This document shows, one piece after another, positions 1 through 39,043 of a DNA stretch of 39,043 nucleotides. The number at the start of each line of letters is the position of its first letter. Positions within the stretch are counted from its first letter, which is position 1. A program made the position numbers and the translations under genes. The stretch lies in sequence record AF547987; one strand, written 5' to 3'. This DNA is from Shigella phage Sf6. The notes below the pieces were generated by a model. That model made no database searches, had not been told where the DNA came from, and saw nothing but the letters and a program-made list of their open reading frames with translations.

Positions 1-10261: not shown

Positions 10262-11557
10262 ATGGCTACTTGGCAAGGATCAAATGGCGGATTGTTAGCT
10301 GGTATCGGCGGCGTCAACTCAAACGCTCCGAGCGTAAATGACATCGGCAATACGCTTCAGCTTATCAGGCAGAACAATGATATTGAGCGTTCAGGCGCTA
10401 ACAATGTTGGGCTTACTGCTTTGCAAGGCCTTTCAGGCATTGCAGGGGTGTTTCAGCAGGAAAAGCAGGCTCGGCGGCAGAAAGAATTTCAGCAGGCGTA
10501 CGCTAATGCTTATGCGTCTGGTGATCGCGGTGCTTTGCGTCAGTTGGCTACTCAATATCCAGACCAGATTGAATCCGTTCGTAAAGGCATGGGATTCATT
10601 GATGAAGACCAGCGCAATTCTATCGGCACCTTAGCGGCTGGCGCACGCCTTGCGGCCTCGTCTCCAGAAGCAATGCAATCATGGCTGCAAAACAACGCCA
10701 ATGAGCTGGCGCGCGTCGGTGTTGACCCTAATAACGTTGCTCAGATGTATCAGCAGAATCCTTCAGGATTTGGTGAGTTTGTTGATCACCTTGGAATGGC
10801 TGCTCTTGGTCCGATTGATTACTTCAATGTTCAGGACAAGATGGCTGGTCGTGAAATTGACCGAGGTAGGCTGGCAGAGACAATCCGCAGCAATAAGGCA
10901 GGTGAAGCACTAACAGTTCGAGGTCAGGACATCCAGATACGTGGACAGAACATCAGCGCACAGAATGCTGCTCTTTCCCGAGAAATACAAAGAGCAGAAT
11001 TACAAGAAAAGGCTCTGGACAGACAGATAGCCAGAGAAAGCAATCAGTTAAAGCTTGAAGAGCTAAAACAGAAACAGGCAGATGTTCGGCAAAAGGCTGA
11101 CATAGCCCGCGCTGACAGGCAGGCCGCCGCTCAGGGTGCAGTTGATACGTTCAGCACTGCGCTTGATTCTCTCAACGAGATAGAGCAAAGCCCCGGCCTT
11201 TCAAAAGCAGTAGGAATTCGCTCAGCGTTTCCGACAGTTCCTGGCTCTGATGCGGCTAACTTTGAAGCAAGGCTCGATACCTTTAAAGCTCAAACATTCC
11301 TTCCTATGGTGCAGTCCCTGAAGGGTATGGGTGCTCTTTCAGATGCTGAGGGTAAAAAATTATCCGATGCGGTTGGTGCCCTAAGCCCCAAAATGAGTGA
11401 AAAGGCTTTTCGTGACTCTATCGGAAAGATTAGAAATCAGCTTGAAAGCAAGTTGAGCACTGTTAAAAAACAGTTTGATTATCAGGAGCCAGTACAGAAT
11501 ACGCCAGTGCAACAACCTACTACTGGCAGTAACTTTTCTTCACTATGGGGTGATTAA
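10262..11557 (+). CDS. ejection protein (P22 gp20-like)
   Basis: 431-aa ORF; synteny and size. Confidence 0.65.
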   Translation: MATWQGSNGGLLAGIGGVNSNAPSVNDIGNTLQLIRQNNDIERSGANNVGLTALQGLSGIAGVFQQEKQARRQKEFQQAYANAYASGDRGALRQLATQYPDQIESVRKGMGFIDEDQRNSIGTLAAGARLAASSPEAMQSWLQNNANELARVGVDPNNVAQMYQQNPSGFGEFVDHLGMAALGPIDYFNVQDKMAGREIDRGRLAETIRSNKAGEALTVRGQDIQIRGQNISAQNAALSREIQRAELQEKALDRQIARESNQLKLEELKQKQADVRQKADIARADRQAAAQGAVDTFSTALDSLNEIEQSPGLSKAVGIRSAFPTVPGSDAANFEARLDTFKAQTFLPMVQSLKGMGALSDAEGKKLSDAVGALSPKMSEKAFRDSIGKIRNQLESKLSTVKKQFDYQEPVQNTPVQQPTTGSNFSSLWGD

Positions 11558-13554
11558 TGGCTAAAGCATGGAAAGATGTTATCGCCTCTCCACAGTATCA
11601 GGCGTTAGCACCAGAACAAAAAGCGCAGGCTCAGGAGCAATACTTCAATGAAGTCGTGGCCCCGCAAGCCGGAGAAAATGCAGAGCAGGCTAAGCAAGCT
11701 TTCTATGCTGCCTATCCATTGCCATTTGTGCAGTCAGTGGAGACACAGCAACCAGTAGCACAGCAACAACCACAGCAAAGTGGATTTATGTCTGATCTTG
11801 GCGAAGCAGTAAAAGAGACTGGTCGCGGACTGGTGCAGGCTGGCGTGAACGTGGCAAACATACCTGCATCAGTTGCCGATGCTGTAACAAGCGCGGCGGC
11901 TTGGGCTGGCGGTAAACTCGGAATTGGCGATGGGACATATCACCCAGCGCCACGAGTAACAACGCAGGGATTAGAGCAGGACTTTGGCCTTCAGCAAGGT
12001 GCGCTGACTCCACAAACGACAGAGGGAAGGGTATTTGCTGAAGCATTGCCTTACCTCACTCCTGCTGGCGTTGAGAGAGCGGCGATACAGGCACCAACAC
12101 TTGCTGGTCGAATTGCTCAGGGGGCAACTCGCCTTCTAGCAGAAAACGCAGTTGGATCACTTGCTGCAAATAGTGCGAAAGATGATGCGGAAGCACTCGC
12201 CACCGATTTAGGCGTTGGTGTACTTGCTGGCGGTGCTATTAACGCTGCCGGGCGTGGATTAGGTGCTGCTTATCGTGGCGTTCGTGGTGCTATTGCGCCA
12301 GAAGCGCAGCAGGCTATCAGATTTGCAGAGCGTGAAGGTGTTCCTCTGCACACCACAGACCTGTTACAACCCACTTCCCGCGTCGGAAAAATGGCGCAAA
12401 CGACAGCAGAAAATATCCCCCTGGCTGGCACAAGCGGAATGAGAGCAACGCAACAGGAAGCGAGAAGCCAGTTGGTGCAGAGATTTGCTGATAAATTCGG
12501 TGAGTATGATCCAGCGGTTGTTATTGACAGCCTTAAAGCGAAAACATCAGGAATTCGTCGCGCTGCAGGAAATCGACTGGAGCAGGTTCAGAATGCTATG
12601 GCGGGAATAAACATTCAGCCTGCAAGAGCAATTCAGCAGATTGATACAGAAATATCTAACCTGCAGAAGCTTGGTAAGGTTGCTGATAACGAGACTATTT
12701 CAAAACTTCAGTCCTATCGTGATGAGCTTGTTCGCAATGCTGGTCCTGATGGTCCGGTAAATCTGGATTTGAAGCAATTAAGCGATCTGCGCAGCCAGTT
12801 CAGAATGGACGTGAAGGGTGAGCGACCAGTGTTACCAAACCGTTCCGATGCTGCCATTCAGCGCGTTTACAAGGCAATGACCGACGATATCAATGGTGCC
12901 ATTGGTCAGAATCTTGGCAACGATACTCTCCGTAAATATCAGCAGGCCAATGCCGTCTACGCTGACGAAGCGGCTAAACTAAAGAATACCAGGCTGAAGA
13001 ATGTTCTCATGAAAGGCGATCTGACGCCGGAAGTTGTCAACAACATGCTATTCAGCAAGAACAAATCGGAAATTAAGACTCTGTATAACTCAGTTGGTCG
13101 TGTTGGCAGGGCGCAAATGCGCAATGGCATTATTGGAAAGGCGATGGAGAAATCTGGAGGATCCCCTGACCAGTTCCTTCGGCAGCTTAACATCCTGCAA
13201 AACCAGACTGGCATCACATTTAAGGGGCAGGACGCTGCTTATCTGAAAGGATTGAAAAACTACCTGCAATCCACGCAGCAGGCTGCAAAAGCGGCAGTAA
13301 CAACACCAACAGGGCAGCAAACCATCCCGTTCATTATCGGGTATGGGACGGCAATGAACCCTGCAACAACTGGCGCAGCAGTAAGCTACGGACTTCTTAC
13401 TCGCGCCTATGAGAGCGAGCCATTCAGAAATGCAATGCTCAGAATGGCAAACACACCACGCGGATCAACAGCGTTTGAGAAAGCCATGCAGCAGTCGCAA
13501 AAGGCCATTAACGCCCTGACTCAGGGGGCCAAGTCTGATGCGTTGTCAGAATAG
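11557..13554 (+). CDS. ejection protein (P22 gp16-like)
   Basis: 665-aa ORF, start overlaps previous stop; synteny and size. Confidence 0.65.
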   Translation: MAKAWKDVIASPQYQALAPEQKAQAQEQYFNEVVAPQAGENAEQAKQAFYAAYPLPFVQSVETQQPVAQQQPQQSGFMSDLGEAVKETGRGLVQAGVNVANIPASVADAVTSAAAWAGGKLGIGDGTYHPAPRVTTQGLEQDFGLQQGALTPQTTEGRVFAEALPYLTPAGVERAAIQAPTLAGRIAQGATRLLAENAVGSLAANSAKDDAEALATDLGVGVLAGGAINAAGRGLGAAYRGVRGAIAPEAQQAIRFAEREGVPLHTTDLLQPTSRVGKMAQTTAENIPLAGTSGMRATQQEARSQLVQRFADKFGEYDPAVVIDSLKAKTSGIRRAAGNRLEQVQNAMAGINIQPARAIQQIDTEISNLQKLGKVADNETISKLQSYRDELVRNAGPDGPVNLDLKQLSDLRSQFRMDVKGERPVLPNRSDAAIQRVYKAMTDDINGAIGQNLGNDTLRKYQQANAVYADEAAKLKNTRLKNVLMKGDLTPEVVNNMLFSKNKSEIKTLYNSVGRVGRAQMRNGIIGKAMEKSGGSPDQFLRQLNILQNQTGITFKGQDAAYLKGLKNYLQSTQQAAKAAVTTPTGQQTIPFIIGYGTAMNPATTGAAVSYGLLTRAYESEPFRNAMLRMANTPRGSTAFEKAMQQSQKAINALTQGAKSDALSE

Positions 13555-13718
13555 CTTCGCAAACACCAGGAACGTGCAAAAACCAACTATGTAGAACGCA
13601 ATGTTCAACAGATCTCTTTGCATAGACTCAACTCATAATTAACAAATCATAACTGACATTAGTGCAATGCCGGACAGGTTGCATCTTGTCCGGAATTGCT
13701 ACGTCCGGAGCAAATTAA

Positions 13719-15590
13719 ATGACAGACATTATAACCAATGTTGTAATTGGGATGCCTTCGCAACTCTTCACTATGGCTCGTTCTTTTAAAGCCGTAGCCA
13801 ATGGCAAAATTTATATCGGTAAAATTGACACTGACCCGGTAAATCCTGAAAACCAGATTCAGGTTTATGTAGAGAATGAAGACGGATCTCACGTCCCTGT
13901 TTCTCAGCCAATTGTTATCAATGCTGCCGGATATCCTGTGTACAACGGGCAGATTGCCAAATTTGTAACTGAGCAAGGCCATTCAATGGCTGTATATGAT
14001 GCGTATGGTTCGCAGCAGTTCTATTTTCAGAATGTGCTGAAGTACGACCCTGATCAGTTCGGTCCGGATTTAATTGAGCAACTAGCTCAATCCGGTAAGT
14101 ATTCGCAGGATAACACCAAAGGCGATGCCATGATTGGCGTCAAGCAGCCTTTACCAAAAGCAGTTTTAAGAACTCAGCATGACAAAAATAAAGAAGCAAT
14201 AAGTATCCTGGATTTTGGTGTTATTGATGATGGTGTGACAGATAATTACCAGGCAATACAAAATGCAATAGATGCCGTTGCTTCACTACCCTCCGGCGGG
14301 GAGCTGTTTATCCCTGCGAGCAACCAAGCGGTTGGGTATATTGTTGGATCCACTTTGCTTATTCCTGGCGGTGTTAACATCAGAGGGGTTGGTAAGGCAT
14401 CGCAACTCCGAGCAAAAAGCGGACTTACAGGATCTGTGTTAAGGCTGTCTTATGATTCAGACACTATCGGCCGTTATCTGAGAAATATACGAGTAACTGG
14501 TAATAACACCTGCAATGGTATTGACACAAACATTACAGCAGAAGACTCTGTCATCAGACAGGTTTATGGCTGGGTATTTGATAATGTAATGGTGAATGAA
14601 GTTGAAACCGCTTATTTAATGCAAGGGCTCTGGCACTCAAAATTTATAGCATGTCAGGCTGGAACCTGTAGAGTCGGTCTTCACTTTTTAGGCCAGTGCG
14701 TAAGTGTTAGTGTCAGCTCCTGCCATTTCAGCAGAGGAAATTATTCTGCTGATGAAAGCTTTGGCATCAGGATTCAGCCTCAAACGTATGCGTGGTCGTC
14801 AGAGGCAGTTAGGTCAGAAGCAATAATTTTAGACAGTGAGACCATGTGCATTGGTTTTAAAAATGCCGTCTATGTTCATGATTGCCTTGATTTGCATATG
14901 GAACAACTGGATTTAGATTATTGCGGCTCAACAGGCGTGGTTATAGAGAATGTAAACGGAGGATTTTCTTTCTCAAACTCATGGATAGCAGCAGATGCCG
15001 ATGGCACTGAACAATTTACGGGGATATATTTTAGAACGCCGACCTCAACGCAGTCACATAAAATTGTCAGTGGTGTTCATATCAACACTGCAAACAAAAA
15101 CACGGCTGCAAACAATCAAAGTATAGCGATAGAACAGTCGGCGATCTTCGTCTTTGTAAGTGGTTGTACGTTAACTGGTGATGAATGGGCTGTAAATATT
15201 GTCGACATCAATGAATGTGTTTCTTTCGATAAGTGCATATTCAATAAGCCTCTACGCTATCTTCGTAGCGGTGGCGTGTCAGTTACTGACTGTTATTTGG
15301 CTGGCATTACCGAGGTGCAGAAACCGGAAGGCAGATACAATACGTATCGTGGCTGTTCAGGCGTACCGTCTGTAAATGGGATCATTAATGTCCCAGTTGC
15401 GGTAGGTGCCACAAGCGGATCTGCAGCTATACCGAACCCGGGGAACCTGACATACAGAGTAAGAAGCCTTTTTGGTGACCCTGCATCAAGTGGTGACAAG
15501 GTTAGTGTTTCCGGGGTGACAATTAATGTTACTCGCCCAAGCCCAGTAGGAGTCGCGCTGCCTTCAATGGTTGAGTATCTGGCCATCTGA
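13719..15590 (+). CDS. tailspike protein (endorhamnosidase-type, Sf6-like)
   Basis: 623-aa ORF; N-terminal head-binding domain resembles P22 tailspike ([26 protein letters not shown]), remainder is different; last gene of the late operon. Confidence 0.85.
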
Positions 15591-15597
15591 TTATTTT

Positions 15598-15623
15598 AGG
15601 GGCCATATGGCCCCTTTTATTGT
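15598..15623. terminator. terminator between convergent tailspike and oac genes
   Basis: Palindrome AGGGGCC-atat-GGCCCCT followed by T-tract on the plus strand; lies between the two convergent stops. Confidence 0.75.
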
Positions 15624-16625
15624 TCAATCCAGGGATAATTTAGGCGAACTTCGTGTCAGGAATCTTTTTTCAACCAGATTCCATGAAAGATGGGACAAGA
15701 AAAGAACAGTCACGGCACTTAACAACATTGACGGGTAAAAACCCATGTGCAATGTGTTTATAACAACCTGCTGAACCGGGAATGCATAAATGTACACACC
15801 ATACGAGTAATCAAACCTGCCCTTAACCAGTGGGTCGCCAACGGATGTGCATATGGCTATTGTCGAGAATGAAACCAGGATATAGCAAGTCATAGTATAA
15901 TCAATGCCTTTGCCATAACTAGCGTAGGCGTACATAGCAAGCAAAGAAACTACAGTAATTTTAACATTACTTACATTCCATGACTTCTCATACATTGCCA
16001 TAGTGGCACCAAAAAAGAACGCCAGTCCACGCAAAGGATACAGCCATAACGGAATAGAGAACATTACATCCCTGTTTTCTGACACACTTCCAATTAATGA
16101 AAGAGAAACAAAAACCAACAGTATAACTATGAATGCTTTTCCGTTCTTTAGTAGGGCAACTGCTACTCCCGTTATTATATAACACAGGAACTCAAGCGGT
16201 AGGGTCCACAAACTGCCGTTAATTCCGGCATGAATTAAATGTGATGTAATGTCAGCATCTGGAGCCTGACTCATAAAAATAGAGCTTATGGTCTTCCTGA
16301 CAATGTCATGGCTAAAATATTCTGCGCTGAAGTCGTTAAGTATCCATCCAAATAAAAAATATGTCAGTATAGAGCAAGGGACCAGCGCCGGGAATATTCT
16401 TCTCGCTCTTTTAGCCATGAAATCAATAAAGGAATCACTCCTGATAGCTGATTTTGAAATCAGATATCCTGATATTGAAAAGAATATGATAACTGCAATG
16501 CCGCCAGCACTTTCAAAGCCGAACAGGTACGGCTCCGGCTGCCCAGAGAGCGCGTAGTGGTGACTGACCAGAACCATCATAGCTGCCACAAGCCTTGCCG
16601 TGTCAAAGCAGTTGCTCTTATGCAT
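15624..16625 (-). CDS. oac: O-antigen O-acetyltransferase (serotype-converting acyltransferase)
   Basis: 333-aa multi-pass membrane protein of acyltransferase-3 type, opposite strand to the late operon, between tailspike and int; matches the Sf6 oac location and size as I recall them. Confidence 0.8.
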   Translation of the reverse strand: MHKSNCFDTARLVAAMMVLVSHHYALSGQPEPYLFGFESAGGIAVIIFFSISGYLISKSAIRSDSFIDFMAKRARRIFPALVPCSILTYFLFGWILNDFSAEYFSHDIVRKTISSIFMSQAPDADITSHLIHAGINGSLWTLPLEFLCYIITGVAVALLKNGKAFIVILLVFVSLSLIGSVSENRDVMFSIPLWLYPLRGLAFFFGATMAMYEKSWNVSNVKITVVSLLAMYAYASYGKGIDYTMTCYILVSFSTIAICTSVGDPLVKGRFDYSYGVYIYAFPVQQVVINTLHMGFYPSMLLSAVTVLFLSHLSWNLVEKRFLTRSSPKLSLD

Positions 16626-16780
16626 TAAAATAAAGCCTCTAAGTTTTTGCGAGGAAAAATATCAGATCTTTCTGTCATAGTCCATTTTGGGTCCAGCCAG
16701 TGAGGTCATGCTCGCGTTGAGGCCAAAGAATGAGCATGAGCTCAGGTAGAGGGCAAGGCTCTGCTCAGGCATGGATTTGC

Positions 16781-17938
16781 CTACCTAACCTTCTCATCAA
16801 GCCAATCCGCCCACCACTGCATCATTTCTCTGCGCTTATCGAGATACTGAGCATGGTTGTAAATCCCACGCACAGATCCGCCGTTGGCATGTGCCAGTTG
16901 CACTTCAATAGCGTCAGCAGGCCATTCGTGCTCGTTCATAATCGTGCTGAATTCATGCCTGAATCCGTGACCGCTTTCCAGACCTTCATAGCCGATTTGT
17001 TTGATCACAAGTAGTACAGCGTTCTCGCAAATTGGCTTCTTCTTATCGTTGCGCCCGGCAAAAACAAACTCTGACACTGGTTTAGTGATTGAGCTTAGCG
17101 TAGTGAGAAGTTCAATCACCTGGTCTGACATAGGAACCACATGAATTTTGCGTCCCTTCATCACACTGGCGTCGATAGTGATAATCCTGTTTTCAAAATC
17201 GACGTTCTTCCATTGCATGGAACGAAGCTCTTTCGTTCTTAGGGCTGTGTAGCGTAAAACTTTGGTCGCAATGAGCGATACGATACTTCCTGAAAATGTT
17301 GCAAGTGCTTTGTTGAATGCCGGGATCTGGTCGGCAGGTAAAAATGGGAAGTTTTTCTTGCGGTATCCTTTCATGGCGTCTGCAAGGTCAGGTGCCGGGT
17401 TATATTTAGCCCTTCCGGTGACAATAGCGTAACGGAAAACCTCGCCGCATCTTCTGCGGGCTTTGTTGGCTCGCTCCATTGCACCGCGATCTTCAAATCT
17501 GCGGATTACTTCCAGCAGTTGCATCGGCTCAATATCCTGAATTTCAAGGCCGCCGATGATGGGTAAAATGTCGTCATCAAACATTTTTGCAAGTTCAGTT
17601 GCATAGCCTACTGACCAGACTTGCTTCTTGTGATCGTACCATTCCTTGTAAATCGCACTAAAGGAATTGTTGTTAGACGAAGCCTTTTTCGCCTTTACCG
17701 GATCGATGCCAACCGAGATGTCTTTCCTCGCAGTCCATGCTTTATCCCTTGCCTCCTGCAAAGTCATAAGCGGATATTTTCCGACGGTCAGGATTTTCTC
17801 CTTACCGTCAATCTTGTAGCGAAGCTGCCATACCTTTTTCCCTGACACAGGGACATAAAGGTACAGGCCATTACCATCGAGAAGGCGGTATGGTTTTTCT
17901 TTCGGCTTTGCTGCTTCAATCTGCTTAACGGTGAGCAT
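16781..17938 (-). CDS. int: tyrosine integrase (P4-like family)
   Basis: N-terminus LTVKQIEAAKPKEKPYRL.DG.GLYLYV typical of P4-type integrases; C-terminal catalytic region with HxxR and Y; I chose the ATG at 17938, the track ORF starts at a GTG at 17974. Confidence 0.85.
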   Translation of the reverse strand: MLTVKQIEAAKPKEKPYRLLDGNGLYLYVPVSGKKVWQLRYKIDGKEKILTVGKYPLMTLQEARDKAWTARKDISVGIDPVKAKKASSNNNSFSAIYKEWYDHKKQVWSVGYATELAKMFDDDILPIIGGLEIQDIEPMQLLEVIRRFEDRGAMERANKARRRCGEVFRYAIVTGRAKYNPAPDLADAMKGYRKKNFPFLPADQIPAFNKALATFSGSIVSLIATKVLRYTALRTKELRSMQWKNVDFENRIITIDASVMKGRKIHVVPMSDQVIELLTTLSSITKPVSEFVFAGRNDKKKPICENAVLLVIKQIGYEGLESGHGFRHEFSTIMNEHEWPADAIEVQLAHANGGSVRGIYNHAQYLDKRREMMQWWADWLDEKVR

Positions 17939-18099
17939 GGGTAAAAATCCGGTGGGTAAAATTATTTTATCCACTTTTTACCCGTCATGGAGTGCGGCTG
18001 TCAACGATCTGACGCGAACCATGACGAACTGTGAATCTACGGAAGGCTTGATATTCAGGGGATTTTGCGGACTGGTACGGATGGAGGCGAACTGATAAA

Positions 18100-18117
18100 T
18101 GGTGTCCCCTGCAGACA
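18100..18117 (-). other. attP core candidate (matches a tRNA 3' end including CCA)
   Basis: Minus strand reads CTGCAGGGGACACCA, which is the T-stem 3' strand, acceptor stem, discriminator and CCA of a tRNA (I recall this as tRNA-Arg argW); lies just upstream of int. Confidence 0.55.
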
Positions 18118-18187
18118 TCTACTTGAAGCAGCAGGGGATTGATTGGAATGGTGTTTTTTAGATGTGAGAAATATTTTACCCGCTATT

Positions 18188-18388
18188 TTACCCATTGGCG
18201 CGGCTTAAGAGCTTATTTTTGAATTCACAATGGTCACGATATAACCATCTTGCTCGCCCGTGGATAACTTTGGCTTTAGGCAGGTCGCCGGACTTAATCC
18301 GGTCATAAATGAAGGTTTTACCGAAGCCAGTATCGGCCATGATGAATTTCAAATCAACCAGTGAATCAGGCTGTAGTTCGTGTTGCAT
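18188..18388 (-). CDS. xis: excisionase / AlpA-family DNA-binding protein
   Basis: 66-aa ORF next to attP and int; sequence pattern of AlpA-type HTH proteins. Confidence 0.6.
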   Translation of the reverse strand: MQHELQPDSLVDLKFIMADTGFGKTFIYDRIKSGDLPKAKVIHGRARWLYRDHCEFKNKLLSRANG

Positions 18389-18430
18389 GAGTGCTATCTC
18401 CGAATAGGGAATCGAACCTGCAAATCAGGC

Positions 18431-18453
18431 AATAAAAAACCGCCATCAGGCGG
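18431..18453 (-). terminator. intrinsic terminator in early-left operon, upstream of xis
   Basis: Minus strand hairpin CCGCC-tgat-GGCGG followed by TTTTTTATT. Confidence 0.6.
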
Positions 18454-18496
18454 CTTGGTGTTCTTTCAGTTCTTCAATTCGAATATTGGTTACGTC

Positions 18497-18808
18497 TTAT
18501 TCGATGCGCACTCCTGGTATTTCGCCTTTTGATATTGCTAAGTCATAAATTTGCGCGGCACTATACCCATCTCGCATCCATGAATCTAAGGCGCTAACAG
18601 CCTCGCTACGCTTTTTATCTTCTCTCTCATTTTTGATATCAACGAGGACATCAACGCAATTAAGGCAAATGTGGATTTTGTCCTTACATTCGATCATGGC
18701 GGCTTTACCATGATTTCCGCCACACAGTGAGCATAAATCTTCAGGGTCTGGCTGGTATTTCTGTAACGTTAGAGGGTTGAATGTTGAACAGGTCATAATC
18801 ATCTCCAT
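18497..18808 (-). CDS. hypothetical protein (Cys-rich)
   Basis: 103-aa ORF; an internal ATG at 18796 has a better GGAG RBS; a terminator sits immediately upstream. Confidence 0.45.
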   Translation of the reverse strand: MEMIMTCSTFNPLTLQKYQPDPEDLCSLCGGNHGKAAMIECKDKIHICLNCVDVLVDIKNEREDKKRSEAVSALDSWMRDGYSAAQIYDLAISKGEIPGVRIE

Positions 18809-18832
18809 AAAATAAAACTCGCCGTAGCGAGT
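18809..18832 (-). terminator. intrinsic terminator in early-left operon
   Basis: Minus strand hairpin ACTCGC-tacg-GCGAGT followed by TTTATTTT. Confidence 0.55.
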
Positions 18833-18895
18833 TCAGATAAAAGAAATCCCCGCGAATGCGAGGATTGTTATTCACCTTTGACGTCAAGTTGCAGG

Positions 18896-19198
18896 TTAGC
18901 CATGGTTAACCTCCTGCGGAGTAGCCTTTACAAGCACTGGTGTAAATCCATCTTCATTAAGGTTATGAATATAGACTTCCGTTCTCCTGCGCTCTTCAGC
19001 GTTTAATATGGTTTCTGGATCATAAACCCATACTTTCATTCGACTATTCCATGAAGAAATCGCTTCAGATCTAGTTCGTTTTTCTGGTCCTTGGGCACCA
19101 CATTTGCATGACACATAGCGCATTTTCCCTCTGATACTGAATGAGTATCCGATGTTAAGCACAGTGGAACCACAGAATGGGCAGCGATAGAGATTCAT
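18896..19198 (-). CDS. Lar-family restriction alleviation protein (zinc ribbon)
   Basis: 100-aa ORF with CPFCG...C.CGAQGP...EAISSWN pattern typical of the Lar family. Confidence 0.55.
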   Translation of the reverse strand: MNLYRCPFCGSTVLNIGYSFSIRGKMRYVSCKCGAQGPEKRTRSEAISSWNSRMKVWVYDPETILNAEERRRTEVYIHNLNEDGFTPVLVKATPQEVNHG

Positions 19199-19875
19199 AA
19201 ATCATCCACCTTAGGCGCAGCTGAGACAGCAACATTCCAGAACTCAGAAAACATATTGTATGCACCAGATAGATTGGAAGTGGCATACCCTCCAAGCTCA
19301 CTTCTAATCTGAACGGCTCTCATCATTTCCGGCGTTAACTCCTTCGGCACCATAACCCAACCATCCGGAGTTACCGGAGAGTTGCCATCCAGCGCGTTCA
19401 ACTTGTAAGCCTGGCTTACAGGTTCGGCACTATGAAGCATGGCAGCGCGGCAGGCGTTCCAGCCTTGAACCTTAGCTATTGCCACAACTGCATCGGTAAA
19501 GAACATTCTCGCGGTATCTGGCTCCGGCATTTCATCCGGCACCGCTTGCTGCGGTAACTGTGGTACAGTCAGTGACTCCAATTCAGCGATACGCTTCTCT
19601 GCGGCTTCCAGTTCATCAAGCAGCGCCAAGACGGTAGCCGGATTGGCTGCGGCGATGAATTCAGCATTGGCCTGCTGTTCCATTTGGAAATCTTCATCGA
19701 AACCGCTTTCAGGATGCGCTCCTTCAATTCTGCAAATGGGAATATATCCAGCAGCCTCGCGATGAATTAGTGCATCATCACCATCAAATCGGCCCTCTCC
19801 ATATTCGAGCGACCACACACCACACGTTGCTTTCTCTGCCGCTTCACGCAGTGCCTGATAGTCAATCTTGCTCAT
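19195..19875 (-). CDS. Ead/Ea22-like protein
   Basis: 226-aa ORF, helical; resembles Ead/Ea22 early-left proteins of lambdoid phages; stop overlaps next start. Confidence 0.5.
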   Translation of the reverse strand: MSKIDYQALREAAEKATCGVWSLEYGEGRFDGDDALIHREAAGYIPICRIEGAHPESGFDEDFQMEQQANAEFIAAANPATVLALLDELEAAEKRIAELESLTVPQLPQQAVPDEMPEPDTARMFFTDAVVAIAKVQGWNACRAAMLHSAEPVSQAYKLNALDGNSPVTPDGWVMVPKELTPEMMRAVQIRSELGGYATSNLSGAYNMFSEFWNVAVSAAPKVDDL

Positions 19876-19876
19876 G

Positions 19877-20176
19877 TCACATCACCCTGAATCCGTTGCA
19901 TTTACGCAAGAAATCGCAGATATAGCCCTTCATTTTTTCATGCCAATCTCGATCATTCCCATTGCACCAACCATCAGGTGGAGTCCAGTTTTCTATCAGA
20001 GCAGCCATTTTCTTTGCTTTCGCCGGAGTAGCTGTTGCGGTATCGCAGTAATGACGAGTGTCAACCAACGCATCCATACCATCGATATCAAGTACGCAAA
20101 ACCATGTGTGATTCGGAATTCCTACAGGTGGTATTTGTTGCCCACGTCGACGTTTATCAATGAGATATACACTCAC
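19877..20176 (-). CDS. hypothetical protein
   Basis: Track ORF starts at GTG 20197, but AAGGAGG lies just upstream of the in-frame GTG at 20176, which overlaps the stop of the upstream small ORF. Confidence 0.45.
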
Positions 20177-20340
20177 TGCTTGCCTCCTTTGCGCCACATC
20201 GCATTCAGATATTTGTTTTGATTTACTGATGGAAAAGAATTTCTCTTAAGCAATTCCTCTCTCGATGGCATTGGCTTTACGCGTTGGCGAATAATCATTT
20301 CTGCCGGAAGAATGCCGGGATTGTATGCAAGTCCTCTCAT
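20173..20340 (-). CDS. hypothetical small protein (55 aa)
   Basis: Not in the track (under 60 aa); ATG overlaps upstream stop (ATGA) and its stop overlaps the downstream start (GTGA). Confidence 0.3.
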
Positions 20341-20627
20341 GATTTACTCTCCACGAACTGGTCAATAGCCATGCTAAGTGACATACCTAAAGCTTCGATA
20401 TGCTGCTGAATATCCTGTAGCGTCCGTGCCTGAGATAACAGAATTTCACGGTTGCATAACTCTTTAACCAGATGCTCAAACTTGCTGTAATAACCGATAC
20501 GGCTTAGTGTTTCTTTCCCTGCATTCTCGCCTTCTTTGATAATTCCTCTTTCGCTAAGAATCAGATCGTGTTTGGTTCCGGTAATAACGTATTTTCCGAG
20601 GTCGATGTTTAGCTTCATTGTTTTCAT
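20337..20627 (-). CDS. hypothetical protein
   Basis: Start placed at internal ATG (MKTMKLNI...) preceded by GAGGAA and directly after the upstream stop; track ORF extends further upstream in overlap. Confidence 0.45.
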
Positions 20628-20637
20628 TGTTAATTCC

Positions 20638-20934
20638 TCAGTCATTACTGATAGCGCCATAGCGTGAGCGGTAATTACGCAGGCGCGGGTCGATATATTC
20701 AGGGAAGTGGGTATATGTGGCTTTGCGGAATGGTCGGATTGATGTCTGGTAAATTCGCTCTCGTTCTTCTTTCTCTGCAAGCCATATACAGTGGCGAAAT
20801 TCCTTTTCCTCTTTCGTTTCCTGTTGTAGAGACATTATTCGATCGTAGTTTTTTCTGAATTTATCCAGCACCTCCGATACGGAATTGCCGGAACAGCGGC
20901 GCGGGTCATCCGCACCATACTGAGGCGCTGGCAT
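20638..20934 (-). CDS. hypothetical protein
   Basis: 98-aa ORF with strong AGGAGA RBS. Confidence 0.5.
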   Translation of the reverse strand: MPAPQYGADDPRRCSGNSVSEVLDKFRKNYDRIMSLQQETKEEKEFRHCIWLAEKEERERIYQTSIRPFRKATYTHFPEYIDPRLRNYRSRYGAISND

Positions 20935-20947
20935 GATTTTCTCCTGA

Positions 20948-21427
20948 TTAAATTGCGTGAATAGCGTGACGAGGGAAGGGGAGAGTTACTGGTTCCTCGT
21001 CTGGGTAGATAGGTTTGTTATGTTTGTGCCACTCGACATGACATGACTTGCAGAGCCACATCACATCGGTTGGTTTGCTGTAGTCGCAGTGGTGCGCCTG
21101 TGGTTTACATTCTGATCCGCAGCACTCACATTGTGGTGGTCGGATTAGCTTACCGTCGCGCAAAAAATTACCCACAATGATGTGGGCTTTTCTTTTCCAT
21201 GGGTTGCTCTGAATGAACCGCTTTTTGGCTGCGTTACACCGTTCTCTTCCGCGTTCCGATGATTGATATTCTCTCCTTGCTGATACTCGATGTGGCAATC
21301 CAGCGCGTTCTTTGTCGTATTCAGCCAGGCAAGCCCGGCAAGCGGCAGTTAATCCATCTCTGGATGCTCTTCTGATTTGAAAGTCCCTTTCTTCCTTCTG
21401 TTGATGGCATCTTGAGCAGATTTTCAT
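20948..21427 (-). CDS. HNH endonuclease
   Basis: 159-aa Cys/His-rich ORF with HHCDYSKP...WLCKSCHVEWH motif; AGGAG RBS. Confidence 0.6.
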   Translation of the reverse strand: MKICSRCHQQKEERDFQIRRASRDGLTAACRACLAEYDKERAGLPHRVSARREYQSSERGRERCNAAKKRFIQSNPWKRKAHIIVGNFLRDGKLIRPPQCECCGSECKPQAHHCDYSKPTDVMWLCKSCHVEWHKHNKPIYPDEEPVTLPFPRHAIHAI

Positions 21428-21436
21428 ATTCAGCTC

Positions 21437-21910
21437 CTAGAACGGAATATCCGAATCGTCGAAGTTCATAGGTGGTTCGCTGTGATTCCCATGCTGCTGA
21501 GATTGCTGTCTTTGTTGCTGGCCGTTATTTCGCTGAGGTGAAGACTGTTCATTGCCTCCTTGCTTGCCACCAAGCATTTGCATGGTTCCACCAACGCCTA
21601 CGATAACTTCGGTAGTGAACCTATCCTGTCCGCTTTGATCCTGCCATTTTCTTGTCCGCAATTTGCCTTCAAGATAAACCTCAGAGCCTTTTCGCAGATA
21701 TTCGCTGGCAATTTCTGCCAGTTTCCCGCTCATTACCACGCGGTGCCACTCCGTCTGCTCCTTTTGCTCTCCAGTTTGCTTATCACGCCATTGTTCTGAC
21801 GTAGCAACTGTAAGGTTTGCAAATGCCGTTCCTGATGGTGAATATCTGATTTCTGGATCATGCCCAAGGCGACCAATAATGATCACCTTATTTACGCCTC
21901 TGCTTGCCAT
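21437..21910 (-). CDS. ssb: single-stranded DNA-binding protein
   Basis: OB-fold SSB signature and the acidic C-terminal tail ending DDSDIPF. Confidence 0.9.
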
Positions 21911-22618
21911 TTATGCCGCCTGTTTTAGCTCGTTAACTCTGATGTTCATTACCTGAACGCATTTAGCCTGCGCCTCCTCGTTGCCAGCCATTAATTGCCA
22001 GTCACGCTGATAACGCTCGATGAGTTTTTTCTTGTCAGTTTCTGTTGACGCATAATCGCTGAAGTCTTTCAGGATTTGCTCGCAGTCAACCGATGGAGAT
22101 TTCTGGTTGGTATTTTCTGGTGATGGTTTGTTATCTGATGCTGGGATTGCCCATCCCGGCAGCGATGGAGGGAGCCAGTAAAATCCTGTTCCATCCTTGA
22201 GTTTTGCCCTGTGCCATCCCTGCTTTTTATCGAGAGATGTTTGTGCGAAACCTTCCTCAAGGTTATACAGATACCGACCGATTCCCCACTGAACGGCAGC
22301 GCGCTTCATTGCACCGGAACGACCACCTTTTACGGCTTCTACCTGCGTGTTTTCAGCAGCATCCCATTTGGTTACCCATTCGGAATCAATCCTGATTGAT
22401 ATGCCGCATTCAACGCCTCCGTTGTTGGGAATATCGCGGTATTCATTGCGCCATCCTGCTTTGCCGCAAACATCGTCCAGGCGTTTCATGATTGCCCGGT
22501 TCGTGACATAAGCCAGCACCATAGCCCACACTTTGCCATCGCGTGTTTTACCGCTTTGCTGTATTCGCCATTCGATATCTTCAGGGCTGAATGGCTCATC
22601 GAATTTATTCAAATCCAT
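21911..22618 (-). CDS. Rad52-family single-strand annealing recombinase
   Basis: 235-aa ORF directly upstream of ssb; N-terminal region resembles Rad52/Sak-type annealing proteins. Confidence 0.55.
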   Translation of the reverse strand: MDLNKFDEPFSPEDIEWRIQQSGKTRDGKVWAMVLAYVTNRAIMKRLDDVCGKAGWRNEYRDIPNNGGVECGISIRIDSEWVTKWDAAENTQVEAVKGGRSGAMKRAAVQWGIGRYLYNLEEGFAQTSLDKKQGWHRAKLKDGTGFYWLPPSLPGWAIPASDNKPSPENTNQKSPSVDCEQILKDFSDYASTETDKKKLIERYQRDWQLMAGNEEAQAKCVQVMNIRVNELKQAA

Positions 22619-22626
22619 AATTCACC

Positions 22627-22797
22627 TCAGAATGGACACGGCCCAAGGAAATAACGCTGATTTAATACTTCGACTCGAGACAAATTAAGGCATACCCGCA
22701 TTCCTTCGCGGTCGCCATTATGGCGATACCAGAGAGCTTTCTGCGTGTACATGCGTCTCTGTAACTTGCTCTCCTTCACTGTGGTTGCAAGTGACAT
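22627..22797 (-). CDS. hypothetical small protein (about 56 aa)
   Basis: Hand-translated ORF with AAGGAG RBS, part of a chain of short overlapping ORFs; coordinates approximate. Confidence 0.25.
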   Translation of the reverse strand: MSLATTVKESKLQRRMYTQKALWYRHNGDREGMRVCLNLSRVEVLNQRYFLGPCPF

Positions 22798-23165
22798 GAA
22801 TATCTCCTTCGTTACCGATTAATTCTTTCATCTGACGAATGAATTCTTCGTCTGACCAGTTATCTGTAAAACTCATTTCCTGCGATACCACGGAAGGTTG
22901 ATAGCTGATTTCATCGCTTTATTTGCTTCAAGCCACATTTTGGAATCACCAATAAATCGGGCTATTACTGCTTTGTTCTGTGCAGCACGAAGCATCTGGT
23001 GATTGATGGCTATTTCATTGCGCATAATAAGACCTCAACTCTTTTCCATCCGTCACGTAATTTACGGGTGATTCGTTCAAGTAAAGATTCATTTAGTTGG
23101 AAGGCACCCATGCGAGCGCCTCCCGCGATTGCGTAAATCATGGGTGGTTCCTTATGTTGGTTTTA

Positions 23166-24134
23166 TTAGTAGGTTATTTTTGTTGCGAATACTTCGCCTT
23201 TTACGATGGCTGTTATGATATTTTTAGCAACATCTTCTGATGCGCCAACCTTGATAAGGTCAGCAAGTATTTTGTTATTTACTTCTTTCCGGTGAGCTTT
23301 ATCCTTTGCTCTGCGCTCTTCTTCGTCCTTGATTCTTTTTTCTTCTGCTATTCTGGCTTGCTCTTTTGCTTCAGCCTCGCGCCGGATTCGTTCAGCCTCC
23401 TCCTGTGCTTTTCGGCGTTCTGCTTCAATTGCCGCTTGCTTTTCTCTTTCAGCTCGTTCTGCTGCCTCTTTTGCTTCGCGCTGTGCTCGTTGCTCGGCTT
23501 CAATGCGTTCACGCTCTGCACGTTCCGCTGCGGCCTTAGCCTCTGCTTCTCGTCTTGCTGCTGCTTCAATTTCGGCTTTTGCCTTTGCTTCGGCTTCTGC
23601 TCTGGCTTTCTCTTCAGCTTCTCTTTTTAAGCGTTCTTCATGCTCTCGCTTTTCCTGCTCCGCTTTGAGTCTTGCCTCTTCTCTTTGGCGGTCAAACTCG
23701 CGATCCATCAAAATCGCTATTTCATGGTCAGACTCAATTTGCTTTGCGAGAGCTTCAGCTGCTGCCTTAGCTTCTTCTTCGGCTTTAATCCGTGCCTGTT
23801 CCTCCTCATAATCAGTAAGAGGCTGGCGCGCCTTGGCTTTCAGTTCATCAAGGCGATCGCGCACCGTCTTGCGGTTGGCATCAATTAGCTTTGGAATTTC
23901 CTTCAGTTCAGCAACAAGGTCTTTGCCAAGACCATCGAGATATGTTTTCGTCTGCGCAACTTTATACGCCAGAGAAGCGATCTCCTTTCTGCCCTTTGCC
24001 GTTGTGATATCAGGCACAAAGGACATAACTTCACGTTCAACCTTTTGGAGAATTTCTTCAATCTGGTCGGCAGACTGAAATACAGTCATTGCATTTGCTT
24101 TTTCAATAACAACTAAATCTGTTACTTCACTCAT
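23166..24134 (-). CDS. hypothetical coiled-coil protein (Glu/Ala/Arg/Lys-rich)
   Basis: Start at ATG 24134 with GGAGGA RBS (track ORF begins upstream); central approx. 150 residues are an EAKA/ERAE-type low-complexity helix. Confidence 0.55.
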   Translation of the reverse strand: MSEVTDLVVIEKANAMTVFQSADQIEEILQKVEREVMSFVPDITTAKGRKEIASLAYKVAQTKTYLDGLGKDLVAELKEIPKLIDANRKTVRDRLDELKAKARQPLTDYEEEQARIKAEEEAKAAAEALAKQIESDHEIAILMDREFDRQREEARLKAEQEKREHEERLKREAEEKARAEAEAKAKAEIEAAARREAEAKAAAERAERERIEAEQRAQREAKEAAERAEREKQAAIEAERRKAQEEAERIRREAEAKEQARIAEEKRIKDEEERRAKDKAHRKEVNNKILADLIKVGASEDVAKNIITAIVKGEVFATKITY

Positions 24135-24322
24135 ATATCCTCCGTCAAAAAAATTGCCCTCACACTGGAGGGCAAAGAAGATTTCCAATAATCAGAACAA
24201 GTCGGCTCCTGTTTAGTTACGAGCGACATTGCTCCGTGTATTCACTCGTTGGAATGAATACACAGTGCAGTGTTTATTCTCTTGTTTATGCTAAAAATAA
24301 AGGCAGACTATGCGGCCTGAAA

Positions 24323-24745
24323 TTACTTAACCAATGATGCCGCATATTCAATTAGGAATAACTTAGGCGCAATCCAAATCTTCAACCATTCGAAATTGAA
24401 GGCAATAATTAAAACACCCATAATTGAGCCAAATATAGGAACAAATACAGTGCATATATCGTAATAAACCGAAGATATAAAATGTCCATCATTTGGACGT
24501 CCATCGAAAGACGTCCATCTCTCGCCATTATTTCTTGCCGTTCTTGCAAAACTAGGAAGTTTAATTGCTGCAATTAAAAGCAACAATCCAGCCACTTGGA
24601 AAAGTGCGCTATGGACAAAACTCCATATTAGCAACTGATGAACAACATCAGGAATCTGTGCCTGGCTGAATGAAACAGCCGCGTCTATTCCATTACTGGC
24701 TTTTTGCAGTAGTTCTACGAGAATCTTGTTTGCTTGTTCTTCCAT
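24323..24745 (-). CDS. hypothetical inner-membrane protein
   Basis: 140-aa ORF with AAGGTGA RBS and at least two hydrophobic helices. Confidence 0.5.
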   Translation of the reverse strand: MEEQANKILVELLQKASNGIDAAVSFSQAQIPDVVHQLLIWSFVHSALFQVAGLLLLIAAIKLPSFARTARNNGERWTSFDGRPNDGHFISSVYYDICTVFVPIFGSIMGVLIIAFNFEWLKIWIAPKLFLIEYAASLVK

Positions 24746-24803
24746 ATATCACCTTGATTGTAATAAGCATGAAATTATTTACGGACAAAAATAAAGGCCA
24801 CCA

Positions 24804-25004
24804 TCAGGCAGCCTTGTTATTCTGTTTACCAAGTTCTCTGGCAATCATTGCCGTCGTTCGTATTGCCCATTTATCGACACATTTCCCATCTTCCATTACA
24901 GGAAACATTTCTTCAGGCTTAACCATGCATTCCGATTGCAGCTTGCATCCATTGCATCGCTTGAATTGTCCACACCATTGATTTTTATCAATAGTCGTAG
25001 TCAT
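24804..25004 (-). CDS. hypothetical protein (Cys-rich)
   Basis: 66-aa ORF in the early-left operon. Confidence 0.4.
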   Translation of the reverse strand: MTTTIDKNQWCGQFKRCNGCKLQSECMVKPEEMFPVMEDGKCVDKWAIRTTAMIARELGKQNNKAA

Positions 25005-25116
25005 AAGGGTAGTCCTGGTATTGTTCCATCACATCCTGAGGATGCTCTTCGAACTCTTCAAATTCTTCTTCCATATCTCACCTCAAATAAGTGGTTTGCT
25101 GCGAAAGTAAATACGC

Positions 25117-25266
25117 TTAAGTTACCTGTTATTTATCCCACCAAGTTCCGTATCTATCTATCCAGTTACACCAATCATCGACACTCCATTTTGTTGTGTC
25201 GCATTTTGGCAACTGGCATGAATATCTACCTTCTTTGTAAAGTCGGCGTTTGACTTTCTTGAGCAT
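25117..25266 (-). CDS. hypothetical small protein (about 49 aa)
   Basis: Hand-translated ORF immediately downstream of N with GAGGTG RBS; coordinates approximate. Confidence 0.3.
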
Positions 25267-25274
25267 GGCTCACC

Positions 25275-25607
25275 TCAATCGTAATAAGCTGGAATTGATT
25301 TTCCGCGTTGCTTCTGGCGGCCTGAGCAAGTCACACCCATTTCACAGCGTGGCTTGCTGTACCATGTGCGCTGATTCTTGCGCTCAATACGCTGCAGGTT
25401 GCTTTCAATCTGTTCGTGGTATTCAGCCAGCACCGTAAGGTCTATCGGATTCAGTGCGCTTTCTACTCGTGATTTCGGTTTGCGATTCAGCGAGAGAATA
25501 GGGCGGTTAACTGGTTTTGCGCTTACCCCAACTAACAGGGGATTTGCTGCTTTCCATTGAGCCTGTTTCTCTGCGCGACGTTCGCGGCGGCGTGTTTGTG
25601 CATCCAT
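25275..25607 (-). CDS. N: antitermination protein N (lambda type)
   Basis: Begins MDAQTRRRERRAEKQAQWKAAN, the arginine-rich boxB-binding motif of lambda N; AGGAGA RBS; nutL lies upstream. Confidence 0.9.
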   Translation of the reverse strand: MDAQTRRRERRAEKQAQWKAANPLLVGVSAKPVNRPILSLNRKPKSRVESALNPIDLTVLAEYHEQIESNLQRIERKNQRTWYSKPRCEMGVTCSGRQKQRGKSIPAYYD

Positions 25608-25875
25608 CTGGATTCTCCTGTCAGTTAGCTTTGGTGGTGTGGTGGCTGGTAGTCTAGCTCCAGCTTGTTGAGTCTCATTCGGAGGGGTATAACCGGCACC
25701 CCAGCGATTTTTCCATGCGACAACGTGCGCGTTATGGCGGCCTTATCGCCCGCGGCTCCCCATCTCGTCCACGCTATTGCTAGCGTTGGGAGCGCTTCAC
25801 CGCTCAACAGTAGGTAAGCACTTGCCAGTGACTAGCTGGCTTCACCACACCCCAAAGCCTTCTGCTTTGAATGCT

Positions 25876-25905
25876 GCCCTTCTTCAGGGCTTAATTTTTA
25901 AGAGC
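25876..25905 (-). promoter_or_regulatory. nutL (boxA-like plus boxB)
   Basis: Minus strand reads GCTCTTAAAAATTAA followed by GCCCTGAAGAAGGGC, the lambda nutL boxB hairpin. Confidence 0.8.
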
Positions 25906-25950
25906 CTCACCTTCATGGTGGTCAGTGCGTCCTGCTGATGGCTTAAAATT

Positions 25951-26018
25951 ACAAGAAAGATTGTATGTTGTAAACAAGAAATATTGTAAAAAGGGGCGTG
26001 AAAAACAAACTCCATTGT
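25951..26018. promoter_or_regulatory. OL operator cluster with pL (434-type 14-bp operators)
   Basis: Three ACAA-N6-TTGT sites at about 25951-25964, 25974-25987 and 26005-26018, the third reading ACAATGGAGTTTGT on the minus strand. Confidence 0.7.
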
Positions 26019-26067
26019 TTTTAAATGAAAAATAGTTTGTTTTTGGTTATCGAGATTGAGGTGGGGA

Positions 26068-26468
26068 TTACTGGTTGCAGGTTCCGACTACATCACCAAC
26101 AAATGATTTGGTTGATGTAAGTTGTTGCATACCTGGGATATTCATTACTTTGGAGTAAAGAGCTTTTTTGTCTGTAGTGATTGACCAAGTTTCAACGGTT
26201 ATTCCTCCTCCAGACTGGTATTCTCCTACCATAGTGTTCGATGACAAAGCAGTGTATTTCATCTCTGGATAGACGCCAGAAACTGATTCATAAACTGATG
26301 ATTTATCGCCATTTATTGTTACGTGGAAAACGGAATCTTCCGTGCTGTCTTTTGTAAACTCGTAACGATCGCCATTCATTGACCCGTACCCGTGCAGGTT
26401 TGTGACAATCCAGCATTCAGAATTGGCGCTGGTAGTTAAGAGTATTGAGAGTAGCGCCGCAATCCTGA

Positions 26469-26472
<4 letters not shown>
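26068..26472 (-). CDS. exported protein of unknown function, downstream of cI
   Basis: Start at ATG 26472 overlapping the cI stop (ATGA); N-terminal signal-peptide-like segment MIRIAALLSILLTTSANS; track ORF extends upstream in overlap with cI. Confidence 0.55.
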
Positions 26473-27419
<947 letters not shown>

Positions 27420-27427
27420 GACATTCC

Positions 27428-27459
27428 CGCTCTTACACATCCCAGCCCTGAAAAAGGGC
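27428..27459 (+). promoter_or_regulatory. nutR (boxA CGCTCTTAC plus boxB)
   Basis: CGCTCTTACA at 27428 followed by GCCCTGAAAAAGGGC at 27445-27459. Confidence 0.8.
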
Positions 27460-27538
27460 ATCAAATTAAACCACACCTATGGTGTATGCATTTATTTGCA
27501 TACATTCAATCAATTGTTATCTAAGGAAATACTTACAT

Positions 27539-27817
27539 ATGCAACTTACAAGTACTCGCAAGAAAGCGAATGCAATTACAAGCAACATCCTGAATCGAAT
27601 TGCTGTACGTGGTCAGCGAAAGGTTGCCGACGCGTTAGGGGTTAATGAATCGCAAATTTCGCGATGGAAAGACAGCTTCATCCCAAAAATGGGAATGCTT
27701 CTGGCTGTTCTTGAATGGGGTGTTGAAGACGAGGAGTTGGCGGAACTGGCTAAGAAAGTAGCCAGAATGCTGACAAAAGAAAAAGCCCCGAAGAACGGCG
27801 AATTCTTCGAGGCCTAA
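27539..27817 (+). CDS. cII: transcriptional activator CII
   Basis: 92-aa ORF with the SQISRWK...IPK..MLLAVLEWGV signature of lambda CII; AAGGAAAT RBS. Confidence 0.85.
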   Translation: MQLTSTRKKANAITSNILNRIAVRGQRKVADALGVNESQISRWKDSFIPKMGMLLAVLEWGVEDEELAELAKKVARMLTKEKAPKNGEFFEA

Positions 27818-27851
27818 TGTAGAAAGACTGGATCAATCCACGGGAGTAATT

Positions 27852-28013
27852 ATGACAAAACGTCGTAAGAAATACCAGGAAAAAGAAGAGATTCGACACC
27901 CTGATTCACCTGAGGGATTAGTGGTAGCCGCAGCAAATAACAGGGCGTTCGCAGAGCGCCTTGTTGGTGTTTACAGACTAGCCAAAGCAGGAGTGAAACA
28001 TGGGCGTCGTTAA
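27852..28013 (+). CDS. hypothetical small basic protein (53 aa)
   Basis: Hand-translated ORF between cII and the replication gene with GGGAG RBS; not in the track. Confidence 0.3.
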   Translation: MTKRRKKYQEKEEIRHPDSPEGLVVAAANNRAFAERLVGVYRLAKAGVKHGRR

Positions 28014-28890
28014 GTTAGCTGATTACAGGCATAACCCTGTACAACATCAGGAGGCATCCAGTATGGGGTATGTCTCTATACACCGCCAGTTTATGGACAG
28101 CAGGCTCTATAAGGACTCTCAGGCAGTACATCTTTGGCTTCACTTAATCCTCAAGGCTAATCACGAATCTACTGTCGTCAATACGGATATCGGTCCGATA
28201 ACTGTTGATCGCGGTCAGATGATAACTGGACGCCCGTCTCTGGTCAGAGAAACATTCATCCCCGACAACAAAGTTCGGAGCTTATTACGGACTTTTGAGT
28301 CGAAAGGGATGCTTAATATTTGCTCGATGGGGAAGAAATTTAGCCTGTTTACAATCGTTAAATATGACGATTTTCAGGCAAAAAATTGTCCAACGGTTGT
28401 CCAACGTTTGTCCAACGCAAACACCAGTAATGGCGCGGCTCTCAGCGGAGATTGTCCAACGGCTGTCCAACGGTTGTCCATAAACAATAATATAAATAAT
28501 ATCTCTAATACTGACGTATTAGAGAGTGCCACAGCAGACAAAAAGTCTGACAAGAAAAAACCTTCCGTTAGCTGTCAGGATGTTGTCGATGCTTACCACG
28601 AAATCCTTCCTGAAGCGCCAAGAATCCGCGCACTGAATGACAAGCGTAAAAACCAGATCCGAACGTTCTGGCGCAAAGCCGGAGTGATAACCCGCCAGCT
28701 TGACGGGCATGGGTTCACGATGCAGGACTGGAGAAATTATTTGAGCTACGTTGGCGAAAATTGCCGATGGATGTTCGAAGAGCGCCCAAACCATCAACGC
28801 GGAACCGTCTGGCACAAAAAGGGATTTGATTTCCTGCTTAACGATAATACCTACCTGAAAGTTCGTGAGGGTGAACACGATGACCGATAA
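28000..28890 (+). CDS. replication initiator / replisome organizer (O-like)
   Basis: 296-aa ORF upstream of and overlapping the helicase gene; N-terminal replisome-organizer-like domain; contains iterons in its middle. Confidence 0.75.
   Translation: MGVVKLADYRHNPVQHQEASSMGYVSIHRQFMDSRLYKDSQAVHLWLHLILKANHESTVVNTDIGPITVDRGQMITGRPSLVRETFIPDNKVRSLLRTFESKGMLNICSMGKKFSLFTIVKYDDFQAKNCPTVVQRLSNANTSNGAALSGDCPTAVQRLSINNNINNISNTDVLESATADKKSDKKKPSVSCQDVVDAYHEILPEAPRIRALNDKRKNQIRTFWRKAGVITRQLDGHGFTMQDWRNYLSYVGENCRWMFEERPNHQRGTVWHKKGFDFLLNDNTYLKVREGEHDDR
28386..28525. repeat. origin of replication: iterons plus AT-rich region
   Basis: Six copies of TGTCCAACG (with flanking TT/GG variations) in two blocks at about 28386-28418 and 28451-28481, followed by an AT-rich stretch to about 28525. 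Confidence 0.7.
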
Positions 28891-30316
28891 TTTTTATGCG
28901 CCGCCCCATAGCATCGAGGCAGAGCAGGCGGTGATTGGTGGATTGCTTCTGGATGATGACAGCAGTGAGCGCGTCCAGAAAGTTCTGGCGATGCTGAAGC
29001 CTGATTCATTTTACAGCCGACCACACAAAATCATTTTCGAAGAAATAACCAGAATGCACCGTGAGAAAAAGCCAGTAGATGGCCTGACGCTTTTCGATGA
29101 ACTGGAGCGTAAATCGTTAACGGCGTCTGTTGGCGGTTTTGCTTATATCGCTGAGATCGCAAAGAACACGCCAAGCGCAGCAAACATCGTTGCTTATGCA
29201 ATGCAGGTTCGCGAAACCGCAATGGAACGCTACGCCATCAACCGCATGACTGAAGCGACGGAATTGCTCTATTCCCGCAACGGAATGACTGCAACACAGA
29301 AGTACGAAGCTATTCAGTCGATTTTCACGCAACTGACAGACCATGCAAAAACCGGATCGCGTCGCGGCCTTCGCTCATTTGGTGAGGTCATGGAAGACTG
29401 GGTTAGCGACCTTGAGAAGCGATTTGACCCGTCAGGCGAACAACGAGGAATGAGCACAGGGATCCCATCGCTGGACAGGATGCTGTCACCGAAAGGTCTG
29501 GTGAAAGGCTCTCTGTTTGTCATTGGCGCTCGCCCTAAGATGGGGAAAACGACGCTATACAGCCAGATGGCAATCAACTGCGCAGTGCATGAGAAAAAGC
29601 CCGCTCTGATGTTCAGCCTTGAAATGCCCGGTGACCAGATACTGGAAAAACTGGTAGGACAGAAGTCAGGTGTTAACCCGAATATTTTTTACCTTCCGGC
29701 GACAAATGACGCTGATGACGGCTATCAGGGTGATTACGATGGTGACTTCAACAGGGCGATCGAAACAGCTAATCGCTTGAGTGAAATCGACATGCTTTAC
29801 ATCGACGACACGCCGGGATTATCTCTGGCTCAAATCGTCAGCGAAAGCCGTCGAATCAAGCGAGAAAAAGGATGTGTTGGCATGATTCTGGTCGATTACC
29901 TGACACTAATGACCGCTGAGAAGGCCGATCGCAACGACCTTGCTTACGGCATGATCACCAAAGGACTGAAGAACCTTGCCAAAGAGCTTGATTGCGTTGT
30001 TGTGCTTCTGACACAGCTTAACCGCGCACTGGAAAGCCGAACCAATAAACGCCCATTACCAAGTGACTCACGAGATACAGGGCAGATTGAACAGGATTGC
30101 GATTATTGGGTGGGGATCCATCGTGAAGGTGCTTTTGATGACAGTGTTCCACCTGGTGAAACCGAACTAATCCTTCGTCTCAATCGTCATGGCAATACCG
30201 GCACGGTGTATTGCATTCAGGCAAATGGCGCTATTTATGACACAGACCAACAGTCTGCTGAAATGCGCCGCCGTGAACGCGAGGAACCGCAGTCCAAGAA
30301 GAAAGGAGGATTCTGA
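28880..30316 (+). CDS. replicative DNA helicase (DnaB family)
   Basis: DnaB N-terminal motif PPHSIEAEQAVIGGLLLD and Walker A GARPKMGKTT; ATG at 28880 chosen over the track GTG at 28865. Confidence 0.9.
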   Translation: MTDNFYAPPHSIEAEQAVIGGLLLDDDSSERVQKVLAMLKPDSFYSRPHKIIFEEITRMHREKKPVDGLTLFDELERKSLTASVGGFAYIAEIAKNTPSAANIVAYAMQVRETAMERYAINRMTEATELLYSRNGMTATQKYEAIQSIFTQLTDHAKTGSRRGLRSFGEVMEDWVSDLEKRFDPSGEQRGMSTGIPSLDRMLSPKGLVKGSLFVIGARPKMGKTTLYSQMAINCAVHEKKPALMFSLEMPGDQILEKLVGQKSGVNPNIFYLPATNDADDGYQGDYDGDFNRAIETANRLSEIDMLYIDDTPGLSLAQIVSESRRIKREKGCVGMILVDYLTLMTAEKADRNDLAYGMITKGLKNLAKELDCVVVLLTQLNRALESRTNKRPLPSDSRDTGQIEQDCDYWVGIHREGAFDDSVPPGETELILRLNRHGNTGTVYCIQANGAIYDTDQQSAEMRRREREEPQSKKKGGF

Positions 30317-30344
30317 TGACCATCTACATAACTGAGCTAATAAC

Positions 30345-30376
30345 AGGCCTGCTGGTAATCGCAGGCCTTTTTATTT
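30345..30376 (+). terminator. intrinsic terminator after replication genes
   Basis: Perfect 8-bp stem AGGCCTGC-tggtaatc-GCAGGCCT followed by TTTTATTT. Confidence 0.75.
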
Positions 30377-30391
30377 GGGGGAGAGGGAAGT

Positions 30392-30718
30392 GTGGCTGAC
30401 TGGCAAATTCCAATCATCATTCTTGCCGGAGCTTCGCTGGTTGCTGGCTTTATCCTGCTGAAAAAGCATAAAGACCGTGATCAAAAAGTCGAAGTTCTCT
30501 ATGGGTATCCAGCGAACAGCACAACATGGCTGACCATTTACCACTACCGAAAATCAGGCCGCTGGGTATTCGAATGGGATGATCTGTTCGCTGAAAAGCG
30601 ACCAAAGTCATGGGGAGACATCAGCGAATGCATGATGTTCGAAGAAAGAAAATCCGGCGCAACTAGAGAAGAGTTTAACGAAGCGTGGGCGCGATTAAGT
30701 GAGAGAGGGTATTTGTGA
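30392..30718 (+). CDS. hypothetical protein with N-terminal transmembrane helix
   Basis: 108-aa ORF, GTG start preceded by GGGAGAGGGAAG. Confidence 0.45.
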   Translation: MADWQIPIIILAGASLVAGFILLKKHKDRDQKVEVLYGYPANSTTWLTIYHYRKSGRWVFEWDDLFAEKRPKSWGDISECMMFEERKSGATREEFNEAWARLSERGYL

Positions 30719-30915
30719 GCAAGTACGAAAAATTAGATCAAAACATTCTTTCAATGCTGAGTGAAAGACCAACACCTGTTTTTGATATCTGGCTTAAATG
30801 GCGGAGCAATGGAATGTATATCGAAACCATCGATCGCCGTATGCAATACCTGAGAAAGAAAGGGCTTGTTGCAAATGTGCGTGGGAAGGGTTGGGTGAAA
30901 ATTAACCTGTCATAA
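30715..30915 (+). CDS. hypothetical protein
   Basis: 66-aa ORF, GTG start overlapping previous stop. Confidence 0.4.
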   Translation: MSKYEKLDQNILSMLSERPTPVFDIWLKWRSNGMYIETIDRRMQYLRKKGLVANVRGKGWVKINLS

Positions 30916-30926
30916 CGGGGATTGAT

Positions 30927-31235
30927 ATGGGCGAATCAAGAAAGCAGTTTGAGGAATACGTTGCCAAAAAATTGAGATTACCATTCGAGATGATAACCGA
31001 GGCAAGAAATGGTGATAGGTACTTCGCATTTTCAAGCATGGATATTCGTCACTCCTTAAATGAGTGGTGGACTTTATGGCAGGCATCGCGAGCAGCTATC
31101 GAGATTGAGCTGCAAAAGCCAAAGAAAGGCCCACTTCCCGGTGATTATCACATTGGCTATGACTCAGGTGCAGAATCGCAATACGAAAGCGATGTAGAGG
31201 CTATCCGCGCCGCTGGAATCAAAGTGAAGGAGTGA
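30927..31235 (+). CDS. hypothetical protein
   Basis: 102-aa ORF in nin region. Confidence 0.5.
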   Translation: MGESRKQFEEYVAKKLRLPFEMITEARNGDRYFAFSSMDIRHSLNEWWTLWQASRAAIEIELQKPKKGPLPGDYHIGYDSGAESQYESDVEAIRAAGIKVKE

Positions 31236-31239
31236 GTAT

Positions 31240-31494
31240 ATGTCATTTATCAAATTAACCATGCGATGCAGCATCTATCAGCCACCAAGCACAAGCGCGA
31301 TAGAAAGCACCAGAAGTGCATATGAGCCCTTGTACGTTAATTCTGACAACATCGAAACCCTATTTGATGCCGGATTTACGATTGTAAGAATGGCAAGTGG
31401 TGAGCGGTTCGATGTTATTGAGAAACCAGAAGCTATTTTGGCGTTAATTAATCCATGCGTGCAGAAGGTGAGCCATGAGGAAACGAACGTTTGA
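31240..31494 (+). CDS. hypothetical protein
   Basis: 84-aa ORF with AAGGAG RBS. Confidence 0.5.
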   Translation: MSFIKLTMRCSIYQPPSTSAIESTRSAYEPLYVNSDNIETLFDAGFTIVRMASGERFDVIEKPEAILALINPCVQKVSHEETNV

Positions 31495-31915
31495 ACTAAG
31501 AAGCCCAATTCATCAGCAGAACGCCATTCAAGCTATCCAGCAAATTCTTCCAGACCCAATCAAACCAATCGTAGTAACCATTCAGGAACGCAACCGCAGC
31601 TTAGACCAGAATCGAAAGCTTTGGGCTTGCCTTGGTGACGTCTCTCGTCAGGTTGAATGGCATGGTCGCTGGCTGGATGCAGAAAGCTGGAAGTGCGTTT
31701 TTACAGCAGCATTAAAGCAGCAGGACGTTGTTCCTAACCTTGCCGGGAATGGCTTTGTGGTAATAGGCCAGTCAACCAGCAGGATGCGTGTAAGCGAATT
31801 TGCGGAGCTATTAGAGCTTATACAGGCATTCGGTACAGAGCGTGGCGTTAAGTGGTCAGACGAAGCGAGACTGGCTCTGGAGTGGAAAGCGAGATGGGGA
31901 GATCGGGCTGCATGA
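31475..31915 (+). CDS. ninB: recombination protein NinB
   Basis: 146-aa ORF recognised as lambda NinB (…PIVVTIQERNRSLDQNRKLWA…). Confidence 0.85.
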   Translation: MRKRTFELRSPIHQQNAIQAIQQILPDPIKPIVVTIQERNRSLDQNRKLWACLGDVSRQVEWHGRWLDAESWKCVFTAALKQQDVVPNLAGNGFVVIGQSTSRMRVSEFAELLELIQAFGTERGVKWSDEARLALEWKARWGDRAA

Positions 31916-32439
31916 CTATCAAATCAAATACGCCAGCACACGACAAGGACTGCTGGCAAACGCCGCTTTGGCTTTTTGATGCACTGGATATTGAGTTTGG
32001 ATTCTGGCTGGATTCGGCAGCGAGCGACAAAAATGCTCTGTGTGCTCACTGGCTAACTTAGGCCGACGACGCGCTCAATTCTGAGTGGGTAAGCCACGGT
32101 GCAATCTGGAATAACCCACCGTACAGCAATATCAGGCCGTGGGTGGAAAAAGCCGCTGAGCAGTGCATACAACAGCGACAGACGGTAGTTATGCTTGTGC
32201 CAGAGGATATATCAGTCGGATGGTTCAGCAAGGCTCTGGAGAGTGTCGACGAAGTTCGCATTATCACTGATGGACGGATTAATTTTATCGAACCATCGAC
32301 AGGGTTGGAGAAGAAGGGAAACAGCAAAGGCTCCATGCTGCTGATTTGGCGACCGTTCATCAGTCCTCGACGGATGTTTACTACCGTATCCAAAGCGGCA
32401 TTGATGGCGATCGGGCAGGGCGTCAGGAGGGCGGCATGA
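31912..32439 (+). pseudogene. dam: DNA N6-adenine methyltransferase (phage Dam family) interrupted by an in-frame amber codon
   Basis: One reading frame with WQTP...LFDALDIEFGF...NPPYS motifs; a single TAG at 32059-32061 separates the two track ORFs 31852-32061 and 32143-32439; start overlaps ninB stop, stop overlaps ninE start. Confidence 0.7.
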
Positions 32440-32618
32440 GACGACAGCGACGAAGTATCACCGACATCATCTGCGAAAACTGCAAATACCTTCCAACGAA
32501 ACGCTCCAGAAATAAACGCAAGCCAATCCCAAAAGAATCTGACGTAAAAACCTTCAATTACACGGCTCACCTGTGGGATATCCGGTGGCTTAGAGAACGT
32601 GCGAGGAAAACAAGGTGA
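32436..32618 (+). CDS. ninE: NinE protein
   Basis: 60-aa ORF starting [30 protein letters not shown], recognised as lambda NinE. Confidence 0.8.
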
Positions 32619-32785
32619 TTGACCAAAATCGAAGTTACGAACAAGAAAGCGTCGAGCGAGCTTTAACGTGTGCTAACTGCGGTCAGAAGCTGCATGTGCT
32701 GGAAGTTCACGTGTGTGAGCACTGCTGCGCAGAACTGATGAGCGATCCGAATAGCTCGATGCACGAGGAAGAAGACGATGGCTAA
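32615..32785 (+). CDS. ninF: NinF protein
   Basis: 56-aa GTG-initiated ORF ([26 protein letters not shown]...), recognised as lambda NinF; not in the track. Confidence 0.7.
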
Positions 32786-32878
32786 ACCAGCGCGAAGACG
32801 ATGTAAAAACGATGAATGTCGGGAATGGTTTCACCCTGCATTCGCCAATCAGTGGTGGTGCTCTCCAGAGTGTGGAAC
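32778..32878 (+). pseudogene. ninG: ninG (rap) 5' fragment, truncated by IS insertion
   Basis: [34 protein letters not shown] then runs into the IS911 terminal repeat. Confidence 0.8.
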
Positions 32879-32886
32879 TGAAGTGG

Positions 32887-34091
<1,205 letters not shown>

Positions 34092-34127
34092 CTCTGTTCA
34101 GGTGGCCAAATTCAGTGTGCCACTTCA

Positions 34128-34641
34128 AACCAAGATAGCACTCGAACGACGAAGCAAAGAACGCGAAAAAGCGGAAAAGGCAGCAGAGAAGAAACGACGA
34201 CGAGAGGAGCAGAAACAGAAAGATAAACTTAAGATTCGAAAACTCGCCTTAAAGCCCCGCAGTTACTGGATTAAACAAGCCCAACAAGCCGTAAACGCCT
34301 TCATCAGAGAAAGAGACCGCGACTTACCATGTATCTCGTGCGGAACGCTCACGTCTGCTCAGTGGGATGCCGGGCATTACCGGACAACTGCTGCGGCGCC
34401 TCAACTCCGATTTGATGAACGCAATATTCACAAGCAATGCGTGGTGTGCAACCAGCACAAAAGCGGAAATCTCGTTCCGTATCGCGTCGAACTGATTAGC
34501 CGCATCGGGCAGGAAGCAGTAGACGAAATCGAATCAAACCATAACCGCCATCGCTGGACTGTCGAAGAGTGCAGGGCCATCAAGGCGGAGTATCAGCAGA
34601 AACTCAAAGACCTGCGAAACAGCAGAAGTGAGGCCGCATGA
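34128..34641 (+). pseudogene. ninG: ninG (rap) 3' fragment
   Basis: [16 protein letters not shown]... to the end of NinG; the track ORF 34102-34641 starts inside the IS end. Confidence 0.8.
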
Positions 34642-34844
34642 CGTTCTCAGTAAAAACCATTCCAGACATGCTCGTTGAAGCATACGGAAACCAGACAGAA
34701 GTAGCACGCAGACTGAAATGTAGTCGCGGTACGGTCAGAAAATACGTTGATGATAAAGACGGGAAAATGCACGCCATCGTCAACGACGTTCTCATGGTTC
34801 ATCGCGGATGGAGTGAAAGAGATGCGCTATTACGAAAGAATTGA
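34638..34844 (+). CDS. ninH: NinH protein
   Basis: 68-aa ORF starting [32 protein letters not shown], recognised as lambda NinH. Confidence 0.8.
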
Positions 34845-35493
34845 TGGCAGCAAATACCGAAATATTTGGGTAGTTGGCGATCTGCACGGATGCTACACGA
34901 ACCTGATGAAAAAACTGGAGACGATAGGATTCGACACCAAAAAAGACCTGCTTATCTCGGTTGGCGATTTGGTTGATCGCGGTACAGAGAACGTCGAATG
35001 CCTGGAATTAATCACATTCCCCTGGTTCAGAGCTGTACGTGGAAACCATGAGCAAATGATGATTGATGGCTTATCAGAGCGTGGAAACGTCAATCACTGG
35101 CTGCTTAATGGCGGTGGCTGGTTCTTTAATCTCGATTACGACAAAGAAATTCTGGCTAAAGCTCTTGCCCATAAAGCAGGTGAACTTCCGTTAATCATCG
35201 AACTGGTGAGCAAAGGTAAAAAATATGTCATCTGCCACGCCGATTATCCTTGTGATAAATACGAGTTTGGAAAGCCAGTTGATCATCAGCAGGTAATCTG
35301 GAACCGCGAACGAATCAGCAACTCACAAGACGGGATCGTGAAAGAAATCAAAGGCGCGGACACGTTCATCTTTGGTCATACGCCAGCAGTGAAACCACTC
35401 AAGTTTTCCAACCAGATGTATATCGATACCGGCGCAGTGTTCTGCGGAAATCTCACATTGATTCAGGTACAGGGAGAAGGCGCGTGGGCATAA
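34822..35493 (+). CDS. ninI: serine/threonine protein phosphatase (NinI, calcineurin-like)
   Basis: Metallophosphatase motifs GDLHG, GDLVDRG, GNHE; start at MRYYERIDG overlapping ninH. Confidence 0.85.
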
Positions 35494-36002
35494 GAGAACT
35501 AAACCTCACCAAAGAACAGCATGAGTGGCTGAATGGCTGGCTTGAACTGTGGGGCGCATGGGTTTATTCAGGTCGTCTGGAAAAGCGCATGAGCAGCGTA
35601 ATAGCGAAGTTCATGGAGAGCGTAGAGCCGGGAAGAGTTATGACAAGGCCAATGTGCAATGATGATGATGGAATGTTGATTTCTCAGGTCGTCGATTCCG
35701 TCATGTACATTGACAAGAAAGCCTTTGGCATCCTCCTCAGCTACTACGCTCATGGTTCATCTAAGCGAGCAATTGCATCCTACTATCACGCGACTGCAAA
35801 GCCACGCAAGATGTGTGGACGTGGTGGCGAGGGATGGAGAAAACCTTCACTGGCAACCTGTAGAAACGAAATTGACGACATCCTGAAAGCGTCATTATTT
35901 GTTTTATACCAGCCAATGCAAAATGCTTTCAAAATGCGTAAACGTGTTGAGAAAGTTAAGCATGTTGCTGTTAAAAGCCTTGACATGCAATTAGCCATTT
36001 AG
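35484..36002 (+). CDS. Q: late-gene antiterminator Q (non-lambda type)
   Basis: 172-aa GTG-initiated ORF directly upstream of pR'; WGAW and CNDDDG motifs resemble the phage 82/DLP12-type Q family rather than lambda Q. Confidence 0.7.
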
Positions 36003-36009
36003 CCATAAT
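35980..36009 (+). promoter_or_regulatory. late promoter pR' candidate
   Basis: TTGACA at 35980-35985, 18-bp spacer, CATAAT at 36004-36009, immediately after the Q stop. Confidence 0.5.
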
Positions 36010-36020
36010 TAGAAGGTAAG

Positions 36021-36062
36021 CTGCCGTTAGTGACTCTTAAGTTGCAACGGTGGCTTTTTTAT
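36021..36062 (+). terminator. tR'-like terminator candidate downstream of pR'
   Basis: Imperfect hairpin around CCGTT...AACGG followed by GGCTTTTTTATTT; stem assignment uncertain. Confidence 0.4.
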
Positions 36063-36064
36063 TT

Positions 36065-36139
36065 GGGTCAGTCGTATAAAGGTCATTACGGAAGGCTGTT
36101 AACCTTCTTATCGTGGTTCGAGTCCACGCTGTCCCGCCA
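36065..36139 (+). tRNA. tRNA-Asn (anticodon GTT), with two stem mismatches
   Basis: Hand-folded cloverleaf: anticodon arm GAAGG-CTGTTAA-CCTTC, T-arm CGTGG-TTCGAGT-CCACG, 3' CCA; T:T mismatches in acceptor (4:69) and D stems. Confidence 0.55.
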
Positions 36140-36144
36140 AACAT

Positions 36145-36220
36145 GCTGGTTTAGCTCCAATGGTAGAGCAGTCGCCTTGTAAGCGAATGGGTAGCGGTTC
36201 AAGTCCGTTAACCAGCACCA
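36145..36220 (+). tRNA. tRNA-Thr (anticodon TGT)
   Basis: Hand-folded 76-nt cloverleaf: perfect 7-bp acceptor stem GCTGGTT/AACCAGC, D stem GCTC/GAGC, anticodon loop CTTGTAA, T-loop TTCAAGT, 3' ACCA. Confidence 0.7.
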
Positions 36221-36462
36221 TAACTGAGCCGTAGCCACTGGCTATCCTAGATTCATCAGTGATAGTTATGCTGCGGACTTCTACACATGACCTTCGTGAA
36301 AGCGGGTGGCATGAGGTTGCGCTAACAACCTCCTGCCGCTTTGCCCGTGCATATCGGTCACGAACAAATCTGATTACTAAACACAGTAGCCTGGATTTGT
36401 TCTATCAGTAATCGACCTTATTCCTAATTAAATAGAGCAAATCCCCTTATTGGGGGTAAGAC

Positions 36463-36786
36463 ATGAAGATGCCAGAAAAACATGACCTGTTAGCCGCCAT
36501 TCTCGCGGCAAAGGAACAAGGCATCGGGGCAATCCTTGCGTTTGCAATGGCGTACCTTCGCGGCAGATATAATGGCGGTGCGTTTACAAAAACAGTAATC
36601 GACGCAACGATGTGCGCCATTATCGCCTGGTTCATTCGTGACCTTCTCGACTTCGCCGGACTAAGTAGCAATCTCGCTTATATAACGAGCGTGTTCATCG
36701 GCTACATCGGTACTGACTCGATTGGTTCGCTTATCAAACGCTTCGCTGCTAAAAAAGCCGGAGTAGAAGATGGTGGAAATCAATAA
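36463..36786 (+). CDS. S: holin S (class I, dual-start)
   Basis: Begins [34 protein letters not shown] with the Met1-Lys2-Met3 dual start; sdi-like hairpin TCCCC-ttatt-GGGGG upstream. Confidence 0.95.
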
Positions 36787-37246
36787 TCAACGTAAGGCGT
36801 TCCTCGATATGCTGGCGTGGTCAGAGGGGACTGATAACGGACGTCAGAAAACCAGAAATCATGGTTATGACGTCATTGTTGGCGGAGAGCTATTCACTGA
36901 TTACTCCGATCACCCTCGCAAACTTGTCACGCTAAACCCAAAACTCGAATCAACAGCAGCCGGACGTTACCAGCTTCTTTCCCGTTGGTGGGATGCCTAT
37001 CGTAAGCAGCTTGGCCTGAAAGACTTCTCTCCGAAAAGCCAGGACGCCGTGGCACTGCAACAGATTAAAGAACGTGGCGCTTTACCGATGATTGATCGCG
37101 GTGATATTCGTCAGGCAATTGACCGTTGCAGCAATATCTGGGCTTCACTGCCGGGCGCTGGTTATGGTCAGTTCGAGCATAAGGCTGACAGCCTGATTAC
37201 AAAATTTAAAGAAGCAGGCGGAACGGTCAGAGAGATTGATGTATGA
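36770..37246 (+). CDS. R: endolysin R (lytic transglycosylase)
   Basis: 158-aa ORF overlapping the S stop; recognised as lambda R. Confidence 0.95.
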
Positions 37247-37680
37247 GCAGAGTCACCGCAATTATCTCCGCTCTGGTTATTTGCATCATCGTCTGCCTGT
37301 CATGGGCTGTTAATCATTACCGTGATAATGCAATCGCCTACAAAGAGCAGCGCGATAAAGCCACATCCATCATCGCTGATATGCAGAAGCGGCAACATGA
37401 TGTAGCAGAACTTGACGCCAGATACACAAAGGAGCTTGCTGATGCTAACGCGACTATCGAAAGTCTCCGTGCTGATGTTTCTGCTGGTCGTAAACGCCTG
37501 CAAGTCGCCGCCACCTGTGCAAAGTCAACGACCGGAGCCAGCAGCATGGGCGATGGAGAAAGCCCAAGACTTACAGCAGATGCTGAACTCAATTATTACC
37601 GTCTCCGAAGTGGAATCGACAGGATAACCGCGCAGGTTAACTACCTGCAGGAGTACATCAGGACGCAATGCCTTCGATGA
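37243..37680 (+). CDS. Rz: i-spanin Rz
   Basis: N-terminal TM segment ([18 protein letters not shown]) then coiled-coil; overlaps the R stop. Confidence 0.9.
37442..37627 (+). CDS. Rz1: o-spanin Rz1 (lipoprotein embedded in Rz, +1 frame)
   Basis: ATG at 37442 preceded by AAGGAG; lipoprotein signal [20 protein letters not shown] then a proline-rich segment; wholly inside Rz. Confidence 0.75.
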
Positions 37681-38116
37681 TAGCGATAATTTTACTCATC
37701 ATCCTTCACATCTGGCTCTGTAGACAGGGTGGTGATCACTTCTGGAGTAAATCCAGATTAAACATCTCATTGCTGATGCTTGATATTGAGCATCTGGCGC
37801 GCAGTAAGGGGCTGCGTTGAGATAAGAGCCAGTTCATTACAAAGCCTATCTACGGGTGGGCTTGATAATGAAACCGTGATTTACATCCCTCACAATCCAG
37901 GTATGTAAAGCTGGATTATGCGAGAACGGATTTAACTAAATCTGTGCACCACCAGTTACGGCAGTACCACGAAGCAACCCAAGCCAGTAAGTGGGGAAAT
38001 AACACTGGCAGCCACTGAAAGATGAACCTCCAGCCTTATGGCAAAAAAGATTCTTTGTGGTGGCGGACTGATGGAAAGACATCCTAATCAAGCAACCACT
38101 CCACAGGGTCATAATT

Positions 38117-38497
38117 ATGAACGGCCAGCAAATCGAAAAAGAAATCGTTGAGAAAGGCAAAACGGCACCGCGAATCACCCCGCAGCACATCGAAGACGTG
38201 ATTAAAAGCGAGCATTACTTTACTGCTTATGATGGACGAAATGGTGCCATTTCCAGCAACGAATATTGTGGCAGGGAAAAACCAGAGGAAGGCGATCGTG
38301 ATTTATCACCATTGAAGTTGCTCACTTTCTGCGTACTGGTGCTGAAGAATGGCTTCACCGTCACCGGAGAGAGTGCCTGTGCAAGCCCGGAAAACTTTGA
38401 TGCAGAAATTGGCCGGAAGATTGCCCGGCAAAATGCTGTAAACAAAATCTGGATGCTCGAAGGTTACTTGCTGAAGCAGAAGCTAAGCGAACAGTAG
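38117..38497 (+). CDS. hypothetical protein (possibly Gp49/Sf6 gene 66-type family)
   Basis: 126-aa ORF between lysis genes and terS; family assignment from memory only. Confidence 0.45.
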   Translation: MNGQQIEKEIVEKGKTAPRITPQHIEDVIKSEHYFTAYDGRNGAISSNEYCGREKPEEGDRDLSPLKLLTFCVLVLKNGFTVTGESACASPENFDAEIGRKIARQNAVNKIWMLEGYLLKQKLSEQ

Positions 38498-38600
38498 TTA
38501 TTACAAAAGCCATTCCCTACAGAGTGGCTTTGATAATGGCTTATACCCTACACGGGATAACTTAACTGATATCCCTTTTAACGGATAAACGGAGCCAACA

Positions 38601-38843
38601 ATGGCAGAGATTATTCCCATGACTGAAGAACAGAAATTCCAGTTAGAGATTTACAAACTGGTCATGAACCAGAACGCAGCTGCAGAGGAAGCATTTCAGT
38701 TCATTGGCACTGACGAACTGAAGCTTGAGCTATTCAAAATTCACTTCCAGTCAGGCGGCGCCAATTCGGATATCACGACCCGCACTATCGAAGCGGTGCG
38801 TAAATCGAAGGAAGCGTTAGACCTGTTCACCACCGGAGCATGA
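38601..38843 (+). CDS. hypothetical protein
   Basis: 80-aa ORF. Confidence 0.45.
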   Translation: MAEIIPMTEEQKFQLEIYKLVMNQNAAAEEAFQFIGTDELKLELFKIHFQSGGANSDITTRTIEAVRKSKEALDLFTTGA

Positions 38844-38844
38844 T

Positions 38845-39036
38845 GTGAGCCGCGTAATCAATTTGGGTAAGGAGAAGAAATTCCCAATTACTCAAGAGCT
38901 ATACGAGAGGCTGGAAAGCGTCATCCATGATTATGGTGAAATCAGTGTATGTGAGGCGATTGGCACACTCGAATTGCTGAAGCAGTCATTGATTGAAAGC
39001 ATGAAGAGCCAACGACCTGAAATAACAACTAAGTGA
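38845..39036 (+). CDS. hypothetical protein
   Basis: 63-aa GTG-initiated ORF ending 7 bp before the window end, which is followed circularly by terS. Confidence 0.4.
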   Translation: MSRVINLGKEKKFPITQELYERLESVIHDYGEISVCEAIGTLELLKQSLIESMKSQRPEITTK

Positions 39037-39043
39037 GATAAAT

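Follow-up and report, generated by a model that had tools for sequence, protein, structure and literature searches.

Between the tailspike gene and the integrase gene of the 39,043-nucleotide stretch AF547987, which is called the window below in its whole length, one gene points against the late operon. This locus raises the question of what the gene encodes, which of the flanking signals belong to it, and what travels with it from one prophage to another. The window has a P22-like gene order, its first ORF is small-terminase-like, and an IS911-like element is present in the nin region. These features agree with published accounts of Sf6, and together with three partial Sf6 records they make it very likely that the window is the genome of Sf6. 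No whole-genome relative in the phage collection covered more than 67% of the window.

The gene leads to oac, the O-antigen acetylase gene of phage Sf6. It is a textbook example of how a temperate phage alters the receptor that it uses itself. The gene defines S. flexneri serotypes 1b, 3a, 3b, and 4b, with relevance to vaccine design, and its product is a model for the stand-alone AT3 enzymes. The biology of oac has been known from 1991 onward, with refinements as late as 2025, so its recognition here adds no new knowledge, and the feature is already known and well characterised. The additions made here are incremental. They concern a terminator that appears to be one-sided, where attP lies with respect to oac, the 213 bp that form the minimal upstream segment and contain a candidate promoter, and the copies of oac that Shigella and E. 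coli genomes carry at the lambda attachment site.

Identification of the Locus

According to the ORF list, the oac coding sequence occupies 15624..16625 on the minus strand and consists of 333 codons plus a stop, with the ATG at 16625..16623 and the TGA at 15626..15624. It is convergent with the tailspike gene (endorhamnosidase; 13719..15590, plus strand, 623 aa), which is the terminal gene of the late operon. It sits 155 bp downstream of int, an IntS-type gene on the same minus strand (16781..17938, ATG at 17938; 385 aa per the annotation of X59553). The intergenic region between int and oac (16626..16780, minus strand, 155 bp) contains the Shine-Dalgarno sequence AGAGG at 16636..16640 (minus strand), 10 nt 5' of the oac ATG, annotated as ribosome_binding_site in X59553. 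On the opposite side, a perfect 18-nt palindrome at 15598..15615 lies between the stop codons of oac and the tailspike gene. The segment singled out in the preliminary description (15598..16780) begins exactly with the first base of this hairpin and ends with the base adjoining the int stop codon.

The neighboring genes were then identified. The tailspike ORF matched the Pfam families Head_binding (6.4e-64) and Tailspike_C (8.2e-49), with a head-binding domain of the P22 type, and was 99.9% identical over 1927 nt to the Sf6 tailspike record AF128887.2. The int product matched Phage_integrase (3.9e-39) and also Arm-DNA-bind_3, and is a tyrosine integrase. The gene order tailspike-oac-int is that of X59553 and AF128887, and the ribosome binding site and the hairpin are likewise as in X59553. 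The Pfam matches and these two records confirmed the position between tailspike and integrase that had been assigned to the gene from the letters alone.

The oac region was compared with the two 1991 records of Sf6 oac, X59553 (CAA42132) and X56800 (CAA40136) (Clark et al., 1991; Verma et al., 1991). It was 99.96% identical to X59553.1, entitled ‘Shigella flexneri bacteriophage VI int and oac genes for integrase and O-antigen acetylase’, with 1 mismatch in 2694 nt, and 99.8% identical to X56800.1 (‘O-acetyl transferase’), with 3 mismatches in 1534 nt. The encoded protein has the 333 aa of Sf6 Oac (OacA), and 332 of the 333 residues were identical to each 1991 protein. Residue 169 is L in the window and in X56800 and Q in X59553, while residue 158 is L in the window and in X59553 and H in X56800. 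As each old record supports the window at the variant residue of the other, these differences look like 1991 sequence errors or strain variants. We therefore identified the segment as oac of the temperate Shigella flexneri phage Sf6 plus its flanking signals, with a probability of about 95%. There is no evidence against the identification of oac, and the weak points lie only in the flanking signals.

Family, Fold, and Conserved Motifs of Oac

Oac matched PF01757 (Acyl_transf_3) at 87.6 bits (E = 1.1e-24), above the gathering score of 31 bits, with residues 6-308 aligned to profile positions 3-314 of 326. In PHROGs it matched phrog_3333, ‘O-acetyltransferase’ (5.8e-68), and no NCBIfam model was matched. 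The protein contains 50% hydrophobic residues, and its hydropathy peaks fit a multi-pass membrane protein. An AlphaFold model built on 44 homologues reached a mean pLDDT of 89.9 and a pTM of 0.89. It shows ten long helices, which are predicted at residues 7-26, 40-62, 66-96, 137-159, 163-181, 195-216, 219-235, 241-261, 274-292, and 296-324. Ten transmembrane helices have already been published for Oac (PMC9833829). With both termini inside, 11 flanking K and R residues are cytoplasmic and 4 periplasmic, and the cluster K72/R73/R75/R76 at the cytoplasmic end of TM3 further supports this orientation.

No C-terminal SGNH domain was found in Oac: the chain stops 9 residues past TM10 and carries no second Pfam domain. 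Oac has been classed as ‘AT3-only’ (PMC9558356). According to the model, Oac is an inner-membrane protein that consists of the AT3 domain alone, with ten predicted transmembrane helices and cytoplasmic N- and C-termini. The claim of a 333-aa membrane acyltransferase facing the late operon, made in the preliminary description, was thus borne out by the minus-strand ORF convergent with the tailspike gene, by the family match, and by the topology obtained from hydropathy, the AlphaFold model, and the charge bias.

The signature residues of the family were examined in the 44-sequence alignment, whose members span 33-55% identity. Oac carries R11-X10-H22 in TMH1 and R73-A-R-R76, the RXXR motif, at the cytoplasmic end of TMH3, and R11, H22, R73, and R76 were invariant. 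D8xxR11 (TMH1), F48xxxxG53 (TMH2), and S274xxxY278 (TMH9) were invariant as well, and correspond to the TmAT-wide motifs DxxR, FxxxxG, and SxxxY as defined in PMC12423673. Mutagenesis of Oac has shown R73, R75-76, SG52-53, FP78-79, SYG274-276, and FPV282-284 to be essential (PMC3467182), and the signature motifs coincide with these critical residues.

A search of the PDB with the Oac sequence returned nothing at E ≤ 1, and sequence search and structure comparison together found no AT3 structure there. The only coherent PDB neighbors of the Oac model were cryo-EM entries of human HGSNAT (8JKV, 8JL4, 8VKJ, and others; TM ~0.5, probability 1.00), which is thus the nearest solved structure. HGSNAT shares with Oac the ten-helix TmAT core and the trans-membrane use of acetyl-CoA (PMC12423673), but it has extra domains and only 11-12% identity (E ~0.07), and is a relative at the superfamily level and not a family member. 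Such a likeness is expected under the proposal of a TmAT superfamily (PMC12423673).

Function of Oac and Its Acceptor

Oac adds an acetyl group at O-2 of a rhamnose in the O-antigen repeat and thereby creates the group-6 antigen (PMC3630932, PMC3467182), and its acetylation of O-antigen has been shown in vivo (PMC3467182, PMC9558356). This rhamnose is named ‘Rha III’ in PMC3630932 and PMC6424224 and ‘Rha I’ in PMC9558356, which is a difference of numbering convention. Sf6 infects serotypes X and Y, and Oac converts X into 3a and Y into 3b (PMC9558356, PMC8973906). The O-antigen is also the primary receptor of the phage, which is bound by the tailspike endorhamnosidase, and its acetylated form hinders the Sf6 tailspike, for which it has ceased to be a substrate, so that the lysogen is immune to superinfection and protected against renewed adsorption of Sf6 (PMC9558356, PMC8973906). 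An O-antigen acetylase that alters the tailspike receptor in the lysogen had been proposed for this gene beforehand, and the near-identity to Sf6 Oac together with this literature upheld the proposal.

A catalytic mechanism for Oac can be proposed on the pattern of other proteins, namely the OafB model (PMC9833829) and the structures of HGSNAT. On this analogy, acetyl-CoA would enter a central pore of Oac from the cytoplasm and be held by the conserved R11, R73, and R76, which would line the pore. The thioester would then be presented to H22 close to the periplasmic face, and the acetyl group would pass to the O-antigen rhamnose. Because Oac ends 9 residues past TM10 and has no SGNH domain, the final transfer may be performed by the AT3 domain itself or by a partner (PMC9558356).

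Several known systems resemble Oac. OafA and OafB of Salmonella have the AT3 ten-helix domain with R-X10-H and RXXR, use O-antigen rhamnose or abequose as acceptor, and fit the acetyl-CoA pore model (PMC9833829; PMC7448272). Unlike Oac, these AT3-SGNH proteins possess a periplasmic SGNH domain. Oac1b, OacB, OacC, and OacD of S. flexneri are, like Oac, stand-alone AT3 O-antigen acetyltransferases on mobile elements (PMC3630932; PMC9558356). Set beside Oac by description, they differ in their carriers and insertion sites; Oac1b catalyzes the same reaction (same sources), whereas OacB, OacC, and OacD acetylate other positions.

The nearest homologues outside Shigella showed about 52-54% identity, and the next Oac-like proteins among deposited phages only about 30%. 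The Serratia homologue adjoins gnd in an O-antigen cluster. In Buttiauxella, the homologue and a tailspike gene converge at the end of a prophage with a tape-measure gene, which indicates that the arrangement of a tailspike facing an AT3 gene recurs beyond P22-like phages. A further homologue, P0008, came from Pseudescherichia.

These contexts bear on the acceptor of Oac. The AT3 family is functionally diverse (PMC9558356), the database names of Oac homologues are generic (‘acyltransferase family protein’, ‘OafA/YrhL’), and no specific NCBIfam model covers Oac, so an AT3 acyltransferase acting on peptidoglycan, enterobacterial common antigen, or an exopolysaccharide could be imagined. However, the protein is practically identical to the experimentally characterised Sf6 Oac. 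Moreover, its 333 aa end after TM10 and include no SGNH domain of the kind present in peptidoglycan O-acetyltransferases. Its nearest non-Shigella homologues lie beside gnd or opposite a prophage tailspike gene, as described above. The published serotype-conversion and mutagenesis data refute another substrate in practice, and we regard its probability as negligible.

Attachment Site and Gene Order in the Prophage

To E. coli LD93-1 (L005/L013), homology was found in two blocks, an int-side block at 15451..18114 and a xis-side block at 18099..18443. Their overlap at 18099..18114, ATGGTGTCCCCTGCAG, is identical to the 3' end of the annotated tRNA-Arg gene (argW) and represents the attP core. 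The core is located between int and an xis-like ORF, upstream of int, and the order in LD93-1 is tRNA-Arg(argW)-intS-oac-tailspike stub-IS. Since attP is upstream of int, integration leaves oac joined to int, which is not the case for the gtr genes in the other converting phages of S. flexneri. In the other serotype-converting phages, int and the modification genes are at opposite ends of the prophage, according to PMC3630932. As judged from these junctions, oac is the second gene from attL in the Sf6 prophage, downstream of int (argW-int-oac-tailspike). The published yfdC-oac and yfdC-tsp PCR products agree with this order.

A location of attP between oac and int was rejected, since argW, int, and oac are contiguous in LD93-1 and L010 and the core is at 18099..18114. 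A 25-nt pattern of the argW 3' end was absent from the window, with only about 16 nt in common.

A Variable Slot Between the Tailspike Gene and int

Homology of deposited phages to Sf6 ends in the tailspike gene past the head-binding domain (~14060) and is found again only from 16788 on, 5 nt into the 3' end of int (HK620, N7, HF4s, and others). The int-oac intergenic region was found in Sf6 alone among the deposited phages. In relatives, the same slot holds other genes, namely gtrABC in HF4s, a 107-aa ORF in N7, and a different ORF in Gally. As far as such alignments tell, the position between the tailspike gene and int is a slot for variable cargo, which oac fills in an orientation against the late operon.

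The gtrABC cassette of Escherichia phage HF4s has the same orientation against the late operon as oac, and like oac it alters the O-antigen that is recognized by the phage's own tailspike. In contrast to the single AT3 acetyltransferase gene, it comprises three genes for bactoprenol-linked glucosylation and has no sequence relationship to oac. P22 likewise carries a gtrABC serotype-conversion cassette in its tailspike-int slot.

The G+C content of the oac coding sequence is 41.8%, compared with 47.5% for the genome, and is the 20th lowest of 761 1-kb windows. The receptor-binding part of the tailspike gene is also low (44.4% G+C), so the contrast in composition is modest. The variable slot and the low G+C content fit the idea that oac is a ‘moron’.

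oac in Bacterial Chromosomes

The exact Oac protein was indexed in about 1,478 assembly blocks. A distant-mode search of E. coli genomes for diverged oac variants returned only three identical copies. Eight contexts of oac were compared. Two of them had the order argW-int-oac-tailspike, five were at the lambda attachment site, and one had a further flank. In the five lambda-site contexts, from Shigella and E. coli genomes, oac was the outermost gene of a P22-like prophage beside ybhB-bioA. Here all that remained of int, upstream of oac, was an 84-bp stub, next to which came a lambda P-arm and the core GCTTTTTTATACTAA, and an IS interrupted the tailspike gene in most copies.

Homology to the window ended at 16864 in the attLambda prophages (L004/L009, L011, L012, L014, and L015) and at 16838 in L016. 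The break at 16864 was considered as an att junction and rejected, as it is the edge of the int stub and the real junction is the lambda core 213 bp further on. The 77-nt int stub itself (16788..16864, minus strand) is kept with oac in prophages with other integrases, and it is also found by itself in further phages, among them Gally and 434. On the upstream side, at least 213 bp of DNA travels with oac in all eight contexts. Terminal inverted repeats of an IS were not found in a search with a 9-nt seed.

One reading of these observations, which could just as well be right as wrong, is that the mobile unit is a host-specificity cassette made up of the receptor-binding part of the tailspike gene, the hairpin, oac, about 213 bp of upstream DNA, and the 77-84-bp int stub, and that it moved between P22-like prophages. 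Such a cassette would have been transplanted across integration modules, from argW/IntS to the lambda att site by bioA-ybhB or the reverse. The cassette, with an Oac protein that is identical throughout, would then have been selectively kept after IS elements destroyed the tailspike gene and the remaining prophage. The int stub found alone in Gally and 434 would be a recombination scar. An intact oac has also been kept in the decayed Sf6 remnants of strain SFL1520 (PMC6424224).

Flanking Signals and Transcription of oac

The palindrome AGGGGCC-ATAT-GGCCCCT forms a 7-bp stem with 6 G-C pairs and a 4-nt loop, 7 nt past the tailspike stop codon and 8 nt short of the oac stop codon. A T-run follows it on the plus strand only (TTTTATTG), which gives the tailspike transcript the tail UUUUAUUG. 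On the oac strand the sequence continues past the palindrome as AAAATAAT, or AAAAUAAU, without a U-tract. These features support a canonical intrinsic terminator that would serve the late operon, in the tailspike direction, only. As the oac transcript has no U-tract, the hairpin there more probably stabilises the 3' end or acts as a weak stop, and oac transcripts of the lysogen may run antisense into the tailspike gene.

On the upstream side, the weight matrix ranked a candidate sigma-70 promoter at 16684..16656 (minus strand), with the -35 element TGGACT, a 17-nt spacer, and the extended -10 element TGnTATTTT. It matched 8 of 12 hexamer positions plus the TG and scored 9.55; only 21 sites genome-wide, on both strands, score as high, and 0.064 such sites are expected in this 239-nt stretch. 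A stricter consensus promoter scan gave no site in the 155-bp int-oac spacer at its threshold. The candidate lies upstream of the AGAGG ribosome binding site and inside the 213 bp kept with oac in the eight contexts. Expression of oac in the repressed prophage is implied by the serotype conversion of lysogens (PMC8973906) and by the survival of an intact oac in decayed prophages. oac is probably transcribed from this weak extended -10 promoter of its own, ~30-60 nt upstream, and read-through from int possibly feeds its transcription as well. A search of Rfam with 15000..18600 gave nothing significant.

Two other readings of these signals were weighed. The preliminary description and both GenBank records treat the palindrome as a shared, truly bidirectional terminator for the tailspike and oac transcripts. 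Its stem is perfect and G+C-rich, with the same stability on both strands (-14.1 kcal/mol), it is close to both stop codons, and independent depositors annotated a ‘terminator’ on each strand, X59553 on the oac strand and AF128887 on the tailspike strand. However, canonical intrinsic termination requires a U-tract, the oac-strand RNA runs on as AAAAUAAUCA, and the consensus terminator scan reported the site on the plus strand only. The palindrome between the two stop codons therefore stands, while its sharing is doubtful, because the U-tract is present only in the tailspike direction. The claim of an upstream region proper to oac was likewise retained in part, as there is a candidate promoter, yet the gene directly upstream, in the same orientation, is int.

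This proximity of int leads to the other reading, in which oac would be the last gene of an operon with int and would owe its expression to read-through from the int promoter. Terminator scan and RNA folding found no strong terminator between the two genes: the only such element is a weak terminator-like 5-bp hairpin at 16744..16731, and the fold of the intergenic RNA was not unusual against shuffles (z = -0.44). The location of attP keeps int and oac linked in the prophage, and X59553 annotates a promoter for int and none for oac. Against an operon, int is reduced to a stub of at most 84 bp in L009, L011, L012, L014, L015, and also L016, where an identical and intact oac is kept with 213-239 bp of upstream DNA. 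The clone of X56800 has just 329 bp upstream of the oac ATG, and published constructs are driven by the native ‘oac promoter’. The upstream DNA common to the eight contexts, 16626..16838, argues for a promoter within it and against a dependence on int read-through, and it includes the good extended -10 candidate. An int-oac operon is therefore improbable. With no strong terminator between the two genes, oac is nevertheless a probable and not a proven independent transcription unit; it has a candidate promoter of its own and a hairpin lacking a U-tract on the oac strand. The int-oac intergenic region also contains an imperfect 13-nt inverted repeat at 16701..16744.

Distribution of oac and Its Neighborhood in Other Genomes

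Among 5,426 complete E. coli genomes, an identical copy of the O-antigen acetylase gene oac was found in three, namely CFSAN061762 (NZ_CP042901.1, read at chromosomal loci L004 and L009), LD93-1 (loci L005 and L013) and NCTC9967. One of these carriers, which came from raw-milk cheese, has a prophage integrated at the lambda att site that combines oac with an intact Sf6-type tailspike gene (99.4%). The other two retain just an argW-int-oac-tailspike stub, which is cut by an IS. These findings suggest that the carriers may be strains with a flexneri-like O-antigen backbone.

A 3′-terminal stub of the IntS-type int (77–84 nt, corresponding to 16788..16864) was found in isolation in Gally, 434, lambda h434 imm21, and vB_EcoP-720R6, which are phages with other integrases, and the same stub adjoins oac in the lambda att site prophages. 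The stub has the look of a recombination scar that recurs at the border of the cargo slot, the variable stretch between the tailspike gene and int. On the other side of int, the attP core ATGGTGTCCCCTGCAG (18099..18114), whose sequence matches the argW 3′ terminus exactly, lies between int and a 66-aa xis/TorI-like ORF (18188..18388). The record X59553 terminates exactly at this core, where there is a PstI site.

In Buttiauxella brennerae (LXER01000017.1, locus L018, 6001..8835), an AT3 gene whose product is 52% identical to Oac is convergent with a gene encoding a Tail_spike_N domain at the end of a prophage. This prophage has a tape-measure protein and adjoins the host genes dsbB, nhaB, and fadR. 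The prophage is of an unrelated phage type and shows the same AT3/tailspike architecture.

Residue Numbering and an Internal Promoter-Like Site in oac

At residues 137–141, the published Oac mutant names 'GS 138-139' and 'WT 141-142' (PMC3467182) are shifted by one residue relative to the protein translated from oac (15624..16625), whose NGSLWT motif places these pairs at G137 S138 and W140 T141; the remaining published positions agree exactly. In our weight-matrix ranking, the promoter-like site placed second genome-wide was TTGACA-19 nt-TATGAT (16606..16570, minus strand), which is located within oac on the same strand and begins 20 nt past the ATG. This site is probably fortuitous, since its spacer is 19 nt; transcription from it would yield an RNA without the oac start codon.

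Other Features of the Window

Positions 32879..34127 are occupied by an insertion sequence of the IS3 family, about 1.25 kb long, whose transposase ORFs lie on the minus strand. It coincides with a local G+C peak of 0.56 and fits the IS911 reported for the nin region of Sf6 (PMC3630932). An element of LD93-1 annotated as ISEc52-like is 94.6% identical to it, and a 99.8%-identical copy interrupts the Sf6-type tailspike gene in chromosomal locus L016. The window is without an immI region, as the gap between the gp16-like DNA-transfer gene and the tailspike gene is just 164 bp (13555..13718), whereas the relatives N7 and Gally, and the CFSAN061762 prophage, have arc/mnt/ant (immI-type) genes in this interval. 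An adjacent pair of tRNA genes, tRNA-Asn(GTT) and tRNA-Thr(TGT), is located in the late-regulation/lysis region (36065..36220, plus strand).

Follow-up and report, generated by a model that had tools for sequence, protein, structure and literature searches.

The genome of Shigella phage Sf6 raises the question of why parts of a tRNA 3′ half lie on both sides of its excisionase gene, and whether either part does anything there. We analyzed sequence record AF547987, a stretch of 39,043 nucleotides that is referred to here as the window. A preliminary description had noted two tRNA-like strings on the minus strand and had proposed that a single tRNA homology was interrupted when the phage acquired xis. 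Both strings are found where that description placed them, piece 1 (TTGCAGGTTCGATTCC) at 18423–18408 and piece 2 (CTGCAGGGGACACCA) at 18114–18100, and each occurs once in the window. Dinucleotide shuffles predict 0.03 and 0.07 matches to the two strings, respectively, when up to two mismatches are allowed. Using as reference the E. coli argW sequence (GTCCTCTTAGTTAAATGGATATAACGAGCCCCTCCTAAGGGCTAATTGCAGGTTCGATTCCTGCAGGGGACACCA, from the VT2phi_272 record and K-12), we found that the pieces match this host tRNA gene, as the preliminary description had anticipated: piece 1 is 100% identical to nt 46–61 and piece 2 is 100% identical to nt 61–75. The two pieces jointly cover the final 30 nt of argW (nt 46–75), overlapping by 1 nt, and the 293 nt between them contain xis.

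Piece 1 starts with two variable-loop bases and continues through the T-stem 5′ strand and the T-loop into the T-stem 3′ strand, of which it holds the first CC. Its earlier assignment to the T-stem 5′ strand and T-loop is retained, with the correction that it also holds these 2 nt of the 3′ strand. An Rfam scan of positions 17000–19500 at E ≤ 10 returned sub-threshold chance matches only, and ARAGORN reported only tRNA-Asn and tRNA-Thr (36065–36220), with none at the pieces. Because neither program detects a tRNA there, the pieces are fragments and not a tRNA gene.

The 2.2 kb surrounding both pieces matches X59553, the Sf6 int record, at 100% identity and HK620, IME10, HK633, and other P22-like coliphages at ∼97% identity. 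Xis is a TorI-type recombination directionality factor (RDF) of 66 amino acids, identical to K-12 TorI at 66 of 66 positions (100%), and Int is identical to K-12 IntS at 381 of 384 positions (99%). The Pfam domains of Int (Arm-DNA-bind_3, Phage_int_M, and Phage_integrase) are the arm-binding, central, and catalytic domains of a P4-type enzyme. This region is the integration–excision module of Sf6, which is shared with KplE1 (CPS-53) and HK620; the recombination module of KplE1 has also been reported in HK620, Sf6, and CUS-3 (PMC2951348). IntS/TorI/IHF-dependent recombination was demonstrated in vitro with KplE1 and HK620 substrates, not with the exact sequence of Sf6 (PMC2951348, PMC3509656).

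On the minus strand, the elements follow one another in the order early-left ORF, terminator, ATTGCCTGAT, piece 1, Shine–Dalgarno sequence, xis, arm-type repeats, piece 2, int promoter region, int, and oac (Table 1). The left boundary of the integration module lies just after the T-run of the terminator, as the 933W and K-12 contexts both switch at this point. Phage 933W carries the same upstream ORF and terminator up to the T-run, followed by its own wrbA-type xis/int, and K-12 has an unlike upstream context that joins at the same point after the T-run. The P-arm repeats, with an arm-type TAAA motif described previously (PMC2951348), are kept in all TorI-type modules compared, and the HK620 record annotates an attP repeat there. 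The int-side arm of Sf6 has the PintS −35 box and the complete published set of five TorI pentamers, each at its published relative position. The pentamers, of the forms GTTCG, GATCG, and GTCCG, make up two blocks on this arm beside the int −35 box.

Table 1. Features of the Sf6 integration–excision module, with positions in the window
Feature	Position	Strand	Sequence or remark	Basis
Early-left ORF	18808-18497	(-)		
Intrinsic terminator closing the early-left ORF	18434..18456	(-)		Terminator scan
Piece 1	18408..18423	(-)	TTGCAGGTTCGATTCC, = argW nt 46-61; in xis 5′ leader	
Conserved core of piece 1	18408..18420	(-)	CAGGTTCGATTCC, = argW nt 49-61	
ATTCG pentamer abutting xis Shine–Dalgarno	18396..18405	(-)	ATTCGGAGAT	
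xis, recombination directionality factor (RDF)	18188..18388	(-)		TorI identity; PMC3509656
P-arm direct repeats, Int arm-type sites	18173..18193	(-)	GGGTAAAATAGCGGGTAAAAT; overlap xis stop codon	
Left arm of inverted repeat	18131..18137	(-)	CCCCTGC; partner is the core's TGCAGGGG	
Phage-side flank of crossover, putative Int core-type C site	18114..18122	(-)	GTAGATGTC; degraded T-loop-like TTCGATGTn	
Piece 2 + T, 16-nt common core of attP/attB	18099..18114	(-)	CTGCAGGGGACACCAT; argW nt 61-75 plus 1	
P′ arm, five TorI pentamers	18005..18092	(-)		Sequences and layout as published for KplE1 attL (PMC2951348)
TorI pentamers	18092-18088; 18072-18068; 18029-18025; 18019-18015; 18009-18005	(-)	GTTCG; GTCCG; GTTCG; GTTCG; GATCG	
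int promoter -35	18004-17999	(-)	TTGACA	PMC2951348
P′ arm-type repeats	with -35 in 17939..18004	(-)	GGGTAAAAA, GGATAAAAT, TTTTACCC, TTTTTACCC	PMC2951348
int, P4-type tyrosine integrase	16781..17938	(-)		Domains + IntS identity

The role of piece 2 can be assigned almost without reservation: it is the attP core. The 16-nt core of the KplE1/HK620/Sf6 IntS–TorI module has been published (PMC2951348, PMC8787464), and the HK620 record annotates exactly the same 16 bases as “attP core”. In Sf6, HK620, and KplE1, attP lies between int and xis, which brings the two genes to opposite prophage ends (the Kapi1 paper, PMC8787464), and the Sf6 coordinates in Table 1 show this placement. The K-12 attL reads argW, TTTATCAGTTCG..., intS, and the K-12 attR reads torI, ...gtagatgtCTGCAGGGGACACCAT, host DNA. 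Among the attR junctions of 80 IMG/VR loci, at least five unrelated host contexts begin directly after CACCA(T). Some attR sites diverge earlier (GGGGACA|atcc in L091; also L094, L110, and L102), and these few early losses of identity place the crossover inside TGCAGGGG(ACA). The core is duplicated at both prophage ends at argW in relatives of Sf6 (K-12, VT2phi_272, and the IMG/VR loci), and the argW junctions of Sf6 itself are taken from the literature (PMC8787464).

The prophage junctions of lysogens, which the preliminary description had named as a check, map to piece 2 in the K-12 attL and attR, the IMG/VR attR sites, and the published work (PMC2951348, PMC8787464). The same description had suggested an att core upstream of int that fits a P4-type integrase, and the core position, the Int domains, and the 99% IntS identity agree with this suggestion. 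Both the assignment of piece 2 and the gene order are already known biology of Sf6, HK620, and KplE1. According to the published mechanism, the integrase exchanges strands with argW inside the piece 2 core. After integration, the phage copy supplies the tRNA 3′ end with int beside argW at attL, and xis comes to lie at the far end, beside the displaced 15-nt tRNA fragment at attR.

Flanked by the terminator and the ribosome-binding site of xis, piece 1 lies on the phage side of the core at a distance of ∼300 bp. In vitro, excision proceeds with an attR of 135 bp that starts within the torI 3′ end (PMC3509656), and piece 1 falls outside this fragment. In the CUS-3 GenBank record, TTGCAGGTTCGATTCC nevertheless carries both the “attL core” and the “attR core” label, and the record ends at that repeat, thereby leaving out the excisionase gene and the real core. 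This annotation has in its favor that the same 16 bp are directly repeated, once in the argW of attL and once at the far prophage end. However, in every lysogen examined (K-12 and IMG/VR), xis, the P arm, and the true core all intervene between piece 1 and the host sequence, recombination at piece 1 would not rebuild argW, and the published core is piece 2. The junction sequences outside the repeat refute attachment-core status for piece 1, and we give the annotation practically no chance of being correct. The CUS-3 prophage boundary is almost certainly mis-set, and boundary callers that use the longest flanking direct repeat can repeat this error at argW.

If piece 1 is not a crossover site, it could be a remnant. 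In the model that follows from the preliminary description, an ancestral attP held one continuous argW 3′ half that was split by xis, which would make piece 1 a neutral leftover. The tiling of the two pieces in Sf6, with its 1-nt overlap, supports such a split, and the extent of tRNA identity varies by lineage (TTGCAGG... in E. coli, ...CCTG in Serratia and Pantoea), pointing to real tRNA descent. We collected TorI relatives at 38–100% identity from genome contigs, assemblies, and phage records and compared their modules. A single homology cut by xis acquisition is not supported by these modules, as the flank of the core is T-loop-like in 25 of them and the block within piece 1 is conserved. 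In these 25 lineages, the sequence left of the crossover takes the form ...CCCCTGC-N8-9-TTCGATGTn|TGCAGGGGAC, in which TT.GAT and the following GT are nearly invariant. TTCGAT is T-loop sequence, and the attP of this family reaches into the T-loop region. Because the core flank is T-loop-like, tRNA positions 53–58 are present twice, in two overlapping tRNA-derived segments, and the tiling looks clean in Sf6 because Sf6 and its E. coli relatives have mutated the second copy to GTAGATGTC. The GT of the flank mirrors GGTGT across the crossover (from ACACC), which would give this site the look of the symmetric core-type sites of integrases, and we infer that the GTAGATGTC region binds Int.

The copies therefore overlap rather than tile in most lineages, and the central 13 nt of piece 1 are conserved across genera amid diverged flanks, duplicated in one phage, and low in polymorphism in E. 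coli. No relative with an uninterrupted T-arm-to-CCA attP and no xis in between was found among the modules compared. Given these observations, we regard a neutral leftover of one split tRNA half as improbable. Judged from sequence identity, the descent of piece 1 from a tRNA is not in doubt; the match covers 16 of 16 bases in E. coli and 15 contiguous bases in Serratia, where it extends two positions further 3′. An ancient rearrangement is a conceivable origin for piece 1.

The core is also part of an inverted repeat. CCCCTGCA lies 16 nt upstream of TGCAGGGG and forms the repeat with it; across 24 lineages, 88% of cells are paired, compared to 38–58% in slid controls, and three cells are compensatory. 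The compensatory changes follow acceptor-stem variants, TCCCTG/CAGGGA in Edwardsiella and Cedecea and CCCCTACA/TGTAGGGG in Rouxiella, and the one-sided changes that keep pairing are U·G/G·U wobbles on the xis-sense strand. The predicted hairpin is CCCCUGCA...UGCAGGGG. With its T-loop-like loop and ACACCA tail, the repeat resembles an acceptor/T-arm minihelix. It may represent a symmetry element of the DNA or, at the end of the xis transcript, an RNA structure.

Conservation within piece 1 is concentrated in the 13-nt block CAGGTTCGATTCC. An alignment of 14 xis leaders from ∼11 genera shows at least 85% conservation at all 13 positions, with TTCGATT.C invariant. The flanks of the block are unalignable on both sides, and the next conserved element is the Shine–Dalgarno sequence. 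The block is carried by Escherichia, Enterobacter, Atlantibacter, Citrobacter, Serratia, two Pantoea lineages, Edwardsiella, Hafnia, Cedecea, and one more lineage, and it is present in at least 12 genera overall. It is retained in modules whose other specificities have changed. Erwinia phage phiEt88 carries the block together with an RDF of 39% identity, arm-type repeats GCGGGCAT, and P′ repeats that are GTTAC-like, not GTTCG. The IMG/VR contig L319 has a Citrobacter-type leader with the block up to the ATG and a very divergent RDF beyond it. Two tandem copies of the block are found in Erwinia phage Midgardsormr38, and Enterobacter has a partial second copy.

The same constraint is visible within E. 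coli. Of 80 E. coli-type IMG/VR loci, 75 have piece 1 without any change, and the other five carry single substitutions at five different positions, indicating that the sequence is able to mutate. We scored polymorphism in 70 E. coli-type haplotypes as the minor-allele counts summed over sites and divided by length. Piece 1 scores 0.31, the flanking leader 0.74–1.73, xis third codon positions 3.22, and xis first and second positions 0.02; piece 1 is thus ∼10-fold less polymorphic than the third codon positions of xis.

The block is absent in about half of the related modules (Klebsiella, Cronobacter, Rahnella, Rouxiella, Mixta, several Pantoea, Tatumella, and Arsenophonus; also Dryocola, EhrS_49, and g341c) and is therefore dispensable. 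The absence in Dryocola is a deletion, and one apparent deletion spans 25 nt. In most block-less lineages, xis overlaps or abuts the upstream gene. By inspection, the presence of the block is uncorrelated with the core-flank sequence or with the upstream terminator. All recovered modules target argW, and the wrbA-type module behind the same terminator in 933W lacks the block. The sample is modest, at ∼15 independent lineages. These comparisons show purifying selection that keeps the central 13 nt tRNA-identical in many argW-targeting modules, a sequence pattern that identifies piece 1 as no decaying relic. We consider it highly probable that selection acts on piece 1 and that crossover does not occur in it.

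The lineages compared came from several kinds of search. Alignment-based scanning of viral and metagenome contigs for more distant TorI relatives yielded nothing beyond the 100%-identical E. coli type, and the divergent lineages were obtained from genome contigs, per-protein contig look-ups, and phage tblastn. Pseudomonas AlpA-like RDFs (the F116 group) were not comparable, as a convergent integrase abuts the RDF gene, and a Nitrosomonas locus (L113) was set aside because it has no integrase nearby. A scan of viral contigs for a T-loop followed by a Shine–Dalgarno sequence and ATG gave at least 122 instances. Among the matches listed, 80 lay in real tRNA genes and RDF-like ORFs belonged to argW modules only, with no example for another tRNA target.

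Rather than the other half of a split core, piece 1 is an additional, incomplete copy of the argW T-arm, and it very probably takes no part in strand exchange. We propose that it may serve as a cis-acting control element of xis expression, a step from conservation to function to which we give even chances. Most likely, such an element would mimic the bacterial arm of attB and be bound by a protein, the integrase, through its core-binding part. The integrase is proposed because its recognition of the argW core is the sole specificity common to all block-bearing modules, and the block shows no difference from the bacterial arm of attB before the crossover region starts. However, the real phage-side core flank (TTNGRNGTN) varies more than the block, which makes integrase binding look odd as the only constraint, and we name the integrase as the binder only tentatively.

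A specific version of this proposal, which we put forward as speculative, is that an argW T-arm copy before xis, which replicates the chromosomal target half-site of the integrase, serves this enzyme as an operator, so that the protein recognizing attB would also gate RDF production. If this were true, the operator would prevent xis expression during integration and in lysogens, and it would explain the tRNA-identical block across modules whose RDF and arm-site specificities have changed. Such mimicry would lead to a leader T-arm copy that co-varies with the target tRNA, and a constant GGTTCGATTCC whatever the target would speak against it. The host T-arm is (G/A)CAGGTTCGATTCCTG(C/T) in every host type recovered, including hosts with the GGGAACGCCA acceptor and Proteus. 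Because host T-arms are invariant within the block and all modules sit at argW, asking whether the block tracks the host tRNA is uninformative in this set.

Other readings of piece 1 would also account for some of its features. TorI itself might bind there and regulate its own gene, as RDFs of the Cox, Apl, and Vis type do, by using the GTTCG in the T-loop copy and the pentamer next to the Shine–Dalgarno sequence. The block does hold GTTCG, one of the published TorI sites (GTTCG, GATCG, and GTCCG; PMC2951348), together with the TTCGAT shared with the core flank, at a conserved leader position. The second pentamer follows 12 nt downstream and is GTTCG or GTCCG in 4 of 11 lineages, with a near-match in other lineages. 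The invariant bases TTCGATT.C, however, reach well past the pentamer, L213 retains TTCGATTCC yet lacks the G of GTTCG, and phiEt88 retains the block despite having no GTTCG array in its P′ arm. In addition, the two pentamers are 12 bp apart in the leader, compared to 10 and 20 bp in attL. Taken together, these points leave a TorI operator rather unlikely.

We assign a similarly low probability to a role in the mRNA, in which UUCC and GGUU of the T-arm copy would pair with the GGAG of the Shine–Dalgarno sequence and the AACC before the AUG, thereby damping xis translation. Single-sequence folds repeatedly pair GGUU..AUUCC with GGAGAU..AACC, and the pairing probability of the Shine–Dalgarno sequence is 0.64–1.0 in 10 of 11 leaders. 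The RNAalifold consensus is only −0.06 kcal/mol with no compensatory pairs, a test of little power when both strands are conserved. The slide −1 control pairs better than the model, the mean z relative to shuffles is only −0.8, the invariant CGA is unpaired in the model, and the tandem duplication suits a DNA site better. Menouni and co-workers reportedly linked Rho-dependent termination to torI silencing in 2013.

The HK620 record annotates a “phage integration” promoter with a cII site (TTGCctgatTTGC) over the piece 1 sequence, which would make piece 1 part of a cII-dependent promoter. The lambda cII consensus is TTGC-N6-TTGC, whereas the spacing here is N5, and the upstream TTGC is missing outside the E. 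coli lineage, where the block persists. A sigma-70 scan finds no promoter here on this strand, and a promoter at this position would also drive xis, the wrong gene for integration. This annotation is very unlikely to describe the function of piece 1. Overall, an attP core accompanied by a selected T-arm copy with a candidate role in xis control is the explanation that we find best, and we favor it by somewhat more than an even chance.

The closest known system is the IntS–TorI module of KplE1 (CPS-53), HK620, and Sf6 (Panis, Ansaldi, et al.; PMC2951348, PMC3509656), which is the same module without difference; piece 1 precedes torI in K-12 KplE1 as well. The KplE1 papers that we examined (PMC2951348, PMC3509656) do not mention this T-arm copy, and they describe the torI promoter as uncharacterized. 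A literature search returned no paper with the piece 1 sequence together with attP or argW. On the evidence of sequence, the new element is piece 1 as a selectively maintained T-arm copy in an excisionase leader, for which we found no description in the searchable literature. The module is well studied, yet regulation of its RDF counts as uncharacterized, and the copy is a conserved part of this module. Expression of torI alone triggers prophage excision, and a cis element upstream of it is therefore worth study.

Like the tRNA 3′-end sites of P4-type integrases (Reiter et al. 1989, as cited in PMC8787464), Sf6 carries the 3′ end of its target tRNA, so that integration rebuilds the gene, and its integrase has a P4-type arm-binding domain; unlike those sites, Sf6 has a second, non-recombining partial T-arm copy ∼300 bp away. 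As in lambda attP with its Int and Xis, the tyrosine integrase of the module is heterobivalent, core and arm sites are present, and direction is set by an RDF. In contrast to lambda, Sf6 attP lies between xis and int, which places the genes at opposite prophage ends, the sites of the Sf6-type RDF are on the int-side arm (attL), and int has its own autoregulated promoter (PMC2951348). The pawZ element, a 15-nt argW fragment annotated at the K-12 attR, has the same sequence as piece 2, although it is a host-side leftover in the lysogen, whereas the same bases are the attP core in the phage genome. P2 Cox, 186 Apl, and P4 Vis are RDFs that double as repressors near their own genes. By analogy, they may provide a precedent for an excisionase or integrase site that acts as an operator in an RDF leader, with the difference that the conserved bases of the putative site in piece 1 are not the RDF pentamer alone.

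The attL and attR cores annotated in the CUS-3 record (CP000711.1) are TTGCAGGTTCGATTCC, that is, piece 1, the argW T-arm copy in the xis leader. The record stops at TTGCAGGTTCGATTCC and includes neither the excisionase gene nor the true core of 16 nt; the CUS-3 prophage boundary is probably misplaced by ~310 bp. A different annotation crosses piece 1 in the HK620 record, where a "cII protein" binding site and a "phage integration" promoter are assigned. The spacing in this cII site is N5 rather than the expected N6, and its upstream TTGC shows no conservation beyond the E. coli lineage.

The block (the central 13 nt of piece 1) occurs more than once in some leaders. Upstream of xis, Erwinia phage Midgardsormr38 carries two tandem CAGGTTCGATTCCC blocks; the second copy in an Enterobacter prophage is partial, CTCGATTCAT. 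As far as the ATG, the leader of L319 (IMGVR_UViG_3300011892_000028, minus strand) is almost the same as in the Citrobacter/Atlantibacter type; beyond it, the RDF is very divergent and the arm repeats are of the GCGGGCAT type, with argW still the target of the module. The mosaic joint in L319 thus falls precisely on the start codon.

The ORF and terminator that lie upstream of the Sf6 module are shared with Stx phages, as the comparison with 933W indicates. Directly after the terminator T-run, the Stx phages change to unrelated xis/int genes, which places a sharp module boundary there. On a Hafnia chromosome (L194, 3001-6201), xis, att, and integrase are contiguous inside the chromosome, with a P4-cII-like gene coming after them; the arrangement resembles a tandem pair of elements at argW. 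The enterobacterial xis module and its leader were also found on L094 and L111, contigs whose MAGs bear the labels Actinomycetes and Parachlamydiaceae; these contigs were probably mis-binned.

Coordinates of features in the Sf6 window and in the compared loci
Feature	Position	Strand	Context
tRNA-Asn(GTT) and tRNA-Thr(TGT), two phage-encoded tRNA genes	window 36065-36220	plus	
46-aa ORF	window 18195-18055	minus	counterpart of HK620 hkaB and Sf6 gene 17
933W comparison	L007 2340-2460 vs window 18874-18434		phage 933W
Inverted repeat CCCCTGCA-N16-TGCAGGGG	window 18137-18131 with 18113-18106		attP core; alignment A3
attR-like junctions with early loss of core identity	~120 nt after xis		L091, L094, L102, L110
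Tandem CAGGTTCGATTCCC copies	L221 about 2140-2200		Midgardsormr38
Partial second block copy CTCGATTCAT	L093 about 2150-2213		Enterobacter prophage
cII site and promoter	L001 1561-1599 = window 18432-18394		HK620 record
Annotated CUS-3 att cores	L002 1-16 and L004 1393-1408		CP000711.1

The 46-aa ORF extends over both the attP core and the P-arm repeats, and is probably not a real gene. At the four attR-like junctions, core identity ends early (GGGGACA/..., GGGG/GCAAT), placing the crossover within TGCAGGGG(ACA) and suggesting integrations at degenerate sites. In alignment A3 of related modules, the inverted repeat at the core changes in step with tRNA acceptor variants; the only mismatches allowed are of the U.G type, on the xis-sense strand. 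With its T-loop-like loop and ACACCA tail, the CCCCTGCA/TGCAGGGG repeat resembles a tRNA acceptor/T-arm minihelix.

Follow-up and report, generated by a model that had tools for sequence, protein, structure and literature searches.

SieB of lambda and P22 is a membrane protein of 184-192 aa that is made in lysogens from an N-proximal gene of the lambdoid early-left region, flanked by N (gene 24 in P22) on one side and ral on the other; sieB lies on the strand opposite to PL and has its own promoter, which is annotated in P22. T4 Imm (PF14373; 83-94 aa) is a small inner-membrane protein with a compact helical core and a periplasmic N-terminus. Imm is made early in lytic infection, and it blocks the genome entry of secondary phages by binding tape-measure protein (bioRxiv 10.64898/2026.03.06.709160). 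Lambda also encodes LPR1/PreS, an Hfq-dependent sRNA of about 88 nt that is processed to about 68 nt, has the tL2a terminator as its 3′ end, is confined to the lytic cycle and raises translation of host dnaN (bioRxiv 10.1101/2024.10.31.621285). The locus compared with these systems here is that of gene 34 in the genome of Shigella phage Sf6 (AF547987; 39,043 nucleotides, the whole of which was analysed and is referred to as the window). Gene 34 has been annotated as a hypothetical protein since publication of the Sf6 genome, and the palindrome downstream of it belongs to an sRNA locus that has already been described, PreS. A search of the literature on the protein family to which gene 34 belongs (PHROG 3054), on Sf6 gp34 and on exclusion proteins of early-left operons found no functional or experimental data, and the Sf6 experimental-evolution paper, in which deletions fall in the nin region only, says nothing on gene 34. 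Our best explanation of the locus as a whole, an early, N-proximal membrane protein gene next to a palindrome that is the hairpin of PreS, is put forward with moderate confidence.

The window is a P22-like lambdoid genome, and over positions 24100-24900 its closest record in the phage collection is CUS-3 (96.8% identity). Its PL (leftward) operon contains N (25275-25607, from the ORF list), a 45-aa DUF5484 ORF (25129-25266, by family match), ral (24804-25004, by ORF and comparison with CUS-3), gene 34, a conserved non-coding segment (about 24140-24304, from matches to phage records and alignment with lambda), a gene for a 322-aa charged coiled-coil protein (23166-24134), small ORFs (about 22600-23150) at the positions where CUS-3 annotates cIII and kil, a correspondence by position alone, and a gene for a Rad52-type recombinase (21911-22618, by family match). 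Gene 34 runs in the same direction as PL, is N-proximal and follows the ral terminator, in agreement with the early-left location given in the first-pass annotation. This arrangement recurs among related loci: the family gene lies no more than 0.9 kb from N and on the same strand in 74 of 78, starts less than 40 nt behind the N or Nun match in 18 of 78, and follows ral in 27 of 78, the others in which N was found having it within 0.9 kb of N.

Gene 34 occupies positions 24323-24745 on the minus strand, starts with ATG and encodes 140 aa, identical (100%) to the 'Gene 34 protein' of Shigella phage Sf6 (Q716E1/AAQ12224.1). A Shine-Dalgarno sequence, AAGGTGAT (24755->24748, minus strand), ends 2 nt ahead of the ATG and is complementary to the 3′ end of 16S rRNA, so that the ribosome-binding site is strong, as had been claimed earlier. 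The TGAGGTGATATATG-type junction ahead of gene 34 homologues is kept in related loci. The 20 nt GCTTATTACAATCAAGGTGA upstream of gene 34 (24749-24768, minus strand) look like the sequence in which the 3′ end of N meets the ribosome-binding site of the gene that follows it (compare GCTTATTACGATTGAGGTGA at 25289->25270), and this N-end-like remnant suggests that gene 34 may have been relocated by recombination out of an N-adjacent position. Upstream, between ral and gene 34, lies a terminator-like hairpin with a T-run (24815-24794, minus strand), the ral terminator, which in the alignment is homologous to the ral-distal sequence of lambda. Just past the gene 34 stop codon is a weak terminator-like hairpin, also with a T-run (24319-24304, minus strand), whose right half is a repeat of the ral terminator. 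Alignment with lambda further showed that gene 34 is carried on a 494-bp segment absent from lambda and flanked by direct repeats of AAAAATAAAGGC (left copy 24293-24304, right copy 24787-24798).

A segment absent from lambda, 12-bp direct repeats and a terminal terminator-like hairpin are features of gene 34 that recall phage morons such as HK97 gp15. Morons have a promoter of their own, and none was found for gene 34; many relatives have the family gene directly behind the stop codon of N, leaving no space for one. Gene 34 would appear to belong to the operon and to have been shifted by recombination between terminator and junction repeats, rather than to be an autonomous moron. The scan that found no promoter-like site on the gene 34 strand was consensus-based, and a weak or activator-dependent promoter upstream of gene 34 could escape it. 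One candidate upstream of the gene, TTGTCC-17-TATTAC, was considered and rejected; its -10 element is without the final T, it was not called by the scan, and it derives from the remnant of the N coding sequence. With the gene on the PL strand and no promoter found, expression from a prophage is not indicated. The PL orientation, the proximity to N and the lack of a detected promoter together make gene 34 most likely an N-dependent early lytic gene that is silent in the repressed prophage; its transcription would require both an open PL and antitermination by N, and so would be confined to early lytic growth.

The first-pass annotation had proposed a SieB/Abi-like protein on the grounds of location and topology. 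The gene 34 product is, like SieB, a membrane protein with an N-proximal gene in the lambdoid early-left region, and this part of the proposal stands. The resemblance goes no further in homology, orientation or promoter. Against the SieB profile PF14163 the gene 34 protein gave no match at E <= 10, whereas lambda SieB scores 1e-29, and hhalign against an alignment of lambda and P22 SieB returned a probability of 0.3%. At 140 aa it is shorter than SieB, and its gene lies on the PL strand with no promoter found, in contrast to the opposite orientation and own promoter of sieB. A SieB-specific form of the proposal is therefore unlikely. A further idea, that a locus carries either gene 34 or sieB but never both, was rejected, as the two occur side by side: of 80 loci, 7 have P22-type sieB as the divergent neighbour of a family gene, and lambda-type sieB adjoins one in one of 43 sieB loci. 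T4 Imm and the gene 34 protein are both small inner-membrane proteins, and they would also agree in early lytic production and a periplasmic N-terminus as predicted for gene 34; the gene 34 protein gave no match to the Imm profile in Pfam (PF14373). Where Imm has a compact core, proteins of the gene 34 family combine an extended N-terminal helix with helices at the C-terminus and, between these, a hypervariable hairpin.

The gene 34 protein matches PHROG 3054 (function unknown) over its full length (E = 1.8e-52, residues 1-140 against profile positions 1-137 of 137), and all 141 diverse family members tested (141/141) match the same PHROG. The family is large. A profile search of 1.84 billion representatives returned 3,539 at E <= 1e-3 and 1,623 at E <= 1e-10, giving a family of more than 3,500 clusters at 50% identity. 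At 90% identity, 495 clusters matched the gene 34 protein, nearly all of them named 'hypothetical', and a match was present in 269 of 5,426 complete E. coli genomes (about 5%), including UTI89 and APEC O18. A tblastn search of phage genomes identified 179 records with a homologue which, outside lambdoid phages, include N4-like Salmonella phages, phi92-like myoviruses and many Vibrio phages, as well as a Ralstonia jumbo phage and Pseudomonas and Rheinheimera phages. Family members are thus found in enterobacterial prophages and also in the early regions of strictly lytic phages, the early-region context being seen in the N4-like phage FSL SP-076, in phi92 and in Vibrio, Pseudomonas and Rheinheimera phages. 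In non-lambdoid phages the homologues sit amid small early genes or beside replication and recombination genes; that of Barba19A lies in a small early gene cluster, beside genes for NAD salvage and a macro-domain protein. A conserved partner gene was sought and rejected, the neighbourhoods in six unrelated phages having no gene in common, and no conserved neighbour hints at a pathway for the family. PHROG 3054 ranks with the larger of the uncharacterised families of early genes in phages that infect Gram-negative bacteria, and an envelope function of the family (exclusion or counter-defence), if true, would apply broadly.

Searches of the gene 34 protein against Pfam, NCBIfam and PADLOC gave no family match, only a sub-threshold match to DUF1031 in Pfam; a Pfam scan of 24 diverse members gave scattered single matches of the sort that transmembrane (TM) segments give by chance, and a profile search of the family against PDB sequences found nothing relevant. 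Structure comparison gave a similar result. An AlphaFold2 model built from a 141-sequence alignment (pLDDT 93.3, pTM 0.73) has helices at residues 2-72 (an N-terminal helix running into TM1), 93-116 (TM2) and 119-139 (the C-terminal helices). Foldseek identified no significant relative, either with a pLDDT 75 model searched against BFVD and the PDB or with the pLDDT 93 model against the PDB; the best PDB E-values were 1.7-2.0, and the best BFVD matches were uncharacterised phage proteins that are probably family members. Gene 34 is without detectable sequence or fold kinship to SieB, Imm or any characterised protein. Remote-homology comparison by profile and hhalign, a check suggested with the SieB proposal, spoke against kinship with SieB, and it brought up no clear homology to a protein of unrelated function.

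The two-helix topology described in the first-pass annotation was borne out by both hydropathy and the AlphaFold2 model. Kyte-Doolittle analysis showed two hydrophobic segments at about residues 38-62 and 95-118, and exactly two such segments are present in 245 of 262 homologues. Conservation in the family is concentrated outside them, in the N-terminal part (about residues 1-46) and the last 24 or so residues (about 117-140), while TM1, the loop and TM2 are free to vary, in length as well as in sequence. The residues kept almost without exception are F26, P32, Q37, L38, L39 and W41 on the N-terminal side, and I123, A126, P127, K128, L131, E133 and Y134 on the C-terminal side; both family motifs that flank the TM segments, F-x5-P-D-V-x2-Q-L-L-x-W and W-L-K-I-W-x-A-P-K-L-Y-L-x-E-Y-A-A, are present in the gene 34 protein. 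The termini retain 80-90% amino-acid identity even where third codon positions differ at 50-70%, a pattern indicating that both termini are under strong purifying selection and do not owe their similarity to recent common ancestry. The centre of the protein is about 30% identical, with at least 10 central types among 77 lambdoid loci, and some pairs of loci have breakpoints within the family gene. AlphaFold2 models both terminal segments as helices with confidence, and as there are two TM helices, the two segments must lie on one side of the membrane. Lysine and arginine are concentrated after TM1 (2.6 per 10 aa, compared to 0.34 before it) and the N-terminal tail is net acidic (245 homologues), so that by the positive-inside rule alone the loop is predicted to be cytoplasmic and both conserved termini periplasmic. 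The TM hairpin would be a poorly constrained anchor, and the N-terminal helix and C-terminal helices the functional parts.

The palindrome, GTGTATTCA-N10-TGAATACAC, lies 60 nt beyond the stop codon of gene 34, at 24236-24263, and is an exact inverted repeat with a 10-nt spacer, just as first reported. As 9-nt arms with a spacer it is statistically unremarkable: the window contains four perfect 9-nt inverted repeats with a spacer of 3-20 nt (three distinct sites), compared to 2.8 +/- 2.0 expected from 200 shuffles. Even so, no other close-range inverted repeat of the window is as long as the one whose core it forms, which has 22-nt arms that are 82% complementary. In the leftward RNA this forms a hairpin (24226-24273, minus strand) with a stem of about 12-14 bp (z = -6.3), in which pairing, G-U pairs included, runs through the palindrome's 'spacer' to a 4-nt loop, CAAC. 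The whole 191-nt intergenic RNA likewise folds far better than shuffled sequences (z = -5.05). Matches to the palindrome segment occur in 329 phage records, those of 933W, HK022, phage 21 and Stx phages included, and identity reaches 95% or more in 320 of the records. In lambda the segment is nearly identical and lies between ral and ea10, and the palindrome itself is identical. By its pairing with gene 34 in the first-pass annotation the palindrome had been implied to be linked to the gene, but lambda is without gene 34, which refutes the link between the two; on this comparison the palindrome is evidently not part of a gene 34 system, and it is to be read instead as a hairpin ahead of PreS.

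The PreS homologue of the window, of about 88 nt, lies at 24147-24234 on the minus strand with 5′ end GAGCAAUGUCGCUCGUAACU, and is identical to lambda 34011->33924 at 86 of 88 positions, the PreS seed UUCUGAUUAUUGG being identical in both. Its 3′ end is a tL2a-type intrinsic terminator, with the stem-loop at 24154-24175 and the U-run at 24147-24153 (minus strand). The 5′ end was placed from P810/P1103, primers used in the lambda study for cloning and in-vitro transcription, which have the sRNA begin at GAGCAATGTCGCTCGTAACT (bioRxiv 10.1101/2024.10.31.621285), and the palindrome ends 1 nt before this position (24234). As in lambda, PreS in the window follows the last of the N-proximal accessory genes and precedes the next module, the gene upstream being ral in lambda, nun in HK75 and gene 34 here. 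A scan of the window with Rfam 15, using gathering and E-value thresholds, returned two tRNAs only, PreS being evidently not in Rfam 15. Among the loci fetched, the hairpin is upstream of 98 of 105 PreS copies. In three loci (L012, L071 and L084) its sequence is replaced by the unrelated CCTATAGCAGA-TTTACGAG-TCTGCTATGT, which again forms a hairpin; this one has 11 bp and a 4-nt loop and stops 2 nt short of the first nucleotide of PreS. This replacement by a different sequence that also folds into a hairpin favours a role in RNA over one in DNA binding.

On the rival reading the palindrome would act as DNA, either as the operator of a dimeric regulator or as a site of recombination, and this would account for the perfect 9-bp arms with their 10-bp spacer and for its position at a mosaic boundary between modules. 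We consider this reading highly improbable, since pairing that continues through the spacer, G-U pairs included, as far as a 4-nt loop makes sense in RNA alone, the repeat stops 1 nt short of a mapped sRNA 5′ end, a hairpin reappears at the same place from unrelated sequence in the three loci, and chance should yield about three perfect 9-nt inverted repeats in a window of this size. The reassignment of the palindrome to PreS also bears on the original proposal for gene 34, a prophage-expressed, SieB/Abi-like exclusion protein that blocks or aborts infection by heterologous phages in lysogens and has the palindrome as its regulatory site, because that site is present in lambda without the gene. 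The proposal is unlikely for further reasons: gene 34 has neither homology to SieB nor the orientation of sieB nor a promoter that could be found, the family gene stands beside sieB in the 7 of 80 and one of 43 loci given above, strictly lytic phages carry homologues, and cI is frameshifted in the window, so that this particular genome cannot maintain a lysogen. What speaks for it is that the N-ral-cIII stretch of the PL operon, near which lambda and P22 have sieB, here encodes a small membrane protein in a phage that lacks both sieA and sieB, together with a hypervariable centre and intragenic recombination that fit a locus of conflict. A protein that alters membrane potential or lysis timing, in the manner of a holin, antiholin or viroporin, is slightly less probable again. 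Small size, two TM helices and amphipathic terminal helices would suit such a role, and Foldseek gave one weak match to a putative holin in the viral library (E = 1.2); however, family genes were never seen in a lysis cassette in the contexts examined, which are those of early regions, no holin family in Pfam or PHROGs was matched, the C-terminus of the gene 34 protein is not a highly charged cytoplasmic tail, and the genome has a holin of its own, gene 61 (36463-36786), whose ORF contains the published Sf6 gene 61 mutations (36479-36725).

Two functions at the envelope or in the host come out ahead of these. Our leading, and tentative, guess is by analogy with Imm: gene 34 may have an early-lytic envelope function in which periplasm-facing helices hinder the DNA entry of secondary phages. 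Imm binds a specific tape-measure protein, and such a mechanism is not easily squared with a family whose termini stay conserved among phages that differ greatly in morphology and host; conservation across differing tail types points to a general rather than a phage-specific target, and this leaves the Imm analogy a weak favourite. Possible too, and nearly as likely as the Imm-like function, is a role in host takeover or counter-defence, in which the conserved terminal helices would bind a conserved component of the host inner membrane or periplasm. The early PL neighbours of gene 34 mostly act on host targets (Ral, cIII, Kil and the anti-RecBCD proteins), the homologues of lytic phages lie in small early gene clusters, near the NAD-salvage and macro-domain genes in Barba19A, and conservation of the termini across phages of Enterobacteria, Vibrio, Pseudomonas, Ralstonia and Rheinheimera is what a conserved target would produce. 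Set against this, no partner, domain or motif points to a target, and the hypervariable centre goes unexplained unless it is a neutral anchor. Candidate host targets in such a role would be a protease, the division or secretion machinery, or a membrane-bound defence effector, with the infecting phage as the beneficiary. It is rather unlikely that gene 34 has some other function altogether. More speculatively, the family could be a very widespread and unrecognised class of early inner-membrane effectors in temperate and lytic phages of several Proteobacteria, whose periplasmic terminal stalk acts at the envelope while the hypervariable, recombining TM hairpin tunes specificity; we hold this broader idea to be doubtful, if a little less so than some other function. 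The envelope function of such effectors would be the exclusion of secondary genome entry or the neutralising of a membrane-based host defence.

For the hairpin, in its preferred reading as an RNA element of the PreS locus, the most likely role is to set the 5′ end of PreS when the PL transcript is processed, to cap the upstream mRNA, or both. Its extended, imperfect stem of about 22 bp is of the size used by RNase III. The hairpin may be a processing site (e.g. for RNase III) that frees PreS from the 3′ UTR of the upstream gene, whichever gene that is, and it could act as a 3′ cap through which the mRNA upstream is stabilised. The preprint on the lambda sRNA (bioRxiv 10.1101/2024.10.31.621285) discusses neither the hairpin just 5′ of PreS nor the way in which PreS is produced, and the juxtaposition of hairpin and PreS provides a testable hypothesis for how an sRNA that reprograms host DnaN synthesis is excised from the PL transcript. 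A few loci carry single uncompensated mismatches in the arms of the hairpin.

A homologue of LPR1/PreS, the Hfq-dependent small RNA of lambda, lies on the minus strand of the window at 24147-24234, is identical to the lambda sequence at 86 of 88 positions and ends at its 3′ end in a tL2a-type terminator; a search of the window against Rfam 15 returned no match for this homologue. In three of the related lambdoid loci compared (L012, L071 and L084), the hairpin that usually lies directly 5′ of PreS has given way to CCTATAGCAGA-TTTACGAG-TCTGCTATGT, to which it is unrelated in sequence. This substitute also folds, forming a hairpin of 11 bp, closed by a 4-nt loop, that stops 2 nt short of the PreS 5′ end. 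The hairpin upstream of PreS in these three loci has been exchanged in sequence and retained in structure.

Gene 34 encodes the two-helix membrane protein. The 20-nt sequence GCTTATTACAATCAAGGTGA upstream of gene 34 (24749-24768, minus strand) repeats the N-end junction, GCTTATTACGATTGAGGTGA (25270-25289, minus strand), and comparable N-end remnants were found 5′ of the homologous gene in loci that have sieB or a different gene between it and N. These remnants, lying before gene 34 and its homologues alike, point to shuffling of modules through recombination at the N-end junction. A P22-type sieB, sharing 49-92% identity with P22 SieB, divergently adjoins the gene 34 homologue in seven loci (L044, L059, L062, L071, L077, L084 and L085), where it is located approximately 150 nt upstream on the opposite strand, and a lambda-type sieB is likewise divergently adjacent in L106. 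Intragenic breakpoints were present among the gene 34 homologues of L007-L086. Comparison of the window with the L037 type showed that 11% of third codon positions differ in the first 45 codons of gene 34 and 50% in the last 24, and that the centre of the gene product shares only ~29% amino acid identity.

Downstream of PreS, a 340-aa ORF was called on the minus strand at 23166-24188 from a TTG start, overlapping the tL2a terminator. The true start is likely the ATG at 24134 (GGAGGATATATG), giving a product of 322 aa that is a highly charged coiled coil rich in Glu, Lys, Ala and Arg. Its PHROG matches, 1376 and 21365, are both families without an assigned function, and a homologue in phage HF4s carries the annotation 'similar to phi80 Agt / Gam antitoxin'.

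Between N and cI, a 158-aa ORF (26068-26544, minus strand) matches PHROG 2651, of unknown function, and had no match in Pfam, NCBIfam or PADLOC. Within it, a stretch resembling a signal peptide (MIRIAALLSILLTTSANSEC) comes after an internal Met. In other lambdoid phages this position is occupied by rex-type accessory genes, and the ORF is therefore, by its location, a further candidate accessory or exclusion gene. The cI-like repressor gene is split into two minus-strand ORFs (26705-27100 and 26469-26681) by an apparent -1 frameshift within a C run (26681-26712), such that the product ends in ...GDSMTSL*, where relatives have a different 21-residue reading. The frameshift can be attributed either to a clear-plaque mutant or to a homopolymer sequencing error; whichever its origin, the genome as sequenced probably could not maintain lysogeny.

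The window as a whole appears to comprise the complete genome of Shigella phage Sf6: its gene 34 product is identical to the Sf6 entry, and the coordinates published for gene 61 agree with it. Elsewhere in the window, genes for tRNA-Asn (GTT) and tRNA-Thr (TGT) lie side by side on the plus strand (36065-36220), just 5′ of the lysis genes. At 32600-34100, several minus-strand ORFs (e.g. 32887-33726, 279 aa) lie in the nin region, which presumably carries the IS911 insertion placed there by the Sf6 literature. This is reportedly the region lost from experimentally evolved Sf6 (PMC5630979).

Follow-up and report, generated by a model that had tools for sequence, protein, structure and literature searches.

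The window, by which we mean the whole stretch of 39,043 nucleotides that was analysed (Shigella phage Sf6, AF547987), is the mosaic genome of a P22-like podovirus that is ~96% identical over large parts to N7, HF4s, Gally and HK620, and its 434-type immunity region is 99% identical to that of phage 434. A replication initiator gene lies downstream of cro, cII and a small gene similar to orf48; after it comes the gene for a replicative helicase of the DnaB family, which overlaps the 3' end of the initiator gene by 11 nt. The same overlap is present in HK620, ST64T and P22, and a 478-aa helicase homologue is likewise called with it. The helicase matches TIGR03600 (phage_DnaB) with an E value of 1.9e-175 and 583.9 bits (curated cut-off 498.65), and is presumed to be the partner of the initiator C-domain. 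Upstream of cro, cII, orf48 and the initiator gene, we located a pR-like promoter, from which the predicted transcription would cross the mid-gene elements described below. The features of the locus are as follows.

27148-27176, plus strand: pR-like promoter TTGACA-17-GAAAAT, a 10/12 consensus match only

28000-28890, plus strand: replication initiator gene of 296 aa (phage L/ST64T/HK620-type gene 18), an open reading frame assigned to phrog_345

28386-28417, plus strand: iteron block 1, three 11-bp units with 9-bp cores TGTCCAACG at 28387, 28398 and 28409

28418-28452, plus strand: inter-block spacer, richer in G+C

28453-28483, plus strand: iteron block 2, TGTCCAACG at 28453 and 28464 and a truncated TGTCCATAA at 28475

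28480-28502, no strand assigned: AT-rich tract, presumed DNA-unwinding element, 22/23 positions A/T (96%)

28502-28525, no strand assigned: perfect palindrome TCTCTAATAC-TGAC-GTATTAGAGA with 10-bp arms and a 4-nt loop

28880-30316, plus strand: phage DnaB-family replicative helicase gene (P22 gene 12 type; TIGR03600, Pfam DnaB/DnaB_C)

The iterons form a direct-repeat cluster in the middle of the initiator gene (nt 388-484 of the gene), composed of five perfect copies of the 9-bp core and one truncated copy in two blocks of three. All five exact copies of TGTCCAACG fall inside 86 bp; a search of both strands of the 39-kb window returned no further exact copy, and the window contains no second iteron cluster. 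Where the window holds five exact copies of a 9-mer within 100 bp, 200 simulations of it under a first-order Markov model gave 2-3 at most. A formal repeat search, the check suggested by a sequence-only reading of this DNA, detects a clear periodicity: Tandem Repeats Finder places arrays of period 11 at 28386-28417 (2.9 copies) and 28453-28480 (2.5 copies), and the self-similarity of the region peaks at lags of 11 and 22. The six iterons in two blocks described in that reading are borne out in number and layout, but the sixth copy is truncated rather than exact. Since the start of block 2 lies 66 bp (6 x 11) from that of block 1, all six iterons share one 11-bp register, and a period of 11 bp moves each core into a different reading frame from the one before, so that all three are used. 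The encoded protein contains the peptides CPTVVQRLS (aa 130-138) and CPTAVQRLS (aa 152-160), one for each block; as 11 bp is no multiple of 3, the repeated peptide linker of the sequence-only reading recurs once per block and not once per iteron. A dyad symmetry within the iterons, GTTG-TC-CAAC, was also considered and rejected as a feature, as it needs a variable 2-nt spacer and is absent from ST64T. No DnaA box (TTWTNCACA) occurs anywhere in the window, and there is thus no sign of a direct DnaA requirement.

For comparison, we assembled five diverged homologues from phages and 33 usable loci from prophages of species-representative genomes, spanning 36-95% protein identity; the figures on layout and co-variation rest on the 36 analysable homologues. 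These 36 share a single layout: two sets of three iterons separated by a spacer of ~33 bp, then an AT-rich tract, then a perfect palindrome whose arms are 9-11 bp long. Counted from the codon that opens the conserved KYD[DE][FY]Q motif, the CC cores lie at +30, +41, +52, (+63), +96, +107 and +118, the exceptions being L106 and L107, in which an insertion of ~27 nt shifts the offsets from this anchor. In some lineages, the inter-block spacer holds a degenerate fourth iteron slot. The core sequence itself is lineage-specific, with at least seven types (TGTCCAACG, TTACCAGCA, TGTCCAGCC, AATCCAAAG, GTGCCAACA, TTACCAAC and GGCCAACGA) of the general form NNNCCARNN; the TGTCCAACG cores are identical in ST64T, ST160 and L089-L092, and those of block 1 do not vary among the TGTCCAACG-type homologues. 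Iteron type follows the N-domain of the initiator (partial Mantel r of 0.60 against N-domain distance with the C-domain controlled for, versus -0.06 against C-domain distance), a correlation that is partly due to linkage, because the iterons and the N-domain coding sequence are physically adjacent on the DNA. At an N-domain identity to the window of >= 71%, the core is always TGTCCAACG, and at <= 58% it is always another.

The AT-rich segment that the sequence-only reading had placed after the iterons is confirmed at 28480-28502, and the 40-nt interval 28480-28519 has the lowest GC content of the region (0.175). An AT-rich tract is present in all homologues, with a minimum 30-nt GC of 0.10-0.20, and it diverges by 7.6% inside the TGTCCAACG-type group. 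The palindrome at its far edge, at 28502-28525, is absent from the sequence-only reading. As single-stranded DNA, the segment 28476-28535, which contains the palindrome, folds at -7.8 kcal/mol (z = -4.2). Among 19 distinct sequences, compensatory changes affect both sides of 10 out of 10 pairs, and pairing holds in 96.8% of cells; in 500 column shuffles, neither the observed percentage paired nor the covariation score was ever reached, and the signal collapses in slid-partner controls. With ~15 distinct arm sequences, position and symmetry are kept and sequence is variable, and we conclude that the palindrome is selected for symmetry, not sequence. Equivalent palindromes occur at the origins of two unrelated N-domain types, lambda O/P22 gp18 and G38P-like. 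Palindrome distance tracks the C-domain of the initiator (partial r of 0.45, versus 0.07 for the N-domain), a co-variation for which physical adjacency may be a confounder.

The palindrome could also be read as an intrinsic terminator or RNA hairpin, which together with the T-rich run on the minus strand would serve leftward (antisense) transcription. In a consensus scan, the minus strand at 28525-28502 does score as a weak terminator-like site, its stem having 10 pairs and its tail reading TATTATTTAT, and the minus strands of lambda and P22 are also T-rich after their palindromes. However, the stem contains only three G-C pairs and its T run is interrupted, and a scan of the window with Rfam returned two tRNAs only, with no match within the origin or at the palindrome. 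Moreover, the inner nine pairs are strictly Watson-Crick, without a single G.U pair across the 19 distinct sequences, so that a constraint on duplex DNA fits better than an RNA hairpin formed by one strand. A terminator at this site is therefore unlikely, and it would concern the palindrome only, leaving the reading of the iterons as part of an origin unaffected.

The initiator matches phrog_345 ('replication initiation O-like') with an E value of 5.9e-85 and consists of an N-domain (aa ~20-127), a linker (aa ~122-190) and a C-domain (aa ~182-291). HK633 has an identical protein (100%), named 'replication protein O', and the counterparts in HK75, HK106 and HK542 are 99% identical to that of the window; the DNA of the region is ~99% identical to mEp506, mEp234 and IME10. 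The N-domain of lambda O belongs to Pfam Phage_rep_O (PF04492), whereas the initiator lies outside this family, with no match even at E <= 1; the positive cases, lambda O and P22 gp18, score 5.7e-36 and 6.9e-38, and BLASTP of the initiator against lambda O found nothing. In BLASTP, the N-domain (aa 20-127) aligns with the origin-binding domain of SPP1 G38P (E 7e-13, 28% identity), and it also matches PHROG 'DnaD-like helicase loader' families (E 4.4e-24 and 8.2e-16). The C-domain is distantly related to that of P22 gp18, with a weak but collinear BLASTP match (E 2e-4, 25% identity, aa 182-291) and no similarity between the N-domains; the figure agrees with the 25% identity given for the gp18 proteins of L and P22 (PMC8022706). 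With tblastn, matches to the initiator were also found in Staphylococcus, Bacillus and Vibrio phage proteins. Judged by these sequence similarities, the initiator is a chimera of G38P-like and P22 gp18-like parts and no homologue of lambda O, and 'replication protein O' is a functional label for it, not a statement of homology. The 'O-like' gene of the sequence-only reading is thus apt as to position and inferred role, but the lambda-O homology that the term implies does not hold.

An AlphaFold2 model built from a shallow alignment renders aa 122-190 as coil (pLDDT about 21-25) and the C-domain at about 80-90, with the N-domain poorly modelled at 30-55. All residues encoded by the origin segment fall inside this coil, and on this model the origin is predicted to sit in the linker-coding part of the initiator gene. 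The word 'linker' in the sequence-only reading is consistent with the coil at aa 122-190, to be read with the shallow alignment and the poor modelling of the N-domain in mind. A PDB sequence search with the initiator family profile gave no match at E <= 1, and a Foldseek search of the model against the PDB gave nothing significant (best E 0.23); its weak matches are mostly to winged-helix proteins and carry no conclusion, because the N-domain model is of low confidence. Family homology to G38P and DnaD-like proteins is what suggests a winged-helix DNA-binding fold for the N-domain.

Among known origins, the closest are those of phages L and ST64T, which have the same 11-bp iteron, and the window has six copies as 3 + 3. 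Gene 18 of phage L contains six imprecise 11-bp repeats, TGTCCAACGGA, that have been named as the likely origin (PMC8022706). The initiator belongs to the same family as the proteins of phage L, ST64T and ST160 and the 'O' gene of HK620 and HK022, at 66-83% identity. HK620 and HK022 carry TTACCAGCA cores and an N-domain that is 47% identical to that of the window, together with a C-domain that is 98% identical and the same palindrome; the rep_origin feature in the HK620 GenBank record covers exactly the two homologous iteron blocks. Nothing essential distinguishes the origin of the window from this phage L/ST64T/HK620 type.

The comparison with the lambda and P22 origins, also proposed in the sequence-only reading, reveals the same order of elements, iterons followed by an AT tract and a palindrome. 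As in the window, the lambda origin lies mid-gene between the two domains of the initiator, and its palindrome likewise has a 4-nt loop; it is transcribed from pR, as is predicted for the window; in the lambda record, four iterons at 39034-39118 precede the AT-rich tract and a palindrome with 12-nt arms. Unlike those of the window, the four lambda iterons are 18 bp long and spaced at 20-24 bp, and binding by O has been shown by experiment. Origin specificity in lambda resides in the N-domain and its iterons (PMC8022706). In lambda, the P loader captures host DnaB, whereas Sf6 encodes its own DnaB-type helicase. P22 shares with the window a two-gene module of initiator and phage DnaB-type helicase (gene 12), and the rep_origin of its gene 18, again mid-gene, contains iterons, an AT tract and the palindrome CCCCCT-AA-AGGGGG, although the repeats of P22 proper are four different ones of ~20 bp (PMC8022706).

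SPP1 offers a third parallel, in that gene 38, like the initiator gene of the window, has repeats and then an AT-rich unwinding element after the same motif at the end of the N-domain. G38P binds the repeats in its own gene beside the AT-rich element, and oriL replication has been reconstituted in vitro (PMC5737612). The SPP1 oriL differs from the origin of the window in the sequence and spacing of its repeats, the C-domain of G38P is of another type (Phg_2220_C), the SPP1 helicase G40P needs a separate loader, G39P, and we found no perfect palindrome in gene 38. In the iteron plasmids pSC101, R6K, P1 and F, helically phased short direct repeats lie by an AT-rich element and are bound by the plasmid's own initiator. 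Unlike the iterons of the window, those of plasmids are usually 17-22 bp long, lie outside the rep gene and are recognized by RepA-type proteins, and the replicons often need DnaA boxes, of which the window has none.

Very probably, 28386-28525 is the origin from which this P22-like lambdoid phage carries out vegetative (theta-type) replication. The central proposal of the sequence-only reading, an iteron-type origin within the initiator gene, is supported by the fixed-offset layout, the selection on the cores (see below), the co-variation with the N-domain, the order of elements in common with lambda, P22 and SPP1, the HK620 annotation and the phage L study (PMC8022706). We found no experiments on the L/ST64T/HK620-type origin (cloning, footprinting or replication-bubble mapping) in the searchable literature, and its origin function therefore rests on inference. 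The repeats and their register are shown directly, as are the homologies, the co-variation and the pattern of conservation; initiator binding, melting, helicase recruitment and a role for the palindrome are inferred. The feature and its interpretation are already known from the phage L paper and the HK620 GenBank annotation; what is mildly new is limited to the putative role of the palindrome, with its covarying arms, and to the copy-number series of iteron blocks.

As a plausible mechanism, the N-domain of the initiator, related to G38P, would bind the 9-bp cores, most likely with one protomer per direct repeat. Because the cores share one 11-bp register, they lie on roughly the same face of the helix, so that cooperative assembly is possible, and the bound protomers could thus build up a cooperative nucleoprotein complex. 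This complex, together with supercoiling and probably, as in lambda, transcription from pR, by which the origin may be activated, would melt the AT-rich tract. The C-domain, related to P22 gp18, would then recruit the phage DnaB-type helicase with no need for a loader of the lambda P type, and host primase and polymerase would follow. On the distal side of the AT tract, the palindrome probably serves as a structural element of the unwound DNA, for example a hairpin or cruciform that would stabilize the opening or mark the site of helicase entry. A bolder version makes the palindrome a structure-specific but sequence-independent signal for helicase entry or priming; independently of this, the number of 66-bp blocks (3, 6 or 9 iterons) might act as a natural dial of origin strength. 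We regard these tentative ideas as rather doubtful.

Alternatively, the repeats might bind the initiator or another protein for regulation only, in autoregulation, handcuffing copy control or exclusion of related phages, with the origin located elsewhere. Plasmid iterons, which have roles in both initiation and control, provide a precedent. Extra copies of the lambda origin inhibit lambda-type phages (PMC3349717; PMC4488673). However, a conserved AT-rich tract and palindrome directly follow the repeats, as at the lambda, P22 and SPP1 origins (for the palindrome, lambda and P22), the lone iteron cluster of the window is the one inside the initiator gene, and regulatory and origin roles are in any case compatible. 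A purely regulatory function is therefore distinctly improbable.

The pattern of divergence among the homologues bears on whether the repeats act as DNA at all. Within the TGTCCAACG group, the cores diverge by 1.4%, compared with 50% for the 2-nt inter-iteron spacers, 20% for the inter-block spacer and 22.7% for the N-domain coding DNA (8.1% at second codon positions). Read from the sequence alignment, the 9-bp cores are under purifying selection at the DNA level in all three reading frames. The segment is translated, encodes CPT[VA]VQRLS twice and is predicted to be coil, as would be expected if the repeats were selected as a flexible linker peptide without any role as DNA. Repetition at the peptide level would require a period divisible by 3, but the period is 11 bp and the cores run through three frames; the 2-nt spacers, which diverge while the cores do not, change the encoded amino acids (V/D/N/G, L/M); and the linker peptides are wholly different between lineages in which the DNA register is kept. 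This leaves selection on the peptide very improbable. Core conservation combined with the non-triplet period rules out both a protein-level repeat and neutral slippage, and the idea that the repeats are a recent, functionless product of slippage or duplication, for which the variation in block number by unequal recombination (1, 2 or 3 blocks) might be cited, has next to no chance of being correct and is effectively refuted by the comparative data, given that the same architecture is still found at 36% protein identity, with cores specific to each lineage, and that the cores are far more conserved than their surroundings.

As the window and HK620 have a common palindrome and C-domain but different iterons and N-domain, the joint between their shared and unshared parts must fall in the AT-rich tract, and this tract is the recombination joint between an iteron/N-domain side and a palindrome/C-domain side. 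Partial matches in E. coli genomes begin exactly at 28480, at the end of the last iteron. The locus thus provides a clear example of origin specificity and helicase partnership being shuffled as separate modules, with the joint inside the origin, and it marks where and how a common family of P22-like and lambdoid prophages starts DNA copying: of 5,426 complete E. coli genomes, 141 carry the origin segment in full. Shiga-toxin phages such as VT2-Sakai encode close relatives of the initiator, and in these phages effective production of the toxin is reported to require phage replication (PMC7466680).

In a plasmid collection, initiator homologues were found on records of phage size whose gene order is lambdoid and which contain no typed plasmid replicon. 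We considered these records as a natural origin-cloning test and rejected them as such, since in all likelihood they represent phage genomes that were assembled as extrachromosomal DNA. Proteins that share 99% identity with the initiator of the window form a series of 274 aa with 3 iterons, 296 aa with 6 iterons (as in the window) and 318 aa with 9 iterons, whose members differ by exact 66-bp units with the register kept, and natural in-frame variants of plus or minus 22 aa are thus tolerated. The two one-block examples that we inspected are in a Shigella/E. coli prophage context with an IS4-family insertion between cro and cII, and the three-block examples are in prophages of intact appearance.

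Within the origin, inside the Sf6 initiator gene, position 28480, where the last iteron gives way to the AT-rich tract, marks a recurrent mosaic recombination joint. The full origin segment is present in 141 of 5,426 E. coli genomes (372 genomes matched in all), and among the matches listed all of the partial E. coli matches to the origin start at exactly 28480. On one side of the joint are the N-domain and its iterons, on the other the AT tract, the palindrome and the C-domain.

The iteron blocks also vary in copy number, as monitored in homologous initiator loci from other genomes:

L127/L128, 3001-3957, and L129/L130, 3001-3825: iteron-block variants, compared with 28386-28483 of the window

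Natural variants carry 3, 6 or 9 iterons, giving proteins of 274, 296 and 318 aa, and their lengths step by exact 66-bp (22-codon) units with the register kept. The one-block copies inspected come from a prophage in which cro and cII are separated by an inserted IS4-family transposase. As a side observation, initiator genes of enterobacterial type occur under the labels of unrelated phyla, namely L090 (Chryseobacterium sp.), L120 (Catenulispora) and L124 (Xanthomonas pisi). The L090 copy has 86% identity and identical iterons and lies on a 799-kb contig, and the contigs of L120 and L124 measure ~500 bp or less; all three probably reflect contamination or mislabelling.

On the minus strand, signals were found near both cII and the origin:

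27783-27815, minus strand: strong terminator-like hairpin with a 14-pair stem and, after it, TTTCTTTTGT
28385-28414 and 28451-28480, minus strand: weak sigma-70-like promoter score, one per iteron block (TGGACA-18-GACAAT, 9/12)

The hairpin lies opposite the end of cII (3' end, antisense), the same position that is occupied by the oop RNA terminator in lambda and P22; oop features are present in the P22 record. Around the iteron blocks, the count of sigma-70-like promoters is not above that in shuffles, and the scores of the blocks most likely just follow from the sequence of the repeats.

In the 434-type immunity region, the cI repressor gene (26469-27100, minus strand) is broken near 26705-26716, which leaves one ORF of 131 aa and another of 70 aa. 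The minus strand reads ACC TCC CTG TAG there, whereas intact 434 cI would presumably read TCC CCT GTA GGT; the difference points to a putative 1-nt deletion within a C run. The split reflects a clear-plaque mutant or else an error in sequencing. In the record of HK633, too, the copy of this gene is labelled 'truncated prophage repressor'.

Two adjacent tRNA genes sit in the phage late-regulatory/lysis region:

36065-36139, plus strand: tRNA Asn(GTT)
36145-36220, plus strand: tRNA Thr(TGT)

Follow-up and report, generated by a model that had tools for sequence, protein, structure and literature searches.

Gene 51 and its neighbors in the nin region

The window analyzed in this study is the complete stretch of 39,043 nucleotides recorded for Shigella phage Sf6 under AF547987. 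Its first ORF encodes 140 aa with 100% identity to PDB 4DYC/3HEF, described as "Gene 1 protein / terminase small subunit," and an ORF of 623 aa matches PDB 7SG7, "Gene 14 protein," across all 623 residues with 1414.8 bits, its residues 110-623 also matching the tailspike 2VBK. Both pairs, 4DYC/3HEF and 7SG7/2VBK, are Sf6 entries. Gene numbers were mapped from Dover 2016 (Table 2) and the AF547987 coordinates, which coincide with the positions used here; the deletion coordinates given for AF547987 in PMC5630979 include a start at 32177 in "gene 51" and a start at 31676 in "gene 50."

The genes of interest lie on the plus strand. The first of them is ninB (Sf6 gene 50; 31475-31915), which was identified from the ORF list and from the NinB annotation in the homologous regions of SfI and HK97; the identical ninB of three related prophages (L124, L125, and L126, described below) matches PF05772. 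The TGA stop of ninB overlaps the ATG start of gene 51, dam, in an ATGA at 31912-31915. Translation of the sequence gives a dam frame of 175 codons, from the ATG at 31912-31914 to a TGA at 32437-32439, and the sole in-frame stop inside it is an amber codon, TAG, at 32059-32061 (codon 50; ...CAHWLT-stop-ADDALNSEW...). The 5' part of the gene (31912-32061), assigned by translation and by the Pfam Dam profile, consists of 49 sense codons followed by the amber codon, and the 3' part (32062-32439) continues that frame through 125 codons and a stop. NPPY, the catalytic motif IV of N6-adenine methyltransferases, is encoded at 32113-32124, downstream of the TAG. Past the TAG, no in-frame start precedes a GTG at 32143 (codon 78), which lies beyond NPPY and opens an ORF of 98 aa; no called gene with exactly the sequence of this C-terminal ORF is on record. 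The dam TGA in turn overlaps the ATG of ninE (Sf6 gene 52; 32436-32618) in an ATGA at 32436-32439, and an AGGAGG at 32425-32430, 5 nt upstream of the ninE ATG, reads as a putative Shine-Dalgarno sequence. The identity of ninE is based on the SfI note "similar to gene 52 protein of Enterobacteria phage Sf6" and on the PF05322 (NinE) match in L125. A scan of 31000-33000 for promoters and terminators returned no plus-strand sites. The initial annotation had described a continuous frame with a single amber codon upstream of the methyltransferase motif, coupled to ninB and ninE, and both the coordinates and the ATGA overlaps on the two sides bear this out.

An antisense ORF of 170 aa without a Pfam match lies opposite the broken dam (32058-32570, minus strand). 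Gene callers report it instead of dam in L124, L125, and two further prophages discussed below (L127 and L128), and ninE is likewise uncalled in L124 and L127. The antisense ORF is most likely a shadow ORF and as such an annotation artifact. In annotations of this region, it should be ignored, and gene 51 is best marked as a pseudogene.

Downstream, ninG (gene 54) carries IS911 (IS3 family) at 32879-34127, with the transposase genes on the minus strand and a target duplication, AAC, at 32876-32878 and 34128-34130. The empty site is found in L124, L125, L126, and the IMG/VR contig L003, where ...GTGTGGAAC is followed directly by CAAGATAGC... The presence of IS911 in Sf6 gene 54 was already known (PMC5630979). 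In the passage of that paper that cites Casjens et al. [quoted passage not shown] We infer that the former gene is gene 51, since it is the only interrupted gene of the nin region recognized in our homologue comparison, which covered the nin ORFs from ninB onward.

Family membership of the interrupted gene

The initial annotation regarded the product as a phage Dam-type N6-adenine methyltransferase, and the profile searches agree. With codon 50 read as Glu, the protein scores 218.7 bits against PF05869 (Dam; cut-off of 28.1) and 264.4 bits against the equivalog TIGR01712 (phage_N6A_met; cut-off of 97.05), covering positions 1-165 of 165 in the latter. The two halves were also searched separately. 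The 49-aa N-terminal part matches PF05869 positions 1-47 (E = 1.1e-13), the 98-aa ORF from GTG 32143 matches positions 77-167 (E = 8.6e-30), and the frame read through the TAG gives a match to positions 1-167 of 169 (E = 4.9e-65). Because both halves match adjoining stretches of one Pfam Dam profile, the continuity of the frame across the TAG is not a matter of chance. The NPPY motif (N68, P69, P70, and Y71) is invariant across 15 aligned homologues. A search of solved structures by sequence with the Dam protein gave no significant match.

A functional member of the family is expected to have an intact frame of about 165 to 175 codons and, in lambdoid phages, a position in the nin region between ninB and ninE or ninX with overlapping stops and starts. 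Gene 51 has this position, and the order ninB-dam-ninE is likewise found in SfI, HK97, and VT2-Sakai, but its frame is broken by the TAG at codon 50, where the homologues are uninterrupted. By descent, gene 51 belongs to the phage N-6-adenine-methyltransferase family, yet it is a pseudogene.

The closest named counterpart is orf32 of VT2-Sakai (NP_050531.1), which is identical at 174 of 175 residues to the Sf6 protein with Glu50 restored. Like gene 51, it falls into this Pfam and TIGRFAM family and is flanked by ninB and ninE, with stops and starts that overlap. In VT2-Sakai the gene is intact, whereas the Sf6 copy carries E50stop and M100I. Since orf32 is the only DNA methyltransferase annotated in the VT2-Sakai record, it would correspond to M.EcoVT2Dam. 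According to the passage of PMC6602927 that cites Radlinska and Bujnicki 2001, the VT2-Sa prophage enzyme M.EcoVT2Dam "is known to target 5'-GATC-3'." On sequence grounds, gene 51 very probably descends from a Dam methylase acting on GATC. As a separate observation, the 39,043-nt genome contains 90 GATC sites compared with 151.5 expected from its base composition (47.5% G+C), an under-representation of the Dam target of about 0.6-fold.

The dam genes of HK97 (NP_037744.1) and SfI (YP_009147502.1) have 528 nt and about 97% DNA identity to Sf6 gene 51, and the synteny ninB-dam-ninE-ninF is common to the three phages. Both HK97 and SfI have GAG at codon 50 and, unlike Sf6, no IS911 in the adjoining ninG/roi region.

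Original codon and order of decay

The alignment with these intact phage Dam homologues identifies the original codon 50 as GAG (Glu), and the Sf6 lesion is a single G-to-T transversion at 32059. We extracted 107 full-length dam alleles from the fetched loci; all 100 of the loci fetched by the GAG pattern have GAG, which shows only that GAG alleles are common. Compared with the consensus of the 107 alleles, the Sf6 protein differs only by E50stop and M100I, with no frameshift.

An exact look-up of the 49-aa product finds L124, L125, and L126, which are Sf6-like prophages 99.9% identical to Sf6 across about 10 kb. The IMG/VR contig L003 is the same contig as AZPF01000059 of GCA_000566005.1, which is L125. 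The 528 nt of Sf6 dam are identical in L003/L125 and differ by 1 nt in L124 and L126. A single base, G148, separates two intact alleles (L021 and L106) from the TAG allele of L124/L126, and they are set apart from the Sf6 allele by the codon-50 base together with G300A. The TAG alleles form a series: L124 and L126 have TAG with Met100 and no IS911 in ninG, L125 and L003 have TAG with Ile100 and again no IS911 in ninG, and Sf6 itself (AF547987) has TAG, Ile100, and IS911 in ninG. This series gives the order of events as the TAG, then M100I, and then the insertion of IS911 into ninG.

Judged by these alleles, the codon-50 lesion is young and of natural origin, predating the isolation of Sf6. Of the options raised in the initial annotation, a recent nonsense mutation is the one favored by GAG in the homologues and by intact alleles a single base away from the L124/L126 TAG allele. 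The same annotation took the open frame as a sign of selection; we attribute its openness to the youth of the mutation rather than to selection on the interrupted form.

Gene 51 as a pseudogene of a dispensable gene

We therefore suggest, with a probability of roughly 90%, that gene 51 is a Dam pseudogene that arose through the change of Glu50 to an amber codon, that its loss is tolerated, and that the TAG was followed by M100I and then by IS911. We regard it as a recent and probably neutral pseudogene of an accessory gene that is dispensable. In a sup0 host, ribosomes arriving from ninB would initiate at the overlapping ATG and terminate once 49 residues have been made. As this stop lies upstream of the catalytic NPPY, no methyltransferase would be made, the 49-aa fragment would be the only product, and the 3' part of dam would not be translated as Dam. 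A downstream restart that yields an active enzyme was considered and rejected, because the first available start, the GTG at codon 78, is already past NPPY. The ninE gene would probably start on its own strong Shine-Dalgarno sequence, uncoupled from dam, and little polarity would be expected with an N-antiterminated polymerase reading the operon.

Host enterobacteria are expected to have a Dam of their own. The loss of gene 51 is tolerated because the host would supply this activity and because the nin region can be dispensed with under laboratory conditions. Viable Sf6 deletions take out part or all of gene 51 (isolates 1-5, 8-1, 8-6, 8-8, and 9-5), and deletions of this kind even lyse faster (PMC5630979, Table 2), from which it follows that the region is dispensable for lytic growth.

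The broken gene 51 is thus an ordinary pseudogene without a special decoding mechanism and, provided that the nonsense-broken nin gene in the cited passage is gene 51, one that has already been published. What is added here is the ancestral codon, GAG, the order of the decay events, and the presence of the TAG allele in natural prophages free of IS911. A model phage carries a decaying accessory gene, and its null allele circulates in natural prophages.

The same codon in other prophages

The codon-50 TAG (dam position 148) was also found outside the Sf6-like prophages. One case is L127 (dam at 2867-3394), a thrW-linked cryptic prophage, which differs from the corresponding prophage of E. coli SCU-118 (L134, with an intact dam) by one base, dam position 148, across 5370 nt. 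The other is L128 (dam at 2511-3038), another lambdoid prophage, which was seen in six samples. Here the local haplotype around the TAG is another one, differing 6 nt before and 30 nt after the mutated base. The occurrence of the TAG in L127 and L128 is not predicted by a purely neutral one-off mutation alone.

It may be proposed from these two cases that the nonsense codon is favored, for example, because over-methylation by the phage Dam harms the lysogen or the phage, and that it has arisen repeatedly or spread by recombination. The single-base difference between L127 and the otherwise identical SCU-118 prophage, together with the distinct haplotype of L128, speaks for such a selected loss. 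However, the cases were obtained by an exact 49-aa look-up, which finds codon-50 stops only, among very many assemblies, and stops elsewhere in dam exist (codon 35 in L029 and codon 147 in L030). The L127 sequence could be a chimera from bubble-popping during assembly or a gene conversion from a co-resident Sf6-like prophage. Moreover, dam is finely mosaic, with 88 haplotypes among 107 sequences, so that short recombination tracts are normal in this gene, and the TAG allele is rare overall. The TAG in L127 and L128 could have come about by recombination between co-resident prophages, by independent recurrence, or, in the case of L127, as an assembler artifact, and given that ascertainment was limited to codon-50 stops, we do not take it as evidence for selection. 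We consider a selected loss unlikely, at long odds. We see only a slim chance that the codon-50 amber, as a null allele or one with very low readthrough, is nevertheless favored in Shigella and E. coli prophages and recurs or moves horizontally; its presence on two or more dam haplotypes and in three prophage backgrounds would then be accounted for.

Neutral loss of gene 51 remains our preferred reading, and decay of dam in prophages is not rare, considering the stops in L029 and L030; these two premature stops were observed among the 100 alleles fetched by the GAG pattern.

Distribution of the stop codon and dependence on a suppressor

The initial annotation also raised the possibility that expression depends on an amber-suppressor host. 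In this explanation, the amber codon is retained because it restricts full-length Dam to such hosts or, through natural readthrough of UAG, to a very low level. Several properties of the gene are compatible with it: the frame past the TAG is intact, the TAG allele is present in several natural prophages, and residue 50 is naturally variable, being Gln in one homologue and Ile in another (L145 and L146), so that a supE-type insertion of Gln would probably give an active enzyme. A codon retained for controlled readthrough would be expected to be conserved among the homologues, which is not the case. The 26-mer across codon 50 occurs in its GAG version on at least 120 IMG/VR contigs and in its TAG version on one, L003, and the TAG version has no hits in the GTDB species-representative genomes. 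The 61-mer with the TAG has no exact match among 934 places in 5426 complete E. coli genomes or among 173 phage records, the best matches in both sets being 98.4% identical with one mismatch. The intact consensus protein is present on at least 1000 contigs compared with at most 34 for the 49-aa product, some of which are contig-end partials. All 14 homologues from other genera, including Escherichia albertii, Pectobacterium, Rosenbergiella, Providencia, Rahnella, Ewingella, and Raoultella, are uninterrupted and have a sense codon at position 50.

Neither a suppressor tRNA of its own nor avoidance of TAG as a terminator was found in Sf6. The late operon has a tRNA-Asn and a tRNA-Thr at its start, as has likewise been stated for Sf6 (PMC8022706). 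A phage-encoded suppressor tRNA was rejected because these two, tRNA-Asn(GTT) and tRNA-Thr(TGT), are the only tRNAs in the genome. TAG terminates long Sf6 ORFs, for example, those at 11557-13554, 6345-6827, 9102-9557, and 35589-36002. With a rare allele, no suppressor tRNA, and TAG in ordinary use as a terminator, retention of the amber codon for suppression is very improbable, and the proposed dependence on a suppressor host finds no positive support.

As a pseudogene, gene 51 would still be conditionally rescuable, and a suppressor host could well restore its activity. Suppressor-dependent expression in a sup+ laboratory host is possible, and nothing indicates selection for it; growth of Sf6 in laboratory strains with supE or supF could bring back a GATC methylase.

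A natural short form of the protein that ends at the same position, which would have spoken against an interrupted gene, was considered and rejected. The apparent cases (L129 to L133) are genes cut by contig ends, not by true stops. These draft contigs end at dam nt 146-149, within a few bases of codon 50, and the same protein cluster holds N-terminal entries of 36 to 55 aa labeled "partial." The contig ends look like assembly breaks in a multicopy prophage gene rather than a property of this site.

Three contigs of GTDB genomes (L136, L137, and L138; 3.9 to 9.7 kb) carry a dam that is 98% to 99% identical to the Sf6 copy, in MAGs labeled Cellvibrionaceae, Bacillota, and Segatella copri. They are probably mis-binned enterobacterial phage contigs.

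Authenticity of the amber codon

That AF547987 contains a sequencing or assembly error and that the true phage has GAG is a possibility with practically negligible odds, for which nothing speaks except that the difference from the common alleles is a single base, and we reject it because the same TAG base occurs in independent assemblies, namely, GCA_000566005.1 and the Logan assemblies of SRR28283494 and SRR30970149, and in resequenced Sf6 isolates. Illumina resequencing of Sf6 isolates against AF547987 gave only the listed mutations and no other changes (PMC5630979); a sense codon on resequencing, which the initial annotation had named as a finding that would overturn its reading, did not appear.

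Follow-up and report, generated by a model that had tools for sequence, protein, structure and literature searches.

The right-hand part of the Shigella phage Sf6 genome raises the question of what a temperate phage gains from a pair of tRNA genes placed between its late promoter and its lysis genes, and of whether both members of the pair are functional. The window considered here is the whole 39,043-base stretch of sequence record AF547987. The two tRNAs are not new. Annotations of them exist for Sf6, phage 21, BTP1, and hundreds of prophages. The genome paper on phage L places Asn and Thr tRNAs of Sf6 at the same site and so describes the very feature analyzed here (PMC8022706). Taken alone the locus matters little, as its tRNAs are annotated and the function of an identical tRNAThr was published in 2025. 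It is, nonetheless, a compact case of the current idea that phage tRNAs are spare parts for nuclease-cut host tRNAs and not codon helpers alone, and it offers a simple temperate-phage system for questions of tRNAAsn nuclease resistance and Q-dependent read-through. On balance, we favor the reading that Sf6 has a functional tRNA pair in the 5′ leader of its Q-dependent late operon, and that the pair serves mainly to replace or top up host tRNAs.

Two tRNA Genes Upstream of the Lysis Cassette

ARAGORN and Rfam both place a tRNAAsn(GUU) gene of 75 nt at 36065–36139 and a tRNAThr(UGU) gene of 76 nt at 36145–36220, each on the plus strand, with the 5-nt spacer AACAT (36140–36144) between them. The initial annotation had read a tandem of Asn(GTT) and Thr(TGT) genes here and named tRNA predictors as the check; ARAGORN called both tRNAs, and the anticodons found by it and by Rfam are the same. 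The gene order, pR′–tR′–tRNAAsn–tRNAThr–lysis cassette, also agrees with the proposed site between a promoter/terminator candidate and the lysis genes. The interval of 35980–36220 assigned to the tRNAs was too wide: they fill 36065–36220, while 35980–36064 is taken up by pR′ and tR′.

Against a gathering score of 29 for Rfam family RF00005, tRNAAsn scores 55.3 bits (E = 2.1e-9) and tRNAThr 61.5 bits (E = 4.2e-11), both across model positions 1–71 of 71. These scores are far beyond chance. A 3′ CCA is encoded in each gene, and the sequences and alignments show that both tRNAs have the tertiary nucleotides U8, A14, G18-G19, U33, a purine at position 37, the T-loop UUCRANU, and C61. The two are genuine phage tRNA genes, Asn-GUU and Thr-UGU, and ARAGORN found no further tRNA in the window. 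The anticodon stem of tRNAThr is 4 bp long and features the only non-standard pair of this tRNA, G27·A43, with U28-A42 next to it. Among the IMG/VR copies the spacer varies at a single position (AACAT or AATAT). Two ORFs that overlap the tRNAs (36030–36182 on the plus strand and 36086–36238 on the minus strand) were dismissed as chance ORFs.

An untranslated leader (36221–36462, plus strand) separates the tRNAs from holin gene S and forms the conserved right-hand “boundary sequence” of the cassette. It is conserved in BTP1, CUS-3, and HK75, with or without tRNAs, and corresponds to the annotated bsq3 of CUS-3. The lysis cassette S/R/Rz follows at 36463–37680 on the plus strand, as defined by ORFs, Pfam, and homologs, and contains the protein genes with which the late operon opens: a lambda-type holin S (36463–36786; Pfam Phage_holin_3_1, E = 2.4e-30), the endolysin R (36770–37246), and the spanin Rz (37243–37680), the latter two identified by their ORFs and annotated homologs. 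The homologs in HK75, CUS-3, and one E. coli prophage are labeled holin, lysozyme, and Rz.

A Late Leader of the Phage 21 Type

Upstream of the tRNAs, a 172-aa ORF (35484–36002, plus strand) encodes a late antiterminator Q of the phage 21 type (Pfam Phage_antitermQ, PF06530; E = 1.1e-25). It matches the Q21 of PDB entries 6JNX and 6P18 at E = 1.6e-92; residues 1–102 are near-identical, with one substitution, and the C-terminal DNA-contacting part (the last third) is diverged. The late promoter pR′ lies at 35980–36009 on the plus strand and reads TTGACA-N18-CATAAT, which gave 11 of 12 matches in the promoter scan; its −35 element is at 35980–35985 and its −10 element at 36004–36009. By position it is homologous to pR′ and the −10 as annotated in phage 21, as well as to the pR′ of the HK75 annotation. 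An 8-bp direct repeat, ATTAGCCA/TTTAGCCA, at 35990–36005 occupies the position of the Q-binding element (QBE) and is positionally homologous to the annotated QBE of phage 21, ATTGAGCA/AATGAGCA. We infer from this position that the repeat is a candidate QBE for Sf6 Q.

The transcript start (near 36016), the pause element TAAGCTG, and the intrinsic terminator tR′ together span 36016–36064 on the plus strand, as judged by RNA folding and phage 21 homology. The tR′ hairpin (36018–36056) is followed by a U-run to 36064 and folds at −20.2 kcal/mol (z = −4.63), a stability equaled by 0 of 200 shuffles. The annotated phage 21 elements match both the pause element and the hairpin exactly. A single T in the T-run is all that sets tR′ apart from the terminator of phage 21 (annotation citing PMID 1704887) and from the 50-nt “aRNA” in record AJ237660, and HK75 labels the same sequence Tr′. 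The terminator scan missed tR′, its criteria probably being unfit for a 17-pair bulged stem, and RNA folding resolved the matter. For phage 21, published experiments underlie the annotation of the −35, QBE, −10, transcription start, sigma-dependent pause element, and terminator, the last of which stops one base short of tRNAAsn. The locus has the sequence components expected of a Q-dependent late leader of this type, namely an upstream Q21-family gene, a promoter with a candidate QBE, a pause element, and a terminator.

Since the stretch from pR′ through tR′ to the tRNAs is homologous to the phage 21 region, the placement of the tRNAs under Q control, as the initial annotation had it, is well supported by homology and scans, and the natural reading is that the Sf6 tRNAs would be expressed late and in a Q-dependent manner. 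RNA polymerase starting at pR′ would normally halt at tR′, one base before tRNAAsn. Once modified by Q, it would pass tR′ and produce one transcript comprising tRNAAsn, tRNAThr, and then the lysis and virion genes, from which host RNase P and 3′-end processing would presumably excise the tRNAs. The mature tRNAs would decode AAC/AAU and ACA (ACU/ACG via wobble) during late protein synthesis. The most likely selected role would be the replacement or reinforcement of the host tRNAs that match them, and the anticodon-stem changes of the phage copies fall at sites recognized by P2 Old and AriB. Within this scheme, we infer the Q-dependent expression, the processing, the function of tRNAAsn, and the relevance of the pair for Sf6 in its own host.

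It is very unlikely that the tRNAs lie outside Q control, either through a promoter of their own or through constitutive expression in lysogens by a leaky tR′. The phage L genome paper leaves an own promoter as an option beside excision from the late mRNA and decides for neither (PMC8022706). In lysogens of related phages, pR′-type promoters are constitutively active (PMC7547250), and any leak at tR′ would then give some tRNA. However, tRNAAsn begins at the base after the tR′ U-run, which leaves no room for a promoter, and a plus-strand scan of 35670–36800 found no promoter-like site other than pR′, and thus no second one between tR′ and the tRNAs. The plus-strand scan also found no terminator-like site between the tRNAs and S. 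The T-run directly preceding tRNAAsn (TTTTTTATTT, followed by GGGTCAG) is found in nearly all of 122 IMG/VR copies, and among these the junction is kept behind at least three different, unrelated terminator hairpins and several different −10 regions. The retention of this junction behind differing upstream elements argues that the tRNAs depend on read-through.

Integrity of tRNAAsn

The initial annotation had noted T:T mismatches in the acceptor and D-stems of the Asn gene and suggested a pseudo-tRNA. Both mismatches exist: the acceptor stem has U4·U69 and the D-stem U13·U22, and these are the only irregular pairs of tRNAAsn. They would suit a decaying pseudo-tRNA or an uncharged tRNA-like decoy that rides with a functional tRNAThr, particularly as a mismatch at 4:69 occurs only in the lambdoid copy, with U·G or C-G in relatives, and as this site is polymorphic among the copies (U·C in three, U·G in one, and G·U in one). 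Belukhina et al. suggest that some viral tRNAs may be competitive inhibitors. Nevertheless, a decaying or decoy tRNAAsn is highly improbable given the 55.3-bit score with full-length model coverage, the encoded CCA, and the retained identity and tertiary nucleotides.

In E. coli, the identity elements are G34-U35-U36 and G73 for AsnRS, and G1-C72, C2-G71, and G35-U36 for ThrRS. All of these are present in the respective Sf6 tRNAs. In addition to G34-U35-U36 and G73, tRNAAsn keeps U8, A14, G18-G19, U33, A37, and the T-loop UUCGAGU.

Covariation within the lambdoid copies alone has little power, as 93 of the 122 IMG/VR tRNAAsn copies are identical; more distant members of the tRNAAsn family were therefore used. 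In this family, represented by five phages, 100 of 105 cells of the stem alignment pair, and compensatory double changes occur at 10 of the 21 stem pairs. The U13·U22 mismatch is a family-wide trait, kept in four of the five members, which include tRNAAsn genes from T4-like and jumbo phages; its conservation in unrelated virulent phages argues against decay. Recurrent variation among the 122 copies is found at D-loop position 20a, at T-loop position 59, and at the 4:69 mismatch. Nucleotide diversity (π) is 0.011–0.014 in the tRNAs and 0.036 in the adjoining S leader, a roughly threefold difference. The identical copies, the lower diversity, and the compensatory changes in the family together indicate purifying selection on the tRNAs.

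Two further observations argue against a passenger role for tRNAAsn. In 6 of 120 loci, for example those of the ST64T/L type, in which the second tRNA is degenerate, Asn is the sole tRNA called by ARAGORN at this slot. Furthermore, NCBI PGAP annotates the gene as tRNAAsn in E. coli RefSeq genomes, with no pseudogene flag. The marks of a pseudo-tRNA (low score, broken stems, lost identity or tertiary nucleotides, and drift) are not seen. Judged on these features of the gene, the pseudo-tRNA idea is not supported, and tRNAAsn is not a pseudo-tRNA.

A Polymorphic Slot Between Conserved Flanks

Between the same flanks, tR′ on the left and the S leader on the right, related phages carry different contents: the tRNA pair itself, inserts of 200 nt (HK75) or 290 nt (CUS-3), Asn with a degenerate second tRNA (ST64T/L), or Asn-Thr-Gly (JLK-2012). 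Such polymorphism would be expected of passive mosaic cargo, a cassette that persists because its flanking boundary sequences promote recombinational exchange and that brings the phage no benefit. Yet the tRNAs are less diverse than their flanks, their stems covary, the Asn-then-Thr tandem recurs in the quite different contexts of P1, phage Cyrano, and a Pseudomonas phage, and the identical tRNAThr of phage 21 has an experimental phenotype. With these observations, mere cargo becomes a most improbable account of the pair, and a functional role remains the favored reading.

The related ideas of an attachment site and of tRNA-dependent lysogeny were rejected. Sf6 tRNAAsn shares only 63% identity with host asnT, and Sf6 tRNAThr only 72% with thrU; both genes are some 18 kb away from the probable integrase ORF (16781–17974). 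As for the alternative contents of the slot, ARAGORN in default mode, with introns allowed, and in tmRNA mode found no tRNA in the HK75 and CUS-3 inserts. Lowered ARAGORN thresholds gave implausible minus-strand matches only, and Rfam gave only a 20-bit local match to a T-arm-like end.

Codon Usage of the Late Genes

When late-gene codon usage is compared with that of the host, a check that the initial annotation had named, the signal is clear for ACA and modest for Asn. ACA occurs at 16.9 per 1000 codons in the late genes and at 5.4 in 44 E. coli K-12 genes, a 3.1-fold difference that ranks third among the 61 codons by absolute excess and fourth by ratio. In the same comparison ACU is enriched 1.9-fold and AAU 1.7-fold, and AAC is not enriched. 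Asn residues are in excess by 10.8 per 1000, which makes Asn the third most over-represented amino acid. At the top of the codon list, which was the part inspected, the combined excess of ACA and ACU (19.8 per 1000) appears to be the largest served by one anticodon.

These figures would fit tRNAs that act by codon supply only, boosting the decoding of ACA, ACU, and AAU, with the nuclease resistance of tRNAThr as a by-product of its foreign sequence. The late genes are AT-richer and over-use these three codons relative to the host, which has one tRNAThr(UGU) gene (thrU). Moreover, the same slot holds other rare-codon tRNAs in lambdoid phages, such as the Gly-UCC of JLK-2012 for GGA and a Leu-UAA-like gene in phage L. 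Against this, AGA, AGG, AUA, UCA, and GGA are enriched even more strongly and have no phage tRNA here, and the tRNAs are absent from many sibling phages, such as HK75 and CUS-3, whose late genes are the same. The host has four gene copies for tRNAAsn(GUU), which serves both codons for Asn; its scarcity is therefore not obvious, and AAC is not enriched. The phage L genome paper (PMC8022706) and a 2026 preprint read such tRNAs as codon supply. However, the anti-nuclease phenotype of the identical phage 21 tRNAThr has been mapped to features of its anticodon stem, and codon supply as the whole explanation seems to us rather unlikely. The codon figures also fit the favored reading, in which the pair replaces or tops up host tRNAs.

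Possible Resistance to tRNA-Cleaving Defense Nucleases

The tRNAThr of phage 21 resists cleavage by P2 Old, a rival prophage's defense nuclease, and protects from Old toxicity, owing to an anticodon stem of reduced length and altered base pairs that include C28U/G42A, although rescue in the published assay was only partial (Govande et al., 2025; PMC12445682). Sf6 tRNAThr is identical to the sole tRNAThr annotated at the phage 21 locus, and ARAGORN found no tRNA beyond the Asn/Thr pair in the 4,890-nt phage 21 record. It has the attributes of tRNAThr21, namely the UGU anticodon, the shortened stem, and an altered paired CNG motif (positions 28–30 and 40–42): nucleotides 27–43 read GUCGC-CUUGUAA-GCGAA in Sf6 and ACUGA-CUUGUAA-UCAGU in host thrU. 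The host tRNAThr(UGU) is P2 Old's primary target (PMC12445682) and a prime target of the PARIS nuclease AriB (PMC12409363).

AriB cuts host tRNALys(UUU), tRNAThr(UGU), and tRNAAsn(GUU) between positions 40 and 41, beside U36-A-A-U39, and tRNAAsn(GUU) is a secondary target (Belukhina et al., 2025; PMC12409363). The U39A change abolishes cleavage of tRNALys, and distal contacts matter too (PMC12409363). At the AriB site (U36-A-A-U39-C40-N41, cut after C40), Sf6 tRNAAsn has UAACCU where the host has UAAUCC, and Sf6 tRNAThr has UAAGCG where the host has UAAUCA; position 39 is thus C in the former and G in the latter. Furthermore, Sf6 tRNAAsn lacks the paired CNG motif of host asnT (GAAGG/CCUUC as opposed to GCGGA/UCCGU). 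Most unrelated tRNAs would by chance carry a nucleotide other than the host's at position 39 or at 28:42. Because a non-U39 is thus expected in most foreign tRNAs, and because distal contacts matter, the substitutions at the AriB site are weak evidence of resistance.

These parallels suggest, tentatively, that the conserved Asn(GUU)-Thr(UGU) tandem found in temperate phages of enterobacteria (Sf6 and other P22-like phages, phage 21, and P1) could be a dedicated counter-defense cassette against OLD-family Toprim tRNases. In such a cassette tRNAAsn would be a nuclease-resistant replacement like tRNAThr21, and the site behind tR′ would provide a Q-gated “late translation insurance”; we hold this to be possible, at less than even confidence. 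Several findings count against the favored reading of the pair as replacements. The PARIS-neutralizing set consists of Lys(UUU), Thr(UGU), and Asn(GUU), of which Sf6 has only Asn and Thr; a full AriB-neutralizing set needs tRNALys(UUU), and ARAGORN found none in the window, nor at any of 120 related loci. Inhibition of RecBCD, as exerted by lambda Gam, is what triggers P2 Old. Pfam and PHROGs searches of early-left ORFs, including part of the small ones, found no Gam or Abc2 homolog among the ORFs scanned; Sf6 may therefore not trigger Old at all. In addition, tRNAs made only late would not protect the translation of early genes, as Q itself has an ACA codon.

In this proposal, P2 Old, PARIS AriB, and their relatives share exactly these two host tRNA targets, and A28-U42, C39, and perhaps the lineage-specific U4·U69 may be the resistance features of tRNAAsn.

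Comparison With Other Phage tRNA Pairs

Phage 21 is among the closest known counterparts. Positions 36065–36220 of Sf6, which cover both tRNAs and the spacer, are identical to 39591–39746 of OL657228.1 (156 of 156 positions), and the two phages agree in gene order (Q–pR′–tR′–Asn–Thr–lysis genes), in the −35 element, and in the tR′ hairpin. They differ in the segment from −35 to −10, which contains the QBE, and in the C-terminal third of Q. The lysis genes differ as well, as Sf6 has the lambda-type S/R/Rz and phage 21 a pinholin with a SAR endolysin. The P22-like phages (Lederbergvirus) BTP1, SPN9CC, HF4s, Kapi1, and SfI, along with E. coli prophages, carry the tRNA pair, annotated as tRNAAsn and tRNAThr, at the same site with 98–100% identity, and their cassettes show no difference of substance from that of Sf6. 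The pair is found in 369 of 5,426 complete E. coli genomes.

The trnA-trnT genes of P1 and the pair of phage Cyrano have the same two anticodons in the same order, 2–5 nt apart. Their tRNAThr is 82–83% identical to that of Sf6, whereas their tRNAAsn belongs to another lineage (59–65% identity) with a fully paired acceptor stem. Unlike the Sf6 pair, that of P1 lies in the C1-controlled ban region, is followed by tciABC, and has no Q-dependent terminator ahead of it. P1 tRNAAsn also keeps the host-like UAAUCA, and P1 tRNAThr keeps a 5-bp stem with paired CNG motifs. A search of a phage collection with the Cyrano pair returned mostly generic tRNA similarity.

Shiga-toxin phages such as 933W carry ileZ-argN-argO between pR′ and stx. 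They resemble Sf6 in having tRNAs for host-rare codons in the Q-dependent late leader of a lambdoid phage, but their anticodons serve AUA and AGA/AGG, their Q and pR′ are of another type, and toxin genes lie downstream.

The PARIS-neutralizing Lys(UUU), Thr(UGU), and Asn(GUU) tRNAs of T5 have two of their three anticodons in common with Sf6. Unlike Sf6, T5 is virulent, carries more than 20 tRNAs, which have promoters of their own and are scattered across about 13 kb, and includes the essential tRNALys, which Sf6 lacks; identity between the T5 and Sf6 tRNAs is 62–66%. The two phages nevertheless share the concept of nuclease-resistant replacement tRNAs. In both, tRNAThr has G39 in place of the host U39, and tRNAAsn is without U39.

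Two tandem tRNA genes between the late terminator and the lysis cassette

Across the window, ARAGORN calls two tRNA genes and no others: tRNA-Asn(GTT) at 36065-36139 (+) and tRNA-Thr(TGT) at 36145-36220 (+). In a search of the whole window, both match the Rfam tRNA model end to end, with 55.3 bits (E = 2e-9) and 61.5 bits (E = 4e-11), respectively, against a gathering score of 29, and both encode the 3′ CCA. This confirms the tandem pair and both anticodons of the initial annotation; the first 85 bases of its interval (35980-36220) instead hold a promoter and a hairpin. The T:T mismatches described for the Asn-like gene are also real, namely U4·U69 in the acceptor stem (window 36068 and 36132) and U13·U22 as the innermost pair of the D stem. 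The one irregular pair of tRNA-Thr is G27·A43, which tops its anticodon stem.

The tRNA pair of Sf6 is already published. The small terminase ORF of the window shows 100% identity to PDB 4DYC/3HEF, and its 623-aa tailspike matches PDB 7SG7 and 2VBK over the full length, all entries for Shigella phage Sf6 proteins; Sf6 NC_005344.1 is listed with 2 tRNAs. The same pair is annotated in the same place, at 98-100% identity, in BTP1, SPN9CC, SfI, Kapi1, phage 21, and others, and is present in 369 of 5,426 complete E. coli genomes, where the NCBI pipeline labels both genes as tRNAs with no pseudogene flag.

Integrity of tRNA-Asn

With its mismatches, tRNA-Asn had been suggested as a possible pseudo-tRNA, a reading that is not supported and that we regard as very improbable. 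The gene retains the universal tertiary nucleotides and a canonical T loop, as well as the anticodon and G73, which form the AsnRS identity set. Its relatives occur in T4-like phages (WFK, PSTRCR_121), a jumbo Erwinia phage, and Klebsiella phage KP13-16. In five sequences of this family, a pair is present in 100 of the 105 stem cells, and compensatory double changes occur at 10 of 21 pairs. U13·U22 is found in four of the five and is thus a family trait, not decay. U4·U69, by contrast, is specific to the lambdoid copy, related phage genes having U·G or C-G at 4:69.

Among 122 lambdoid copies from IMG/VR, 93 are identical, and 4:69 is occupied by U·U in 117 copies, by U·C in three, and by either U·G or G·U in two; variation otherwise recurs at D-loop position 20a and T-loop position 59. 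The untranslated leader next to the pair (240 nt) has a nucleotide diversity of 0.036, compared with 0.011 for tRNA-Asn and 0.014 for tRNA-Thr. Since the search pattern fixed 18 of the 75 tRNA-Asn positions, the figure for that gene is biased low, but after correction it is still about 2.5 times below the leader.

Late promoter, terminator, and Q

A near-consensus sigma-70 promoter (TTGACA-N18-CATAAT, 35980-36009), the late promoter pR', is followed by a 39-nt hairpin and UUUUAUUU at 36018-36064 (-20.2 kcal/mol, z = -4.6), and holin S lies downstream at 36463. The tRNAs therefore lie between pR'/terminator and the lysis cassette, as originally described. The ORF ending at 36002 encodes a phage 21-family Q antiterminator; its residues 1-102 are near-identical to Q21 of PDB 6JNX/6P18 (one substitution), while the C-terminal part has diverged.

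The 156-nt stretch that spans both tRNA genes is identical in phage 21 (OL657228.1, 39591-39746). That record annotates, with literature references, the -35, a two-part Q-binding element, the -10, the transcription start, a sigma-dependent pause element, and a terminator that ends one base upstream of tRNA-Asn; an older phage 21 record annotates a 50-nt terminated transcript. The -35, the TAAGCTG pause element, and the entire hairpin are common to phage 21 and the window, but the stretch between the -35 and -10 differs. There, where phage 21 has its Q-binding element ATTGAGCA/AATGAGCA, the window has an 8-bp direct repeat of different sequence, ATTAGCCA/TTTAGCCA (35990-36005). This candidate Q-binding element would fit the diverged, DNA-contacting C-terminal part of its Q.

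Homology thus gives good support to placement under the late promoter, and from it we infer expression under Q. The promoter scan found no further promoter-like site upstream of the tRNAs, and transcription from a promoter of their own appears highly unlikely. Similarly, no terminator-like site was found by scanning between the tRNAs and holin S. In the 122 copies, tRNA-Asn nearly always starts directly after a terminator T-run, with at least three unrelated hairpins preceding it. Given the phage 21 homology, the Q family, the scans, and this junction, late expression by Q-dependent read-through is the best-supported reading.

A calcineurin-like Ser/Thr phosphatase ORF (NinI-like; 34747-35493, +) overlaps the Q start, as it also does in E. 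coli prophages with the tRNA pair.

Possible roles in codon supply and counter-defence

The codon use of 19 late ORFs (5,733 codons) was compared with that of 44 annotated genes of E. coli K-12 (14,748 codons). ACA occurs at 16.9 per 1000 in the late ORFs versus 5.4 in the host genes, a ratio of 3.1, and only two of the 61 codons have a larger absolute excess. ACU is used 1.9 times and AAU 1.7 times as often as in the host, and Asn residues are in excess by 10.8 per 1000. This pattern suits tRNA-Thr well and tRNA-Asn only moderately. Several even more enriched codons have no tRNA in the window, and we consider codon supply as the sole role rather unlikely.

For tRNA-Thr, a role has already been shown by experiment. 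Old, a nuclease of the P2 prophage, is lethal through excision of the anticodon arm from host tRNA-Thr(UGU), which it cuts at paired CNG motifs; cells can be rescued by phage genes for tRNA-Thr(UGU), and the tRNA-Thr of phage 21 is protective and cleavage-resistant (Govande et al., NAR 2025, PMC12445682). The window tRNA-Thr has that sequence, including G27·A43 and U28-A42 exactly. Its companion tRNA-Asn may be a nuclease-resistant replacement as well. The paired CNG motif of host asnT is absent from it. For PARIS, whose nuclease AriB also cuts host tRNAs, U39A abolishes tRNA-Lys cleavage, and T5 Lys, Thr, and Asn tRNAs together neutralize the system (Belukhina et al., PMC12409363). The window tRNAs carry C39 (Asn) and G39 (Thr). 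Both at 39 and in the CNG motif, however, chance alone would be expected to give a non-host base.

The two genes probably yield functional tRNAs that are Q-gated, replace or top up those of the host, and have a counter-defence component. This assessment, like the lower one for codon supply alone, takes into account that chance expectation, the absence of tRNA-Lys from the window and 120 related loci, an ACA codon within Q itself, and the lack of a Gam or Abc2 homologue that would let Sf6 trigger Old among the early-left ORFs scanned.

In that region, no Gam/Abc2-type RecBCD inhibitor was recognized beside the Rad52-like recombinase (21911-22618) and SSB (21437-21910). Two early-left ORFs, 18896-19198 and 20948-21427 (-), match Lar-like restriction-alleviation families, the latter also an endonuclease family.

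Variation at the tRNA slot

The pair forms a cassette between conserved boundary sequences, with the terminator tR' as its left flank and the S leader as its right flank. With the same flanks, exactly this slot (window 36065-36220) holds unrelated inserts of 200 nt in HK75 (locus L003, about 967-1170) and 290 nt in CUS-3 (locus L002, about 967-1258), in which ARAGORN and Rfam detect no tRNA. That the tRNAs are passive cargo seems very improbable. At its end, the HK75 insert has a T-arm-like GCCGGTTCGATTCCGGC plus CGCCACA-A-CCC, with a 20-bit local match to the tmRNA/tRNA clan; the CUS-3 insert shares the end CGCCACAACCC, its T-arm-like part having diverged.

ST64T and L retain the Asn gene with a diverged second tRNA (L005 1086-1160 in ST64T, the same in L). 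Its first ~18 bases are those of the window tRNA-Thr, and its anticodon region is 4 nt shorter. The phage L annotation makes it a tRNA-Leu(UAA), but ARAGORN does not call it, and it may be a recombinant or decaying gene.

P1 and phage Cyrano also have the Asn-then-Thr order, and Asn and Thr tRNA genes are adjacent in a Pseudomonas phage. JLK-2012 has Asn-Thr-Gly, with tRNA-Gly(UCC) and then tciA/tciB downstream (to 2500); tciA/tciB also follow the Asn-Thr pair of P1. Its tRNA-Thr (L006 1586-1661), a second lambdoid Thr variant, is chimeric: it equals the window tRNA-Thr over bases 1-26 and matches host (E. coli) thrU at 46 of 50 over bases 27-76. The anticodon stem is shortened to 3 base pairs, with A27·C43 and C28·U42 mismatched, and ARAGORN makes no call.

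In the nin region, just upstream of ninG, two overlapping ORFs of 112 and 279 aa (32887-34091, -) resemble orfA/orfB of an IS3-family (IS911-like) insertion element, and their codon use differs from that of the phage.

Follow-up and report, generated by a model that had tools for sequence, protein, structure and literature searches.

What is the short reading frame that follows the lysis genes of Shigella phage Sf6, and is it preserved for its peptide, for its RNA or for neither? Lambdoid and P22-like lysis cassettes are four-gene units comprising a holin, an endolysin, Rz and Rz1. In the window, the stretch of 39,043 nucleotides analyzed here (AF547987), the holin of the cassette lies at 36463-36786, and its distal end contains the following features.

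37243-37680, + strand: the Rz (i-spanin) gene, assigned by Pfam PF03245 (E 7e-36) and by annotation of Rz at the homologous position in phage epsilon34.
37442-37627, + strand: Rz1, embedded in Rz and likewise annotated at the homologous position in epsilon34.
37645-37676, + strand: the last ~35 nt of Rz, the 5' edge of a conserved block, which travels with the module described below.
37677-37820, + strand: the mini-ORF, 47 codons and a stop codon, supported by a match to PHROG 11822, by annotation in relatives and by stop depletion.

The start codon of the mini-ORF (ATG, 37677-37679) overlaps the stop codon of Rz (TGA, 37678-37680) as ATGA, and translation from 37677 yields 47 amino acids ending at a stop codon at 37818-37820, as the original prediction had it. 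The ORF list also contains an upstream in-frame ATG at 37668, with AGGA 4 nt upstream, that gives a 50-residue version (MPSM...). This ATG arises from the Rz codons CAA-TGC and is missing in Klebsiella-type relatives (CAG-TGC), and 37677 is therefore the start conserved in the family. The size of the ORF is at chance level, as 52 ORFs of at least 25 amino acids in the ORF list overlap 3.5 kb; what lifts it above chance is its conservation, not its size. The concern that it might be spurious for want of a ribosome-binding site is not borne out in relatives, where the start lies in an ATGA overlap, in a TAATG overlap or 5 nt downstream of GAGG. The GAGG Shine-Dalgarno sequence sits in the stretch homologous to 37645-37676 and is made by the last Rz codons; in lineages L301 and L311 a remnant '...TQCPR*' and GAGG precede the ATG, though a complete spanin pair ends ~300 nt upstream.

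The peptide matches PHROG 11822 (Sf6 gene 65 and epsilon34 gene 67; E 2e-37, residues 1-50 on profile positions 1-50 of 50), whose members Gally_52, Huey_CDS0063 and epsilon34 gene 67 are annotated as hypothetical proteins and all lie directly after Rz; the PGAP label for the product is the same. Annotations of these genes record a CDS alone, often with the 50-residue start, and leave an overlapping RNA fold unrecorded. The mini-ORF is present in 1984 of 5426 complete E. coli genomes (about 37%), E. coli-type copies share 95-100% identity, and the 60 cluster representatives of the peptide are nearly all from E. coli. A profile search of 1.84 billion proteins identified divergent members of 45-46 amino acids from enterobacterial phages, which align without gaps and whose lysis cassettes are otherwise different, with the element at their end. 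Conservation of the frame in relatives had been proposed as its test, and the frame is intact at 156 of 161 related loci, so that disruption mostly fails as an argument against it.

The immediate same-strand position 3' of the spanin or last lysis gene is common to the window, Gally, epsilon34, Huey, an O157 prophage and the divergent members, while at a few loci 36-995 nt lie between the last lysis gene and the element. The gene before the element may be an Rz of PF03245, a gene for a DUF2514 protein or for a 60-residue protein, or a pair of overlapped spanin genes, and in other cases the element follows an endolysin and a 2-TM protein. Element-bearing cassettes also differ in their holins and lysozymes, and the genes downstream include terminase, Rha, KilA-N, and GIY-YIG or gp49-like genes. 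The boundaries of the block are mosaic at 37645 and 37843, and within them 96-98% identity is kept beside Rz alleles with only ~75% in a joint Rz-plus-block alignment. The element was found in 45 phage records, against 309 that match an Rz-plus-downstream query, and HK544 has Rz and lacks the element, which is dispensable. The analysis shows that the element is conserved and syntenic, that its frame is maintained, and that its fold covaries and is strand-specific; in the explanation favored below it is a portable module at the end of lysis cassettes.

The nucleotide pattern that collected many of these sequences has two anchors fixed by design. A loose pattern (TGGCTCTGTN{75,99}GGGCYGCG) gave 120 chance matches in unrelated taxa, and these loci (L177-L296) were left out. 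With a pattern tolerating +/-12 nt, the spacing was exactly 76 nt in 64/64 and 39/39 matches, that is, with no indel in 103/103. Stop codons in frame 0 number 0.06 per sequence against 0.51 expected, an ~8-fold depletion, whereas frames 1 and 2 are near expectation (1.82 vs 1.70 and 2.59 vs 2.26). When random bases were placed in the variable columns the probability of an open frame was 0.16, compared with 0.94 observed. ORF defects, namely an altered start, an internal stop or a lost stop, occur in 8 of 35 lineages. A chance ORF in spacer DNA, without function, could owe its apparent conservation to recent recombination spread among lambdoid prophages, and the near-identity of E. coli-type copies, the mosaic boundaries and the many phages with this Rz that lack the element agree with such an origin. 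We consider this explanation very improbable, and it is already disfavoured by members with as little as 58-66% nucleotide identity in which length, frame, start and fold are all retained, by the absence of indels and by the compensatory pair changes described below, of which there are at least about 15.

Selection on the encoded protein is uneven along the frame, and one part stands out.

37677-37721, + strand: codons 1-15, the hydrophobic N-terminus, with an invariant T at base 2, low pN/pS and a mean Kyte-Doolittle value of 2.95 over residues 1-15.

Across 35 lineages the second base of the N-terminal codons is an invariant T with bases 1 and 3 variable, a period-3 pattern that spans codons 2-9, outside the RNA fold or at its edge; codons 1-12 fall outside the closed RNA domain. 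N-terminal pN/pS was 0.07, 0.28 and 0.52 in three data sets. By contrast, the 32-residue tail, of mostly positive charge, is fixed in length (103/103 pattern matches) and stop-free with a pN/pS of about 1, and its sequence evolves neutrally though its length and openness are preserved. Overall pN/pS among the divergent members is only 0.74-0.77, and at unpaired positions it is 0.98-1.10 in two pooled sets. Purifying selection as protein was observed only in the first 12-15 hydrophobic codons. The hydrophobic stretch is 13 residues in most members and 13-15 overall, which is short for a transmembrane helix, and AlphaFold2 returned a two-helix model (pLDDT 68) in which residues 2-18 form a helix at modest confidence. 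The 12-15-residue N-terminus is probably a short inner-membrane anchor, which would insert into the membrane. The proposal of a membrane peptide after the lysis cassette therefore survives in part: the frame is conserved, coupled to the upstream stop and strongly hydrophobic at its beginning, but only the N-terminal third behaves as a selected protein.

Most of the sequence conservation of the mini-ORF region stems instead from an overlapping RNA fold, a layer of conservation that the original prediction had missed. The sense-strand fold takes in codons 8-47 and the stop codon, and its elements are as follows.

37712-37832, + strand: a structured RNA domain of 121 nt, recognized by its MFE and invariance and closed by helix P1, CUGGCUCU (37712-19) with AGAGCCAG (37825-32).
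37699-37735, + strand: helix H1, 37699-37703 with 37731-37735, based on compensatory changes that set the E. coli type apart from the other types.
37740-37758, + strand: hairpin HB around the 'conserved Trp' codon, 37740-46 with 37752-58, based on covariation.
37764-37823, + strand: a three-way unit in which HC encloses HD and HE.
37764-68 with 37819-23, + strand: HC, AUCUC(A)/(U)GAGAU, which pairs the stop codon.
37772-75/37795-98 and 37778-82/37787-91, + strand: HD.
37800-05/37811-16, + strand: HE, CGCAGU/GCUGCG.

The MFE in the window is -71.5 kcal/mol (z -4.87). No nucleotides of the family vary less than those in the two strands of P1, with 6/6 pairs formed in 29 of the 35 lineages and 5/6 in a further two; of the four low counts, three reflect artefacts of alignment register. 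P1 is without covariation because it never varies. H1 is either pseudoknotted with P1 or an alternative to it, and its pairs 28-62 (UA 24, CG 9) and 29-61 (CG 28, AU 5) are each exchanged as a pair. An inner helix, H2 (37707-11 / 37720-24), is weak in the window's type and well formed in others. In HB, pair 69-85 occurs as six pair types (GC 16, AU 5, CG 5, UA 4, GU 2, UG 1), and the TGG to TAG stop mutation of lineage L328 sits in this stem and is compensated. In HC, pair 94-149 is CG in 29 lineages, AU in 3, GC in 1 and GU in 1, and lineage L176, which has lost the stop codon, preserves the helix by compensation as CTGTT/AACAG. In HE, an A-U pair is replaced by G-C in three lineages, L172 among them.

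RNAalifold predicted 37 pairs. Over the 35 lineages, 94.6% of pair cells are paired compared with 89.9 +/- 0.3 in shuffled alignments, and 54 cells carry double (compensatory) changes compared with 13.8 +/- 3.0 expected, a value reached in 0/500 shuffles, the fold being tested here on the same sequences from which it was derived and its covariation being partly one split, that of the E. coli type from the rest. Slid controls were 33-45% paired. In a tally of the pair table, ~16% of pair cells are G.U, which makes the fold specific to the + strand; a DNA palindrome or protein-binding site was rejected as the main explanation because these G.T cells would read A.C on the opposite strand. In codons 19 and 29 the third base is invariant and the first and second are free. 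Lineages with a broken ORF retain 32-37 of the 37 pairs. The region of the start codon is unoccluded by structure (fold z +0.55). A covariance model, R1, scored 149.9 bits at 37673-37835, largely by construction because its seed alignment opens with Gally (L001), which shares 100% identity with the window over 37660-37830. In Rfam 15, only two tRNAs pass the gathering threshold within 35500-39043, with no match for the fold, and a permissive scan (E <= 10) of 37640-37900 and of the Klebsiella homologue gave chance-level scores of 8-17 bits against thresholds of 35-88. Among these a 'COG2827 RNA' match, at 13 bits, was dismissed as chance. Some relatives have a GIY-YIG (COG2827-type) gene just downstream of the element.

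Given this fold, we considered whether a cis-acting or processed structured RNA might be all that is selected, with the frame tolerated or incidental and no functional peptide made. The covariation with strand-specific G.U pairs, the invariant third positions at codons 19 and 29 and a pN/pS of ~1 at unpaired positions all speak for RNA alone, and the peptide motifs that look conserved, WLC, W and ARSKGLR, fall on P1, HB and HE. The fold is also intact in L328, which has lost its start and acquired TAG, as well as in L399 and L106, and HC is kept in the stop-lost L176. RNA alone does not account for stop depletion that is limited to frame 0, for a frame far more often open than random variable columns would leave it, for the period-3 T pattern outside the fold or at its edge, or for N-terminal pN/pS of 0.07-0.5; nor does it explain why unrelated upstream contexts all place a start codon at this position and supply it with a Shine-Dalgarno sequence or a stop-start overlap. 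We regard this explanation as possible but doubtful.

A second structure follows the closed domain directly.

37833-37872, + strand: a compound hairpin with lower stem UUCAUUA/UAAUGAA, a 2x2 internal loop and a 9-bp upper stem, with no U tract.

Its lower stem is 7 bp, its fold is -22.4 kcal/mol (z -3.65), and among relatives ATTACA...GATAATG is invariant and the upper stem covaries. The hairpin of relatives is intergenic, just 5' of the ribosome-binding site of the next gene. At the same place Gally, epsilon34, L301, L312 and L333 have an intrinsic terminator, annotated as such in epsilon34, consisting of a GC-rich hairpin and a U tract (GCCTCGCA..GCGGGGCTTTTT); the hairpin in the window precedes GAUAAUGAAACC, not a U tract, and a + strand scan found no terminator-like site here. 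Its shape, with stems of 7 and 9 bp and a 2x2 loop, fits an RNase III processing site, at which cleavage is putative. A promoter in the GATAAT of the hairpin was rejected, as inspection found no usable -35 at 16-18 nt and the promoter scan found none.

Searches of the peptide gave no match in Pfam (E <= 0.01, including the Hok/Gef and holin families), NCBIfam (E <= 1), PADLOC or PDB sequences, and literature searches brought up no reference to the mini-ORF. In the epsilon34 genome paper the lysis module has four genes and gene 67 goes undiscussed (PMC2629481), and the EHEC prophage anti-sRNAs AgvB and AsxR occupy a PR'-proximal moron site, elsewhere than this element (PMC4104026). A promoter consensus scan of 37200-38600, a weak test, yielded a single weak site, on the minus strand at 37313, and none near the element. 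Several identities were set aside. A frameshift extension of Rz was rejected because the frame offset to the upstream gene varies (+1 in L169, +2 elsewhere). A lipoprotein signal, o-spanin or u-spanin was rejected, as there is no lipobox, the invariant I-W-L-C has Leu at -1 and a charged n-region is lacking; Rz1 is already present in the cassette. No holin or antiholin assignment emerged, with no holin family match in PHROG, Pfam or NCBIfam and a hydrophobic stretch of 13-15 residues.

An ordinary small membrane-protein gene, acting as a lysis accessory, as an antiholin or spanin modulator, or in the manner of a type I toxin, with mRNA folding a secondary feature that limits or times translation, would fit an element that in most contexts adjoins the last lysis gene and is coupled to it, the hydrophobic N-terminus with its mostly positive tail, the two predicted helices and the likeness to type I toxin mRNAs such as hok. 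We consider it unlikely in view of the neutral tail, where penultimate L to P changes track RNA pairing, of the empty searches of Pfam, NCBIfam, PADLOC and PDB, and of a start region free of occluding structure. In the consensus scan neither strand had a promoter-like site near the element, and there is thus no sign of an autonomous toxin/antisense pair.

The explanation that we favor, with about as much doubt as belief, is a translationally coupled mini membrane peptide embedded in a structured element that marks the 3' boundary of the lysis segment on the late transcript. Ribosomes leaving the preceding lysis gene would read the mini-ORF through the ATGA overlap here and the GAGG Shine-Dalgarno sequence in relatives, and make a peptide of ~47 residues whose hydrophobic N-terminus would be the selected protein part. 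The folded domain and hairpin would form the structured 3' boundary of the lysis segment on the Q-antiterminated late transcript, acting in processing, stability or insulation, and each translating ribosome would transiently open the fold, to ~10 nt beyond the stop. Translation of the frame, insertion of its product into the membrane and a part in lysis for either RNA or peptide are inferred. A more elaborate version, which we think distinctly unlikely, is a translation-coupled RNA device, in which ribosome dwell at the base-paired stop sets the folding of P1, HC and the hairpin or terminator, and hence processing, stability or read-through at the boundary of lysis and morphogenesis. The sequence-free 32-residue tail would then be a spacer of exit-tunnel length, with the hydrophobic N-terminus just emerging as the ribosome meets the base-paired stop, and dwell time would be set by the nascent anchor engaging the membrane machinery or simply by coupling to Rz.

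The module adds an optional fifth component to the 3' end of lysis cassettes, one that is extremely common in E. coli prophages, including those of O157:H7. Intergenic screens for structured RNAs would probably have passed over it because pipelines annotate it as a CDS. If the RNA sets processing or stability of the lysis segment, or the peptide modulates the last lysis step, a regulatory layer would be added to a well-studied pathway, and if either role is real the locus would be a clean example of coding and RNA-structure constraints sharing one 47-codon frame. Should the RNA device prove correct, ~37% of complete E. coli genomes would carry a previously undescribed structured RNA family concealed by a CDS annotated as hypothetical. 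If both peptide and RNA roles fail, what is left is a well-characterized hypothetical gene for which the 47-codon start at 37677 should be preferred over the commonly annotated 50-residue start.

The element resembles several known systems in part. Type I toxin mRNAs such as hok contain small hydrophobic ORFs in highly folded mRNAs with long-range closing helices. Like the hok/gef mRNAs, the element has an ORF of ~50 codons, a hydrophobic N-terminus and a long-range closing helix, a resemblance of design only, and its translation appears coupled to an overlapping or adjacent upstream frame; unlike them, it has no PF01848 match and no promoter of its own or for an antisense RNA in the weak consensus scan, lies within a phage late operon and does not sequester its start region. 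The stem-internal loop-stem at 37833-37872, placed between genes, is akin to RNase III sites (the T7 R sites and lambda sib) and to moron-boundary terminators, whereas the 121-nt multi-helix domain upstream has no counterpart there. Nascent-chain monitoring ORFs (SecM, MifM and VemP) and leader-peptide attenuators share with it a short ORF with an N-terminal hydrophobic segment. The 32-residue tail, invariant in length, would roughly fill a ribosomal exit tunnel, and a ribosome terminating at the stop would open the conserved RNA structure in which the stop region is paired; arrest in the element is putative. Unlike in those systems, the C-terminal residues of the element vary with RNA pairing, and there is no obvious regulated target because the downstream genes are not conserved. 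Finally, the element shares with lambda bor and other post-Rz morons the slot between the lysis cassette and the packaging or head genes, a known hot spot for accessory DNA. The bor gene, however, encodes a lipoprotein, is read from the opposite strand and has expression signals of its own, whereas the element is co-oriented with the lysis genes and coupled to them, without a detectable promoter.

The window is that of a P22-like (Lederbergvirus) coliphage, and phage Gally is about 96% identical to it over the aligned parts of the segment from Rz to 38120. From the late region onward it carries, in order:

end near 36002, Q, first in the late region
36065-36139, + strand, tRNA-Asn(GTT)
36145-36220, + strand, tRNA-Thr(TGT)
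36463-36786, holin
36770-37246, endolysin
37243-37680, Rz, with Rz1 embedded at 37442-37627
37677-37820, + strand, 47-codon reading frame (mini-ORF)
37712-37832, 121-nt RNA domain overlapping the mini-ORF
37833-37872, + strand, compound hairpin
38117-38497, + strand, PF13876 (N4 gp49 / Sf6 gene 66) protein
38499-38541, + strand, second compound hairpin
38601-38843, + strand, DUF2560 protein (Sf6 gene 67-like)
38845-39036, + strand, PHROG 3546 protein

The tRNA pair separates the Q-like gene from the holin and lies downstream of the PR'/qut position known from annotated relatives; in Klebsiella phage ST16-OXA48phi5.2 this slot contains four tRNAs. Rz ends in ...CTT CGA TGA, and the ATG at 37677-37679 has TG in common with its stop; from there the mini-ORF runs to a TGA at 37818-37820. 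The original prediction had described precisely this frame, and its coordinates, length and overlap were all reproduced. An alternative in-frame ATG at 37668, three codons upstream with AGGA 4 nt ahead, yields the 50-aa version of several annotations.

It had also been suggested that the frame may be spurious, which was wrong, as the frame is kept open. A nucleotide pattern with two invariant islands as anchors and a spacer free to vary by ±12 nt matched loci in viral (64) and metagenomic (39) sequences, and the spacer was exactly the canonical 76 nt in every one. In the first set 70 loci were scored: 66 have the canonical stop, three no longer have it and one stops early. Stops in frame 0 occur at 0.06 per sequence against 0.51 expected with columns treated as independent, whereas frames 1 (1.82 against 1.70) and 2 (2.59 against 2.26) are as expected, and 94% of sequences are open compared with 16% when variable columns receive random bases. 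Because frame-0 stops are so depleted and the frame so often open, we conclude that it is kept open; the notion that the element has no function at all is scarcely credible.

The substitution patterns are unlike those of an ordinary gene. Among close copies resembling the window (E. coli type), pN/pS is 0.34 for the mini-ORF, 0.24 for Rz and 0.05-0.09 for the holin, endolysin and gp49-like gene; among remote relatives (divergent lineages) it is 0.74-0.77, with 0.85-1.21 for the other five frames. When partitioned, it is 0.07, 0.28 and 0.52 for N-terminal codons outside the RNA domain and 0.98 and 1.10 for unpaired positions within it in two pooled sets, these values resting on small counts (e.g. 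4 synonymous versus 1 non-synonymous in the E. coli-type N terminus). Codons 2-9 have an invariant T at the second base and variable bases 1 and 3, a textbook pattern of selection for hydrophobic residues; at codons 19 and 29 the third base is invariant and the first and second are free, the opposite of a coding pattern. The proposed membrane peptide accounts at most for a third of the picture: the hydrophobic N terminus appears to be under selection as protein, and an RNA fold overlaps the rest. The hydrophobic stretch spans 13-15 residues, short for a membrane span, and the AF2 model of the peptide is of modest confidence. No expression data for the mini-ORF turned up in the literature searched.

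The apparent conserved protein motifs fall on RNA helices. WLC (TGGCTCTGT) supplies the 5' side of a long-range helix whose partner, AGAGCC(AG), lies 5 nt past the stop; the hairpin CTGG...CCAG, with covarying outer pairs, contains the 'invariant Trp'; I-S (ATCTCA) is paired to the region of the stop (TGAGAT); and ARSKGLR corresponds to the hairpin CGCAGT-AAGGG-GCTGCG. In the window fold the long-range helix, P1 (37712-19 / 37825-32), encloses four inner helices, HB, HC, HD and HE, and the window sequence alone gives -71.5 kcal/mol (z -4.87). RNAalifold predicted 37 pairs from 17 lineages. In 35 lineages (<96% identity), drawn from the same family on which the fold was inferred and often gathered by the pattern fixing two anchors, 94.6% of pair cells are paired against 89.9 ± 0.3 after shuffling (reached in 0 of 500 shuffles), and both sides changed in 54 cells against 13.8 ± 3.0, several of these covariations being a single split of the E. 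coli type from the rest. Sliding the partners by 1-3 columns reduced pairing to 33-45%, and to 33-44% when only the alignment of 35 lineages is considered. One pair (69-85) takes six pair types, and HC appears as TATCA/TGATA in three lineages and as CTGTT/AACAG in L176, which has lost the stop codon; an L-to-P change in the peptide of L172 is, in the RNA, an A-U to G-C replacement, and in L328 a TAG replaces the Trp codon within a compensated stem. We consider a protein gene whose mRNA structure is incidental unlikely. By our tally about 16% of pair cells are G.U, which places the fold on the + strand, in late-transcript sense. Lineages that have lost the start or carry an internal stop keep 32-37 of the 37 pairs, as would suit an element acting through RNA only; this reading, which leaves the depletion of frame-0 stops to be explained, is a real if doubtful possibility. 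Eight loci of one lineage from E. coli prophage contigs (L085-L093) differ from the window at 17 positions (14 transitions) in the region homologous to 37713-37834; their P1 5' strand has gone from TGGCTCT to AGGCCCT (W to R, L to P), AGAGCC shows no matching change, and several G-C pairs have become the weaker G.U; the frame is still open. This may be a decaying copy.

The compound hairpin (7-bp lower stem, 2x2 internal loop, 9-bp upper stem, no U tract; z -3.65) directly abuts the RNA domain in the window. Relatives, Klebsiella and metagenomic ones included, share its design, with ATTACA...GATAATG invariant and the upper stem covarying; others have a canonical intrinsic terminator (GCCTCGCA..GCGGGGCTTTTT) in its place, and the most divergent cassettes, L172 and L176, have neither. 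The ribosome binding site of the next gene often begins about 10 nt past the hairpin or terminator. The second hairpin (UUAUUAC-AA-AAGCCAUUCC...GGAGUGGCUUU-GA-UAAUGG; -24.4 kcal/mol, z -5.48) is of the same design and lies immediately 3' of the gp49-like gene, so that the two bracket this gene; a possible role is that of an RNase III site or of a recombination sequence at a module boundary. Positions 37835-37843 are an empty moron site in the window: at precisely this point relatives carry an inserted gene of some 500-700 bp, namely Rha (Gally, Sf101, JEP4), KilA-N (HK544, HK620, Emek), GIY-YIG (epsilon34, g341c, HK106) or one labelled 'anti-CRISPR' (Huey), and the 9-nt overlap matches both sides of the insert. 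The Huey record also labels its gp49-like homologue 'anti-CRISPR protein', seemingly by automated annotation. In the O157:H7 prophage (L166, 2662-3335) about 675 bp without an annotated gene separate the element and its intrinsic terminator from DUF1441/terminase genes.

The 171-nt region is present in 1984 of 5426 complete E. coli genomes, where the neighbour is almost always a 'lysis protein'; among the carriers is the O157:H7 prophage, with a different holin and lysozyme. Only 45 phage records hold the element against 309 matching the query of Rz plus downstream sequence, and HK544 has Rz without it, which makes the element accessory. The conserved block, 37645-37843, is 96-98% identical behind either the window's Rz allele or a divergent Rz (joint alignment then only ~75%). 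A profile search of 1.84 billion representative proteins returned only about two dozen clusters, some with 45-46-aa proteins that align to the window peptide without internal gaps at 43-51% identity. At these distant loci the mini-ORF is terminal in otherwise unrelated lysis cassettes, with holins of three Pfam families, and follows Rz (PF03245), a DUF2514 protein, an overlapped i-/o-spanin pair, a 60-aa protein, or an endolysin plus small two-TM protein. It is spaced at -4 to +7 nt from the preceding gene in most loci and at 36-995 nt in a few. Where Rz ends in ...TQCLR*, its final codons, CTG-AGG-TGA/TAA, place GAGG 5 nt ahead of the ATG; elsewhere start and upstream stop overlap as ATGA or TAATG. 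L301 and L311 keep an Rz 3'-end fragment with GAGG before the mini-ORF, about 300 nt past a complete spanin pair; what is portable is therefore a unit made up, in order, of ~35 nt from the end of Rz, the ORF and the hairpin. In L172 and L176 (1822-2004 in both) the 60-aa protein (MEKMVLTASQIESLATFAKEEGQQKYTICHGH...) is soluble-looking, lacks an NCBIfam match and lies between a presumed spanin gene of ~180 aa and the mini-ORF, whose start its stop overlaps as ATGA. The two-TM protein of 58-66 aa (MNYLINRLKEPSTWRGIILVVAGVFGY...AGGVALAGVVGAVMPDSVKK; L307, L308, L314, L343, L364) has no significant NCBIfam match, follows the endolysin with no spanin gene seen between endolysin and element, and may be a holin at the cassette end.

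The best fit, at about even odds, is a composite module in which a translated mini-ORF is superimposed on an independently selected RNA domain, both layers being functional. Ribosomes handed over from the last lysis gene would translate the mini-ORF, whose hydrophobic N terminus would matter as protein and whose tail would matter only in length and absence of stops. The RNA domain and the following hairpin or terminator would give the lysis segment of the late transcript a heavily structured 3' boundary. On terminating at 37818-37820, a ribosome would occupy about the next 10 nt, the P1 3' strand, and leave the hairpin free; translation and folding would therefore necessarily be coupled. The peptide might be a membrane anchor, lysis modulator or toxin-like depolariser, and the RNA might act as an exonuclease barrier, RNase III processing context or insulator.

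With respect to known families, the peptide gives a full-length match to PHROG 11822 (E 2e-37); Pfam, NCBIfam, PADLOC and PDB sequences gave no match. As a coding sequence the mini-ORF is already annotated, by PGAP in E. coli chromosomes and, in Gally, Huey and epsilon34, as a hypothetical protein (epsilon34 gene 67 with the remark 'similar to Sf6 gene 65'); the covariation-supported RNA domain that overlaps it, which matches no family in Rfam 15 and is absent from the papers searched, seems not to have been described before.

Follow-up and report, generated by a model that had tools for sequence, protein, structure and literature searches.

Two-tier hairpins flanking an accessory gene of Shigella phage Sf6 are candidate RNase III-type processing sites of the late mRNA and lie at cassette joints

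The DNA analysed here (the window, i.e. the whole stretch of 39,043 nt from Shigella phage Sf6) reads as a complete P22-like phage genome. The terminase genes terS and terL occupy its left end, with terS starting at window position 1. The features relevant to this study lie towards the right end:

36065-36220: tRNA-Asn and tRNA-Thr
36463-37680, + strand: lysis genes
37243-37680, + strand: Rz spanin gene, the end of the lysis module (PF03245, E 7e-36)
37668-37820, + strand: 50-aa ORF upstream of hairpin copy 1
37833-37872, + strand: hairpin copy 1, type A (covariance model 60.3 bits, E 8e-13)
37959-38083, + strand: highly conserved non-coding block of ~125 nt, CGGCAGUAC...GAUGGAAAGACAUC, located after hairpin 1 and before the cassette gene
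38117-38497, + strand: bracketed cassette gene, a 126-aa ORF (Pfam PF13876, N4 Gp49 / phage Sf6 gene 66, E 3.6e-35)
38496-38541, + strand: hairpin copy 2, type B (covariance model 60.8 bits, E 6e-13)
38541-38560, no strand: palindrome 1, 20 bp, (T/A)TATCC-N8-GGATAA (TTATACCCTACACGGGATAA), directly 3' of hairpin 2
38569-38588, no strand: palindrome 2, 20 bp (ATATCCCTTTTAACGGATAA), 28 bp after palindrome 1 and ending 12 nt 5' of the DUF2560 ATG
38601-38843, + strand: DUF2560 gene (P22 orf80 / HK620 hkbM family)
38845-39036, + strand: small ORF between the DUF2560 gene and the right end

The presence of Asn and Thr tRNAs at this place in Shigella phage Sf6 agrees with the published description (PMC8022706). 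On the upstream side, the variable region with the hairpins is bounded by Rz. The lysis genes and the three small ORFs at the right end are all encoded on the + strand, which is the direction of the late operon. The gp49-family ORF is missing from many relatives that retain both of its flanks. In relatives without this gene, the conserved non-coding block runs directly into a hairpin of type C (see below), and in P22 it is joined to the 3' end of rha. A small ORF that overlaps the block (MAKKILCGGGLMERH..., 38038-38151) is probably no gene; its C-terminus varies with whatever comes next.

An earlier note on this DNA had described an imperfect direct repeat on both sides of the 126-aa ORF, each copy being able to form an AAGCC...GGCTT stem. 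We found the first repeat, ATTACAAAGCCTATCTACGGGTGGGCTTGATAATG, at 37836-37870, and the second, ATTACAAAAGCCATTCCCTACAGAGTGGCTTTGATAATG, at 38500-38538, so that the end noted for the second one lay 2 nt too far. The two copies indeed bracket the ORF at 38117-38497. However, this ORF is not the gene directly before terS, as had been assumed, because the DUF2560 gene (38601-38843) and a further small ORF (38845-39036) intervene. The proposed stem is real, although it represents just a part of a longer, two-tier hairpin, which is built as follows in the two copies:

37833-37839 / 37866-37872: copy 1, lower stem, UUCAUUA / UAAUGAA
37840-37841 and 37864-37865: copy 1, internal loop, CA and GA
37842-37850 / 37855-37863: copy 1, upper stem, AAGCCUAUC / GGUGGGCUU, with two U.G pairs
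37851-37854: copy 1, apical loop, UACG
38496-38503 / 38534-38541: copy 2, lower stem, AGUUAUUA / UAAUGGCU, with two U.G pairs
38504-38505 and 38532-38533: copy 2, internal loop, CA and GA
38506-38515 / 38522-38531: copy 2, upper stem, AAAGCCAUUC / GAGUGGCUUU
38516-38521: copy 2, apical loop, CCUACA

Both copies thus share one architecture, consisting of a lower stem (7-8 bp in the window) around an AUUA/UAAU core, a 2x2 internal loop with CA on the 5' side and GA on the 3' side, and an upper stem of 9-10 bp, which includes the AAGCC/GGCUU of the earlier note and is closed by 4-6 unpaired nt. Copy 1 begins 12 nt past the stop codon of the 50-aa ORF at 37668-37820, and the foot of copy 2 overlaps the TAG stop codon (38495-38497) of the gp49-family ORF. 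The predicted folds are more stable than expected from composition, with a ΔG of -20.7 kcal/mol (z -4.2) for copy 1 and of -20.6 kcal/mol (z -5.4) for copy 2, and none of 200 shuffles folded as well in either case. The complementary strands fold more weakly (-15.7 and -16.0 kcal/mol for copies 1 and 2, respectively), because several of the pairs are G.U. A search for the arm pattern ATTACAAA-N14-28-TTGATAATG on both strands of the 39-kb window returned just these two sites, and the same pattern matched in 0 of 100 dinucleotide-preserving shuffles. When scanned with the covariance model described below, the window yielded nothing besides the two copies above a match of 13 bits (E 0.6) at 14527-14590. 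This candidate third copy lies inside the tailspike ORF, has a fold z of -1.3 against shuffles and was rejected as a chance match. An Rfam covariance scan of 35500-39043 at E up to 1 gave no match at the hairpins and retrieved the two tRNAs and a chance snoRNA match only.

We found more than 250 further copies of the hairpin in phage contigs and in prophages of about 25 Enterobacterales species. The locus set consisted of the window, four annotated relatives and 80 viral contigs chosen for their DUF2560 homologues. Scanning it for the architecture alone (stem, CA, stem, loop, stem, GA, stem) gave 106 matches on the gene strand and 0 on the opposite strand, and all of them but one, a probable false positive, lie between Rz and DUF2560. 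Almost every locus also has a family hairpin in a window chosen by position only, ~100 nt 5' of the DUF2560 ATG; when the loci are anchored on this start codon, the hairpin ends ~60 nt 5' of it in almost all of them. A covariance model built from 31 distinct copies and run over 628 kb returned 132 sense-strand matches at 50-64 bits, and nothing else exceeded 25 bits. The copies fall into three main versions (A, B and C), whose stems differ by compensatory changes. Furthermore, we searched the viral collection in a structure-blind manner, using the outer arms alone (CCATTACA-N20-30-GATAATGG). The matches were sharply divided, as 76 of 120 carry an uninterrupted upper stem of 8-11 bp flush with the CA/GA loop and 44 of 120 have 0-4 bp there, with none in between. 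This search also brought up many new upper stems, e.g. AAGCGUCUC/GGGGCGCUU, GCAGGCAUUC/GAGUGCCUGC and GAAGCUCUUC/GAGGGGCUUC.

With one genome taken per bacterial species, the type A pattern is found in about 25 species. They include members of Enterobacter, Leclercia, Kluyvera, Pseudocitrobacter, Siccibacter, Franconibacter, Yokenella, Superficieibacter, Scandinavium, Pantoea and Budvicia as well as E. coli. A phage genome holds 1-3 copies. P22 has one (40307-40351, 62 bits), which overlaps the doubtful 'orf25', and HK620 has two (2328-2371 and 2581-2625 of contig L004). The feature is unannotated in the records of P22, HK620 and the others examined, and the searchable literature yielded no account of this hairpin family; a full-text search with the arm sequences gave unrelated primers only, and one for conserved lambdoid stem-loops gave nothing relevant. 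The lambda genome and the K-12 prophages DLP12 and Qin contain no copy, and the element is therefore dispensable for lambdoid late expression in general. The earlier note had suggested searching related phages for the motif at module junctions, and there it recurs, in hundreds of related phages and prophages and always between the lysis genes and the terminase region.

In an alignment of 31 distinct copies, 94.5% of the cells are paired, compared to 32-50% when the partners are slid against each other. Ten of the 17 pairs have changed on both sides, and no shuffle attains the observed covariation score. RNAalifold independently arrived at a nearly identical structure. A second alignment, of 47 distinct copies, was made with cmsearch from loci fetched by a pattern that fixes the outer arms only; here 94.1% of the cells are paired, and double changes occur in 12 of the 17 pairs. 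Four parts are invariant, namely the AUUA/UAAU core, CA and GA of the internal loop, and a U.G pair that lies three positions beneath the apical loop. Since compensatory substitutions keep the base pairing, the motif is a selected structure and not a mere shared patch of sequence, which agrees with the suggestion of a regulatory structure made at the outset.

The pairing is moreover kept on one strand. Among 123 distinct copies, we counted 175 G.U pairs and 15 A.C pairs in the sense orientation, in a count that is biased by hairpin detectors that accept G.T as a pair. The asymmetry is nevertheless real, as the arm-only search revealed no hidden class of copies with stems interrupted by A.C. 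The mean folding energy is -20.6 kcal/mol for the sense and -15.5 kcal/mol for the antisense strand, the sense strand being the more stable one in 112 of 123 copies. In the oriented loci, every match above chance lies on the gene strand. Therefore, the G.U asymmetry and the fixed orientation point to the transcript, and not to duplex DNA, as the acting form. Taken together, we consider the hairpin to be very probably a functional RNA structure.

The same data bear on the notion that the element acts at the level of DNA, either as a functionless patch of homology or as a site for a recombinase or a structure-specific nuclease on extruded or single-stranded DNA. Such a role would suit the shuffling of flanks exactly at the hairpin edges and the existence of recombinant forms (see below), and the recombination functions Erf and NinG/Rap are annotated in the P22 record. 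However, a neutral patch of homology would lose its pairing, which compensatory changes keep here. A duplex site would tolerate neither G.T on one strand only nor hold one orientation relative to transcription, and the loci examined show no dedicated recombinase linked to the element. We thus regard a purely DNA-level element as improbable.

The hairpins sit between same-strand ORFs of the lysis-to-terminase region. They are preceded by lysis genes and followed by small accessory genes, HNH, terS and terL, and this neighbourhood is the same in phages with several different packaging modules. In many loci, an ORF ends within 0-6 nt of the hairpin. In 43 of 103 distinct contexts, the spacing between the end of a stop triplet and ATTNCA is exactly 2 nt, compared to a chance expectation at this spacing that we estimate at roughly 5%. 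The upstream ORFs that end there are unrelated and use all three stop codons (...TAG-CC-ATTACA, ...TAA-CC-ATTACA, ...TGA-CC-ATTACA). A GTAG-like tetranucleotide 5' of the hairpin, as in REP elements, is a pattern accounted for by these stop codons. Some copies directly follow the T-run of a canonical terminator, and these lie 44-61 nt from the nearest stop codon. The next start codon may be as close as 3 nt to the hairpin or more than 700 nt away from it. We also considered a sequestered translation start, given that the 3' arm always reads UGAUAAUG and carries a purine-rich stretch 7-9 nt upstream. The ORFs in question span 3-30 codons and conserve neither frame nor sequence, and this candidate was discarded. 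In the P22-like prophage BTP1, the lytic genes are transcribed as one large polycistronic operon (PMC7067206), and in Sf6 the hairpins are probably transcribed within the late mRNA as well.

Stable, G+C-containing stems at the 3' ends of accessory genes might suggest rho-independent terminators that end independently transcribed morons. The hairpins are, however, not terminators, since the 3' context is T-rich in just 3 of 81 distinct cases, i.e. there is no U-tract, and a terminator scan found nothing at either copy in the window. Genuine terminators are present immediately upstream of some copies. Moreover, a promoter search of the + strand over 36000-39043 returned none of the sigma-70-like type. 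This makes moron terminators a hardly tenable explanation.

A serious rival comes from the placement itself. The hairpin could work like a REP element and without RNase III, either as a passive barrier to 3'-5' exonucleases or as a roadblock that stalls terminating ribosomes and thereby lowers the upstream accessory gene. The evidence for an RNA-level function speaks for it in the same way as for an RNase III site, and so do the stability of about -20 kcal/mol and the position flush with stop codons, which Liang, Rudd and Deutscher reportedly described in 2015 for REP elements attenuating translation. A hairpin of this kind leaves two observations unexplained, namely the invariant AUUA-CA / GA-UAAU foot beneath a freely drifting upper stem and the specific likeness to the RNase III sites of phage T7 described below. 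The copies that follow terminators, at 44-61 nt from a stop codon, do not fit it either. We therefore hold a REP-like barrier or roadblock to be rather unlikely, while treating it as the alternative to be taken most seriously.

The invariant foot and internal loop and the conserved U.G pair would also be compatible with a binding site for a sequence-specific RNA-binding protein, encoded by phage or host, through which neighbouring genes are controlled at the level of translation or decay. The two palindromes that often follow the hairpin might be involved, as the composite of hairpin and two palindromes recurs ahead of diverged DUF2560 genes. The palindromes are conserved in sequence, without covariation. 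We compared (T/A)TATCC-N8-GGATAA to the DnaA box, the Fur box, the NarL 7-2-7 arrangement and the lambda operators, and none of them fits well. P22 retains the hairpin and has lost the palindromes, no candidate protein co-occurs with the element, and the distance to the next start codon varies widely. Thus, a protein-binding site of this type appears unlikely.

Comparison of the loci revealed a second property of the hairpins. Similarity among relatives ends at the hairpin edges, which bears out the other proposal made for the repeats, that of short conserved linkers marking a module boundary; the flanking sequence changes exactly at these edges. Clustering the flanks of 257 instances gave 60 upstream and 52 downstream clusters in 98 combinations, and 13 downstream flank types are paired with more than one upstream type, with up to 13. 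Individual genomes illustrate the exchange. HK106 has no gp49 gene; there, hairpin A and the shared non-coding block are followed by a type C hairpin, beyond which the leader of the next gene is again shared. Phage Huey carries an extra gene inserted directly 5' of hairpin A. In two contigs (L030 and L064), a type A body is joined at GATAATG to a flank that is normal for types B and C, just as a crossover of two direct copies, such as the window contains, would produce. Because the foot is nearly identical in all copies, it would offer a short stretch of shared homology at which accessory cassettes could be swapped or deleted. In the window, the exchanged cassette would consist of the non-coding block and the gene 66 / gp49-family ORF. 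The joints probably arose by homologous or template-switch recombination.

One could go further and view the hairpins as dedicated cassette-exchange sites and the lysis-to-terminase region as an integron-like array, in which folded single-strand sites at the 3' end capture, swap or delete units of gene plus hairpin and any RNA function is secondary. We consider this very unlikely; its likeness to integron attC sites is taken up below.

We instead favour an RNase III-type processing site, for which the signals of phage T7 serve as the model. RNase III cuts the T7 early mRNA at five signals (PMC3867540), and reporter vectors make use of the sequence of one of them, R1.1, under the name 'RNase III splice site' (PMC6615863). 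Where a substrate has an internal loop, RNase III is confined to one cut, and protective hairpins remain at the 3' end (PMC1540722; PMC3867540). The T7 records contain no RNase III sites among the features shown. For the site positions we relied on the coordinates attributed to Dunn and Studier 1983; for R1.1, the use in vectors independently documents the sequence as an RNase III site. Folded in the same way as the lambdoid copies, the T7 sites form upper stems of 9-12 bp above an internal loop. When the lambdoid covariance model was run over both strands of the whole T7 genome, the upper stems of R1.1 (5861-5884) and R1 (3115-3134) ranked first and second, R18.5 fifth and R0.5 seventh. By our own arithmetic, the chance that four of the top seven matches fall on four of ten sites of ~25 nt within 80 kb is roughly 1e-7. 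In the reverse direction, a model built from only seven T7 sites placed copy 2 of the window second and third (the same locus, with one match per strand; E 0.04-0.05) and copy 1 fifth (E 0.38), and in P22 and lambda it ranked the P22 copy first (E 0.09). Its top match in the window is a terminator-like hairpin on the minus strand (24785-24818), so that its specificity is modest, and the E-values of the cross-family models are individually marginal (0.04-3). In a joint alignment, the upper stem of T7 R1.1 (AAGGUCAUUC/GAGUGGCCUU) and that of copy 2 agree at 17 of 20 stem positions. Two of the differences make up a single compensatory change from G-C to A-U, and the third turns U.G into C-G.

These findings suggest how the hairpin might work. 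It would be a cis-acting stem-loop that P22-like and other lambdoid phages carry in their late polycistronic mRNA, each copy directly following an accessory gene. If it works like T7 R1.1, host RNase III would bind the helix of ~20 positions and cut it about 12-14 nt away from the apical loop, in or beside the invariant region of the internal loop (AUUA-CA / GA-UAAU). Reading the cleavage coordinate of R1.1 against its fold, the cut there presumably lies 13 nt 3' of the loop, and the same distance would fall inside the invariant GAUAAU here. The invariant foot could thus represent the expected cleavage site together with the proximal box, and the conserved top of the stem the distal box. After cleavage, the upstream message would finish in a stable 3' hairpin that blocks 3'-5' exonucleases, and the segments for lysis, accessory functions and packaging would become independent of one another in stability and translation. 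Cleavage by RNase III, the position of the cut and the stabilising effect are put forward as predictions.

Several points weigh against this proposal, among them the small and symmetric internal loop, lower stems unlike those of T7, the marginal E-values and the absence of the element from lambda, DLP12 and Qin. The helix comprises 17-18 bp plus the 2x2 loop, i.e. 19-20 stacked positions, and is short compared to the ~22 bp of a good, full-affinity RNase III substrate, with shorter ones being cut less well (PMC1540722; PMC6212723). In addition, a 3' barrier looks redundant where a true terminator already precedes the hairpin. Weighing all of this, we assign a probability of about 0.5 to the reading that the repeats are hairpins for RNase III-type processing and 3' stabilisation of the late mRNA and double as recombination joints for accessory cassettes. 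The chances that the hairpin is specifically an RNase III site are, in our judgment, even.

If RNase III cleavage holds true, P22-like and many other lambdoid phages would process their long late mRNA at T7-like sites, and a functional RNA element would supply short conserved homology at mosaic joints. This bears on the old debate over phage mosaicism, in which 'boundary sequences' have been set against illegitimate recombination. For annotators, the covariance model offers a way to mark where cassettes meet in the hot spot of accessory genes that separates lysis from packaging genes. Small ORFs of doubtful status are flagged by it as well, as in the case of P22 orf25 with its hairpin overlap. 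The genes of this hot spot carry labels such as Rha, KilA-N, GIY-YIG, 'anti-CRISPR' and gp49.

Several known systems invite comparison. Integron attC sites are likewise imperfect palindromes at the 3' ends of cassette genes, with a structure that is conserved over sequence and one strand that folds better than the other; we regard this as an analogy only. The arms CCATTACA ... GATAATGG do not fit the R''/R' core sites (RYYYAAC / GTTRRRY), the copy number is low, and no linked recombinase was seen in the loci examined. REP elements are transcribed imperfect palindromes just past stop codons, which stabilise the upstream mRNA and are sites of rearrangement. Those of E. coli share with the hairpins an imperfect palindrome within about 15 nt of a stop codon and a position on the transcribed strand. 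In contrast, the hairpins number 1-3 per phage genome, were found only in phage and prophage contexts (lysis and packaging genes) among those examined, have no RAYT transposase associated with them and differ in sequence from the REP consensus.

The T7 RNase III signals (R0.3, R0.5, R1, R1.1 and R1.3, and also R4.7 and R18.5) resemble the hairpins more closely. They are likewise intercistronic and on the sense strand of a long polycistronic phage mRNA, and their two tiers are separated by an internal loop, with ~10 bp between this and the apical loop. In sequence, the upper stems are nearly identical as well (AAGGYC.. / ..GUGGCCUU in T7, AAAGCC.. / ..GUGGCUUU here), with a common U.G wobble near the top, and their 3' flank is AU-rich in both (UAUGAU in T7, GAUAAU here). 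The internal loop differs, being a symmetric 2x2 loop (CA/GA) here and larger and asymmetric in T7, and the lower stem of 5-8 bp with its invariant AUUA/UAAU core is unrelated to the T7 lower stems. The setting is also a different one, as the hairpins belong to the late operon of temperate lambdoid phages and lie at the joints of exchangeable accessory genes.

It is this last aspect that connects them to the lambdoid 'boundary sequences' (Clark et al. 2001, for HK620; Susskind and Botstein 1978), which, as cited in PMC3029335, were proposed to be foci of the homologous recombination that assorts modules. Judging from that account, the two have in common that they are short, conserved among lambdoid phages and located at module edges, and HK620 itself carries two copies of the hairpin. 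We draw this likeness to the concept rather than to the published sequences. What sets the element described here apart is that it is a covarying RNA structure, which likely has a function of its own.

The hairpin family is accompanied by further recurrent elements, listed here with the other features considered.

Features in the window and in two related phages
Window 38541-38560 and 38569-38588: pair of palindromes, each 20 bp, (T/A)TATCC-N8-GGATAA, in tandem, 28 bp apart
Window 37959-38083: non-coding block, ~125 nt
Window 24785-24818, minus strand: hairpin AAGGCUGCC-UGA-UGGUGGCCUU, then UUUAUUUUU
Window 36065-36220: tRNA-Asn (GTT) and tRNA-Thr (TGT)
P22 (NC_002371) 40307-40351: hairpin copy
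Phage Huey 1503-2003 and 2238-2618: two ORFs labelled 'anti-CRISPR protein'

The palindrome pair directly adjoins the 3' side of hairpin 2, the second two-tier RNA hairpin of the window, and the same pair was found 3' of hairpins in many unrelated contexts, where the element that follows varies between a gene start, a terminator and another hairpin. As the half-sites are conserved in sequence and do not covary, the palindromes suggest a protein-binding site, on either DNA or RNA. Some phages carry at least two hairpins with different upper-stem types within 100-600 nt and in the same orientation (L127, L149, L192, L150, L152, L112, L132, L138 and L095); in the first three of these loci, two palindromes stand between one hairpin and the next.

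The non-coding block, located between hairpin 1 and the gp49-family ORF, is nearly invariant in dozens of phages irrespective of the flanking genes. A small ORF begins within it with MAKKILCGGGLMERH (from 38038), its C-terminus not being conserved. Folding of the entire 37826-38120 region gave a z of -3.7, and an Rfam scan gave no match there. In P22, the block is joined to the end of rha (about 40170-40306) and the palindrome pair has been lost. The P22 hairpin copy overlaps the annotated 'orf25' (25 codons, 40329-40406); this ORF is probably a spurious call caused by the structured element.

The 3' arm reads UGAUAAUG in every hairpin copy (e.g., window 37863-37870 and 38531-38538) and contains an AUG overlapped by tandem stops and preceded, at a distance of 7-9 nt, by a purine-rich stretch. 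Mini-ORFs predicted to start here comprise 3-30 codons and are not conserved, and we therefore consider this pattern probably incidental.

Two sets of database labels deserve caution. The Huey 'anti-CRISPR' label covers the gp49-family ORF and an inserted 166-aa ORF; it looks like an unverified automatic annotation, since Pfam assigns the window orthologue of the former to the Gp49/Sf6 gene 66 family only. Moreover, near-identical enterobacterial phage sequence surrounds the hairpin in six contigs assigned to MAGs of Nanosynbacter, Bacillota, Phycisphaera and Collinsella (L215, L216, L222, L230, L234 and L235), which likely reflects mis-binning or contamination.

The top window match of a covariance model built from seven T7 RNase III sites was the minus-strand hairpin (E 0.01). 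Located where a 66-aa minus-strand ORF ends, it looks like an intrinsic terminator serving the leftward early operon.

Lastly, the tRNA pair is flanked by the late promoter region on one side and the holin gene on the other, in agreement with the published description of Shigella phage Sf6 (PMC8022706). Together with terS at position 1, this suggests that the window is a complete genome of the Sf6 type.
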